Position numbers and translations under genes: made by a program
Notes under the pieces: model-generated
The model's database searches: none
What the model saw: the letters and a program-made list of their open reading frames with translations, nothing else
What the model was told of the DNA's origin: nothing
IMG/VR virus record: IMGVR_UViG_3300030021_000027
Source: a virus
Lineage: Duplodnaviria > Heunggongvirae > Uroviricota > Caudoviricetes
DNA: 13,114 nt
Strand: one strand, 5' to 3'
Shown: one piece after another, positions 1-13,114 of the stretch
Layout: every line of letters begins with the position of its first letter
Position numbering within the stretch: the first letter of the stretch is position 1

Positions 1-318
1 TACTGGCGAGAAACACGCCTTTTTCAGATAACTTGATCATTAAATGCTCCAGATATCTGCGCACCGTGAAGTGCGCAAAAAGATAATAAATGGATATACT
101 CTAAATAATTCGAGTTGCAGGAAGGCGACAAGCGAGTGAATCCCCAGGAGCTTACATAAGTAAGTGACTGGGGTGAGCGAACGCAGACGCAGCACATGCA
201 ACTCAAATTATTTAGAGTATATCCATTTATTATCTTTCTGCGCACTTCACGGTGCGCAGATATCTGGAGCATTTGATGATCAAGTTATCTGAAAAAGGCG
301 TGTTTCTCGCCAGTAATA
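1..318. repeat. ERIC/IRU-like element embedded in a long imperfect palindrome (arms about 1-115 and 201-318)
   Basis: Core at 136-179 contains both classic ERIC primer target sequences (GTGAATCCCCAGGAGCTTACAT and AAGTAAGTGACTGGGGTGAGCG). Positions 1-43 are the exact reverse complement of 276-318, and 61-110 is the reverse complement of 206-255 with one mismatch. Confidence 0.8.
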
Positions 319-2537
319 ACGAAATAATTGCTGAAGAACATTTCACCGGCGAAATTAAAAAAGAAGAAGCCAAAAAAGGCACTATTGCCTGGTCTATTCT
401 CTCTTCGCATAATACGTCCGGAAATATGGATAAACTTAAAATTAAGTTTGATTCATTAGCCTCTCACGATATTACCTTTGTTGGTATTGTACAGACCGCT
501 AAAGCGTCCGGTATGGAACGTTTCCCGCTGCCGTATGTGCTGACCAACTGCCATAACTCACTCTGCGCCGTCGGCGGCACCATTAACGGTGATGACCATG
601 TTTTTGGTTTATCGGCAGCTCAGCGTTATGGCGGTATTTTTGTGCCTCCGCATATTGCGGTCATCCATCAATATATGCGTGAGATGATGGCAGGCGGCGG
701 CAAAATGATCCTCGGGTCAGACAGCCACACCCGTTACGGTGCATTAGGGACAATGGCAGTCGGTGAGGGCGGTGGTGAGTTGGTAAAACAGCTGCTTAAT
801 GACACTTGGGATATCGACTATCCGGGAGTTGTTGCGGTGCATCTGACCGGAAAACCAGCGCCGTATGTGGGGCCGCAGGATGTGGCGCTGGCTATCATTG
901 GCGCGGTGTTCAAAAACGGTTACGTCAAAAACAAAGTCATGGAGTTCGTTGGACCGGGCGTTAGCGCGCTCTCTACCGATTTCCGTAACAGCGTTGACGT
1001 GATGACCACGGAAACCACCTGTTTAAGCTCCGTCTGGCAAACTGATGAAGAAGTGCATAACTGGCTGGCGCTGCACGGTCGCGGCCAGGATTACTGCCAG
1101 CTTAACCCTCAACCGATGGCGTACTACGATGGCTGCATCAGCGTTGATTTAAGCGCCATCAAACCAATGATTGCGCTGCCGTTCCACCCGAGCAACGTGT
1201 ATGAAATCGACACACTGAACCAGAACCTGACCGACATTCTGCGTGAGATTGAAATTGAGTCCGAACGCGTGGCGCACGGTAAAGCCAAACTCTCGCTGCT
1301 GGATAAAGTGGAAAATGGTCGCCTGAAAGTGCAGCAGGGGATTATCGCGGGCTGTTCTGGCGGTAACTACGAAAACGTCATCGCGGCGGCGAATGCACTG
1401 CGCGGTCAATCCTGTGGCAATGACACCTTCTCGCTGGCAGTTTACCCGTCATCACAGCCGGTGTTTATGGATCTCGCCAAAAAAGGTGTGGTAGCAGATT
1501 TGATTGGCGCAGGCGCAATCATCAGAACCGCGTTCTGCGGCCCATGCTTTGGCGCGGGCGATACGCCAATCAACAACGGATTAAGTATTCGCCACACCAC
1601 GCGTAACTTCCCGAACCGCGAAGGCTCTAAGCCAGCTAATGGGCAGATGTCAGCGGTGGCGTTGATGGACGCTCGTTCTATCGCTGCGACTGCGGCAAAC
1701 GGTGGCTATTTAACCTCTGCCAGCGAACTTGATTGCTGGGACAACGTGCCGGAGTACGCCTTCGATGTAACGCCGTATAAAAACCGTGTTTATCAGGGCT
1801 TTGTGAAAGGGGCAACTCAGCAACCGCTGATTTACGGACCGAACATTAAAGACTGGCCGGAATTGGGTGCGCTGACTGACAATATCGTCCTGAAAGTGTG
1901 CTCGAAGATCCTCGACGAAGTGACCACCACCGACGAACTGATTCCTTCCGGTGAAACCTCTTCTTATCGTTCAAATCCGATTGGTCTGGCGGAGTTTACC
2001 CTGTCACGCCGCGATCCCGGTTATGTTGGCAGAAGTAAAGCGACTGCTGAGCTGGAAAATCAGCGTCTGGCGGGGAATGTCAGCGAGCTGACAGAGGTGT
2101 TTGCGCGCATTAAGCAGATTGCTGGTCAGGAGCATATTGATCCGCTGCAAACTGAAATTGGCAGCATGGTATATGCGGTGAAACCAGGCGATGGTTCTGC
2201 GCGTGAACAGGCGGCGAGCTGCCAGCGTGTGATTGGCGGTCTGGCGAATATTGCCGAAGAGTACGCGACTAAACGCTACCGTTCTAACGTCATCAACTGG
2301 GGGATGTTACCGCTGCAGATGGCGGAAGTGCCAACCTTTGAAGTGGGGGATTACATTTACATCCCTGGCATTAAAGCGGCGCTGGATAATCCGGGTACGA
2401 CGTTTAAAGGTTATGTGATCCATGAAGATGCGCCGGTAACGGAAATTACGCTCTATATGGAAAGTCTGACTGCTGAAGAGCGCGAGATTATCAAGGCGGG
2501 TAGTTTGATTAACTTCAATAAAAACCGTCAGATGTAA
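276..2537 (+). CDS. ybhJ: Aconitase-family protein YbhJ (753 aa from ATG at 276; the track ORF begins at an upstream GTG at 252)
   Basis: Long ORF whose translation ([18 protein letters not shown]...) I recognise as E. coli YbhJ. GGAG lies 7 nt upstream of the ATG at 276. Host-like GC content and synteny with ybhC and the att site. Confidence 0.88.
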
Positions 2538-2552
2538 AAAGCGCCATGTGAA

Positions 2553-2663
<111 letters not shown>

Positions 2664-2678
2664 AATAGTTAATAGCTC

Positions 2679-3962
2679 TTACTTCTTCGCCTCTGCAACC
2701 ACTTTACTACCCACGCCGCGGTTATTGTATTCCCACATGCGGTTGTAGTTAGTGTCATTCAGATTGCGCTGTATTTCGTCGTTATCATCTACGCTGCCGG
2801 TATTACCCGCAAACGGACGATTAGAGATCACCGCATCGGCCCACGGTTTAGCCGTGTTAAAACCTTCGTTGATGGCGCTATCACGGATCACCACCTGACC
2901 GTTGGTATTGGCATCAACATCCAGCGAGCGGCCCAGTTGCGCCACACCATCACCGAAAGCATTGAAACGGCTGTTTACGGCGAGGAAACCGTAGTAAATG
3001 TTGGACAGCGTAGCCGGTGCAAACACATACGCTTCTTGCTGAGTACGTGAGTTCACCACGCGGAATTCGGTGTTATCGAACACCACTGCGCCGCGACCAG
3101 AAACGATATCCACATCCCCTTCAATGTAGCTGTTGGTCACCAGCGTACGCGGCTGACGGTTGGTTTCCAGACGGTTCTGCACACCGCTGTTGGTGACAAA
3201 GAAGGTGTTCTGACGACCGAGAATGTTAACGTTGTTAATCTGTACCTGGTCACCATCAGTACGCAGTGCCACCGCCGGATGGTTACCTGCATCTACGCTA
3301 TCGCCCAGCGTGTTTTCGATGGTCAGATTTTGCAGTTGCAGGCCATTGTTTTGTGACCAGAAGACCGCAGAGCAGAGAACACCGATACTGTCGCTGCGTT
3401 TGCTCTGGCAGCTATCGTACATATACCACGCTGGTTTACCTGGCATATATTTGCCGCGCGGGTTGACGTCGTGACGCCAGTCGGCAGGGCTCATGCCCCC
3501 ATCAAGGGAAAGCCCAATCTTCACATCAATCGGTTTTTCACCTGTACCGTACAGAGTAATTCCACCCGGAGCAGCAGGGACATACACCGTTCCCTGATAC
3601 TCACCAGGCATCACGGCAATATACTGGCGCTTGTTAGTGCGCTTGATAATTGCCGCATCTACCGCCGCCTGAATCGTGGTATGCGTTACACCTTGAGTAC
3701 CCGCCGGGCCGACAACAAAGTCAGGTTGCGCAGGCAGGGTAATCGGGGAAGGATTCCACGCTGCAGCACCTGGTGTCAGGGATGCAAAATAGTGTTGAGC
3801 ATCGAAATTCTGCGCTTCTTTTGCCGACAGAATCGGGCGAGAAGAGGTACCAGGCGCGGTTTGATCAGAAGGACGTTGATCGGGTGGTGTTGAGCTACAG
3901 GCGGTCAGCGTCACGCCAAAAGCCAATGCCAGCGCCAGACGGGAAACTGAAAATGTGTTCAC
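2679..3962 (-). CDS. ybhC: Outer-membrane lipoprotein YbhC (pectinesterase-like / acyl-CoA thioesterase family), 427 aa
   Basis: ORF translation begins MNTFSVSRLALALAFGVTLTACSS with a lipobox (LTAC). Recognised as YbhC, the gene that flanks attB-lambda in E. coli. Confidence 0.9.
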   Translation of the reverse strand: MNTFSVSRLALALAFGVTLTACSSTPPDQRPSDQTAPGTSSRPILSAKEAQNFDAQHYFASLTPGAAAWNPSPITLPAQPDFVVGPAGTQGVTHTTIQAAVDAAIIKRTNKRQYIAVMPGEYQGTVYVPAAPGGITLYGTGEKPIDVKIGLSLDGGMSPADWRHDVNPRGKYMPGKPAWYMYDSCQSKRSDSIGVLCSAVFWSQNNGLQLQNLTIENTLGDSVDAGNHPAVALRTDGDQVQINNVNILGRQNTFFVTNSGVQNRLETNRQPRTLVTNSYIEGDVDIVSGRGAVVFDNTEFRVVNSRTQQEAYVFAPATLSNIYYGFLAVNSRFNAFGDGVAQLGRSLDVDANTNGQVVIRDSAINEGFNTAKPWADAVISNRPFAGNTGSVDDNDEIQRNLNDTNYNRMWEYNNRGVGSKVVAEAKK

Positions 3963-3994
3963 AGGTTGCTCCGGGCTATGAAATAGAAAAATGA

Positions 3995-4100
3995 ATCCGT
4001 TGAAGCCTGCTTTTTTATACTAAGTTGGCATTATAAAAAAGCATTGCTTATCAATTTGTTGCAACGAACAGGTCACTATCAGTCAAAATAAAATCATTAT
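3995..4100. other. attL: Phage lambda attL (B-O-P'): bacterial B arm, 15-bp core at 4009-4023, P' arm with Int arm-type sites
   Basis: Core GCTTTTTTATACTAA at 4009-4023 is preceded by attB-type sequence (CCGTTGAAGCCTGC) and followed by lambda P' arm sequence (GTTGGCATTATAAAAAAGCATTGCTTATCAATTTGTTGCAACGAACAGGTCACTATCAGTCAAAATAAAATCATT) running into the int 3' end. Confidence 0.9.
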
Positions 4101-5167
4101 TTGATTTCAATTTTGTCCCACTCCCTGCCTCTGTCATCACGATACTGTGATGCCATGGTGTCCGACTTATGCCCGAGAAGATGTTGAGCAAACTTATCGC
4201 TTATCTGCTTCTCATAGAGTCTTGCAGACAAACTGCGCAACTCGTGAAAGGTAGGCGGATCCCCTTCGAAGGAAAGACCTGATGCTTTTCGTGCGCGCAT
4301 AAAATACCTTGATACTGTGCCGGATGAAAGCGGTTCGCGACGAGTAGATGCAATTATGGTTTCTCCGCCAAGAATCTCTTTGCATTTATCAAGTGTTTCC
4401 TTCATTGATATTCCGAGAGCATCAACATGCAATACTGTTGGGATGGCAATTTTTACGCCTGTTTTGCTTTGCTCGACATAAAGATATCCATCTACGATAT
4501 CAGACCACTTCATTTCGCATAAATCACCAACTCGTTGCCCGGTAACAACAGCCAGTTCCATTGCAAGTCTGAGCCAACATGGTAATGATTCTGCTGCTTG
4601 ATAAATTTTCAGGTATTCGTCAGCCGTAAGTCTTGATCTCCTTACCTCTGATTTTGCTGCGCGAGTGGCAGCGACAGGGTTTGTTGTTATATGGCCTTCA
4701 GCTATTGCCTCTCGGAATGCATCGCTCAGTGTTGATCTGATTAACTTGGCTGACGCCGCCTTGCCCTCGTCTATGTATCCATTGAGCATTGCCGCAATTT
4801 CTTTTGTGGTGATGTCTTCAAGTGGAGCATCAGGCAGACCCCTCCTTATTGCTTTAATTTTGCTCATGTAATTTATGAGTGTCTTCTGCTTGATTCCTCT
4901 GCTGGCCAGGATTTTTTCGTAGCGATCAAGCCATGAATGTAACGTAACGGAATTATCACTGTTGATTCTCGCTGTCAGAGGCTTGTGTTTGTGTCCTGAA
5001 AATAACTCAATGTTGGCCTGTATAGCTTCAGTGATTGCGATTCGCCTGTCTCTGCCTAATCCAAACTCTTTACCCGTCCTTGGGTCCCTGTAGCAGTAAT
5101 ATCCATTGTTTCTTATATAAAGGTTAGGGGGTAAATCCCGGCGCTCATGACTTCGCCTTCTTCCCAT
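4097..5167 (-). CDS. int: Lambda-type tyrosine integrase Int, 356 aa
   Basis: Translation MGRRRSHERRDLPPNLYIRNNGYYCYRDPRTGKEFGLGRDRR... matches phage lambda Int over its full length by my recall. It is adjacent to attL and transcribed toward it, as in a lambda prophage. Confidence 0.97.
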   Translation of the reverse strand: MGRRRSHERRDLPPNLYIRNNGYYCYRDPRTGKEFGLGRDRRIAITEAIQANIELFSGHKHKPLTARINSDNSVTLHSWLDRYEKILASRGIKQKTLINYMSKIKAIRRGLPDAPLEDITTKEIAAMLNGYIDEGKAASAKLIRSTLSDAFREAIAEGHITTNPVAATRAAKSEVRRSRLTADEYLKIYQAAESLPCWLRLAMELAVVTGQRVGDLCEMKWSDIVDGYLYVEQSKTGVKIAIPTVLHVDALGISMKETLDKCKEILGGETIIASTRREPLSSGTVSRYFMRARKASGLSFEGDPPTFHELRSLSARLYEKQISDKFAQHLLGHKSDTMASQYRDDRGREWDKIEIK

Positions 5168-5363
5168 TTCTGATCCTCTTCAAAAGGCTACCTGTTACTG
5201 GTCGATTTAAGTCAACCTTTACCGCTGATTCGTGGAACAGATACTCTCTTCCATCCTTAACCGGAGGAGGGAATATCCTGCACTCGCGTACCCATCGACG
5301 AACTGTTTCAAGGCTTCTTGGGCGTCGCTGGCGTGCGTTCCACTCCTGAAGTGTCAAGTACAT
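5145..5363 (-). CDS. xis: Lambda-type excisionase Xis, 72 aa
   Basis: Translation MYLTLQEWNARQRRPRSLETVRRWVRECRIFPPPVKDGREYLFHESAVKVDL... It overlaps the int start by 23 nt, as in lambda. Confidence 0.95.
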   Translation of the reverse strand: MYLTLQEWNARQRRPRSLETVRRWVRECRIFPPPVKDGREYLFHESAVKVDLNRPVTGSLLKRIRNGKKAKS

Positions 5364-5389
5364 CGCAAAGTCTCCGCAATTACACGCAA

Positions 5390-5412
5390 GAAAAAACCGC
5401 CATCAGGCGGCT
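5390..5412 (-). terminator. Candidate rho-independent terminator (minus strand) at the 3' end of the orf55-like gene
   Basis: Minus-strand GC stem (GCCGCC/GGCGGT, 4-nt loop) followed by a run of six T (plus-strand A-tract 5391-5396). Confidence 0.4.
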
Positions 5413-5570
5413 TGGTGTTCTTTCAGTTCTTCAATTCGAATATTGGTTACGTCTGCATGTGCTATCTGCGCCCATATCATCCAGTGGTTATAACAGTCGT
5501 TGATGTTCTCTGCTTCGATAACCCTGTTGAATGGCTCTCCATTCCATTCACCTGTGACTCGGAAGTGCAT
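5403..5570 (-). CDS. Small lambdoid early-left ORF (55 aa, lambda orf55-like); not in the supplied ORF track
   Basis: My own translation of the minus strand gives MHFRVTGEWNGEPFNRVIEAENINDCYNHWMIWAQIAHADVTNIRIEELKEHQAA. GGAG lies 7 nt upstream of the ATG at 5570. Position immediately upstream of xis matches lambda organisation. Confidence 0.55.
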   Translation of the reverse strand: MHFRVTGEWNGEPFNRVIEAENINDCYNHWMIWAQIAHADVTNIRIEELKEHQAA

Positions 5571-5583
5571 TTATCATCTCCAT

Positions 5584-5607
5584 AAAACAAAACTCGCCGT
5601 AGCGAGT
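5584..5607 (-). terminator. Candidate rho-independent terminator (minus strand) downstream of the 142-aa gene
   Basis: Inverted repeat ACTCGC-CGTA-GCGAGT followed on the minus strand by TTTGTTTT. Confidence 0.45.
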
Positions 5608-5653
5608 TCAGATATAATTTCCACCAAAGGCAGTAGTTGCTTGATGCTAAGAA

Positions 5654-6082
5654 TTATTCAATATCTATTCCTGTAATATCTTTTATCTTTTTCCTTGCAA
5701 AGCCTTTTGCTAGTGATTTTGAAACACTCATAAGTGTACTAATTCCCTCATCCTTAAAGTTTGTTTTTATAGCTTGCCAGACATCCTTTTGACGTAAGTC
5801 AGCAATAAAATCATGCCCTCTTGCTGTCAACCTCAGTGGTACTTCGATCCAACTATATCCAACACCTTCCCCTAACGCTTTGGACAATATATGACCGAAC
5901 CCAGGTTTTCCATCAACCCTGACTATTAATTCGTAGTCACATAATAATCGCATATGGAAAATAAAATCTTGGTCATATCTATTAAAGCCATTATCCTCTA
6001 GTTCACTAAGCATCGTGTCAGGGCCACGAGTTTTTTCGAATGCGATAAGTAGATCTTTTAGATATTGCTGGTCTAATTTCAT
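5654..6082 (-). CDS. Hypothetical protein, 142 aa (phage accessory gene, function unknown)
   Basis: ORF with strong RBS (GGAGG, 5-nt spacer) before the ATG at 6082. AT-rich relative to flanks. No family recognised by eye. Confidence 0.7.
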   Translation of the reverse strand: MKLDQQYLKDLLIAFEKTRGPDTMLSELEDNGFNRYDQDFIFHMRLLCDYELIVRVDGKPGFGHILSKALGEGVGYSWIEVPLRLTARGHDFIADLRQKDVWQAIKTNFKDEGISTLMSVSKSLAKGFARKKIKDITGIDIE

Positions 6083-6110
6083 TGCCGCCTCCGTGACATG
6101 TCACAGAGAT

Positions 6111-6449
6111 TTATATCATTAATTTTGTTTCGTGCCAGCCTTTGGTCACCCAGCATTGTGAGTCACCATTACACGGGCATGAATTAACAGGAACTCTCTC
6201 GCCGCACTTACCGCACCGTTTTCTGCTGATCGATTTTATACGCCAGCGCACACGTGCATCATCCTGGCGGCTCAGTAACGCGATGTACTCACCAAACTCG
6301 CAAGGCGCACGCCTGAAGCGACGCGTGGCACAGTTACGCTCCAGCATTTCAATTTCCTGAGCATCAAGTACAAGCTCCAGCTTACGCATACCGGATGATG
6401 CTTGCTTGGCTCTCTGATCGGCTTTGTGCTCTGTTGCTGATTTAGCCAT
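6111..6449 (-). CDS. Hypothetical protein, 112 aa, with a C-terminal Cys-rich (zinc-ribbon-like) region
   Basis: ORF with AGGAAA RBS about 7 nt upstream of the ATG at 6449. C-terminus reads RKRCGKCGERVPVNSCPCNGDSQCW. Ends 28 bp upstream of the 142-aa gene, suggesting an operon. Confidence 0.65.
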   Translation of the reverse strand: MAKSATEHKADQRAKQASSGMRKLELVLDAQEIEMLERNCATRRFRRAPCEFGEYIALLSRQDDARVRWRIKSISRKRCGKCGERVPVNSCPCNGDSQCWVTKGWHETKLMI

Positions 6450-6645
6450 TCTGCTTTTCCTGCATCAGGAGAAAGACAATCATGGCGGCGCGGATACTTC
6501 CGGTATCTTTTTACGCGATATTCCCCTTCAATGGCACATACAAGAAGAGAGCCATCAACAGGAGTGATTGAGGAATCGACAACCAGCAACGCTTAATTAT
6601 CTATAGTGTCGTATTTGCTTCATAAAATATGGCGAATAACACAAA

Positions 6646-6677
6646 GCCCGCAGCAGCTCATTGTGCGGGCTTTTCTT
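6646..6677. terminator. Candidate bidirectional rho-independent terminator separating the two-gene cassette from the secreted-protein gene
   Basis: 7-bp GC-rich stem (GCCCGCA/TGCGGGC) followed by TTTTCTT on the plus strand and a weaker T-rich tail on the minus strand. Confidence 0.5.
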
Positions 6678-6742
6678 ATACCTACTTCCTAGAGATAATT
6701 CTATGGAGGCATTAAATCAATACTGTCATTGGTAATATCATA

Positions 6743-7357
6743 TTATCTAAAAGTCTTTCCACTTTTAACATCTAGGTATATTCTGTTCGACAACGTCATT
6801 CCTCCGCAATATGTGAAATAGATGTTTTCACCCTTATTGCTTGATGCCATCCACCCTCCGATTTCCTTAAAATCGCTTTCCGTGCAGACCCCTTCATTTA
6901 TTAACTTCCTAGCTGCCGAAGAAAACTCTTTTTTGTATATACGGTAGTCATCAGATCCTTTGATTAAAGTATCATCTCCGCTCGCATTTTCAGCAGGATC
7001 TGATGGCCTTTCACTGCTAAGATCACTAAGTTTAACCCATTCTGAAAACTTGCCATTAACGATTCCATTTTTTCTTGTGCAGGATTTATTACCTTCTTTA
7101 ATATATTCGCTTTCCCCTCCAACACATGAGGCTGAATATGGCTCAGTTATACGAACCCATTCACCTTTTTTTTCTAGAAAATCTACGCCTTCCCTGAAAA
7201 ATAGTTTCCCAGCCACTCCACATTTACTTGAAGGGCAGGTATGTCTTTCCGTTTGATCAACAACAACCCATAGTTTTGATTCATTTTTTGCCATTGCCGA
7301 TGGTATTTGAGATGAGACAATTAACGTAAGCCCTAAAATTAGTATTGATTTTTTCAT
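6743..7357 (-). CDS. Secreted Cys-rich hypothetical protein, 204 aa (signal peptide, probable SPase I site after AMA)
   Basis: N-terminus MKKSILILGLTLIVSSQIPSAMA-KNES is a typical Sec signal peptide with no lipobox. Six Cys in the mature part. AAGGAA RBS before the ATG. Very AT-rich gene with a terminator downstream. Confidence 0.75.
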   Translation of the reverse strand: MKKSILILGLTLIVSSQIPSAMAKNESKLWVVVDQTERHTCPSSKCGVAGKLFFREGVDFLEKKGEWVRITEPYSASCVGGESEYIKEGNKSCTRKNGIVNGKFSEWVKLSDLSSERPSDPAENASGDDTLIKGSDDYRIYKKEFSSAARKLINEGVCTESDFKEIGGWMASSNKGENIYFTYCGGMTLSNRIYLDVKSGKTFR

Positions 7358-7496
7358 TGTAATTTCCTTTTACTTTTTACAAAGCGTTTAATCATGGCTG
7401 ATTATCTCTAAGTGTAGTAACAGCCTTGTGCGAAACATGTTACCAAATCGCCATTTCAGTGTATCCGCAGTTAGGCTGCCACTTCAAGGATTCCTA

Positions 7497-7907
7497 ATTA
7501 CATGGTACGTAAGCGTAAAATCCCGTTGGTTGGCGGGTAATAACTCTGATCAAATCTCCCTTGTCTTTTGCTCTTACGTATGCAGCTCTTGTGTATTCAA
7601 CCCAGGCCTCCAGTTCAGCAATACGCTTACTTCCATCCGAGATAACACCTTCTACTCACGCTGCTCGTTGAGTTTTGATTTTTGCTGTCTCCAGCTCAAC
7701 ACGCAGTTTCCCCACCGTTAGCGCAATATCCTCGTTCTCCTGGTCGCGGCGTTTGATGTATTGCTGGTTTCTTTCCCGTTCATCCAGCAGTGTCAGCACA
7801 ATCGATGGTGTTACCAGCTCATGGAAAAGGTCCGCGTCAAATCCCCAGTTGTCAGGCATTGCCTGCTCTGCCGCTTCACGCAGTGCCTGAGAGTGAATTA
7901 CGCTCAC
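7497..7907 (-). pseudogene. Early-left hypothetical gene interrupted by an in-frame TGA (83 codons, TGA at 7656-7658, then 53 in-frame codons)
   Basis: The 83-aa ORF (7656-7907) ends at TGA. The same frame continues for 53 codons (VEGVISDGSKRIAELEAWVEYTRAAYVRAKDKGDLIRVITRQPTGFYAYVPCN) with no ATG/GTG/TTG start codon of its own, ending at TAG 7494-7496. Confidence 0.5.
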
Positions 7908-8125
7908 TTCGAACCTCTCTGTTTACTGATAAGCTCCAGATCTTCCTGGCAACTTGCACAAGTCCGACAACCCTGAACGGCCAGGCGTCTTAGCTCATCT
8001 ATGGGATCGCCACACTCACAACAATGAGTGGCAGATACAGCCTGGTGGTTCAGGCGGCGCATTTTTATTGCTGTGTTGCGCTGTAATTCTTCAATTTCTG
8101 ATGCTGAATCAATGATGTCTGCCAT
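7904..8125 (-). CDS. TraR/DksA-family C4 zinc-finger protein, 73 aa (lambda Orf73-like)
   Basis: Translation has the CxxC-x17-CxxC motif (CCECGDPIDELRRLAVQGCRTCASC) and the size typical of TraR-like phage proteins. Its stop overlaps the next gene's start (ATGA). Confidence 0.85.
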   Translation of the reverse strand: MADIIDSASEIEELQRNTAIKMRRLNHQAVSATHCCECGDPIDELRRLAVQGCRTCASCQEDLELISKQRGSK

Positions 8126-8178
8126 CTTCCATTAATCCCTGAATTGTTGGTTAATACGCTTGGGGGTAAATGCGAGCA

Positions 8179-8201
8179 ATAAAAAAGGAGCCTGTAGCTC
8201 C
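8179..8201 (-). terminator. Weak candidate terminator (minus strand) between the orf61-like and TraR-like genes
   Basis: Short GGAGC/GCTCC stem followed by a run of six T on the minus strand. Confidence 0.3.
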
Positions 8202-8223
8202 CTGATAATTTTGCTTTTCATGT

Positions 8224-8439
8224 TCATCGTTCCTTAAAGACGCCGTTTAACATGCCGATTGCCAGGCTTAAATGAGTCGGTGTGAATCCCATCAGCGTTA
8301 CCGTTTCGCGGTGCTTCTTCAGTACGCTACGGCAAATGTCATCGACGTTTTTATCCGGAAACTGCTGTCTGGCTTTTTTGATTTCAGAATTAGCCTGACG
8401 GGCAATGCTGCGAAGGGCGTTTTCTTGCTGAGGTGTCAT
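8224..8439 (-). CDS. Lambdoid early-left small ORF (orf61-like), 71 aa from ATG 8439; the track ORF extends to 8505
   Basis: Protein-like translation MTPQQENALRSIARQANSEIKKARQQFPDKNVDDICRSVLKKHRETVTLMGFTPTHLSLAIGMLNGVFKER, directly downstream of orf63 as in lambda. The N-terminal extension from 8505 looks non-coding. Start choice is uncertain. Confidence 0.6.
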   Translation of the reverse strand: MTPQQENALRSIARQANSEIKKARQQFPDKNVDDICRSVLKKHRETVTLMGFTPTHLSLAIGMLNGVFKER

Positions 8440-8515
8440 TGAACAAGCCCCATGTCGGCAAGCATAAGCACACAGAATATGAAGCCCGCTGCCAGAAAAA
8501 TGCATTCAGTGGTTG

Positions 8516-8707
8516 TCATACCTGGTCTCTCTCATCTGCTTCTGCTTTCGCCACCATCATTTCCAGCTTTTGTGAAAGGGATGCGGCTAACGTATGAAAT
8601 TCTTCGTCTGTTTCTACTGGTATTGGCACAAACCTGACTCCAATTTGAGCGAGGCTATGTGCCATCTCGATACACGTTCTTAACTCAACAGGAGATGCTT
8701 TGTGCAT
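8516..8707 (-). CDS. Lambda orf63-like protein, 63 aa
   Basis: Translation MHKASPVELRTCIEMAHSLAQIGVRFVPIPVETDEEFHTLAASLSQKLEMMVAKAEADERDQV, recognised as the lambda early-left orf63 product. G-rich RBS upstream. Confidence 0.85.
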   Translation of the reverse strand: MHKASPVELRTCIEMAHSLAQIGVRFVPIPVETDEEFHTLAASLSQKLEMMVAKAEADERDQV

Positions 8708-8817
8708 ACAGCCCCCCGTTTATTATTTATCTCCTCAGCCAGCCGCTGTGCTTTCAGGGGATTTCTGATAACAGAAAGGCCGGGAAATATCTGGCTGAAA
8801 GAGGGGGTTATTAAGGC

Positions 8818-9180
8818 GTGAATACCTACAGCATCACATTACCCTGGCCTCCGAGCAATAATCGCTATTACCGCCATAATCGCGGGCGCACGCACGTCAG
8901 CGCAGAGGGGCAGGCATACCGCGATAACGTCGCCCGAATCATTAAAAACGCAATGCTGGATATCGGCCTGACTATGCCTGTGAAAATCCGCATTGAGTGC
9001 CACATGCCGGATCGCCGTCGCCGTGACCTGGATAATCTGCAAAAAGCCGCTTTTGACGCACTCACTAAAGCAGGTTTCTGGCTGGATGATGCTCAGGTCG
9101 TTGATTACCGCGTTGTGAAGATGCCTGTTACCAAAGGTGGGAGGCTGGAACTGACCATCACCGAAATGGGGAATGAATGA
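8818..9180 (+). CDS. rusA: Holliday-junction resolvase RusA (crossover junction endodeoxyribonuclease), 120 aa, GTG start
   Basis: Translation [47 protein letters not shown]... is near-identical to E. coli DLP12 RusA by my recall. GAGGGGG RBS upstream. Confidence 0.95.
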
Positions 9181-9317
9181 TGTTTGAGTTTAATATGGCA
9201 GAACTTCTTCGCCACCGCTGGGGGCGTCTGCGCTTATATCGTTTCCCCGGTTCTGTTTTGACCGATTACCGAATACTGAAGAATTACGCCAAAACACTGA
9301 CAGGAGCAGGAGTATGA
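9180..9317 (+). CDS. ylcG: Small nin-region protein YlcG-like, 45 aa; not in the supplied ORF track
   Basis: My own translation gives [45 protein letters not shown]. Its start overlaps the rusA stop (TGATG arrangement), conserved with DLP12 rusA-ylcG. Confidence 0.75.
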   Translation: MFEFNMAELLRHRWGRLRLYRFPGSVLTDYRILKNYAKTLTGAGV

Positions 9318-9402
9318 AGTCAGAGATAACAATCAACTAATACTGTTTTGTTGATTTTTGCTTGTAATTGGCGTTCTGGTCTGAGTTTTGTGGAGTAAGT
9401 TG

Positions 9403-9780
9403 ATGCGTGATATTCAGATGGTTCTTGAGCGTTGGGGAGCGTGGGCGGCTAATAATCATGAAGATGTGACCTGGTCGTCCATTGCCGCCGGTTTTAAGGG
9501 ATTAATTCCTTCAAAAGTAAAATCTCGCCCACAATGTTGTGACGATGACGCGATGATCATTTGCGGGTGCATGGCCCGTCTGAAAAAGAACAACAGCGAT
9601 TTGCATGATTTATTGGTGGACTATTATGTCGGCGGCATGACTTTTATGGCGCTTGCACGTAAGCATGGGCGATCTGATTGTTGGGTTGGCAGGATGCTTC
9701 AGAAAGCTGAGGGCGTAGTGGAGGGTATGCTGATGGTGTTGGATCTCCGATTGGAGATGGATGCTGATTGTTCGAAATAA
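9403..9780 (+). CDS. quuD: Q-type late-gene antiterminator (QuuD / phage 21 Q-like), 125 aa from ATG 9403; the track ORF starts at TTG 9388
   Basis: Translation [67 protein letters not shown]..., recognised as DLP12 QuuD-like. GGAG lies 8 nt upstream of the ATG. Confidence 0.85.
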
Positions 9781-9789
9781 TTAAAGGAA

Positions 9790-9875
9790 AAGTTGCTGTC
9801 TGATTGTCATTAGTCTAACATTTTAAATGTTGGAATCGCAACGTAGTTATTATCATATAACAGCTTGTTTCCTGA
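9790..9875 (+). promoter_or_regulatory. Candidate late promoter pR' with Q-utilisation region (exact -35/-10 not resolved)
   Basis: Immediately downstream of the Q gene. Sigma70-like hexamers present (TTGCTG, 17 nt, TAACAT; alternatively TTGGAA ... TATCAT). 15-bp inverted repeat AACATTTTAAATGTT. Followed by a strong terminator, as for lambdoid pR'-tR'. Confidence 0.4.
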
Positions 9876-9880
9876 TTTAG

Positions 9881-9907
9881 CCAGCCTCCCCAAAGGCTGG
9901 TTTTTTT
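9881..9907 (+). terminator. Strong rho-independent terminator (tR'-like) downstream of the Q gene
   Basis: CCAGCCT-CCCCAA-AGGCTGG perfect 7-bp stem followed by a run of seven T. Confidence 0.8.
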
Positions 9908-9935
9908 CTAATAAGTATTATTTCGGGTAGGGATT

Positions 9936-10460
9936 TTATTGTTTAACCCATAATAATTCATTGACATTGAATCCCAACTTTTGAGCGGTTCGCACATAGT
10001 CTGCTTTTACTTTATCTGGAATAGTTGGGGTCCTTGCCAGAATCCATAGGTATTCTCTGTTCGGACCACTGACAAGAGCATACTTATACTCATCATCCAG
10101 TTTGATTACATTATAGCCACCATAGAAGGGGCCAAAAAACGAAACCTTCAATGCTGCAGTTTTAGTATCTCCAGTAAAGTATGCTTTACCTTCGCTCTCG
10201 CTCCATTTATTTTTCGTTGGATCGTATCCACGGTTAAGTACACGAATCCCTCCGTCGTTCCGTTTTCCATAAGTAGCGCTGACCTGTTCCAGACCACGTT
10301 CGAACCGGTTCTCGAGGCGAGCTATTTCATACCATTTTCCGAGGTAGCGGTTGGCGTCAAAATTTGTAATCGGCTGCACACCTTTAGGTGGTGTCGGGGC
10401 CTTACATGCTATAAGAGTGAAAGAGAGTGCAATGCCAGTCAACACAGGCCATAACTTCAT
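9936..10460 (-). CDS. Bacterial lipocalin Blc-like outer-membrane lipoprotein, 174 aa
   Basis: Lipoprotein signal MKLWPVLTGIALSFTLIAC (lipobox LIAC). Mature region (FDANRYLGKWYEIARLENRFERGLEQVSATY...KAYFTG...ALKVSFFGPFYGGYNVI...EYLWILARTP) is clearly homologous to E. coli Blc but divergent. Confidence 0.85.
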   Translation of the reverse strand: MKLWPVLTGIALSFTLIACKAPTPPKGVQPITNFDANRYLGKWYEIARLENRFERGLEQVSATYGKRNDGGIRVLNRGYDPTKNKWSESEGKAYFTGDTKTAALKVSFFGPFYGGYNVIKLDDEYKYALVSGPNREYLWILARTPTIPDKVKADYVRTAQKLGFNVNELLWVKQ

Positions 10461-10652
10461 AATAAATCCTGTACTTTTGATAGTTGAGAGTAAGTATGAA
10501 AGATAGATGATTACGACCGATCACTTAAAGAACTTTCATACTATATTAGGAATAGTCCATAACAGAAAAATTGTCAGTGATGACGCCAGAAAGGCAATTT
10601 ATTCCGTGCACTACACAGTTTATGTGTTAATGAATTAGTCAAGGGGGAGAAT

Positions 10653-11612
10653 ATGATAAAAAAACCTGTGATTGGAATCAGCGGTTGTTTGGCCGGTTCT
10701 GCTGTTCGTTTTGATGGTGGTCACAAAAGAGCTGACTTTTTAATGGACAAATTAGTGGAATGGGTAACATTCAGACCAGTATGTCCGGAAATGGCTATAG
10801 GGCTGCCAGTTCCGCGTCCTGCTCTACGTCTTGTGCGCTCGACGCAAGGAAATATACGGATGTGTTTCAGCCACGACCAGAATGAGGATGTGACAGAGAG
10901 AATGACAGAGTTTAGTCGTTCTTATATGGACAAATTAAAGGATGTATCGGGGTTTGTGGTTTGTGCTAAATCTCCCAGCTGTGGCATGGAGCGCGTGCGT
11001 GTCTATGATGAAAATGGTAATCGAGGTCGTAAAGATGGAGTGGGACTATTTACGAGCACTTTGATGGAAAAGTTTTCCTGGCTACCGGTTGAAGAGGATG
11101 GGCGATTACATGATCCAGTGCTTCGTGAGAATTTTGTTGAAAGAGTTTTTGCTTTGCATGAGCTCAATCACCTTTACAAGGAGAAATTATCAAGAAGAGA
11201 GTTATTAGCTTTTCATAGTCGTTATAAGCTTCAGTTGTTGGCGCATAGTCAGGCAGGCTATAAAGATATGGGACCATTTGTGGCTGCAATACACGAGTGG
11301 GCGGACCTTGAATCATACTTTGAGGTGTATCGTGATAAGCTGATGGCGATTCTCAGAAAACCTGCATCACGTAAAAATCACACGAATGTGCTGATGCATA
11401 TACAGGGGTATTTTAGTAACTACTTAAGTACACGCCAGCGTAAAGAGTTGAGCGAGGTTATACTTAACTATCGTTCTGGCACATTACCTCTTCTTGCGCC
11501 GTTGACTCTGCTGAAGCATTATCTGGGTGAGTATCCTAATGATTACTTGCTTACACAGAATTACTTCGATCCCTATCCGGACGAACTGGCTCTAAGACTG
11601 ATGGTAAATTAA
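10653..11612 (+). CDS. DUF523 (TudS-like thiouracil desulfidase fold) / DUF1722 (YbgA-like) fusion protein, 319 aa
   Basis: N-terminus MIKKPVIGISGCLAGSAVRFDGGHKR with conserved Cys residues typical of DUF523. The C-terminal half resembles YbgA-type DUF1722. Strong RBS AAGGGGGAG. Family assignment is from memory, not a search. Confidence 0.8.
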   Translation: MIKKPVIGISGCLAGSAVRFDGGHKRADFLMDKLVEWVTFRPVCPEMAIGLPVPRPALRLVRSTQGNIRMCFSHDQNEDVTERMTEFSRSYMDKLKDVSGFVVCAKSPSCGMERVRVYDENGNRGRKDGVGLFTSTLMEKFSWLPVEEDGRLHDPVLRENFVERVFALHELNHLYKEKLSRRELLAFHSRYKLQLLAHSQAGYKDMGPFVAAIHEWADLESYFEVYRDKLMAILRKPASRKNHTNVLMHIQGYFSNYLSTRQRKELSEVILNYRSGTLPLLAPLTLLKHYLGEYPNDYLLTQNYFDPYPDELALRLMVN

Positions 11613-11963
11613 TTGTATGCGATATCATCCAAAAGGATGAGTTCCTGCATGCAGGATATTTACAATCGTAAAAACTACACTATGATACCCAGAGTGTCAG
11701 TTTGTATAAAAACTCTGTTTACGCTGAAGAAACAATTGAGATGCAACTTAAAGTTGGTAAACATGCCAGTCAAAATATATAATATTATGATTCCACGCAG
11801 CTATATATAATATAACGGATTGGTTTAATAATTTGTCTTTGTGAGTTAAATACATAATTTTATACTTGTGATGCAATGAAATTTTCCTTATTGTTGAACT
11901 GGCGAATATTGATTTTCCACCTATACTTACCTGGTGTAACCCCAATGATATCAGGTGGATAAT

Positions 11964-12695
11964 ATGCCATACATATGTTCTATCATTTTGGTGTTGAACT
12001 CGTTTGATGTCCGAATTGGTAAAGAAGATATTTTGTTTAAAAAAGGAAGTGCTGTTCTCATTGATTACAATTTAAAAGATTTTTTTTCATCAAATATAGA
12101 TCATGTAATGATCGTAGATGTTGAAGAGAAAACAGTTAATGATTTCTTTAAAAGCAACACACTCTCACCTTTTTCTGTAAGAAGGTTTTATCCGGCATAC
12201 TTGATGGTGGAATGTGAAGATTTTTCATTGTTAAAGAACTTGATTGCATGCTTGAATTGTGATGGCAGAACTGTGGATTTTGTTAGAAATCAAATATCAC
12301 TTGCATGTCTTGCTATCTTATCTTCAGAGAAAATAGTGCAAAGTTTTTTATTTGGATGTCTTAATAGTTTAGGAAGTAAAGTTAAGGCTATTATTCACAC
12401 GGATATATCTGCAGCATGGAGACTTTGTGATATATCTTCAAGACTGTATCTGAGTGAAAGTCTGTTAAAAAGAAAATTAAAGCACGAAGGCTTATCATTT
12501 AGTAAGTTAATTCTTGAAGAGCGAATGGTGATGGCGGAAAGGTTATTAAGCTACAATTTATATTCTGTTGGAAAAGTTGCTGAGATATGCGGTTATGAAA
12601 ACACGTCATATTTTGTAAGTGTTTTCAGAAGGTATTTTGGTGTTCCTCCCCATCAATATTCATCAAGATTTTTTTTAGAAAAAGACATGATGTAA
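11964..12695 (+). CDS. AraC-family transcriptional regulator, AppY/EnvY-like, about 243 aa (the track ORF starts at GTG 11955)
   Basis: N-terminus MPYICSIILVLNSFDV resembles AppY (MDYVCSVVFICQSFDL). C-terminal AraC-type helix-turn-helix (ICGYENTSYFVSVFRRYFGVPPHQY). AGGTGG RBS upstream. Preceded by a 340-bp extremely AT-rich region. Confidence 0.85.
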   Translation: MPYICSIILVLNSFDVRIGKEDILFKKGSAVLIDYNLKDFFSSNIDHVMIVDVEEKTVNDFFKSNTLSPFSVRRFYPAYLMVECEDFSLLKNLIACLNCDGRTVDFVRNQISLACLAILSSEKIVQSFLFGCLNSLGSKVKAIIHTDISAAWRLCDISSRLYLSESLLKRKLKHEGLSFSKLILEERMVMAERLLSYNLYSVGKVAEICGYENTSYFVSVFRRYFGVPPHQYSSRFFLEKDMM

Positions 12696-12882
12696 CGTGA
12701 TGCGTTTTAATGATTTTGTAATTTTCGTATTTGATAATTGTATGATGCTTTCAGCTACGCCAGAATAATCGCGGCGTTTTTCTTTTTGAATAGATGTTCA
12801 AGCCTTACGCTAATGTAACTTCTATACCTTTCCTCTTCGTTCCGAACCGTGTACACCATCCGTTATTTGCGGAGGTGAGGCT

Positions 12883-13098
12883 ATGAAATCCATGGATAAG
12901 TTAACAACGGGCATTGCCTACGGCACCTCCGCAGGCAGTGCTGGCTACTGGTTTTTACAGTTGCTCGATAAAGTCACGCCCTCACAGTGGGCAGCAATAG
13001 GTGTGCTGGGTAGCTTGGTATTTGGCCTGCTGACGTACCTGACAAACCTTTATTTCAAGATTAAAGAAGATAAGCGCAAGGCTGCGAGAGGTGAATAA
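12883..13098 (+). CDS. essD: Phage-21-type class II holin (pinholin S21 / EssD-like) with dual-start motif, 71 aa
   Basis: Translation [71 protein letters not shown]. Met1 and Met4 are separated by Lys-Ser (antiholin/holin dual start). GGAGG RBS. Confidence 0.9.
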
Positions 13099-13114
13099 TG
13101 CCTCCATCATTACG
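13098..13114 (+). CDS. rrrD: 5' end of endolysin gene (SAR-endolysin R21 / RrrD-like), truncated by the window edge
   Basis: ATG overlaps the holin stop (TAATG). The first codons MPPSL match the N-terminus of phage 21 / DLP12 lysozyme. Only 17 nt are visible. Confidence 0.5.

Follow-up and report, generated by a model that had tools for sequence, protein, structure and literature searches.

A probable mosaic block of epsilon15-like origin, with genes for two predicted DNA-binding proteins, beside xis in a lambdoid prophage

Results

Organisation of the locus

The window, by which we mean the whole stretch of 13,114 nucleotides that was analysed, carries two small minus-strand genes close to xis in a lambdoid prophage. 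An earlier note, made from the sequence alone, had described them as ORFs of 112 and 142 aa separated by 28 nt. Their coordinates were confirmed, and so was its view of them as accessory mosaic cargo in the xis-proximal slot. The features of the locus are as follows.

5580-5609, minus strand: intrinsic terminator 3' of the DUF2513 gene (terminator scan and folding)
5654-6082, minus strand: DUF2513 gene, 142 aa (ORF list)
6083-6110: intergenic spacer of 28 nt between the 142-aa and 112-aa genes
6088-6092, minus strand: Shine-Dalgarno sequence GGAGG of the DUF2513 gene (read from the sequence)
6093-6104, strandless: 12-bp palindrome PAL, GTGACATGTCAC, within the 28-nt spacer
6110-6138, minus strand: candidate promoter for DUF2513 alone, inside the last codons of the 112-aa gene (consensus reading)
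6111-6449, minus strand: 112-aa gene (ORF list)
6442-6507, minus strand: ninX/DUF2591 3' stub, 66 nt (homology to TL-2011b)
6487-6592, minus strand: internal fragment of a humD/UmuD-like (peptidase S24) gene, a pseudogene (PHROG, Pfam, RefSeq and nucleotide identity)
6646-6677, strandless: strong hairpin, upstream boundary of the block (pattern scan and folding)

Both small genes are real. The 142-aa gene has a strong ribosome binding site (GGAGG, 5 nt before the ATG), as previously claimed for each gene, but that of the 112-aa gene is moderate (AGGA, 8 nt before the ATG). A 105-aa ORF overlapping the 112-aa gene (6272-6589) is spurious.

By its similarities, the DNA upstream of the pair (6442-6592) is made of gene remnants, the ninX stub and the humD fragment, and not of promoter DNA. 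The stub, which probably came along from the epsilon15-like donor, overlaps the start of the 112-aa gene by 8 nt, as in TL-2011b. The humD fragment has UmuD-like PHROG matches and a weak Pfam S24 match, is annotated in RefSeq as a partial 'DNA repair protein', and at the nucleotide level is 84-91% identical to HumD/S24 genes of P1-like plasmids. Since the promoter scan found none upstream of the gene pair and the interval consists of remnants, the notion of a self-contained promoter-genes-terminator unit is not supported.

The two hairpins reported to flank the pair do exist. The downstream one is the terminator of DUF2513, with a stem (5609-5590) followed by a U tract on the minus strand (centroid -11.9 kcal/mol, z = -1.9), and terminators are found 3' of DUF2513 in other genera as well, including Cronobacter-type loci. 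The upstream one (6646-6677; -22 kcal/mol on the minus strand, z = -2.9) was scored by the pattern scan on the plus strand only. The stop codon of a 204-aa gene is about 70 nt ahead of it and the 112-aa gene starts about 200 nt beyond it, so that it is most likely the terminator of the 204-aa gene, possibly a bidirectional one.

A candidate promoter was recognised further downstream, composed of a -35-like CTGGCA (6138-6133), a 17-nt spacer and an extended -10 element, TG-a-TATAAA (6118-6110). It was missed by the promoter scan because the scan demands a T at position 6 of the hexamer. Judging from its consensus elements, it probably serves DUF2513 alone. Divergent pairs retain the TATAA element and PAL, as do DUF2513-only loci with a non-coding stub of the 112-aa gene; this conservation could stem from shared descent after one insertion event.

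The 112-aa protein

The 112-aa protein belongs to PHROG 536, labelled 'transcriptional regulator'. In its model, a basic N-terminal helix precedes a putative ribbon-helix-helix (RHH) core, and a Cys4 zinc knuckle forms the C-terminus. Structurally, the model comes closest to the RHH antitoxins ParD, TacA and MazE, with no match to a Pfam RHH family; indeed, no Pfam family was matched at E values up to 1. The four cysteines of the predicted knuckle (C79-x2-C82-x8-C91-x7-C99), spaced as expected of CxxC-type ligands, are invariant or at least 90% conserved among 63 homologues. This bears out the Cys-rich, zinc-ribbon-like C-terminus proposed earlier and, at the level of a predicted fold, agrees with the idea of a small protein that binds nucleic acid and has a zinc-binding tail. 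In the same alignment, the copy in the window departs from the near-invariant P45, Y50 and I60. The sole NCBIfam result was a sub-threshold match of residues 9-48 to YbfE, a 'LexA regulated protein', which we used merely as a hint of an RHH domain.

In an exhaustive profile search for distant homologues with fused domains, 219 clusters were recovered. Most members stand alone, with lengths of 105-135 aa, and the small number of longer ones carried no informative Pfam domains. Its orthologues in named phages are phiV10 p55, epsilon15 gp49 and TL-2011b gp20.

The DUF2513 protein

The 142-aa protein is a member of Pfam DUF2513 (PF10711; 42.5 bits against a gathering threshold of 29.6, profile positions 1-100 of 100) and of PHROG 585. 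It was modelled confidently as a MarR/PadR/TubR-like winged helix followed by C-terminal helices, in which the helix-turn-helix and the β-hairpin wing superpose on solved regulators. The Pfam MarR and PadR families did not match, and besides DUF2513 there was only a sub-threshold match to wHTH-PRTase_assc. Length and motifs are kept across 55 homologues, with 14 invariant columns, and the protein is strongly conserved across Enterobacterales. We infer that DUF2513 is a dimeric transcription factor, whose target would be phage or host.

The earlier note had cast this protein as a partner effector, an idea that its winged-helix fold does not support: neither Pfam profiles nor the predicted structure revealed an enzymatic, toxic or membrane domain. 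Among BFVD viral structures only uncharacterised or generic HTH proteins were retrieved, none at E ≤ 0.001, and searches of PADLOC and BFVD showed no resemblance to known exclusion or defence proteins. PADLOC-DB 2.0 returned 0 families for either protein of the pair at E values up to 1, and PADLOC gave no match for the two neighbouring genes either. A sequence search of the PDB with profiles of both families found nothing meaningful.

That both proteins are functionally uncharacterised was a correct reading: neither DUF2513 nor PHROG 536 has a function assigned by study, and our literature search found no experimental or published study of DUF2513/PF10711, of the 112-aa family or of the epsilon15 and phiV10 orthologues. 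The vB_EcoP_ZX5 paper dealt with other genes.

The palindrome PAL

GTGACATGTCAC is a perfect 12-bp palindrome, present once in the window, where 0.05 copies are expected. It follows the 112-aa gene in diverse phages: in 127 of 139 loci, both with and without DUF2513 behind it, the distance of its core from the stop codon of that gene is -2 to +7 nt. Further copies, often near an intrinsic terminator, are found in phiV10, TL-2011b and ZF40, and it occurs just once in the genome of the lambdoid phage Chlobot. Copies are not generally promoter-proximal. In the window, PAL overlaps the predicted transcription start of DUF2513.

From this distribution, it is probably the 112-aa protein that binds PAL, as a dimer. 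DUF2513 or a host factor could also be the binder, because PAL is found upstream of DUF2513 in loci where the 112-aa gene is absent.

Several other identities were considered for PAL and rejected. A LexA box (CTGT-N8-ACAG) is at odds with the variation of the outer CTGT/ACAG between lineages, the inner 12 bp being the conserved part, and the genuine LexA box of a Klebsiella phage is quite unlike PAL. In a CRP-like site the half-sites would be spaced by N6, not by N4 as here. A general RNA hairpin is not favoured, as the stem is merely 4-5 bp outside the window; only in the window do flanking bases extend it to 9 bp (-10.8 kcal/mol, z = -2.9), with GGAGG as the 3' arm. A role as the -35 element of a late promoter, possible upstream of terS, fails at the copies located after terL or p21.

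Separability of the two genes

The pairing of the 112-aa gene with DUF2513, with a spacing of 25-28 nt, recurs across genera, but it is not obligate. The 112-aa family was found in at least 590 viral contigs and DUF2513 in 148; the former is at least 4 times commoner and is usually found without the latter. Conversely, 26 of 42 divergent DUF2513 loci have no 112-aa partner, and several of these partner-less loci retain a non-coding stub of the 112-aa 3' end. These sequence comparisons show the two genes to be separable.

In the lambdoid lineage the 112-aa gene appears to be a decaying passenger under relaxed selection. Of 20 lambdoid sequence variants, 10 have a broken 112-aa ORF (8 of these 10 through a nonsense codon at the invariant Cys40), whereas 19 have an intact DUF2513. 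The ORF in the window is itself intact, and this copy may still be functional. Values of dN/dS within the lineage, which rest on 9-11 substitutions, are 0.68-0.97 (about 1). In some variants DUF2513 and orf55 are deleted together.

Origin of the block

Positions 6118-6507 of the window are 90% identical in nucleotide sequence to gp19 and gp20 of TL-2011b, and identity to phiV10 p55 is also 90%. About 55 E. coli epsilon15-like loci have the 112-aa gene ahead of terS, at a distance of 120-310 nt. Cronobacter-type loci have the order 112-aa gene, 27/28 nt, DUF2513, terminator and terS, and in a Klebsiella phage the same pre-terS slot holds a UmuD-like gene controlled by a LexA box. In epsilon15-like phages, then, DUF2513 is optional cargo between the 112-aa gene and terS, and the 112-aa gene is, in its native phages, a syntenic core gene beside terS and not a moron. 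Megablast suggested that the pair was a recent mosaic joint limited to E. coli, a view that the Cronobacter and Yersinia-type loci contradict. The block is also present in the free-living phage isolate Chlobot.

DUF2513 was seen in three or more phage settings (before terS, in the nin region and in the xis-proximal slot), and comparison of these loci indicates that it moved into them independently. The GC content of its gene is 0.34-0.39, against 0.52-0.55 next door; together with its own terminator, this deviant base composition is what is expected of a moron.

Discussion

Our results are probably best explained by a mosaic block, derived from the end of an epsilon15-like early operon, that occupies the xis-proximal slot of a lambdoid prophage and holds two separate genes for DNA-binding proteins. 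In this scenario, the early-operon end of an epsilon15-like (Uetakevirus-type) phage would have been pasted into the accessory slot. The 112-aa protein would act as a sequence-specific regulator, sitting as a dimer on PAL, and DUF2513 would be retained cargo, with a promoter of its own (of the extended -10 type) that the final codons of the 112-aa gene provide. Lying at the transcription start of DUF2513, PAL would then serve as an operator. Overall, the locus is ordinary mosaic cargo of uncharacterised regulators.

The earlier note had favoured a self-contained phage-host conflict system of two genes, with nucleic acid sensed or bound by the small zinc-ribbon protein and the 142-aa protein acting as effector. 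Although the accessory slot adjoining xis, the recurrence of the pair and its 25-28-nt spacing across genera, and the uncharacterised state of both families speak for it, we now consider it very improbable. PADLOC gave no matches, the supposed effector is a predicted winged-helix DNA binder without catalytic or membrane domain, either gene is commonly found without the other, in half of the lambdoid variants the 112-aa gene has become a pseudogene and DUF2513 has remained, and the promoter scan found none upstream. As two predicted DNA-binding regulators acquired jointly from another type of phage, the proteins do not resemble a sensor-plus-effector defence system. Even harder to believe is a type II toxin-antitoxin module, in which DUF2513 would be the toxin and the RHH protein its antitoxin. 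The structural matches to RHH antitoxins, the antitoxin-first gene order and the short spacer would suit it. However, such a module implies obligate co-occurrence, the toxin never being found without an intact antitoxin, and here DUF2513 persists where the putative antitoxin is absent, a stub or nonsense-mutated, which a real toxin would not tolerate. The transcription-factor fold of DUF2513, the mostly solitary occurrence of the 112-aa gene and a zinc-knuckle tail unlike known toxin-binding tails point the same way.

Should the whole block be inert recombination debris with no gene under selection, the flanking ninX and humD fragments, the often broken 112-aa ORF, the variants that have lost both DUF2513 and orf55, and the dN/dS values would all be accounted for. 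We find this improbable in view of the intact DUF2513 in 19 of 20 variants, its 14 invariant columns across Enterobacterales, and the carriage of the block by the free-living Chlobot. A predicted DNA-binding fold may still be compatible with a role in phage exclusion, and it is conceivable, though doubtful, that DUF2513 alone is a superinfection-exclusion or lysogenic-conversion factor, which would be expressed from the prophage and bind host promoters or the DNA of incoming phages, with the 112-aa gene as mere baggage. Its moron-like anatomy (low GC, own ribosome binding site, terminator and candidate promoter), its independent moves into at least three phage contexts and its preservation next to a decaying neighbour fit such a presumed phenotype; against it, DUF2513 shows no likeness to known exclusion or defence proteins, and the promoter that it would use in the prophage is a candidate. 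This possibility is compatible with the mosaic-block explanation, which it would refine and not replace.

It is also tempting to imagine, although we think it rather unlikely, that the 112-aa protein and PAL form an undescribed circuit of epsilon15-like phages that controls read-through or insulation. The protein would act on palindromes beside terminators, where the early, the terminase and the structural operons end. These spots would double as insertion slots for cargo, and DUF2513 would be a PAL-gated moron exported along to lambdoid phages.

Under the mosaic-block explanation, the locus is a worked example of inter-family phage mosaicism, with the end of a podovirus early operon beside a lambda-type xis, ninX and humD stubs marking the joints, one passenger gene decaying and a cargo gene retained. 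As to whether a hidden defence system lies here, the answer is probably no, and the interest in testing shifts to DUF2513 alone. Two widespread, unstudied families, PHROG 536 (at least 590 viral contigs) and DUF2513 (148), gain fold-level assignments that rest on predicted models. PAL provides a concrete handle on transcription at operon boundaries in epsilon15-like phages, no such regulator being annotated in phiV10 or TL-2011b.

Comparison with known systems

Compared with RHH proteins (CopG/Arc/MetJ, including ParD and TacA), the 112-aa protein adds an N-terminal basic helix and a Cys4 knuckle, and it differs from the ParD and TacA antitoxins in that no toxin partner is present. DUF2513 shares just 9-20% sequence identity with MarR/PadR/TubR-type regulators, with 68-92 of its 142 residues aligned, and no ligand pocket is evident in it. 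PF10711 is a family without assigned function, so that membership tells nothing of the role of the protein. Like phage morons, the DUF2513 gene has deviant GC, its own ribosome binding site, a downstream terminator and a candidate promoter, and its slot is filled by alternative cargo in other phages; unlike them, its candidate promoter would lie within the preceding gene. The idea of a moron fits DUF2513 only, not the 112-aa gene.

phiV10 p55, epsilon15 gp49 and TL-2011b gp20 resemble the 112-aa protein in length (112 aa), in sequence (86-87% amino acid and about 90% nucleotide identity), in their Cys pattern and in the palindrome at the stop codon. However, in epsilon15-like phages these are the last early genes upstream of terS, within a network of several palindromic sites, whereas the gene in the window adjoins xis in a lambdoid prophage, has a single palindrome and carries substitutions at near-invariant positions.

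The epsilon15-like layout invites comparison with late regulators such as lambda Q (PR'-tR') and P2 Ogr. In TL-2011b and phiV10, unlike in the window, a possible Q-type arrangement is found: the last early gene, a palindrome with a promoter-like GTGACA-18-CATGAT (a 9/12 consensus match), a terminator and then terS. No Q gene is annotated in either phage. The 112-aa protein has no sequence or fold similarity to Q (Pfam Phage_antitermQ and relatives) or to Ogr (Ogr_Delta), and ZF40 and the lambdoid hosts encode a separate Q-like protein alongside it. The likeness of the 112-aa gene to Q and Ogr is a positional analogy only, namely that of a gene at the boundary between early and late regions for a small, predicted zinc-binding protein.

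Setting and anatomy of the block

The window runs from the E. coli chromosome (ybhJ, ybhC) into a lambdoid prophage inserted at lambda's attachment site. Of 5,426 complete E. coli genomes, 140-141 carry identical DNA, as does Chlobot, an isolated lambdoid phage. In these genomes the block lies between xis/orf55 and the exo-bet-gam region, the slot of ea8.5 and ea22 in lambda. The features discussed are as follows.

4097-5167, minus strand, int
5145-5363, minus strand, xis
5403-5570, minus strand, orf55-like gene, 55 aa
5654-6082, minus strand, 142-aa gene (DUF2513)
6111-6449, minus strand, 112-aa gene
6442-6507, last 66 nt of a ninX/DUF2591 gene
6487-6592, internal fragment of a humD/UmuD-like gene
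6743-7357, minus strand, 204-aa gene
beyond the 204-aa gene, minus strand, Ead/Ea22 fragment and TraR/DksA-type gene
9936-10460, minus strand, Blc-type lipocalin, non-phage-looking
10653-11612, YbgA/DUF1722 protein, non-phage-looking
11955-12695, AraC-type regulator, non-phage-looking

The prophage is defective. Compared with strain AMSHJX01, the DUF1382 gene (8516-8707) is joined directly to rusA (8818-9180), and exo, bet, gam, kil and cIII are missing together with the immunity region and the genes for replication. As neither pL nor N is left in the window, its minus-strand genes must depend on local promoters. The three non-phage-looking genes lie between the Q-like gene and the holin gene essD (9936-12695) and resemble cargo genes where the late operon begins. 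The 204-aa gene has a low GC content (about 0.37-0.41), and its product shows a signal-peptide or lipoprotein-like N-terminus, a weak SH3_3 match and a match to PHROG 8310 (unknown function). The gene resembles a moron in its own right, and as a surface-acting exclusion factor it may be a better candidate than the pair.

The earlier note described both ORFs, the 28 nt between them and the hairpins on either flank correctly. The strong ribosome binding site that it gave each gene holds for DUF2513 (GGAGG Shine-Dalgarno), the 112-aa gene having merely AGGA. Of the two proposed flanking terminators, 5609-5590 scores as a minus-strand intrinsic terminator. The very stable hairpin at 6646-6677 (-22 kcal/mol, z = -2.9) is read as the terminator of the 204-aa gene, because it lies right behind that gene's stop and about 200 nt ahead of the 112-aa start. 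No sigma-70-like promoter was detected on the minus strand across 5300-7500, and the interval presumed to hold one is a patchwork of the ninX and humD remnants. A 105-aa ORF (6272-6589) is a chimera of about 35 codons of the humD fragment running out of frame into the 112-aa gene. Its Chlobot counterpart (5633-5950) is called a 'UmuD-like protein' by Pharokka, an annotation artefact, while the true 112-aa gene is cut down there to a 46-aa 'transcriptional regulator'.

Two predicted DNA-binding proteins

The 142-aa protein belongs to the DUF2513 Pfam family, which it matches above threshold together with PHROG 585, and to the winged-helix fold class (AlphaFold2 model from a 55-sequence alignment, mean pLDDT 93.5). 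It carries no enzymatic, membrane or toxin-like domain, and it does not fall into the MarR or PadR sequence families. The GC content of its gene (0.34-0.39 vs 0.52-0.55 in the adjoining gene) agrees with a moron.

The 112-aa protein matches PHROG 536 at 7e-48 and no Pfam family. Its Cys-rich C-terminus, already pointed out in the earlier note, is borne out: across 63 homologues, whose identity falls as low as about 40%, C79, C82, C91 and C99, along with a GWH motif, are (nearly) invariant. In the model (pLDDT 75), an N-terminal helix is followed by an extended stretch (20-29), two helices (30-43 and 52-75) and the Cys knuckle. On the basis of this Cys conservation and order of secondary structure, we regard it as a probable DNA-binding protein of RHH-plus-zinc-knuckle type, the RHH part being assigned with moderate confidence. 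PADLOC defence models gave zero matches for either protein or either neighbouring gene.

Origin of the block

The block comprises the genes of two predicted DNA-binding regulators, both uncharacterised, that were captured from an epsilon15-like phage; DUF2513 alone appears to be maintained. The 112-aa gene and the ninX stub share 90% DNA identity with gp19'-gp20 of TL-2011b and with p55 of phiV10, both epsilon15-like temperate podoviruses. In about 55 E. coli epsilon15-like loci terS follows the 112-aa gene after 120-310 nt, with no intervening gene. In Cronobacter-type and related prophages it is followed, after 25-28 nt, by DUF2513, a terminator and terS, the pair proteins being 63% and 65% identical to those of the window. 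In Klebsiella phage ST11-OXA245phi3.2, a UmuD-like gene stands between terS and the homologue of the 112-aa gene; with its promoter (3435-3509: TTGACT, 17-nt spacer, perfect LexA box TACTGTTTAAATATACAGTA), it is an SOS-controlled moron in the slot of DUF2513. From the synteny with terS and the varied slot contents it follows that the 112-aa gene belongs to the syntenic core of these phages and that the slot behind it is a cargo site, DUF2513 being one alternative cargo. The framing of the pair as accessory cargo was right. Just upstream of terS, epsilon15-like phages carry direct GGTA-N3-ATTACCAC and inverted ATTACCA...TGGTAAT repeats (TL-2011b 11583-11620; epsilon15-like locus L010 5455-5490), which might be a terminase/packaging recognition element or a translational operator.

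The pair is not one system

The pair had been put forward as a plausible self-contained conflict system, for example a small nucleic-acid-binding protein with an effector. The pairing is real and recurs in other phages, but the genes are independent: among 42 divergent DUF2513 loci the partner is upstream in 16 and absent in 26, and viral contigs hold at least 590 members of the 112-aa family against 148 of DUF2513. In several partner-less loci, which lie in lambdoid nin regions, all that is left of the 112-aa gene is a non-coding stub of its final ~10 codons; therefore, DUF2513 has been exported without its neighbour. In the lambdoid lineage that includes the window, the 112-aa ORF is broken in 10 of 20 distinct variants (in eight of the ten by a nonsense codon at the invariant Cys40), while DUF2513 is intact in 19. 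The dN/dS of the 112-aa gene, calculated from small counts, is about 1 within this lineage (7 non-synonymous, 2 synonymous) and about 0.27 relative to TL-2011b. The window copy is intact, yet departs at the near-invariant P45, Y50 and I60.

DUF2513 is thus kept where the 112-aa ORF is absent or broken, and a two-gene system with an effector is not supported. A toxin-antitoxin reading is ruled out, as it is not credible that a toxin outlives the loss of its putative antitoxin. The same survival weakens a sensor-effector reading, since an effector would hardly persist once its sensor is lost. Rearrangements also affect the region. In viral contigs L114-L117, which are lambdoid variants, the DUF2513 gene, orf55 and the last 112-aa codons are deleted (window 5442-6135, position 6136 being fused to 5441). 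In E. coli E1624 (4444-5206), IS1 lies directly upstream of an intact DUF2513, in place of the 112-aa gene through the blc fragment.

A palindrome linked to the 112-aa gene

A perfect 12-bp palindrome, GTGACATGTCAC, occupies positions 6093-6104 in the spacer. Relative to the stop codon of the 112-aa gene, its core is found at -2 to +7 nt in 127 of the 139 loci compared, many of which are near-identical; the pattern holds in at least 8 divergent lineages, with or without DUF2513, and also in myovirus ZF40 and the Klebsiella phage. Further copies are placed as follows.

phiV10, 39101, 2262 and 19493: at the p55 stop (1 mismatch), directly behind the terL terminator, and directly ahead of the terminator ending the structural operon
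TL-2011b, 11500 and 32282: at the gp20 stop, and between ant and its terminator
ZF40, 5125, 7622 and 14944: three exact copies vs 0.09 expected

Two of the ZF40 copies lie inside early genes flanking the repressor. In epsilon15-like genomes each copy adjoins an intrinsic terminator that closes a rightward operon; these spots are also insertion points of reverse-oriented cargo genes. Given the gene-site linkage, the copy number and the size match to an RHH dimer, we infer that the palindrome is a putative binding site of the 112-aa protein. Lambdoid Chlobot has a single copy, in the spacer. In lambdoid genomes the protein has presumably lost the rest of its putative target network, which agrees with its decay there. 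The most useful lead is the putative network of palindromes that the RHH-zinc protein would serve in its native phages.

The same region may serve DUF2513. In all DUF2513-bearing arrangements the last codon and stop of the 112-aa gene read TATAA(A) or TATAG(T), with the palindrome following after 3-7 nt and often with TG ahead as an extended -10 (TG-a-TATAAA in the window, 6118-6110). A -35-like CTGGCA lies 17 nt upstream of TATAAA, within the GWH codons. The element is missing from arrangements without DUF2513, and stub loci keep element and palindrome although the stub's coding sense has decayed. This pattern suggests a candidate DUF2513 promoter in the end of the 112-aa gene. Transcription would start inside the palindrome, an operator-like position, and DUF2513 would then form a complete promoter-operator-RBS-gene-terminator unit. 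In the minus-strand RNA of this lineage (window 6083-6115), flanks lengthen the palindrome to a 9-bp hairpin (-10.8 kcal/mol, z = -2.9) in which the GGAGG of DUF2513 forms the 3' arm; Cronobacter-type spacers lack this extension. By sequestering GGAGG, the hairpin would reduce the translation of read-through transcripts.

Comparison with known regulators

Membership of the 112-aa protein in the Q or Ogr families fails: it has no sequence or fold similarity to lambda Q or P2 Ogr, ZF40 and Chlobot encode a Q-like protein besides it, and the other palindrome copies are not promoter-proximal. TL-2011b and phiV10 have no annotated Q gene. In both, the 112-aa gene is followed by the palindrome with its promoter-like pair of hexamers, a terminator and terS, a layout that resembles Q-PR'-tR' of lambda. 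By analogy, the closest functional counterparts of the 112-aa protein would be small regulators at the early/late boundary of phages, such as lambda Q and P2 Ogr.

Follow-up and report, generated by a model that had tools for sequence, protein, structure and literature searches.

In this study we establish that an AT-rich gene for a 204-aa protein, carried by a lambda-like prophage of Escherichia coli, is a well-supported moron, and that its product joins an SH3b (bacterial SH3) domain, which makes up the N-terminal half, to a conserved C-terminal half that is described in no database. On balance, we consider it probable that the product is a periplasmic, peptidoglycan-associated, non-enzymatic binding protein, carried as an autonomous moron. 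The window (the whole stretch of DNA analysed, 13,114 nt) begins in the E. coli chromosome (ybhJ, ybhC) and continues into the prophage, which is inserted at the lambda attachment site (attB-lambda).

The coding sequence (6743..7357, minus strand, stop included) starts with ATG, is preceded by the Shine–Dalgarno sequence AGGA (7365..7368, minus strand, read directly 8–11 nt upstream of the ATG) and encodes a protein identical to RefSeq WP_024207669, a ‘hypothetical protein’. The original prediction had left the product unrecognized, and so it proved: the single PHROG match is PHROG 8310, a family of unknown function aligned over its full length (residues 1–204 against profile positions 1–204, E 2.7e-136), NCBIfam and PADLOC gave no match, and a PDB sequence search returned a chance match only (E 1.3). 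Homology to structural phage proteins was looked for and none was found, and literature searches with the accession numbers, the PHROG id and the name of phage Chlobot, as well as on the SH3b/prophage/exclusion topic, yielded nothing on any family member. As predicted, the GC content of the gene (37.9 %, GC3 30 %) lies under that of int, xis, orf112, the ea22 remnant and rusA (45–53 %). The gene is real and under purifying selection, with a dN/dS of 0.08 between the E. coli copy and a copy on an Escherichia fergusonii phage-plasmid (84.6 % identical) and of 0.04 for a Citrobacter/Pseudomonas pair of family genes. Of 5426 complete E. coli genomes, 132 (2.4 %), from all kinds of sources, carry it, always annotated as ‘hypothetical protein’; one carrier is E. 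coli ATCC 8739, with a 98.2 % allele. The gene is intact in no fewer than about 126 of these carriers, and IS1 interrupts it in two genomes (E. coli PSS-16, locus L144 2198–2895, and one further). In the window the gene is intact, whereas its neighbours UmuD-like, ea22 and DUF1317 are remnants.

The prophage genes run from int (4097–5167) and xis (5145–5363), both on the minus strand, through a small ORF, a DUF2513 gene, orf112, a UmuD-like remnant and the 204-aa gene to the ea22 remnant; beyond this lie a DksA/TraR-like gene, an orf61-like gene and DUF1382, followed by a jump to rusA, Q, three cargo genes and a holin gene. The deletion junction lies at 8707–8818. With lambda homology ending in the DUF1317 remnant (at 8789) and rusA beginning at 8818, the prophage lacks exo-bet-gam, N, cI, cro, O, P, the immunity region and most of nin and is defective; phage Chlobot is an intact relative with 100 % identity to window positions 5200–8789. 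Lambda homology also stops at 5618 and resumes at 7609, so that a 2-kb mosaic cargo block (5619..7608, minus strand), containing the DUF2513 gene (5654–6082, minus strand, 36 % GC), orf112, the UmuD-like remnant (6272–6589, minus strand) and the 204-aa gene, stands in place of ea8.5 together with the 3′ portion of ea22 next to it.

Several further features of the window were recorded. The orf112 product (6111–6449, minus strand) has a Cys-rich C-terminal end (CGKCGERVPVNSCPCNGDSQC) resembling a small zinc-binding motif; orf112 matched no family, and the Chlobot annotation covers just part of it, as ‘transcriptional regulator’. A second cargo cluster (9936–12695), located between Q and holin, encodes a Blc-like outer-membrane lipocalin lipoprotein (9936–10460, minus strand), a YbgA-like protein (10653–11612, plus strand) and a YdeO/AraC-like regulator (11955–12695, plus strand, 31.8 % GC), and in strain PK8566 an IS2 lies between the first two of these genes. 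At the contig end, positions 1–315 look like a fold-back with arms (1–119 and 197–315) that are 97 % complementary, the first approximately 200 bases being the reverse complement of the next bases; the reference genome has the forward copy only, and the fold-back is probably an assembly artefact. Its turn-around falls within an ERIC-like dispersed repeat of the ybhI–ybhJ spacer, found in a median of six places per E. coli genome. The window contains no Rfam family and no tRNA, and around the 204-aa gene there are neither inverted repeats nor meaningful direct repeats.

The designation of the gene as a moron, which formed part of the original prediction, held up well, given its absence from the corresponding slot of lambda and of phage ev099, its deviant composition and the sharing of a discrete unit with an unrelated element. 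In particular, the coding sequence plus 142 bp upstream (6741..7499, minus strand) is the only stretch in common with the E. fergusonii phage-plasmid (84.6 % nucleotide identity by blastn). The slot between xis and ea22 holds ea8.5 in lambda and, in ev099, a gene for a 232-aa exported protein of the ‘lysozyme inhibitor LprI family’ (L143 1008–1706), and is thus a hot spot of exchangeable cargo. The 204-aa gene or a relative was also found on a ColE1-type plasmid, an ICE and a Ti-type plasmid; the 99 %-identical plasmid copy under study is a segment of the same prophage that has been transplanted. Family genes adjoin an integrase in Pseudomonas islands, lie between lysis genes and terminase or between a tail protein and endolysin in Pseudomonas-like prophages, and, in alphaproteobacterial phages, occupy the opposite strand between head genes. 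UmuD/S24-like or Y-family-polymerase genes were seen close to family members in three mobile elements, in a different order each time: the prophage of the window and Chlobot (6272–6589, minus strand), the E. fergusonii phage-plasmid (L007 2359–2751) and a Pseudomonas-like prophage (L134 2144–3842).

The predicted downstream terminator has its counterpart in a terminator-like, GC-rich hairpin (6643–6674) followed by the U-rich tail UUUGUGUUAUU, together spanning 6635..6674 on the minus strand approximately 70 nt past the stop codon; the 71-nt stretch has a folding energy of −22 kcal/mol (z = −2.2), and the element reads as a terminator on the plus strand too. Upstream, our own position weight matrix scan picked out a candidate σ70 promoter (7458..7487, minus strand) consisting of TTGAAG (7487–7482), an 18-nt spacer and TACACT (7463–7458), which would give a leader of about 93 nt. 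It is the sole σ70-like site in the approximately 300-bp upstream spacer, and it is identical in the E. fergusonii copy and lies 12 bp inside the boundary of the shared unit. Considering that its match is weak (8 of 12 positions) and that the site was not listed by a consensus promoter scan, we treat it as a putative promoter. Upstream palindromes were considered as operator sites and dropped, since their register differs between E. coli and E. fergusonii. Given the weak putative promoter, and an orientation that in intact phages matches that of the pL operon, expression in the lysogen is hypothetical.

The product is predicted to be exported by Sec and processed by signal peptidase I, in line with the signal peptide without a lipobox that had been proposed. 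Residues 1–23 (MKKSILILGLTLIVSSQIPSAMA; 7289..7357, minus strand) read by inspection as a leader MKK / SILILGLTLIVSS / QIPSAMA|KNE with n-, h- and c-regions and an A-x-A motif at −3/−1, cleavage being predicted after A-M-A, and hydropathy reaches a maximum of 2.8 over 11 residues. There is no lipobox, since residues 1–40 are free of Cys and the first Cys is residue 41. The AlphaFold2 (AF2) pLDDT is below 50 for residues 1–9 and 19–23, averages approximately 50 for residues 11–20 and exceeds 95 thereafter, which is the pattern expected of a cleaved leader. Moreover, homologues have one of three elements at this position, namely an SPI-type leader with A-x-A, a lipobox, or a TM anchor joined to a cytoplasmic zinc ribbon, which argues that the family as a whole is extracytoplasmic.

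The six cysteines placed in the mature part by the original prediction are indeed there (residues 41, 46, 78, 93, 158 and 184) and are conserved across the family. In an alignment of 40 homologues, C158 and C184 are invariant, including in proteins made of the C-terminal domain alone, while C41, C46, C78 and C93 are each present in at least 90 % of the sequences and are lost together with residues 78–97 in the most distant members; 16 columns are invariant across phyla. The search for remote homology and structure that had been proposed succeeded for one half of the protein: the N-terminal half is an SH3b domain (residues ~28–115; 7013..7276, minus strand) with a CxxxxC motif (C41, C46) and a Cys-bounded insertion (C78…C93), while the C-terminal half matched no described family. 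The Pfam SH3_3 model (PF08239) scores the protein itself at 16.2 bits (E 0.013), under the gathering cut-off of 27 bits; it was found in 36 of 40 members at E ≤ 0.1, and some relatives score above the cut-off (e.g. P0168, 54 bits). The protein has the SH3b β-barrel fold. SH3b domains are not all peptidoglycan binders.

The C-terminal domain (residues ~125–204; 6746..6985, minus strand) comprises approximately 80 residues in an α+β arrangement of a helix and four strands, with the motifs SDDY, GGW, YFTYCGG and NRIYL and the invariant C158 and C184. A profile of this domain, searched against 1.84 billion representatives (E ≤ 0.001), matched approximately 530 clusters at 50 % identity. Family members were found in Pseudomonas, Aeromonas, Vibrio, Shewanella, Marinobacter, Rhodobacteraceae, Rhizobiales, Burkholderiales and Sulfurimonas, with a few from Acidobacteriota and Vampirovibrionales; environmental and marine bacteria and lipoprotein or TM-anchored forms dominate. 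In all proteins examined except one the domain is C-terminal, and it sits behind a signal peptide, a lipobox or a membrane anchor, often together with SH3b. When 70 longer members were scanned, SH3_3 was found in 32, an N-terminal zinc ribbon with a membrane helix in several, and ankyrin repeats, IalB, HIRAN and a T4 Imm-type membrane domain in single fusions, and none of the 70 contained an enzyme domain. Since many members of about 100 aa consist of a signal peptide and this domain only, we take it to be the functional core and the N-terminal parts to be anchors. Its best structural match, a weak one, is the peptidoglycan-binding extracellular subdomain 2 of Streptococcus pneumoniae MapZ (PDB 2NDA), with which it shares the order short helix, long helix, four antiparallel strands, and a C-terminal, extracytoplasmic position; no similarity to hydrolase folds was found. 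Matches of the profile to de novo designed TIM barrels in the PDB were spurious, their scores being the sum of four weak repeats, each with an i-Evalue above 18.

No conserved partner gene emerged from an all-against-all BLAST of 999 ORFs at 77 genomic loci, synteny being lineage-local only (Vibrio and three Pseudomonas islands), and the neighbours in the Pseudomonas islands matched nothing in PADLOC or NCBIfam. In Vibrio, Rhodobacteraceae and Rhizobiales many family genes lie on the chromosome; one chromosomal member stands between metW and pheT. In Marinobacter litoralis (locus L151 5401–5763) a stand-alone gene for the C-terminal domain has a DUF2513 gene immediately downstream; co-occurrence with DUF2513, with two cases among about 80 contexts, was rejected as probably coincidental. 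In two prophage-like regions of the Agrobacterium type (L145 4441–5318; L148 4761–5309) a stand-alone secreted C-terminal-domain gene (102–105 aa) overlaps the stop of a gene for a 78-aa two-helix membrane protein, preceded in L145 by a TM2-domain gene, and these pairings may represent a small envelope operon.

Taken together, we propose that the 204-aa gene would serve as an autonomous cargo unit in the xis–ea22 slot of a now defective lambda-like prophage. Its product would be exported by Sec, the leader being cut after Ala23, to yield a mature protein of 20 kDa with probably three disulfides, C158–C184 in the C-terminal domain and, most simply, C41–C46 and C78–C93 in SH3b. The mature protein would then be a two-module binder, with an SH3b of the peptidoglycan-anchoring kind followed by an 80-residue C-terminal domain able to act alone. 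Most likely it would reside at the peptidoglycan of the host cell, the C-terminal domain binding a second envelope ligand (glycan or protein), and may thereby confer an envelope-level advantage on the carrying element or the host. We infer the binding to peptidoglycan from the SH3b fold and the weak resemblance to MapZ.

The label of lysogenic-conversion or superinfection-exclusion factor that the gene was originally given is not supported, as no known exclusion or defence family was matched and the family is not phage-specific. Searches of PADLOC, Pfam, NCBIfam and PHROG gave no match to such families (T4 Imm/Sp, SieA/SieB, Cor, Llp and the PADLOC systems), and no sequence or fold homology to the lysozyme inhibitors Ivy, MliC/PliC, PliG and LprI/DUF1311 was detected. 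Exclusion or protection of the envelope is nevertheless a plausible, if hypothetical, function, considering the repeated capture of the family by mobile elements, the analogous cargo of ev099, the one fusion to an Imm-type domain and the Agrobacterium-type coupling to a membrane protein. We therefore consider, as a possibility that is on the unlikely side, a superinfection-exclusion or envelope-defence factor that coats peptidoglycan or binds and inhibits incoming muralytic enzymes and so would keep competitors from entering, as T4 Sp does for the gp5 lysozyme, its targets being phage virion lysins, conjugative transglycosylases, or T6SS or host lysozymes; this would refine rather than contradict the preferred reading of a peptidoglycan-associated binder. 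Conversely, with so many ordinary chromosomal genes in the family, the protein may serve a housekeeping purpose and not one specific to the element.

The remaining alternatives fare worse. A new small enzyme in the C-terminal domain, with peptidoglycan or another envelope polymer as substrate and targeting by SH3b as in NlpC/P60 enzymes and lysostaphin, appears improbable: SH3b is the usual companion of cell-wall hydrolases and the polar residues S135, D136, D137, S172, N191 and Y194 are nearly invariant, but the domain is only ~80 residues long, its two invariant Cys look structural, no hydrolase fold is resembled and every partner domain is a module for binding or anchoring. An accessory to lysis or virion release, i.e. 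a free cell-wall-binding module tuning the phage's own endolysin or spanin in the lytic cycle, would fit the two Pseudomonas-like prophages in which the family gene adjoins the lysis cassette, and the co-orientation of the lambdoid copy with the pL early operon; yet the gene lies far from lysis genes in the E. coli and alphaproteobacterial phages, occurs on plasmids, ICEs and chromosomes devoid of them, and has been kept intact in a prophage without the early operon control region, which makes this role very unlikely. We give equally little credence to a factor released beyond the periplasm, an adhesin or host-interaction protein bringing about classical lysogenic conversion of colonization or virulence. 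A signal peptide on AT-rich, horizontally acquired DNA and the rare fusion to IalB, from an invasion-associated locus, point that way, whereas no secretion-system neighbour or signal was found, the family belongs mostly to environmental and marine bacteria in lipoprotein or TM-anchored forms, and the E. coli carriers come from all sources. Least credible of all is a functionless hitch-hiking ORF, which the invariable ‘hypothetical’ annotation and the two IS1 disruptions might suggest. Selection and conservation already contradict this reading, namely the dN/dS values of both pairs, the six conserved Cys and 16 invariant columns, the confident predicted fold and the intact state of the gene in nearly all carriers beside pseudogene neighbours.

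One of the chief ways in which phages alter host envelopes (exclusion, serum resistance, colonization) is through secreted prophage cargo, and the present family, of ~530 clusters, has no Pfam model, solved structure or literature, yet is under strong purifying selection and has been picked up repeatedly by unrelated phages, phage-plasmids, ICEs and plasmids. Defining the ligand of the C-terminal domain would allow hundreds of ‘hypothetical’ genes to be annotated and could reveal a new peptidoglycan-associated module or a new single-gene exclusion system; should the protein be merely another wall-binding protein, the result would be an ordinary one. A bolder idea, which we hold to be rather doubtful, is that the ‘YFTYCGG’ domain founds a new periplasmic binding or inhibitor family, tethered by SH3b or to the membrane, that blocks muralytic enzymes or rival phages, plasmids and T6SS effectors. 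If true, this would amount to one-protein, envelope-level exclusion spread by mobile elements of Proteobacteria and absent from current defence catalogues.

Finally, the gene may be set beside known systems. Lambdoid morons, in the sense of Hendrix and Juhala, include lambda lom and bor and cargo genes of HK97 and 933W. Like these, the 204-aa gene is present or absent between otherwise collinear phages, deviates in GC content, encodes a predicted envelope protein and is flanked by a promoter-like site and a terminator-like hairpin; unlike the morons of the late region, it occupies the early-left slot between xis and ea22, co-oriented with pL. T4 Sp, T5 Llp, φ80/N15 Cor, Ivy, MliC/PliC and LprI are likewise small, exported, often disulfide-bonded, and phage-encoded or carried on acquired DNA, although the 204-aa protein resembles none of them in sequence or fold. 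In contrast to the cell-wall-binding SH3b (SH3_3) domains of lysostaphin, phage endolysins and NlpC/P60 peptidases, its SH3b has no attached catalytic domain, possesses two pairs of Cys as well as a Cys-bounded insertion of 20 residues, would act in the Gram-negative periplasm and scores under the Pfam cut-off. The gene thus belongs to a known kind, the phage moron for an exported envelope protein, and what is new is the C-terminal domain that stands beside the known SH3b.

Follow-up and report, generated by a model that had tools for sequence, protein, structure and literature searches.

An internal deletion joint between orf60a and ybcO-rusA in a defective prophage at the lambda attachment site, with breakpoints that recur at TA in related lambdoid prophages

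The stretch of DNA analysed here (the window, 13,114 nucleotides in all) starts in the chromosomal genes ybhJ and ybhC and runs into a prophage at the lambda attachment site, where identity to lambda and to phage Chlobot on the phage side begins at the attachment core (4009-4023). Its features are the following.

252-2537, ybhJ, chromosomal
2679-3962, minus strand, ybhC, chromosomal
4009-4023, plus strand, attL core GCTTTTTTATACTAA (15 bp), the exact lambda att core; the prophage sits at lambda attB between ybhC and ybhB
4097-5167, minus strand, int of lambda type (ORF of 356 aa, annotated as integrase in identical genomes)
5145-5363, minus strand, xis of lambda type (ORF of 72 aa, annotated as excisionase in identical genomes)
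8516-8707, minus strand, intact orf63 (DUF1382; Pfam PF07131, 109.6 bits, profile positions 1-60 of 60)
8680-8789, minus strand, remnant of orf60a (DUF1317; Pfam PF07026, profile positions 25-60 of 60), the C-terminal 36 codons, with the first 24 codons gone
8777-8789, minus strand, surviving half of a terminator-like hairpin that in intact phages reads AGGCUGGGUAUUUCCCGGCCU and then UUUCUGUU on the minus strand
8788-8789, deletion joint, TA, the sole bases common to both parents (three-way alignment of the window, Chlobot and FG92-1; an 80-bp probe splits at 40/41)
about 8790-8821, plus strand, 3' end of ybcO (DUF1364; about 30 bp), colinear with DUF1364-rusA in FG92-1 and in thousands of genomes
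8818-9180, plus strand, intact Holliday-junction resolvase gene rusA (PF05866, 83.4 bits; 120 aa, GTG start)
9177-9317, plus strand, ylcG (ORF list; annotation of matching genomes)
9403-9780 as annotated (ORF from 9388), plus strand, antiterminator gene Q (Pfam PF06530, 173 bits)

Over int and xis (4097-5363) the window is 98.9% identical to lambda, and beyond these two genes lies the exo-xis-region arm. The window equals the bacterial genome EC20-4B-2 except for one SNP (9693) and the first 196 bases, and its positions 4000-13114 equal PK8566 apart from an additional IS2 in the latter; in EC20-4B-2 a matching attR core lies 18.9 kb downstream of attL. Between Q and the holin gene (9936-12695), a position occupied by nmpC/ompC or stx in other lambdoid phages, the window carries as cargo genes for a Blc-like lipocalin (minus strand), a YbgA-type DUF523/DUF1722 protein (2-thiouracil desulfurase family) and an AraC-type regulator; the IS2 of PK8566 sits between the lipocalin and YbgA-type genes. 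In the left arm, two conserved minus-strand ORFs, at 6111-6449 (112 aa, Cys-rich) and 6743-7357 (204 aa, with a signal peptide), have no Pfam match, and annotated relatives show a pseudogene fragment of a UmuD-like 'DNA repair protein' between them. At the chromosomal end, positions 1-119 are the inverted complement (97%) of 197-315, flanking a 77-nt ERIC/IRU-like core, and mirror-image spurious ORFs result from these inverted arms; in EC20-4B-2, the place of window 1-196 is taken by unrelated sequence from between ybhI and ybhJ, and the core has the opposite orientation; the arrangement at 1-315 looks like a contig-end fold-back or a flipped ERIC element. An Rfam scan of the window gave no matches.

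The initial annotation had placed an internal deletion between orf63 and rusA, describing the two as abutting genes with starts about 110 bp apart on opposite strands. The spacing and orientation hold, with orf63 on the minus strand (8516-8707) and rusA on the plus strand (8818-9180); a deletion joint does lie between them, but the genes actually joined are orf60a and ybcO, fragments of which fill the interval. The orf60a remnant overlaps orf63 and is a pseudogene, called 'incomplete, missing N-terminus' by PGAP in matching genomes; the 3' 60% of the gene survives rather than a complete 60-residue domain with its own start codon. On the other side, the 3' end of ybcO holds the rusA Shine-Dalgarno sequence AAAGAGGGGG, and the ybcO stop codon overlaps the rusA start. 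Alignment with lambda, Chlobot and FG92-1 places the joint at 8788-8789: identity to the early-left arm of lambda and Chlobot ends at 8789 (lambda coordinate 31278), homology to the ybcO-rusA(-ylcG-Q) context begins at 8788, and the joint reads GGGAAATATCTGGC. The left breakpoint falls at the loop of the terminator-like hairpin, probably lambda tL3, which in intact Chlobot folds with z = -4.0 under RNA parameters and with a mildly significant z = -1.9 under DNA parameters. The lambda record has a misc_recomb feature at 31266/7 that carries no note text. Of 5,426 complete E. coli genomes, just 2 contain the whole of an 80-bp probe over the joint, while either half alone matches thousands, so chance does not account for the joint. 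A search of 50,697 phage genomes gave no record that spans it (none covers 80% of the query).

What lay between the two breakpoints can be read from Chlobot (PP925838), an isolated functional phage with a complete 46.5-kb genome. Throughout the 4,781 bp of the left arm (4009-8789) the window and Chlobot agree at every base (100.000% identity); the right arm, which starts at 8788, is colinear with FG92-1 over ybcO'-rusA-ylcG-Q. Chlobot has about 9.85 kb and 24 annotated CDS in this interval, in line with the earlier estimate of roughly 10 kb: past the left breakpoint come the rest of orf60a, exo, bet, gam, kil, ral, sieB, N, the immunity region, O and P, followed by ren, ninB, a methyltransferase gene, ninE, ninX and the ybcO remnant, and then the right breakpoint. 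Neither exo, bet, gam, N, the repressor gene, O nor P is present in any orientation in the full 18.9-kb attL-attR prophage of EC20-4B-2, and because the missing modules are nowhere else in that prophage the joint marks a deletion and not a rearrangement with inverted segment order. The Chlobot comparison and the complete EC20-4B-2 prophage thus bear out the supposed loss of recombination, immunity and replication modules, from exo/bet/gam and kil/cIII through N and the immunity region to O/P, and most nin genes went with them. That the prophage is defective, as had been presumed, is confirmed, and the damage exceeds what was assumed: in matching genomes Rz is truncated, terminase is truncated and inverted, the head and tail genes are gone, and of that part only tail-fibre remnants and an invertase fragment are left. 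The element has the make-up of a defective lambdoid prophage, with attL/attR and int/xis present and the immunity and early promoters, N, O/P, ori and virion genes absent.

Two further rearrangements lie outside the window, in the right part of these prophages. In EC20-4B-2 (L004 24740-24750), Rz is fused to an inverted, 3'-truncated gene for the terminase large subunit (lambda A, near 2224), an inversion-type joint with a 4-bp TTAC microhomology that includes TA. A tail-fibre-assembly gene pair by the invertase remnant has opposite order and orientation in PK8566 (L001 31336-32425) and EC20-4B-2 (L004 29357-30446), as if an invertible segment had switched between near-identical prophages.

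No undeleted ancestor with both arms identical to those of the window's prophage was found, and the history may have had two steps, for example a second deletion in an FG92-1-like intermediate. Judged by the left arm, which is base for base that of a phage that still grows, the deletion is a very recent event, and this identity implies either a very recent common origin or an ongoing exchange between free phage and remnant. Chlobot comes from puddle mud in the USA, and the bacterial genomes that match are from Pakistan and Viet Nam.

The resolvase gene beside the joint is intact. Its Pfam match covers profile positions 1-123 of 124 with 83.4 bits against a cutoff of 22.8, and the protein is identical to K-12 RusA (PDB 1Q8R) at 119 of 120 residues; the sole change is A52T, and D70, D72 and D91, the catalytic residues Asp70, Asp72 and Asp91 (PMC1636454), are kept. 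The K-12 gene is quiescent unless IS2 or IS10 inserts upstream (PMC1636454), in agreement with the statement of the initial annotation that rusA is silent in DLP12 unless so activated. Its further suggestion, that the new upstream context could alter rusA expression, finds no support here: the new DNA upstream of rusA is the antisense strand of orf60a/orf63, pR is deleted, and a sigma-70 consensus scan of the plus strand over 5400-8817, crude enough to leave room for weak or non-sigma-70 transcription into rusA, returned no promoter-like site close upstream, the nearest sigma-70-like plus-strand match lying inside rusA. Since read-through from pR, the only known source of transcription, has been lost, rusA is most likely silent. 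By leaving this resolvase gene intact with just 30 bp of its native upstream sequence, the joint offers a natural test of the requirements for rusA expression.

The right breakpoint of this deletion belongs to a wider pattern: related prophages have many other central deletions, and the ends of these do not fall at scattered places. Pattern scans with one side of the joint fixed, which speak to recurrence and not to frequency, turned up two sites at which related prophages repeatedly break. The first, ...GGTTA/TCTGGCTGAAAG (the slash marks the break), lies 30 bp before rusA and is the window's right breakpoint; it has at least eight left partners, reflecting independent deletions, of which six of eight were mapped on lambda, at 29235, 30812, 31146 (strain A10, the icd site), 31278 (the window), 32927 (gam) and 38746 (O). 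The second lies in orf60a at lambda ~31323 and reads ...GCGCCTA/CCCGG (in longer form ...GAAAGTGATCGCGCCTA/CCCGG); at least 17 distinct right partners are known for it, a number reached through pattern scans of IMG/VR and metagenome contigs. The leftward arm ends at this site to the nucleotide in FG92-1, ET776, BKQWHE, LR-64-1 and IAL7250, and is joined there to P', to a nuclease-gene fragment, to the inside of rusA, to ybcN' (at the argU/DLP12 site) and to ren', respectively. The orf60a site is also used from the other side, in the DLP12 prophage of K-12 (GTGAGGTA/CCCGGATATT) and in one further class. A scan of one genome per species gave two matches only, which we took as chance, as we did the IMG/VR match L022. 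Lambda itself has hot spots of illegitimate recombination (formation of lambda-bio/Spi- phages, gyrase-mediated joints), which like the present sites produce recurrent non-homologous joints at preferred places in the early region and which show homologies of 0-13 bp or gyrase consensus sites. In the literature that we covered, an incomplete set with older work on lambda illegitimate recombination mostly outside it, no deletion hot spot in orf60a or upstream of rusA is described.

In N18-04097 (L013 ~3240-5100), an IS100 interrupts, 7 bp rightward of the orf60a hot spot (...GCGCCTACCCGGAT/TGTCACG...), an otherwise intact orf60a-exo-bet arm at the argU site. A left-arm sequence of ~50 bp (window 6458-6507; Chlobot, L002 19059-19108) is repeated in inverted orientation, at 92%, in the nin region of intact relatives (Chlobot 30999-31048); the deletion in 52F4 ends exactly at the nin copy, and the window keeps the left copy alone.

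The joints share not only sites but also the dinucleotide at which they cross: TA in 22 of the 24 joints with both parents known. For the orf60a site, the parent of the variable side reads TA just before the break in all 11 recoverable right partners (p ~5e-15 from the local TA dinucleotide frequency) and in both left partners (2/2), and TA stands at the break in all six known left parents of the rusA-proximal site. Further TA joints are exoD to peaD in K-12, that of 74-2 (TTA) and the inverted Rz' to terminase' joint of the window's prophage (TTAC). Two joints do not cross at TA: that of 52F4, which has no microhomology and whose right end begins TACC, and an internal left-arm deletion in FG92-1, at TT. 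The flanks of the TA also show a bias. Of 13 partners of the orf60a site, 12 carry G at -4, the fourth base ahead of the break, and they carry it on the same strand whichever side of the site they come from; among the right partners alone, G at -4 is present in 10 of 11, where 0.35 is the background (p = 2e-4), and GGTA in 6 of 11, where the background is 0.095 (p = 2e-4). The orf60a site itself, C-C-TA-C-C, fits a loose palindrome G-N-TA-N-C on one side only, and its partners supply the other half; the rusA-proximal site, G-T-TA-T-C, fits on both sides, and its partners carry no extra motif. This is the distribution that would be expected of a symmetric recognition in which each reaction requires two good half-sites. 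Within the same incomplete coverage, the literature yielded no description of a strict TA crossover flanked by GNTA/TANC. The recurrent breakpoints are a real and statistically strong pattern.

We consider it very probable that the joint in the window is the scar of one illegitimate (non-homologous) deletion of ~9.85 kb inside an integrated prophage at lambda attB. It probably reflects not random slippage but a sequence-preferring process, to which the recurrent TA breakpoints point. Random slippage is disfavoured because the right end is precise and recurrent and because TA is the crossover in almost every comparable joint of the prophage family. The left break lies inside orf60a (lambda 31278), where the terminator-like hairpin has its loop; the right break lies 30 bp ahead of the rusA start codon, within the 3' end of ybcO; and the two ends were joined at the TA common to both. 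The deletion removed pL, pR, ori-lambda and all genes from exo to ybcO, leaving an element no longer able to express early genes, to replicate or to be induced. We infer a process of the cut-and-join or recombinase-like type that prefers certain sequences and crosses over at 2 bp. Several familiar routes do not fit. An IS-mediated adjacent deletion that retains the IS at the joint is not what is seen: no recombinase, transposase or IS remnant is present there, and in the three-way alignment the parents abut with a 2-bp overlap and no extra bases, with no insertion sequence between them. An Int-mediated deletion between att and a secondary att site is discounted by the intact attL 4.8 kb away and by the joint sequence GGGAAATATCTGGC, which is unlike GCTTTTTTATACTAA; homologous recombination between repeats would need at least ~20 bp at both sites, and TA alone is common to the parents.

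A broader proposal, which we offer tentatively and regard as possible but short of probable, is that lambdoid E. coli prophages have repeatedly been disarmed by sequence-preferring recombination or cut-and-join with a TA crossover, not by random deletion, at two strong sites, GCGCC-TA-CCCGG in orf60a and CAGGT-TA-TCTGG 30 bp before rusA, both related to the loose palindrome G-N-TA-N-C, with the window's joint among the products of the rusA-proximal one. The candidate agents would be a phage- or host-encoded recombinase or nuclease with a 2-bp stagger (serine-recombinase-like) or a junction resolvase. At crossovers, RusA cuts on the 5' side of CC (PMC1636454), and 11 of 19 sites read TA/CC; no plausible four-way intermediate could be drawn for cutting by a junction resolvase. 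Other candidates were set aside. Slippage driven by hairpins at the hot spots is not favoured by folds under DNA parameters, which are not significant at either (z -0.9 to +1.0); under RNA parameters the region over the terminator-like hairpin and the orf60a site looked structured. The two ends of the deleted DNA show inverted complementarity to each other with partners of the orf60a site, but not where that site is used from the other side and not with the rusA-proximal partners. The lambda hot spot of IS30, at 33244-33498, is an unrelated sequence. Chi-like GCTGG was seen by eye near several breaks, at inconsistent spacing. The orf60a hot spot (lambda 31323-31335; L008 4324-4336) contains CCCGGATATT, the minimal recognition half-site of Bacillus cereus GajA, of the Gabija system (PMC8136825), whose published double-strand site in lambda lies within 1985-2939 (PMC8136825). 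This match is probably coincidental: the partner sites do not fit 5'-TNNNC/GGGNNA-3', the joint lies 3 nt off the predicted nick, and the window's own joint is without the motif.

The main rival to a sequence-preferring TA crossover, unlikely in our judgement, is that an IS once sat at the recurrent site or sites, for instance upstream of rusA, and that copy-out excision of the transposase/IEE type or sloppy strand transfer removed it together with flanking DNA, leaving a scarless joint at 2-4 bp of microhomology. A constant end combined with a varied set of partners is what IS-adjacent deletion classically produces, and it is documented that IS3- and IS30-family elements can be lost without a scar, at microhomologies of 2-4 bp, and that larger deletions of flanking DNA occur (bioRxiv 10.1101/2023.06.07.543989). 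Insertions of IS2 and IS10 upstream of rusA are known in K-12 (PMC1636454), the prophage lineage is rich in IS1, IS2, IS3, IS100 and ISKpn26, and in N18-04097 an IS100 lies 7 bp from the orf60a hot spot. However, no IS sits exactly at either hot spot among the genomes examined, the lambda hot spot of IS30 lies elsewhere (33244-33498) and has a different sequence, and the former presence of an IS would leave unexplained both the TA crossover in nearly every case and the same-strand G at -4 in orf60a-site partners on both sides.

Random replication slippage at microhomology, or end joining, with recurrence arising from selection against lethal prophage genes, we consider improbable. Strong selection against lambda kil, N, O and P is to be expected, the homology at the joint is just 2 bp, the left break lies in a hairpin loop, and two joints of the family do not cross at TA, all of which would suit such a process. 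But selection cannot fix endpoints to the nucleotide, and exact breakpoints are found with 8 and with 17+2 independent partners; TA occurs at 22 of 24 crossovers, against the 1 in 16 expected for a random dinucleotide; and neither hot spot shows significant DNA secondary structure. Very improbable indeed is a rearrangement or natural mosaic joint, with the modules moved or inverted or with a viable phage that carries orf60a beside rusA: lambdoid genomes are mosaic and the same prophage contains the inverted Rz' to terminase' segment, but the full 18.9-kb attL-attR prophage lacks exo, bet, gam, N, the repressor gene, O and P, the genes at the joint are both truncated and face apart, and the joint is spanned by 0 of the 50,697 phage genome records.

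The closest known counterpart is DLP12 of E. coli K-12, like the window's prophage a lambdoid remnant in which an internal deletion joined the leftward to the rightward arm with loss of the segment from N through immunity to O, and in which rusA, ylcG, Q and the lysis genes are kept, the two RusA proteins being one residue apart. Both joints of DLP12 (including exoD to peaD) cross at TA, and one of them uses the orf60a site. DLP12 differs in its integrase and in its location, at argU rather than lambda attB; ahead of rusA it retains P', ren, ybcN, ninE and ybcO, compared with 30 bp in the window's prophage; and its cargo between Q and holin is nmpC, in place of the lipocalin, ybgA and AraC-type genes. 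Sister deletions within the same attB lineage (FG92-1, BKQWHE, 74-2, 63-2 and others) share the int-xis-exo/xis and Q-lipocalin-ybgA-AraC-essD arms at 99-100% identity, and all of these sister prophages are centrally deleted, with breakpoints of their own (orf60a to P', orf60a to the inside of rusA, the 204-aa ORF to ninX, and IS-mediated). In the K-12 alleles rus-1 and rus-2 (IS2/IS10), as in the window, the DNA directly upstream of rusA has been replaced (PMC1636454); there the IS provides an outward promoter, whereas in the window the replacement is antisense orf60a/orf63 DNA with no IS and, by the consensus scan, no predicted promoter.

As a deletion scar, the joint is ordinary prophage decay, one more case of lambdoid prophages becoming permanently grounded; what takes the finding beyond the routine is the recurrence of TA-anchored breakpoints. 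Should these be the work of a defined activity, the inactivation of prophages in E. coli would be partly directed, with predictable products, and this would account for the likeness among cryptic prophages such as DLP12.

Follow-up and report, generated by a model that had tools for sequence, protein, structure and literature searches.

A common lipocalin-rudS-araC cargo cassette in the Q-holin interval of lambda-like Escherichia coli prophages

Introduction

The interval between the Q antiterminator and holin genes of the prophage studied here carries a cassette that is a real and very common passenger of lambda-like Escherichia coli prophages, present in about 1,000 of 5,426 complete E. coli genomes (18-20%). 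In the window, by which we mean the whole stretch of 13,114 nucleotides that was analysed, the order of genes is Q, a minus-strand lipocalin gene, a plus-strand gene for a fusion of TudS and DUF1722 domains (rudS), a plus-strand gene for an AraC/XylS-family regulator (araC), and the holin gene. We consider it probable that this is a composite "moron" cassette of two modules, situated in the late-operon leader of QuuD/EssD-type lambdoid phages. The first module, the divergent lipocalin(-)/rudS(+) pair, would have been taken jointly from a MerR-linked chromosomal locus with loss of the MerR gene, and the second, the very AT-rich gene of the AraC-family regulator, would stem from a pool of prophage-borne PatE/Psr/GadW-like regulators. 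All three genes are members of families that have already been described, and the cassette is therefore ordinary, though under-studied, cargo.

Results and Discussion

An exchangeable segment between Q and the holin

The left anchor of the cargo is Q (positions 9403..9780, plus strand), a 125-aa antiterminator of the QuuD type (PF06530, E 2.5e-51) with 87.5% amino acid identity to QuuD of K-12, and the right anchor is the holin gene S of the EssD/P21 type (12883..13098, plus strand; PF04971, E 2e-35). Alignment to DLP12 of K-12 covers only positions 8788-9762 and 12872-13114, so that homology ends 18 nt upstream of the Q stop codon and restarts 11 nt upstream of the holin ATG, at the ribosome-binding site of S, leaving 9763..12871 as an exchangeable cargo segment. 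A previous sequence-only reading of this DNA had described an AT-rich block between Q and the holin, in the position occupied by Stx genes or nmpC in related phages. The block, 9763-12871, has a GC content of 38.2% as a whole and of 32-35% in its intergenic parts, compared with 51-53% for the flanking chromosomal genes ybhJ and ybhC and 45% for the left arm of the prophage. The positional claim is literally correct, because the DLP12 homology breaks at 9762/12872 with nmpC lying between, and the segment is thus swapped for nmpC. The open reading frames were also placed correctly, and their domains score above curated cut-offs.

As expected of a moron of the Q-S interval, the segment is situated after Q/pR' and before the holin gene, and phages that are otherwise homologous lack it at this site. 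Its slot is identical to that of nmpC in DLP12 and of stxAB with its tRNA genes in Stx phages, and the first cargo gene is encoded on the minus strand in both DLP12 (nmpC) and the window (lipocalin). Unlike that cargo, however, the cassette consists of different genes, with no toxin, porin or tRNA among them; no tRNA genes were found in the cargo interval, and no Rfam family reached its gathering score within it.

The full block was recovered at a coverage of at least 80% from 992 genomes and 12 phage records, and all three genes occur together in about 990 genomes. Of the 5,426 genomes, 1,083 have an intact Q-lipocalin junction and 986 an intact araC-holin junction, figures close to the totals for genomes with the genes anywhere; across E. 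coli, the three genes are practically always joined to Q and S. The same Q type is found without the cassette in about 2,080 genomes. Sequenced phage carriers include IdasGreatGrand, Lambda_2E9 and 1H12, and every one of the 12 phage records shows the order Q, lipocalin(-), rudS, araC, holin, while strain 101EVA carries the same prophage with its full gene complement. The agreement between junction and gene counts, together with the carriage of the cassette by phages, identifies it as phage cargo at a Q-S hot spot and not as a chromosomal island, as the earlier reading had proposed.

The lipocalin belongs to a second enterobacterial lineage

The first cargo gene (9936..10460, minus strand) encodes a Blc-type outer-membrane lipocalin lipoprotein of 174 aa (PF08212, E 7e-44). 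It scores 316 bits against the NCBIfam Blc subfamily model NF007786 (cut-off 267), and Blc in the PDB matches it with an E value of 3.5e-69. By inspection, the signal peptide reads MKLWPVLTGIALSFTLIAC/KAPT, with the lipobox LIAC and Lys at position +2, and the +2 residue not being Asp is in line with outer-membrane sorting. The earlier identification as a Blc-like lipocalin lipoprotein on the minus strand is upheld by the subfamily score and the lipobox. The protein resembles E. coli Blc (PDB 1QWD, 2ACO, 3MBT) in its Lipocalin_2 fold and its lipoprotein signal peptide with lipobox. Chromosomal Blc, however, adjoins ampC, and the cassette lipocalin is only 60% identical to it, as against 77-82% to the lipocalins of MerR/rudS loci in other enterics; it represents a second lipocalin lineage, which is paired with MerR and rudS in those organisms. 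Mathieu et al. (2020, PMC6969025) list blc among the prevalent lambda morons, with a frequency of >50% in their infant-gut lambda phages; the gene that they counted is the same as the cassette lipocalin gene. The gene runs convergent with late transcription, and a -10-like CATACT was noted, by eye only, about 35 nt upstream of its ATG.

The fusion protein is the tRNA desulfidase RudS by its sequence

The second gene (10653..11612, plus strand) encodes 319 aa in which PF04463 (residues 7-149, E 3e-40) and PF08349 (residues 192-309, E 2e-40) are both found far above cut-off in one polypeptide, in agreement with the DUF523-DUF1722 fusion recognised before. The cluster cysteines Cys12, Cys44 and Cys110 are present at the positions given for RudS_vir and RudS_ST, as are the catalytic residues Glu46 and Ser107-x-Ser109. 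Judged by these residues and domains, the protein is RudS, a [4Fe-4S] tRNA 4-thiouridine (s4U) desulfidase. It shares the two-domain architecture, the length of 319 aa, the three cluster cysteines and the catalytic Glu and Ser-x-Ser with RudS_vir of phage 1H12 and with RudS_ST of Salmonella (ORF319/STM1389). Amino acid identity is 93.4% to 1H12 gp66 (RudS_vir), encoded by the same cassette in that sister phage, and 70-77% to chromosomal RudS of enterobacteria; over every chromosomal copy compared, the range is 66-77%. Chromosomal RudS genes lie downstream of a MerR regulator, whereas the phage copy does not.

Expression of RudS_vir in E. coli lowers tRNA s4U (Jamontas et al., NAR 2024, PMC11417400); the enzyme was among the less active RudS proteins assayed, by over-expression only, and RudS_KT shortened the UVA growth delay in the same study. 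That work states that E. coli is without RudS and does not discuss prophages. It also corrects the thiolated-nucleobase substrate previously suggested for the DUF523 protein, as the substrate of RudS is s4U in tRNA and not free thiolated bases (PMC11417400). Nor is the cassette without precedent as a described cargo set, as had been supposed, since blc is already a listed lambda moron and rudS of 1H12 has been tested experimentally.

The regulator is related to prophage-borne and acid-resistance regulators

The third gene (11964..12695, plus strand) encodes an AraC/XylS-family regulator of 243 aa (PF12833 and PF00165) from the PatE/GadW/YdeO/AppY clade. The start is placed at ATG 11964, which has a GGTGG Shine-Dalgarno sequence; the longest open reading frame begins at GTG 11955. 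In size, in its N-terminal "CSVI" start and in the C-terminal double helix-turn-helix characteristic of the family (PF12833, PF00165), the protein resembles GadW, GadX, YdeO, AppY and PatE, but it is the orthologue of no characterised member of this group. Its identity is 34% to GadW, 32% to AppY and 32% to YdeO. Among full-length NCBIfam models, YdeO fits best but stays under its threshold (127 bits, cut-off 348), and GadX scores 85 bits (cut-off 500). We therefore rejected an assignment as AppY, GadX or YdeO orthologue, given 32% identity to AppY and model scores so far below cut-off; the AraC family named in the earlier reading stands, while its AppY label is loose. The nearest solved structure is the DNA-binding domain of GadX (E 2.5e-20), followed by Rns, CsvR and ToxT.

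A higher identity, 54%, was found to WP_000246059.1, a prophage AraC protein of O157, a value that is no guarantee of common targets. The O157 gene maps to a small cryptic prophage followed by a P4-like element and then pao/ecp/ykg genes, and by this map position only the protein is probably PatE (z0321); no source names WP_000246059.1 as PatE, and none names the cassette AraC protein. Like the cassette araC, the genes for PatE, PsrA and PsrB of EHEC O157:H7 and AppY of DLP12 are prophage-borne and very AT-rich. Homologues unaccompanied by lipocalin or rudS are encoded in mEp332, at the right end, and in an Stx2k phage, between Q and stx; the Stx2k homologue is 39% identical to the cassette protein. 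Characterised relatives act on host acid-resistance promoters.

Position of rudS and araC relative to the late transcript

As had been pointed out from the sequence, the two plus-strand genes are situated between Q/pR' and S, in the path of late transcription. A candidate late promoter pR' (TTGCTG-17 nt-TAACAT; 9793..9821, plus strand) was read from the sequence as a weak match to the consensus; in the 1H12 allele the -35 element is identical and the -10 element keeps TAnnnT. A consensus promoter scan did not pick 9793..9821, and the position of pR' is for this reason not settled; both pR' candidates match the consensus poorly. Downstream of Q, DLP12 and the window share only the 9-mer ATATAACAG, though Q is nearly the same. 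Directly 3' of Q lies an intrinsic terminator (9879..9911, plus strand), a candidate tR' with a 9-bp stem including five GC pairs and a run of seven T; no other strong terminator-like site was found between 9300 and 13114. The leader fold has a z score of -3.8, and the 1H12 allele, although diverged, has exactly the same hairpin.

Promoter-like sites are seen upstream of both plus-strand genes: one at 10484-10511 (plus strand) in the divergent intergenic region before rudS, and others in the AT-rich untranslated region 5' of araC (11613..11963, plus strand, 32% GC). The latter include TTTACA-16-TATGAT at 11659-11686 (10/12), inside a stretch conserved between alleles; the remainder of the region is 67% conserved, with indels. 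Such sites are not enriched over shuffles (13 found versus 10.5 +/- 3.4 expected). A weak terminator-like hairpin with a U-run, seen in the sequence 3' of araC (12757..12788, plus strand), is conserved in 1H12, where its stem is better. Since shuffled sequences fold as stably (z = 0.31), we treat it only as a candidate terminator. The DLP12 homology resumes only at 12872, so S has no conserved promoter in front of it, and late transcription would consequently have to cross rudS and araC.

In a lysogen, RNA polymerase would initiate at pR' just 3' of Q and halt at the 9879-9911 hairpin. Once Q is made, polymerase would read through the hairpin, and the resulting transcript would cover the lipocalin gene in antisense, and rudS and araC in sense, before reaching S-R-Rz and the structural genes. 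Such Q-dependent read-through in the sense direction would cause rudS and araC to be co-expressed with the late genes. Each gene probably also has a weak promoter of its own in the lysogen.

The lipocalin-rudS pair has a chromosomal counterpart

We examined 41 Enterobacterales rudS loci. rudS lies downstream of a MerR gene in 30 of them, and in 22 a divergent lipocalin gene is found upstream, in the same arrangement as in the phage. The chromosomal locus consists of lipocalin(-), a MerR/MlrA-like gene (+), a SnoaL-SDR-amine oxidase-DUF1365-CFA-synthase-like-DUF2878-DUF3833 block (+) and rudS(+). Its two end genes, in the same orientation and encoding 174 and 319 aa, correspond to the first module of the cassette, whereas the MerR gene and the lipid-modification operon have no counterpart in the phage. 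The place of the MerR gene is taken by a divergent intergenic region of 192 bp (10461..10652, 34% GC), which is 90% conserved between alleles and for which similarity to chromosomal intergenic regions was not found. In three loci (L020, L044, L053) no MerR gene was detected between lipocalin(-) and rudS(+), and the gap in one MerR-less locus is 187 bp, compared with 192 bp in the phage. DNA identity between the enterobacterial locus and the phage is about 70%. Joint capture is proposed from synteny; no particular lineage is evident as the donor, and the intergenic DNA of phage and chromosomes is unrelated. The phage probably took lipocalin and rudS together, and the MerR gene was lost. The putative source locus is present in many Enterobacterales and missing from E. 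coli.

These observations bear on the view, implicit in the sequence-only reading, that the cassette is made up of three unrelated lysogenic-conversion morons. In that case each would be expressed from its own promoter in the lysogen for the benefit of the host, with the late transcript incidental and no functional link between the genes. The AT-rich upstream regions with promoter-like sites before rudS and araC are consistent with this view, as are the different composition of araC (31.8% GC, versus about 43.5% for the lipocalin/rudS module), its faster divergence than the other two genes, its homologues in phages without lipocalin or rudS, and the treatment of blc in the literature as a stand-alone moron (PMC6969025). 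We nevertheless consider it unlikely, as 22 of the 41 chromosomal loci show lipocalin and rudS in synteny with their orientation preserved, the pair is nearly always together in E. coli (1,048 genomes with the pair versus 1,083 with the Q-lipocalin junction), and the lack of a conserved promoter for S would take late transcription across rudS and araC. Taken as a whole, the earlier interpretation was right about the location of the cargo, but its novelty, its AppY label and its unrelated genes are not borne out.

A functional link of another kind would exist if the AraC protein stood in for the MerR regulator that was lost, governing the divergent promoters of lipocalin and rudS and perhaps late transcription as well. 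The absence here of the MerR gene found between lipocalin and rudS on chromosomes, the position of araC as sole regulator gene of the cassette and the co-occurrence of the three genes in about 990 genomes would fit such a mini-regulon. We find it improbable, however, since araC lies downstream of the pair and not between its members, has a separate composition and looks separately acquired. In addition, no MerR or AraC gene was detected near the chromosomal pairs of L020, L044 and L053, and the acid-resistance promoters on which characterised AraC relatives act belong to the host.

The cassette is often dispensable and is under purifying selection

Many cassette copies reside in decayed prophages, that of this window included, or are hit by IS insertions. 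IS2 and IS1 have inserted between lipocalin and rudS in other strains, IS2 lies in the upstream region of araC in strain J6, and rudS is truncated in E. coli B. With so many copies decayed, IS-interrupted or truncated, the cassette is often dispensable. Between the two main alleles (dS 0.2-0.36), dN/dS is 0.06 for the lipocalin gene, 0.11 for rudS and 0.26 for araC, indicating purifying selection on all three genes.

The frequent insertions and truncations, the many defective prophages and the high AT content would suit a neutral, H-NS-silenced hitch-hiker that persists only since the Q-S interval tolerates insertions. Against this stand the activity of the sister-allele enzyme RudS_vir (PMC11417400), the dN/dS values at this level of synonymous divergence and the existence of intact copies in sequenced phages as well as in about 1,000 genomes, which together make neutrality very improbable. 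Defence genes are frequent at prophage moron sites and tRNA is a common battleground, but apart from this general precedent an anti-phage defence or superinfection-exclusion module has next to no plausibility, since none of the three proteins matches PADLOC models and each has homologues with ordinary housekeeping or regulatory roles.

Implications for phage and host

For the two-module cassette that we favour, the role in phage biology would follow from the predicted activities of its products. RudS would strip the sulfur of s4U8 from host tRNA, and with s4U8 lost, UVA would cause less tRNA cross-linking, a smaller growth delay and a weaker stringent response. The lipocalin, a lipoprotein, would be sent to the outer membrane, and the AraC protein probably rewires host acid-stress genes of the gadE/hdeA type.

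A more specific proposal, which we regard as doubtful, is that RudS is a phage auxiliary gene product and not a host-benefit moron, keeping translation going for virion production under sun or UV. Because rudS is sense-oriented in the Q-antiterminated late transcript, RudS would be made when a UV-damaged lysogen is induced. Erasure of the s4U8 photosensor would then prevent UVA cross-linking, accumulation of uncharged tRNA and the stringent response, and the lipocalin would be a co-captured partner from the ancestral MerR-linked stress locus. If this is true, it would be the first temperate phage found to safeguard its burst by editing a tRNA modification of the host, and about one fifth of E. 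coli strains would differ in near-UV physiology through a prophage.

The understanding of lambdoid cargo in general is unchanged by these findings. The prophage AraC regulators, known from EHEC for reprogramming type III secretion as well as acid resistance, gain another, uncharacterised member with the cassette, and the lipocalin-rudS partnership in a conserved MerR-linked locus places the second enterobacterial lipocalin, which is poorly understood, in a context. Since about 1 in 5 complete E. coli genomes has a prophage-borne RudS, the statement that E. coli lacks an s4U eraser is true for K-12 but not for the species, and differences between strains in UVA growth delay or in s4U may trace to prophage RudS.

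Boundaries of the cassette

The left third of the window is E. coli chromosome, with ybhJ (252-2537, plus strand) and ybhC (2679-3962, minus strand), and genes for a lambda-type integrase (4097-5167, minus strand) and an excisionase (5145-5363, minus strand) follow at the classical lambda attachment site. The right part carries rusA (8818-9180), a QuuD-type Q (9403-9780) and a P21/EssD-type holin gene, S (12883-13098). The three open reading frames that the sequence-only reading had placed between Q and the holin are confirmed, all with strong Pfam matches: a lipocalin (9936-10460, minus strand), a fusion of TudS (DUF523) and DUF1722 domains (rudS; 10653-11612, plus strand) and an AraC-family protein (11964-12695, plus strand). 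GC content is 38.2% in the Q-holin interval, 31.8% in araC, 32-35% in the non-coding parts and 51-53% in the adjacent chromosomal genes.

Alignment to the K-12 prophage DLP12 runs from rusA through 9762, 18 nt before the Q stop codon, and resumes at 12872, 11 nt before the holin ATG, which defines the exchangeable segment as 9763-12871. DLP12 carries nmpC between the two breakpoints, so the block does lie in the Stx/nmpC slot, as had been proposed. A tRNA scan found none in the interval, unlike Stx phages, an Rfam scan of 9300-13114 at a permissive threshold gave only sub-threshold chance matches, and PADLOC models found no defence-system match for the cassette. All three proteins belong to existing PHROG families of unknown function.

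Several strains carry IS2, IS5, IS1 or IS3 in or beside the cassette, in AT-rich intergenic regions where the position was checked. IS2 lies between lipocalin and rudS in strain PK8566 (corresponding to 10461-10652 of the window); strain J6 has IS5 between Q and lipocalin (9781-9935) and IS2 between rudS and araC (11613-11963); and IS1 and IS3 are also among the annotated features under the cassette matches. Insertion elements seem to favour the AT-rich DNA between the genes.

Distribution in E. coli genomes and phages

We searched 5,426 complete E. coli genomes, counting matches that covered at least 80% of the query. The whole block was found in 992 genomes (1,156 with any match), the lipocalin-rudS pair in 1,048 and araC in 996, while a 601-nt probe over the Q-lipocalin junction matched 1,083 genomes and a 619-nt probe over the araC-holin junction 986. 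The cassette is thus present in 18-20% of complete E. coli genomes, and since junction counts equal gene counts, it is essentially always at the Q-S site. This Q type also occurs in about 2,080 further genomes, where the match for the most part ends at the 9762 breakpoint. Twelve phage records contain the cassette in unchanged gene order, with an identity of 99.3% in IdasGreatGrand and about 89% in the Jouyvirus group of infant-gut 'Lambda_' phages and 1H12; the prophage of the window is also found at the identical site in E. coli strain 101EVA, there with a full set of lambda genes. The possibility that these are common chromosomal genes of prophage-free strains, which the sequence-only reading had itself raised, does not agree with the junction probes, the 12 phages and 101EVA, all of which identify phage cargo; the junction and gene counts over genomes rule out a chromosomal origin in E. 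coli.

Compared with 101EVA, to which it is otherwise 99.99-100% identical, the prophage in the window lacks 9,023 bp, with the break at 8788/8789. The missing segment comprises exo, bet, gam, kil, cIII, the repressor gene cI, cro, cII, O, P, ren and most of nin, and the deletion fuses a truncated DUF1317 gene straight onto sequence just upstream of rusA. The window prophage is defective. Gene order at the deletion junction is the same in strain PK8566.

Two other features of the window were observed. Positions 1-119 are an inverted copy (97%) of 197-315, in the ybhJ 5' region, and 1-203 matches the reverse complement of a sequence that is single-copy in 101EVA; this pattern resembles a fold-back duplication at the start of the source contig and may be an assembly artefact. 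A second low-GC patch (36-40%) lies on the minus strand at 5654-7357, between xis and ea22-like genes, and encodes a DUF2513 protein (5654-6082, minus strand), a Cys-rich ORF of 112 aa (6111-6449, minus strand) and an ORF of 204 aa (6743-7357, minus strand) that has a signal-like N-terminus and matches no Pfam family; all three are candidates for further morons.

The middle gene encodes a RudS-type protein

Proteins with this TudS-DUF1722 architecture were described in 2024 under the name RudS: they are [4Fe-4S] desulfidases that restore uridine from 4-thiouridine (s4U) in tRNA. Six enzymes were assayed in that work, among them RudS_vir, which is gp66 of Escherichia phage 1H12 (PMC11417400). 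The gene for RudS_vir is the rudS of the same cassette in this sister phage. The window protein is 93.4% identical to RudS_vir and keeps Cys12, Cys44, Cys110, Glu46 and the Ser107-x-Ser109-Cys110 motif; judged from these residues and the overall identity, the middle cassette gene is RudS. Every RudS over-expressed in E. coli lowered tRNA s4U, RudS_vir being among the less active despite good solubility, and RudS_KT reduced the UVA-induced growth delay (PMC11417400). Because free thiouracils are poor RudS substrates (PMC11417400), the test of sensitivity to thiolated bases suggested in the sequence-only reading is aimed at the wrong substrate. It is rather unlikely that RudS keeps translation running for the phage in UV-induced cells. 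A literature search on RudS and prophages returned nothing besides the 2024 paper.

According to the same paper, E. coli lacks RudS and has just the stand-alone DUF1722 protein YbgA (PMC11417400), which is true of K-12 but untrue of about one fifth of strains. The phage gene as a copy of E. coli ybgA is ruled out, as K-12 YbgA has 169 aa, contains DUF1722 only and is 49% identical over that domain. YbgA aligns, at this identity, to RudS residues 164-315, and in K-12 (extracted locus 2093-4926) its gene lies between the H-repeat transposase gene ybfD, which immediately precedes it, and phr, which follows; K-12 ybgA could be a 5'-truncated former rudS-like gene.

E. coli B and BL21 have the Q-lipocalin junction and the lipocalin, with rudS reduced to its first ~150 nt, a remnant annotated as '2-thiouracil desulfurase family protein'. 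This bears on the published RudS assays, in which the host was BL21(DE3).

Chromosomal relatives of the lipocalin-rudS pair

The lipocalin scores above the curated NCBIfam cut-off for the Blc subfamily and matches solved E. coli Blc structures with an E-value of 3.5e-69. Its lipoprotein signal peptide ends in LIAC and is followed by Lys at position +2, so an outer-membrane lipoprotein is predicted. Mathieu et al. (2020) list 'blc, a bacterial lipocalin' among the morons in more than half of 19 infant-gut lambda phages (PMC6969025), and phages from that study are among our cassette matches; its supplements mention neither ybgA nor AraC (PMC6969025).

The lipocalin probe also gave 422 plasmid matches, and among those listed many fall on a lipocalin gene with 67% identity, carried by plasmids about 40-140 kb in size. 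This gene is presumably the blc that travels with Citrobacter-derived ampC (blaCMY), and is unrelated to the phage cassette.

The closest non-phage RudS proteins are chromosomal, from Citrobacter, Serratia, Enterobacter, Klebsiella and others (66-77% identity), and we annotated the flanks of 41 such rudS loci. A MerR/MlrA-like gene is upstream of rudS in 30 of them, and a divergent 174-aa lipocalin gene is found farther upstream in 22. In 12 of the 41 loci an operon of SnoaL, SDR, amine oxidase, DUF1365 and CFA-synthase-like genes, most also with DUF2878 and DUF3833, separates the MerR gene from rudS, while a short form, lipocalin (minus), MerR (plus), rudS (plus), is typical of Enterobacter, Leclercia and Serratia rubidaea. 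Three genomes have lipocalin (minus) and rudS (plus) with no MerR gene detected in between, and in one of these MerR-less arrangements, Citrobacter sedlakii, the lipocalin-rudS gap is 187 bp, versus 192 bp in the phage. The lipocalin of the cassette shares 77-82% identity with the lipocalins of rudS loci, as opposed to 60% with E. coli Blc. Homologues of Q, holin or the AraC protein were not found near rudS at any of the 41 loci. The simplest reading of this synteny would be that a phage took both end genes of the MerR-linked locus together. DNA identity between the phage and chromosomal pairs is only ~70%, with unrelated intergenic DNA, and no donor lineage stands out among the chromosomal relatives. 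A MerR remnant in the cassette is ruled out, as tblastn found none in the window.

It has been reported that rudS genes are often part of light-responsive operons controlled by MerR/LitR, and that rudS of Salmonella and E. cloacae adjoins a MerR gene (PMC11417400). Literature searches returned no paper on lipocalin, YbgA and prophage, or on DUF1365, lipocalin, photolyase, MerR and cyclopropane together. Citrobacter braakii ATCC 51113 has two rudS copies, each encoding a protein 76% identical to that of the phage: one ends a long MerR-SnoaL-SDR-amine oxidase-DUF1365-CFA synthase-like operon, and the other has none of the probed neighbours beside it.

The AraC-family regulator

The 243-aa AraC protein is 83% identical to the allele of the Lambda_2E9/1H12 group, 54% to a 247-aa AraC protein of E. 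coli O157:H7, 34% to GadW, and 32% to both AppY and YdeO. It falls far under the NCBIfam equivalog cut-offs for YdeO and GadX, and protein searches gave no named homologue after which to call it. The description 'AppY-like' therefore holds at the level of the clade and no further. The family is narrow and essentially limited to Escherichia, with relatives at both classical moron sites: the right genome end of mEp332 (53%) and the Q-stx interval of an Stx2k phage (39%). The O157 homologue ends a small cryptic prophage (tail fibre, pin, GIY-YIG, AraC), followed by a P4-like element and then pao/ecp/ykg genes; by map position, this is where z0321 (PatE, OI-8) would be expected. The prophage-encoded AraC-like proteins PatE, PsrA and PsrB switch on gadE/hdeA acid resistance and repress type III secretion indirectly; AppY of DLP12 likewise controls genes that belong to acid-resistance system AR2. 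By analogy, the AraC protein probably acts on host stress promoters, and its gene is probably silenced by H-NS.

In phage phiSTEC1575-Stx2k, the Q-S interval (extracted locus 2985-8316) likewise has regulators stacked in it. Its content is, in order, small ORFs, a TrmB-like regulator, the AraC-family gene whose product shares 39% identity with that of the window, three tRNAs, stx2AB and, on the opposite strand, an IraM-like anti-adaptor.

In a comparison of the two main alleles, the window type and that of the Lambda_2E9/1H12 group, the lipocalin gene has a dN/dS of 0.06, rudS one of 0.11 and araC one of 0.26 (dS 0.20-0.36). All three genes are maintained as coding genes. The faster divergence and the GC content of 31.8% suggest that araC has an origin separate from that of the lipocalin-rudS pair. 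Many cassette copies sit in decaying prophages.

Transcription signals

Upstream of S only the ribosome-binding site is common to the window and DLP12, which leaves S without a conserved promoter of its own; late transcription must enter from upstream, across the cargo. Across 9300-13114, just one site strongly resembles a terminator: a GC-rich hairpin of 9 bp followed by T7 at 9879-9911, about 100 nt past Q. The leader fold is more stable than shuffled sequences (z = -3.8), and the hairpin is identical in an allele that is otherwise ~10% diverged, features that fit tR', the terminator of the late promoter pR'. A consensus scan from Q to the terminator found no convincing pR', the candidate TTGCTG-17-TAACAT at 9793-9821 being conserved but weak, and the DNA downstream of Q shares with DLP12 only the 9-mer ATATAACAG, which is not significant for AT-rich DNA.

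In lambda, Q-modified polymerase reads through the terminator hairpin. Past the hairpin at 9879-9911, such a polymerase would transcribe the lipocalin gene in antisense and rudS and araC in sense, and would pass the weak hairpin after araC (12757-12788), which is no more stable than shuffled sequence, on into S. From their position and from lambda biology, we infer that rudS and araC are inside the late transcript. Promoter-like sites are present upstream of rudS (10484-10511) and of araC (11659-11686, in a conserved patch), and the frequency of such sites is no higher than in shuffled sequence.

Significance of the cassette

The cassette is real and had been correctly placed, yet among lambdoid moron cassettes it is ordinary, and most of it had been catalogued before. 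The suggestion that it is an undescribed cargo set was not borne out: blc is on record as a widespread moron of lambda phages and RudS_vir as an enzyme with tRNA s4U desulfidase activity, and prophage AraC regulators of the PatE/Psr/AppY type and PHROG families for all three proteins were likewise already known. What is new here is the exact boundaries of the cassette and its prevalence of 18-20% among complete E. coli genomes, the tie between lipocalin plus rudS and a MerR-associated chromosomal locus, and the inferred placement of rudS and araC within the late transcript.

Follow-up and report, generated by a model that had tools for sequence, protein, structure and literature searches.

What does a protein that joins a desulfurase-type catalytic domain to a YbgA-type domain do in a lambdoid prophage, and why is its gene found between the antiterminator gene Q and the lysis genes? 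The protein is encoded in the window, by which we mean the whole stretch of 13,114 nucleotides that was analysed. To judge from its sequence, the gene is very probably rudS, coding for a [4Fe-4S]-dependent tRNA 4-thiouridine desulfidase that travels as cargo of lambdoid phages. Directly established are the domain architecture, the presence of the functional residues, the near-identity to a protein that has been tested, purifying selection and the constant place of the gene between Q and the lysis genes. Both the enzyme family and a phage copy of 93% identity were already published in 2024. The window gene is a known thing found again, and its identification as such therefore adds little.

Architecture and residues of the fusion protein

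The rudS coding sequence (10653-11612, + strand) was recognised by ORF scan, Pfam, RefSeq and its match to the phage protein RudS_vir. It is an uninterrupted reading frame of 319 codons from ATG to TAA, and the SD-like purine-rich sequence AAGGGGGAG precedes the ATG with a gap of 3 nt. The TudS/DUF523 catalytic domain (residues 7-149; 10671-11099, + strand) matches the Pfam family PF04463, '2-thiouracil desulfurase', over profile positions 1-141 of 141 (E 3e-40, 137.9 bits, cut-off 34.7). The helical DUF1722 domain (residues 192-309; 11226-11579, + strand) matches PF08349 over positions 1-117 of 117 (E 2e-40, 138.2 bits, cut-off 22.5); it contains S239-R240 and has been proposed to bind the anticodon arm of tRNA (PMC11417400). 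An earlier note, made from the sequence, had described the ORF as a DUF523-DUF1722 fusion, and with two full-length Pfam domains in one uninterrupted frame this description holds. The domain search that the note had suggested assigned these two families and no unrelated one.

In RefSeq the identical coding sequence is named 'YbgA family protein' (WP_000592546.1). The YbgA equivalog model of NCBIfam (PRK10167) matches residues 160-315 only and reaches 190.8 bits where its cut-off is 237. YbgA of E. coli K-12 (b0707) shares the DUF1722 domain and is 49% identical to residues 164-315, but it lacks a catalytic domain and does not alter tRNA s4U (PMC11417400). With a score below the cut-off and the identity confined to the C-terminal half, the product is not a YbgA equivalog. 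The earlier note was also correct in crediting K-12 with a stand-alone DUF1722 protein only: YbgA of MG1655 has 169 aa and aligns to residues 164-315 alone. Its gene is located upstream of phr in MG1655.

Another relative is the stand-alone DUF523 protein TudS (PDB 6Z92). Its catalytic domain is homologous to that of the window protein, and the two align at the CPE motif and at the first two cysteines of the cluster; unlike the window protein TudS lacks DUF1722, and it acts on free 4-thiouracil and 4-thio-UMP (PMC11417400). The TudS-related NCBIfam model gave 18.3 bits against a cut-off of 130. This low score and the length of the 319-aa fusion rule out a stand-alone TudS, a single-domain protein of about 150-166 aa. 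In sequence searches of the PDB, with the single sequence or a profile, TudS 6Z92 was the sole match and aligned over residues 5-66 only. An AlphaFold2 model built from 18 close homologues (at least 70% identity) had too low a confidence to judge the fold by (mean pLDDT 58, pTM 0.43).

A fusion of TudS and DUF1722 defines RudS, the desulfidase of 4-thiouridine at tRNA position 8 (s4U8; Jamontas et al., Nucleic Acids Res 2024, PMC11417400). RudS proteins strip the sulfur of s4U from tRNA in vivo and in vitro, the latter demonstrated with RudS_KT; catalysis takes place in the TudS domain, which carries the [4Fe-4S] cluster, and DUF1722 binds the anticodon region of the tRNA (PMC11417400). Six proteins were tested in that study, among them RudS_vir, which is gp66 of Escherichia phage 1H12. 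Every tested RudS, RudS_vir included, lowered tRNA s4U in E. coli in vivo, by 4.7- to 26-fold across the variants, and overexpression of RudS_KT shortened the growth delay that UVA induces in E. coli (PMC11417400). The window protein is identical to RudS_vir (YP_009909557.1) at 298 of 319 positions (93%), without a gap. The two proteins share the length of 319 aa and the cysteines Cys12, Cys44 and Cys110, and the two genes lie in the same cassette of Q, lipocalin (- strand), RudS, an AraC-like protein of 243-246 aa and holin. They differ by 21 substitutions, the gene DNA being about 92% identical, and in their carriers: 1H12 is a complete lambda-type phage, the carrier of the window gene a decayed prophage. 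Thus the suggestion of the earlier note that tRNA s4U might be the substrate is borne out for the published family and for this close relative. Its description of the tRNA link as untested has been overtaken by the 2024 study, which includes the UVA growth-delay phenotype for RudS_KT (PMC11417400).

The three putative ligands of the [4Fe-4S] cluster, assigned by sequence, are encoded on the + strand at 10686-10688 (Cys12), 10782-10784 (Cys44) and 10980-10982 (Cys110). Their numbering is that of RudS_vir and RudS_ST (Table 1, PMC11417400). The earlier note had asked for a check of the cluster-binding cysteines; in the sequence all three are present, and they are invariant among the orthologues. 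The alignment with TudS 6Z92 covers C12, C44 and the CPE motif; it stops at residue 66, and the assignment of C110 therefore comes from the full-length Pfam match and the published table.

RudS_KT (Pseudomonas putida PP_0741) is likewise a TudS-DUF1722 fusion with three cysteines, the catalytic set E/R/S/S and the S-R contact to tRNA. By numbering offset, from which (and not from an alignment) all correspondences to RudS_KT were derived, E46, R55, S107 and S109 of the window protein, within the CPE and SPSC motifs, match the catalytic residues E51, R60, S111 and S113, and R19, S239 and R240 match the tRNA-contact residues R24, S243 and R244. Two positions differ: the window protein has F20 in place of Y25, and D21 in place of the tRNA-binding residue N26. 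A Y25F mutant of RudS_KT kept wild-type activity (PMC11417400). The cysteines, the catalytic residues and the tRNA-contact residues listed here are invariant across 17-18 chromosomal orthologues of 70-77% identity; about 150 columns of the orthologue alignment are invariant, every catalytic residue included.

The steps of the mechanism were taken from the characterised RudS family and mapped onto the window sequence. Cys12, Cys44 and Cys110 would hold the [4Fe-4S] cluster, whose free fourth iron would bind the sulfur of s4U at tRNA position 8. Glu46, Ser107, Ser109 and Arg55 would then catalyse a hydrolytic, non-redox replacement of sulfur by oxygen, yielding uridine and sulfide. The C-terminal DUF1722 domain (S239, R240) would bind the anticodon arm, and as it grips this arm the substrate would be intact tRNA rather than free thiouracil. 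A tRNA that has lost the UVA-sensitive s4U8 would not form the s4U8-C13 crosslink; no uncharged tRNA would build up and the near-UV growth delay would be avoided. Both the activity of the window allele and its cluster binding are predicted from these residues.

It is also conceivable that the enzyme of the phage clade serves mainly in TudS-like salvage or detoxification of free 4-thiouracil, 4-thiouridine or 4-thio-UMP and that the de-modification of tRNA is a side activity seen on overexpression. The catalytic domain of the window protein is a bona fide PF04463 domain, and RudS_vir had the shortest lag on 4-thiouracil of all RudS variants in a uracil auxotroph, together with a lower tRNA activity than other RudS proteins despite good expression, i.e. 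below what its protein level would lead one to expect (PMC11417400). Taken together, the latter two results make it possible that the phage clade is somewhat more TudS-like. However, no RudS rescued the auxotroph as TudS did and none supported growth on 2-thiouracil, and stand-alone TudS left tRNA s4U unchanged whereas every fusion changed it (PMC11417400). Moreover, DUF1722 with its invariant S239 and R240 is under purifying selection, although a small-molecule enzyme would have no need of it. We therefore regard a mainly TudS-like role as improbable. Free thiouracils, of which the earlier note had proposed 2-thiouracil for an assay, are not the main substrates of RudS.

The cassette and its prophage

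The window is 100% identical to the chromosome of E. coli EC20-4B-2 from position 197 to 13114. It contains, in this order, ybhJ, ybhC, the att core, int, xis, a few early-left genes, rusA, ylcG, Q, the lipocalin gene, rudS, the gene of the AraC-type regulator and the gene of the S21-type holin. The lambda att core GCTTTTTTATACTAA (4009-4023, + strand; an exact match, with 0 expected by chance) marks the left prophage end between ybhC and int. Some 19 kb further along the matching genome, ahead of ybhB, the element comes to its end. Missing from it are N, cI, cro, cII, O, P and the majority of the head and tail genes, and its downstream terminase gene is inverted as well as truncated. The position of the att core and these gene losses show a decayed lambdoid prophage at lambda attB. 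The prophage location assumed in the earlier note is thereby substantiated, the att core being followed by int, xis, rusA, Q, the cassette and holin.

At the deletion junction (window 8707-8818; L003 26484-26622) rusA (+ strand) directly adjoins a truncated gene for DUF1317 (- strand), so that the remnant has none of exo/bet/gam, N, cI, cro, cII, O, P, ren and the nin genes. A fuller form in related strains has cII, O, P, ren, the nin genes and a complete morphogenesis block. The remnant of about 19 kb retains the block from Q to the lysis genes.

Within this block rudS lies in an exchangeable cargo cassette of about 3.1 kb (9763-12871), delimited by blastn against phage ev243, a lambda hybrid which has a porin gene at the same site. 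Homology to ev243 ends at 9762, 18 nt before the stop codon of Q (9403-9780, + strand; PF06530), and sets in again at 12872, 11 nt upstream of the start codon of the S21-type holin gene essD (12883-13098, + strand; PF04971), the first lysis gene and right boundary of the cassette. The first cassette gene encodes a Blc-like lipocalin (9936-10460, - strand; PF08212 with E 7e-44, phrog_2809) and is antisense to the late operon; the N-terminus of the lipocalin resembles a lipoprotein signal, ending in ...LIAC. Downstream of rudS lies a gene for a regulator of the AraC/XylS family (11964-12695, + strand; PF12833, PF00165) with a G+C content of 30-33%. Located between Q/tR' and the lysis genes, with conserved flanks and alternative cargo in relatives, rudS is late-region cargo of lambdoid phages, a 'moron'. 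The same slot of the late operon is occupied by the Shiga toxin genes in Stx phages.

The neighbourhood of rudS differs from that of RudS_KT, the gene of which is chromosomal and part of a light-inducible phrB/LitR operon, whereas the window gene lies in a phage late region beside a regulator of AraC type, not MerR type. RudS genes are frequently found in light-responsive operons (PMC11417400). A light-sensing MerR/LitR neighbour as in Pseudomonas, Salmonella and Enterobacter was nevertheless rejected for the window, the adjacent regulator belonging to the AraC family and sharing 48% identity, along 159 aa, with PsrA (ECs_1087) of the EHEC O157 prophage Sp4. PsrA is an EHEC prophage regulator of gadE and GAD acid resistance and of type III secretion, and its gene also lies just downstream of a Q gene. 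The AraC-like protein could belong to the Psr/PatE group, as a member from non-EHEC strains that has yet to be characterised, and its gene may well be independent cargo rather than that of a regulator of RudS. A reading of the cassette as an anti-phage defence system was dismissed, as PADLOC gave no match for RudS, the AraC-like protein, the lipocalin or a 204-aa ORF located among the early-left genes.

This 204-aa ORF (6743-7357, - strand) is a full-length match to phrog_8310, a family of unknown function, and has no match in Pfam. Its neighbours are a phrog_536 'transcriptional regulator' (6111-6449) and a TraR/DksA zinc-finger gene (7904-8125). tRNA genes and known RNA families were not found in the window. 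The right-hand end of the prophage remnant, on the inner side of ybhB, carries a GGDEF-domain gene (L003 38720-40051). A database protein of 403 aa (P0002) is annotated as a RudS-GGDEF fusion; it is probably the product of a deletion or of an assembly joining these two cargo genes. At the left end of the window, the sequence from 197 to 315, which covers the beginning of ybhJ and the stretch preceding it, recurs in reverse complement at 1-119 with 97% identity, and the 77 nt between the copies resemble a palindromic repeat of the ERIC/IRU type. The arrangement at 1-315 is absent from complete E. coli genomes, where ybhI follows instead, and suggests an artefact of fold-back where a contig ends.

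Distribution, selection and origin of rudS

The earlier note had called a full fusion carried by a prophage unusual. This view is not tenable. Searched for alone, rudS matches 1136 of 5426 complete E. coli genomes (21%), and the alleles fall into three classes, with 624 genomes at or above 99% identity, 402 in the range of 95-99% and 110 in that of 90-95%. The 3-kb block from the lipocalin gene to the AraC-like gene is covered to at least 80% in 992 genomes. In IMG/VR 146 contigs encode a RudS relative. Among the best 80 of these 146 loci the lipocalin is present in all 80, and the order Q (+), lipocalin (-), RudS (+), AraC-like protein (+) and holin (+) in 71; the remaining 9 have no full-length match to the AraC-like protein or to holin. 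PHROGs holds a family for RudS, phrog_3275, labelled 'unknown function'. The cassette also occurs in the isolated phage IdasGreatGrand (complete genome, 98.6% DNA identity) and in the lambda-type hybrid family that includes 1H12, and its gene order is preserved in intact prophages as well as in an isolated phage. Going by these counts across genomes, IMG/VR and phages, rudS is common. Hence the statement that E. coli lacks RudS (PMC11417400) is true only of K-12 and laboratory strains.

Could the gene be inert baggage, hitch-hiking or decaying in a dead prophage and without current function? The window prophage, a remnant of about 19 kb that has lost its immunity genes, its replication genes and most structural genes, would fit this, and in some genomes rudS copies are interrupted or truncated by IS elements. 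Yet between the window allele and the 1H12 allele dN is 0.031 and dS 0.290, i.e. a dN/dS of 0.106, which indicates purifying selection within the phage clade. All catalytic residues are intact in the window allele, the ORF is covered to at least 80% in 1064 of the 1136 carrier genomes, and rudS is retained in complete, isolated phages. The absence of any current function is thus highly improbable. In one Qin-like remnant an IS1 element lies about 50 bp upstream of the rudS ATG and the ORF is intact.

The nearest relatives outside E. coli are chromosomal proteins, likewise of 319 aa and 70-77% identical, from Citrobacter, Serratia, Enterobacter, Klebsiella and others; RudS_ST (ORF319) of Salmonella has the same likeness to the window protein. 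The phage rudS looks like a capture from such a chromosome. In Citrobacter braakii, RudS is encoded by the last gene of an operon with genes for a SnoaL-like protein, an SDR, an amine oxidase, DUF1365, a cyclopropane-fatty-acid (CFA) synthase, DUF2878 and DUF3833. This gene set resembles that of photo-oxidative stress operons. Unlike the window locus, the Citrobacter locus has no phage genes and no lipocalin or AraC neighbour. The idea that the lipocalin and RudS were captured together from a chromosomal stress operon was discarded, because neither the 175-aa nor the DUF3833 neighbour of Citrobacter RudS is similar to the prophage lipocalin.

A Salmonella copy of RudS, 74% identical, was found in two loci (L007 6001-6960; L008 3704-4663). 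It is flanked by ttcA, a gene of the tRNA 2-thiocytidine synthase type (PF01171), and by DUF1367, Usp and porin genes. These neighbours suggest a prophage remnant inserted at ttcA, and not SPI-2. In that case the phage-mediated spread of RudS would extend beyond E. coli.

Transcription and possible role in phage and lysogen

A terminator-like hairpin, the candidate tR', lies just downstream of Q (9879-9910, + strand; hairpin at 9879-9902, followed by a T-run). From Q to holin the + strand has no second hairpin of this intrinsic-terminator-like kind with a T-run; the part after rudS and before the holin gene, too, is free of such sites. As rudS and the AraC-like gene are co-oriented with the late operon and no further terminator follows, Q-modified RNA polymerase would transcribe both genes in an intact phage. 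The late transcript would then read the lipocalin gene antisense. Late-promoter control of rudS, as proposed in the earlier note, would follow from this position. In the window prophage N, cI, cro, O and P are lost, and with them the normal route to Q expression through pR and N. Any expression of rudS from this prophage would thus have to come from its own promoter, from read-through or through the neighbouring regulator.

Accordingly rudS could be read in the Q-dependent late transcript of an intact phage, from its own promoter in lysogens, or in both ways. A possible interpretation is that it is a gene of lysogenic conversion rather than a late lytic gene, with its own promoter, possibly under the AraC-like regulator, and with a contribution to the tolerance of the host to UVA or other stress. 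The cassette survives in heavily decayed prophages that are unable to run the lytic programme, a regulator of the Psr/PatE kind is always adjacent to rudS, and the chromosomal orthologues are genes of stress operons. Furthermore, the divergent region between the lipocalin gene and rudS (10461-10652; 192 bp) is AT-rich, largely conserved with 1H12, and contains a weak sigma-70-like match (TTGAGA-16-GATGAT, 10484-10511). On the other hand, promoter-like sites are no more frequent than in shuffled sequence (13 found vs 10.5 +/- 3.4 expected), and since rudS points in the direction of the late operon and terminator-like sites are absent between tR' and S, Q-modified polymerase would read through into it. 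Lysogenic conversion hence deserves consideration as a minority view.

More tentatively still, phage RudS might be an adaptive tool, by which s4U8 is erased either through the Q-dependent late transcript when the prophage is induced in sunlight or by UV, or as a host trait expressed in the lysogen; for the time being we consider this doubtful. Were the late version true, the burst would not be cut by UVA-induced tRNA crosslinks, rising ppGpp and arrested translation. Were the lysogen version true, about one fifth of E. coli strains would have a heritable difference in s4U level and near-UV growth delay, two properties currently treated as species-wide traits of E. coli. Since 21% of the complete E. 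coli genomes carry rudS, near-UV growth delay, s4U content and related stringent responses may differ between strains. On what RudS or DUF1722 might do in E. coli prophages, our literature search returned nothing beyond PMC11417400. With a slot in the late operon that holds a porin gene in ev243, and with its AraC neighbour, the locus is a tractable case for asking why a phage erases a modification of host tRNA.

Apart from one short block, there is almost no homology downstream of Q between the window and the porin-carrying relatives, and pR' was not placed with confidence. The block, TATATAACAG (window 9859-9870), is shared with ev243 (L014), where it likewise lies downstream of a near-identical Q gene. 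It may mark a late promoter or Q-utilisation region kept by both types of cassette.

Follow-up and report, generated by a model that had tools for sequence, protein, structure and literature searches.

Several AraC-type regulators carried by prophages, namely AppY, PatE, and PsrA/B, are already known in the gadE acid-resistance and virulence circuitry of Escherichia coli. PatE of O157:H7 activates gadE, gadBC, and hdeAB along with acid resistance, represses some LEE genes, and shows stationary-phase, RpoS-linked expression (PMC10877973). PsrB is likewise credited there with activation of gadE/hdeAB and of acid resistance, and action of PsrA/PsrB on host gadE/yhiF and hdeA has been described (PMC10877973, PMC8565820). 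The psrA gene responds to relief of Hha/H-NS silencing, and damping by Hha/H-NS has been suggested (PMC13502914). In K-12, the host gadE/acid-resistance circuit is activated by AppY, GadW, and YdeO; AppY targets gadE directly, and appY itself is influenced by H-NS and RpoS (PMC10057817). A sequence-only reading of the DNA analyzed here had stated that AppY is prophage-encoded in K-12, and genome context and the literature agree in placing it in DLP12 (PMC10057817). The gene described below is a so far unstudied relative of the prophage regulators PatE, PsrA/B, and AppY; its product, WP_001146308, is not mentioned in any paper found by our literature search.

Prophage context and extent of the gene

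The window, by which we mean the entire analyzed stretch of 13,114 nucleotides, includes two host genes and a lambdoid prophage that begins right after ybhC, that is, at the attB-lambda site (Table 1). The integrase is followed by an excisionase, a few early-region remnants, rusA, ylcG, and Q. In strain EC20-4B-2, whose genome is identical here, the element as a whole occupies about 18 kb between ybhC and ybhB and carries an inverted, truncated terminase. Given that the immunity region, the replication genes, and almost all structural genes are missing, the prophage is a decayed, non-inducible remnant, and the earlier statement that the regulator is prophage-borne holds for this element. A late promoter should be located between 9780 and 9879, and the terminator after Q is likely to be tR'. 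Between this terminator and the first lysis gene lies a cassette of three genes, the last of which is the AraC-type gene, so that the latter occupies the Q-to-holin (Q-S) slot, the same one that contains nmpC in DLP12 of K-12. The Q-S slot is a classic place for host-directed cargo, such as stx. This slot, as well as the promoter common to patE and the terminator described below, had been missed in the sequence-only reading.

The AraC-type open reading frame, in frame +3, was listed as running from a GTG codon at 11955 to 12695, and this GTG was taken for the start in the earlier reading. That start does not stand: translation almost certainly begins at ATG 11964, 9 nt inside the GTG, given that RefSeq annotates the 243-aa protein from there and that the GTG falls within the Shine-Dalgarno sequence. 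Sequence comparison shows that the block ATCAGGTGG at the Shine-Dalgarno sequence is near-invariant among homologues.

Table 1. Features of the prophage region and of the AraC module, with positions in the window (a point marks features given no strand)
Feature	Position	Strand	Basis or remarks
ybhJ, host	252-2537	+	annotation
ybhC, host	2679-3962	-	annotation
Integrase	4097-5167	-	annotation
Q-family late antiterminator	9388..9780	+	ORF list, annotation
Strong intrinsic terminator just 3' of Q, tR'-like	9879..9909	+	9-bp stem, 5 GC pairs, T-run
Lipocalin (Blc-like) cargo gene, first of three-gene cassette	9936..10460	-	annotation
YbgA-like cargo gene, DUF523 (2-thiouracil desulfurase)-DUF1722 fusion	10653..11612	+	domain searches
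AT-rich intergenic region, 32.2% GC, 348 bp	11616..11963	.	composition
Distal promoter-like island P1	11659..11722	.	promoter scan and allele conservation
Predicted proximal promoter P2, CTGGCG (11899-11904)-17-TATACT (11922-11927)	11899..11927	+	conservation
Shine-Dalgarno AGGTGG	11953..11958	+	5 nt 5' of ATG 11964
AraC/XylS regulator CDS, 243 aa, WP_001146308.1	11964..12695	+	ORF, RefSeq annotation, domains, alignment
N-terminal beta-rich regulatory domain and helical linker	residues ~1-135		
C-terminal double-HTH DNA-binding domain	residues ~136-236, nt 12369-12671		
Intrinsic-terminator-like hairpin and T-run 3' of the gene	12757..12788	+	allele comparison
Holin essD, first lysis gene	12883..13098	+	annotation

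Affinities and integrity of the regulator

The identification of the product as an AraC regulator is borne out: it is an intact AraC/XylS protein that matches both HTH_18 (E=1.1e-14, 54.9 bits; cut-off 33.6) and HTH_AraC (E=2e-11, 44.1 bits; cut-off 26.6) above the Pfam gathering scores. In BLASTP comparisons with the K-12 paralogues (NC_000913), GadW (34% identity, 143 bits), AppY (32%, 131 bits), and YdeO (32%, 123 bits) align over the full length, GadX aligns in the DNA-binding domain only (41%), and EnvY yields a gapped local alignment of 218 aa (29%, 73 bits). Considerably higher identity is found for PatE of strain Sakai (ECs_0287/WP_000246059.1; 54% over 235 aa, full-length), followed by PsrA (ECs_1087, Sp4), with 48% over the C-terminal 159 aa and 39% over the full 237-aa ORF. 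In an alignment of 14 sequences, the identities are 82-84% for alleles of the same gene, 64% and 54% for metagenomic homologues, 52% for PatE, 39% for PsrA, 33% for GadW, 31% for AppY, and 30% for YdeO, with GadX, AdiY, and EnvY (24-25%) among the most distant members compared. The traits of the GadW/AppY/YdeO/PatE/PsrA subgroup are all present, namely alignability over the full length, a size of about 240-250 aa, and the N-terminal M-x-x-x-C-S-V/I. By sequence comparison, the protein belongs to this clade, and its closest characterized relative is PatE of O157:H7. We take Sakai ECs_0287 to be PatE (Z0321) on the grounds that it is the sole AraC-type gene in Sp1, which corresponds to CP-933H/OI-8 (PMC10877973), rather than from a locus-tag table.

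The label "AppY/EnvY-like" that had been attached to the gene is thus correct at the level of the subfamily, where Pfam, BLASTP, and the 14-sequence alignment all join the protein with AppY, but misplaced in its emphasis, given that PatE (54%), PsrA (39-48%), and GadW (34%) all rank above AppY (32%) and EnvY (25-29%). Orthology to GadW, AppY, YdeO, EnvY, or PatE can be rejected. No named NCBIfam equivalog scores above its cut-off, the best model being YdeO with 127 bits against a cut-off of 348; given this result and identities far below that of PatE, the protein is not an orthologue of GadW, AppY, or YdeO, and in the case of AppY the prophage and the slot differ as well. EnvY is rejected on its 29% identity in the local BLASTP alignment and 25% in the multiple alignment. 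PatE, at 54% identity and in a different prophage position, is a homologue with a common promoter layout and not an orthologue. The "PatE" of E. coli Nissle that was overexpressed in one study (bioRxiv 10.1101/2025.08.01.668021) was set aside as direct evidence: CIW80_12240 is located two genes from gadA (CIW80_12250), which is the position of gadW, and so is a different gene.

All 21 subfamily-invariant columns of the 14-sequence alignment are kept in the protein, most of them within the DNA-binding domain (W152, S164, S166, L167, K169, L172, R187, M188, A191, C209, G210, Y211, S215, Y216, F217, F221, and P229); M1 and C5 are also invariant across the alignment. Disrupted helix-turn-helix residues, which had been named beforehand as evidence against a working regulator, are therefore not observed, and PatE has exactly the same first recognition helix, SESLLKRKLK. 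Between three allele types, dN/dS (Nei-Gojobori) is 0.20-0.25 for the whole protein, 0.11-0.13 for the DNA-binding domain, and 0.32-0.56 for the N-terminal domain. By these sequence comparisons, an intact protein is being maintained by purifying selection.

In the AlphaFold (AF2) model (pLDDT 78.6), an N-terminal beta-rich domain is joined by a helical linker to a seven-helix DNA-binding domain. Among the full-length Foldseek matches of this model, Rns, CsvR, and ToxT rank best, and the same class is found among the sequence-level PDB matches; the modelled DNA-binding domain superimposes on that of GadX with an rmsd of 1.5 A at 40% identity. As modelled, the protein has a two-domain architecture of the Rns/ToxT type.

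Control elements and base composition of the module

The region upstream of the gene had been singled out as extremely AT-rich. AT-rich it is, with the window minimum of 28.4% GC at 11768 and with only 4% of 342-bp segments matching it, but "extremely" is too strong for 32% GC. The coding sequence is equally AT-rich (31.8% GC), so that the compositional anomaly covers the whole 1.1-kb module (11613-12750 is AT-rich), which is foreign DNA, as had been proposed: GC content is 31.9% in 11613-12695, compared with 45.2% in the whole window, 43-48% in the neighboring phage genes, and 51-53% in the flanking host genes ybhJ and ybhC. Silencing of the gene by H-NS, for which base composition and the analogy with appY and psrA speak, is plausible. 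A search for the published high-affinity H-NS motif TCGATAAATT, allowing up to two mismatches, found no copy in 11613-12695 and showed no enrichment across the window (11 matches observed vs 18.7 expected). Two intergenic open reading frames of 65 aa (11613-11810 on the + strand and 11748-11945 on the - strand) were rejected as genes: neither has a Pfam match, and the alleles differ by indels of non-triplet length, which argues that the region is noncoding. An Rfam scan of 9300-13114 (E<=1) returned sub-threshold chance matches only, and none in the intergenic region.

Between alleles, no part of the locus varies more than the intergenic region, with 12-76% identity as compared with 91-100% for the lipocalin and ybgA genes upstream. 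Within it, the distal island P1 is 100% conserved in all cassette alleles. On the + strand, P1 can be read as TTTACA-16-TATGAT (11659-11686; 10 of 12 positions as in the consensus) and on the - strand as TTTATA-17-TATCAT (11710-11682; 9 of 12), and either orientation fits. Two further promoter-like sites from the scan (11754-11783 and 11839-11866) were discarded as they are not conserved in the Lambda_2E9-type allele.

We read the second conserved island as the gene's own proximal promoter, P2, and infer transcription from it. The heptamer TATACTT (11922-11928) is invariant in six homologues with 52-100% protein identity, including the patE gene of O157, and in these a TGG(C/T)(A/G) block is found 17-18 nt 5' of TATACT: TTGGCA-18-TATACT in patE and in the homologue in L015, TTGGTA-17 in that in L014, and ATGGCA-17 in Lambda_2E9. 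The -35 hexamer of the window allele, CTGGCG, is poor (3 of 6 consensus positions), and the consensus promoter scan did not call P2. The predicted transcription start near 11934 would give a 5' UTR of about 30 nt. With a C at -13 and TA downstream, the -10 region is CTATACTTA; the sigma-S consensus is reportedly TCTATACTTAA, and the -10 element of P2 accordingly reads as sigma-S-like. Such an element would fit the stationary-phase, RpoS-linked expression reported for patE (PMC10877973). The hexamer CCACCT (11917-11922), an exact complement of the Shine-Dalgarno sequence, is likewise invariant; sequestration of the Shine-Dalgarno sequence, or an RNA thermometer, was considered and dropped, given that minimum free energy folds leave CCACCT unused and their z-scores (-0.88 and +0.86) are not significant. 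Its conservation is explained by the overlap with the -10/-13 region of P2.

In most other alleles, a perfectly paired 7-bp stem downstream of the gene, ACGCCAG-N8-CTGGCGT, leads into T5CT4. In the window allele, that of the attB-lambda remnant, a deletion of 1 nt shortens the stem to 5 bp (ACGCC/GGCGT), and the homologue in L015 has a different, covarying stem of equal quality, CCAGCA-TTAT-TGCTGG, again with a T-run. The promoter and terminator elements of the module are thus conserved in sequence, with a weak -35 element and a shortened stem in the window allele. Phage morons are extra genes, set among conserved phage genes, with deviant GC content (here 32% vs 43-48%) that are present or absent among relatives. 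Given its own predicted promoter and terminator, its deviant composition, and its presence or absence among relatives, the unit of promoter, gene, and terminator is, on sequence grounds, a classical moron module, predicted to be autonomous.

Distribution, function, and known systems

A copy of the gene, counted when at least 80% of 11613-12760 was covered, is present in 975 of the 5426 complete E. coli genomes. Among the 1654 matching records, identity at the best place is at least 99% in 590, 95-99% in 3, 90-95% in 39, 80-90% in 444, and, mostly as partial alignments with different AraC genes, 60-80% in 578. An allele with 85% identity, WP_001146314, apparently occurs in the E. coli B lineage. 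By tblastn, the gene was found in at least 12 isolated temperate phages, with 99% identity in IdasGreatGrand and 83% in Lambda_2E9, 1H12, and the "ev" lambda-like phages; mEp332, PhiR70_1, and ev099 carry PatE-like genes (52-53%). In a scan of species-representative genomes, the gene was not found outside Escherichia apart from a 99%-identical 3.2-kb contig of a "Nanosynbacter" MAG, which is evident E. coli phage contamination; the scan otherwise gave two irrelevant HTH matches.

We consider it probable, with appreciable room for doubt, that the gene is a moron-borne AraC activator in the Q-to-holin slot that switches on gadE/hdeAB acid resistance. In a lysogen, the gene's own promoter would drive its expression, probably during stationary phase (RpoS), with probable damping by H-NS and Hha, as suggested by the 68% A+T content and by the damping reported for appY (PMC10057817). 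The protein would bind AT-rich sites at host promoters and most likely activate gadE and hdeAB (the AR2 regulon), as PatE, PsrB, AppY, GadW, and YdeO do, and acid survival of the carrier strain would rise. In intact phages, lytic growth would additionally bring Q-modified polymerase through the cassette and on to the lysis genes. By analogy with the characterized members of the clade, activation of gadE/hdeAB by the present protein is likely, although 54% identity to PatE does not guarantee common targets, and the N-terminal (signal) domain has diverged more. The earlier suggestion of a prophage regulator that acts on host genes agrees with what known relatives do (PMC10057817, PMC10877973), and the gene is a candidate lysogenic-conversion factor by analogy with PatE, PsrA/B, and AppY, for which a host phenotype is known.

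Alternatively, the protein could, as the sequence-only reading proposed, be a functional equivalent of AppY that activates hya (hydrogenase 1), app/cbd, and other anaerobic and stationary-phase operons. This is rather unlikely, even though the two proteins belong to the same subfamily and align over the full length with 32% identity, AppY is prophage-borne too (DLP12; PMC10057817), and the regulons of the clade overlap, AppY itself acting also on gadE. AppY is only the fourth-closest characterized relative, after PatE, PsrA, and GadW, and this ranking makes an AppY-like hya/app regulon less likely; there is also no NCBIfam equivalog above the cut-off, and appY occupies a different position, at the right prophage end by ompT. 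By analogy, gadE/hdeAB appear to be a better first guess for the targets than hya/app. A role closer to home, as a local regulator whose targets are not host genes but the adjacent lipocalin and YbgA genes, is unlikely, although AraC-family proteins commonly control their neighbors. The lipocalin and YbgA genes are found together in 1048 genomes, nearly the same set as the 975 with the AraC gene; four phage or prophage backgrounds (Lambda_2E9, IdasGreatGrand, a further lambda-like prophage, and a Qin-type prophage in strains S1 and AS19) agree in the gene order Q, lipocalin (-), YbgA, AraC, holin; and the conserved P1 island is located between ybgA and the AraC gene. However, the homologues P0013 (64% identity) and P0015 (54-56%) are flanked directly by Q and holin and, like PatE and PsrA, have no lipocalin or YbgA neighbors, the AraC module has a predicted promoter and a predicted terminator of its own, and its identity of 58-93% between alleles, against 91-100% for the neighboring lipocalin and YbgA genes, points to a separate mosaic history.

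The conservation of the slot itself, after Q and just before holin, could suggest a regulator of phage development that tunes the late and lysis genes or the lysis-lysogeny decision. The slot is the same across three Q types, P0013 and P0015 being found behind two further Q families (PF03589 and PF06323), and the gene in P0013 and P0015 would head the late transcript. Such a role nevertheless appears improbable: the Q-S slot is typical of host-directed cargo (stx; nmpC in DLP12), patE is located elsewhere in its prophage, and the gene is under purifying selection in a remnant that has no immunity region and is non-inducible, which argues for a benefit to the host. That the gene is itself a silent, decaying remnant without function is hardly credible. 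The surrounding prophage is heavily decayed, the terminator has lost 1 nt, and the -35 element of P2 is weak in the window allele, but the ORF is intact at an identity of at least 99% in hundreds of genomes, dN/dS is about 0.2, and all invariant HTH residues are kept.

Two more speculative extensions, taken together, seem doubtful: that Q-dependent late expression of the regulator reprogrammes host stress physiology, or that fatty acids of the gut are sensed by its Rns/ToxT-like N-terminal domain. On the first of these, the Q-dependent late transcript of intact phages would include the regulator, which in some relatives is the first gene after Q, and prophage induction would flood the dying cell with a gad/acid-stress activator, besides the benefit to the lysogen from the sigma-S-type promoter. 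Fatty-acid sensing, if true, would couple cues from diet or bile with acid resistance in some 18% of E. coli strains.

The main value of the favored reading, that of a moron-borne activator of gadE/hdeAB, is that it identifies a very common candidate input to E. coli stress regulation, an uncharacterized relative of known regulators carried by about one sixth of the complete E. coli genomes and also by at least 12 isolated temperate phages. Should the gene indeed drive acid resistance, gastric survival and stationary-phase physiology would have an input that is widespread, mobile, and variable between strains, and the retention of the Q-S segment in a decayed attB-lambda prophage would be explained. 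The promoter common to patE, which may span the PatE group, provides a handle on the expression of this group of morons from silent prophages.

Among the known systems, the morons of the Q-S slot (stx in Stx phages and nmpC in DLP12) share with the AraC gene the insertion slot, deviant composition, and presence/absence polymorphism, and have a promoter and a terminator of their own, as is predicted for the AraC gene; unlike in these, the cargo here is a transcription factor and not a toxin or a porin. Rns, CsvR, and ToxT have the same two-domain architecture and size as the modelled protein, at 18-20% identity and with a different domain orientation in the model (rmsd of about 15 A); fatty-acid binding is the defining control of Rns and ToxT. 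GadW, AppY, and YdeO of K-12 are full-length homologues and activators that feed gadE and acid resistance, with appY located at the right end of DLP12 beside ompT and the present gene in a different prophage and slot. PsrA and PsrB (Z1789 and Z2104; ECs_1087 in Sp4), the EHEC prophage secretion regulators, belong to the same clade, and psrA, like the present gene, is found downstream of Q, in the late-region cargo slot of Sp4; the linkage of PsrA to tRNA genes, effector loci, and pch regulators has no counterpart at the present gene. The closest counterpart is PatE (Z0321/ECs_0287) of CP-933H (Sp1, OI-8) in O157:H7, with 247 aa against 243 aa. Both proteins start with MxxxCSVIL and have the identical recognition helix SESLLKRKLK, both genes are prophage-borne and AT-rich, and the promoter layouts, TTGGCA-18-TATACT and CTGGCG-17-TATACT, respectively, correspond to each other; the locations differ, patE following pin and tail-fibre genes at the right end of its lambdoid remnant and the present gene occupying the Q-S slot.

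Mosaic structure of the regulator gene

The regulator gene (11964-12695) was compared with its counterparts at loci L011 and L009 (the Qin-type S1 and Lambda_2E9 alleles). Relative to the Qin-type allele, dS is 0.10 in the half of the gene encoding the N-terminal part of the protein and 0.77 in the half encoding the DNA-binding part, and the identity falls to 71-76% at 12528-12727. The comparison with the Lambda_2E9 allele yields the opposite dS pattern between the gene halves. The alleles are mosaic inside the gene, and given these opposite patterns of divergence, sequence comparison suggests that recombination breakpoints fall within the regulator gene itself.

Genomic settings and misleading matches

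The window corresponds to positions 16001-28918 of L019, the locus from strain EC20-4B-2, where the attB-lambda remnant lacks immunity and replication genes, the terminase is inverted and truncated, and a cargo gene for a GGDEF diguanylate cyclase occupies the right end, adjoining ybhB (see the table). In the AS19-RrmA- locus, ybgA is interrupted by IS3; we take AS19 to be an E. coli B derivative.

Features of the window and of compared loci
Feature	Sequence	Coordinates	Details
Prophage remnant at attB-lambda	L019, strain EC20-4B-2	19901-38051	~18 kb
237-aa regulator allele WP_001146314.1	L020, Qin prophage, strain AS19-RrmA-	within 6468-11464	~85% DNA identity
Two cargo genes 5' of the regulator	Window	9936-11612	Blc-like lipocalin (minus strand); YbgA-type protein
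Strong intrinsic terminator, ~100 nt 3' of the Q gene	Window	within 9780-9909	9-bp stem, 5 GC pairs, T-run

A 3.2-kb contig (L016, JARKOR010000151.1) in a 'Candidatus Nanosynbacter' (Saccharibacteria) metagenome-assembled genome carries a regulator copy that is 99% identical and shares the distal promoter-like island (P1), the proximal promoter (P2) and the terminator with the E. coli phage gene; this contig is almost certainly a binning contaminant rather than a genuine Saccharibacteria copy. The E. coli Nissle 1917 gene CIW80_12240 (L013, within 11242-14931) has been named 'PatE' (bioRxiv 10.1101/2025.08.01.668021). This gene lies two locus tags away from gadA (CIW80_12250), at the place that gadW holds in the acid fitness island, and is therefore no prophage-borne PatE homologue.

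The YbgA-type cargo protein is a fusion of DUF523 (2-thiouracil desulfurase-like) and DUF1722. Its gene travels together with the lipocalin gene in 1048 of the 5426 E. coli genomes, the same pair is found in isolated lambda-like phages, and lipocalin homologues with 67% identity are also present on plasmids.

Terminators and potential RNA structures

The terminator located 3' of the AraC-type gene (12757-12788) carries a 1-nt deletion (ATCGC-GGCG vs ATCGCTGGCG) in the window and in both further copies at attB-lambda that were compared (L001 and L019); the deletion is absent from the intact phage IdasGreatGrand and from the remaining alleles checked, and may increase read-through into essD/rrrD.

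The CCACCT motif at 11917-11922, 31 nt 5' of the Shine-Dalgarno sequence AGGTGG (11953-11958), is its exact complement and is unchanged across the cassette alleles. Sequestration of the Shine-Dalgarno sequence by this motif, in transcripts coming from upstream (from P1 or by late read-through), was considered and rejected: the minimum free energy folds leave CCACCT unused, the fold z-scores are not significant, and the motif overlaps the -10/-13 region of P2.

For the segment downstream of Q (9780-9909), Rfam gave only a sub-threshold match, to RF02278 (28.6 bits vs the gathering threshold of 50). This segment is expected to represent the pR'/tR' short-transcript unit of the lambdoid late region.
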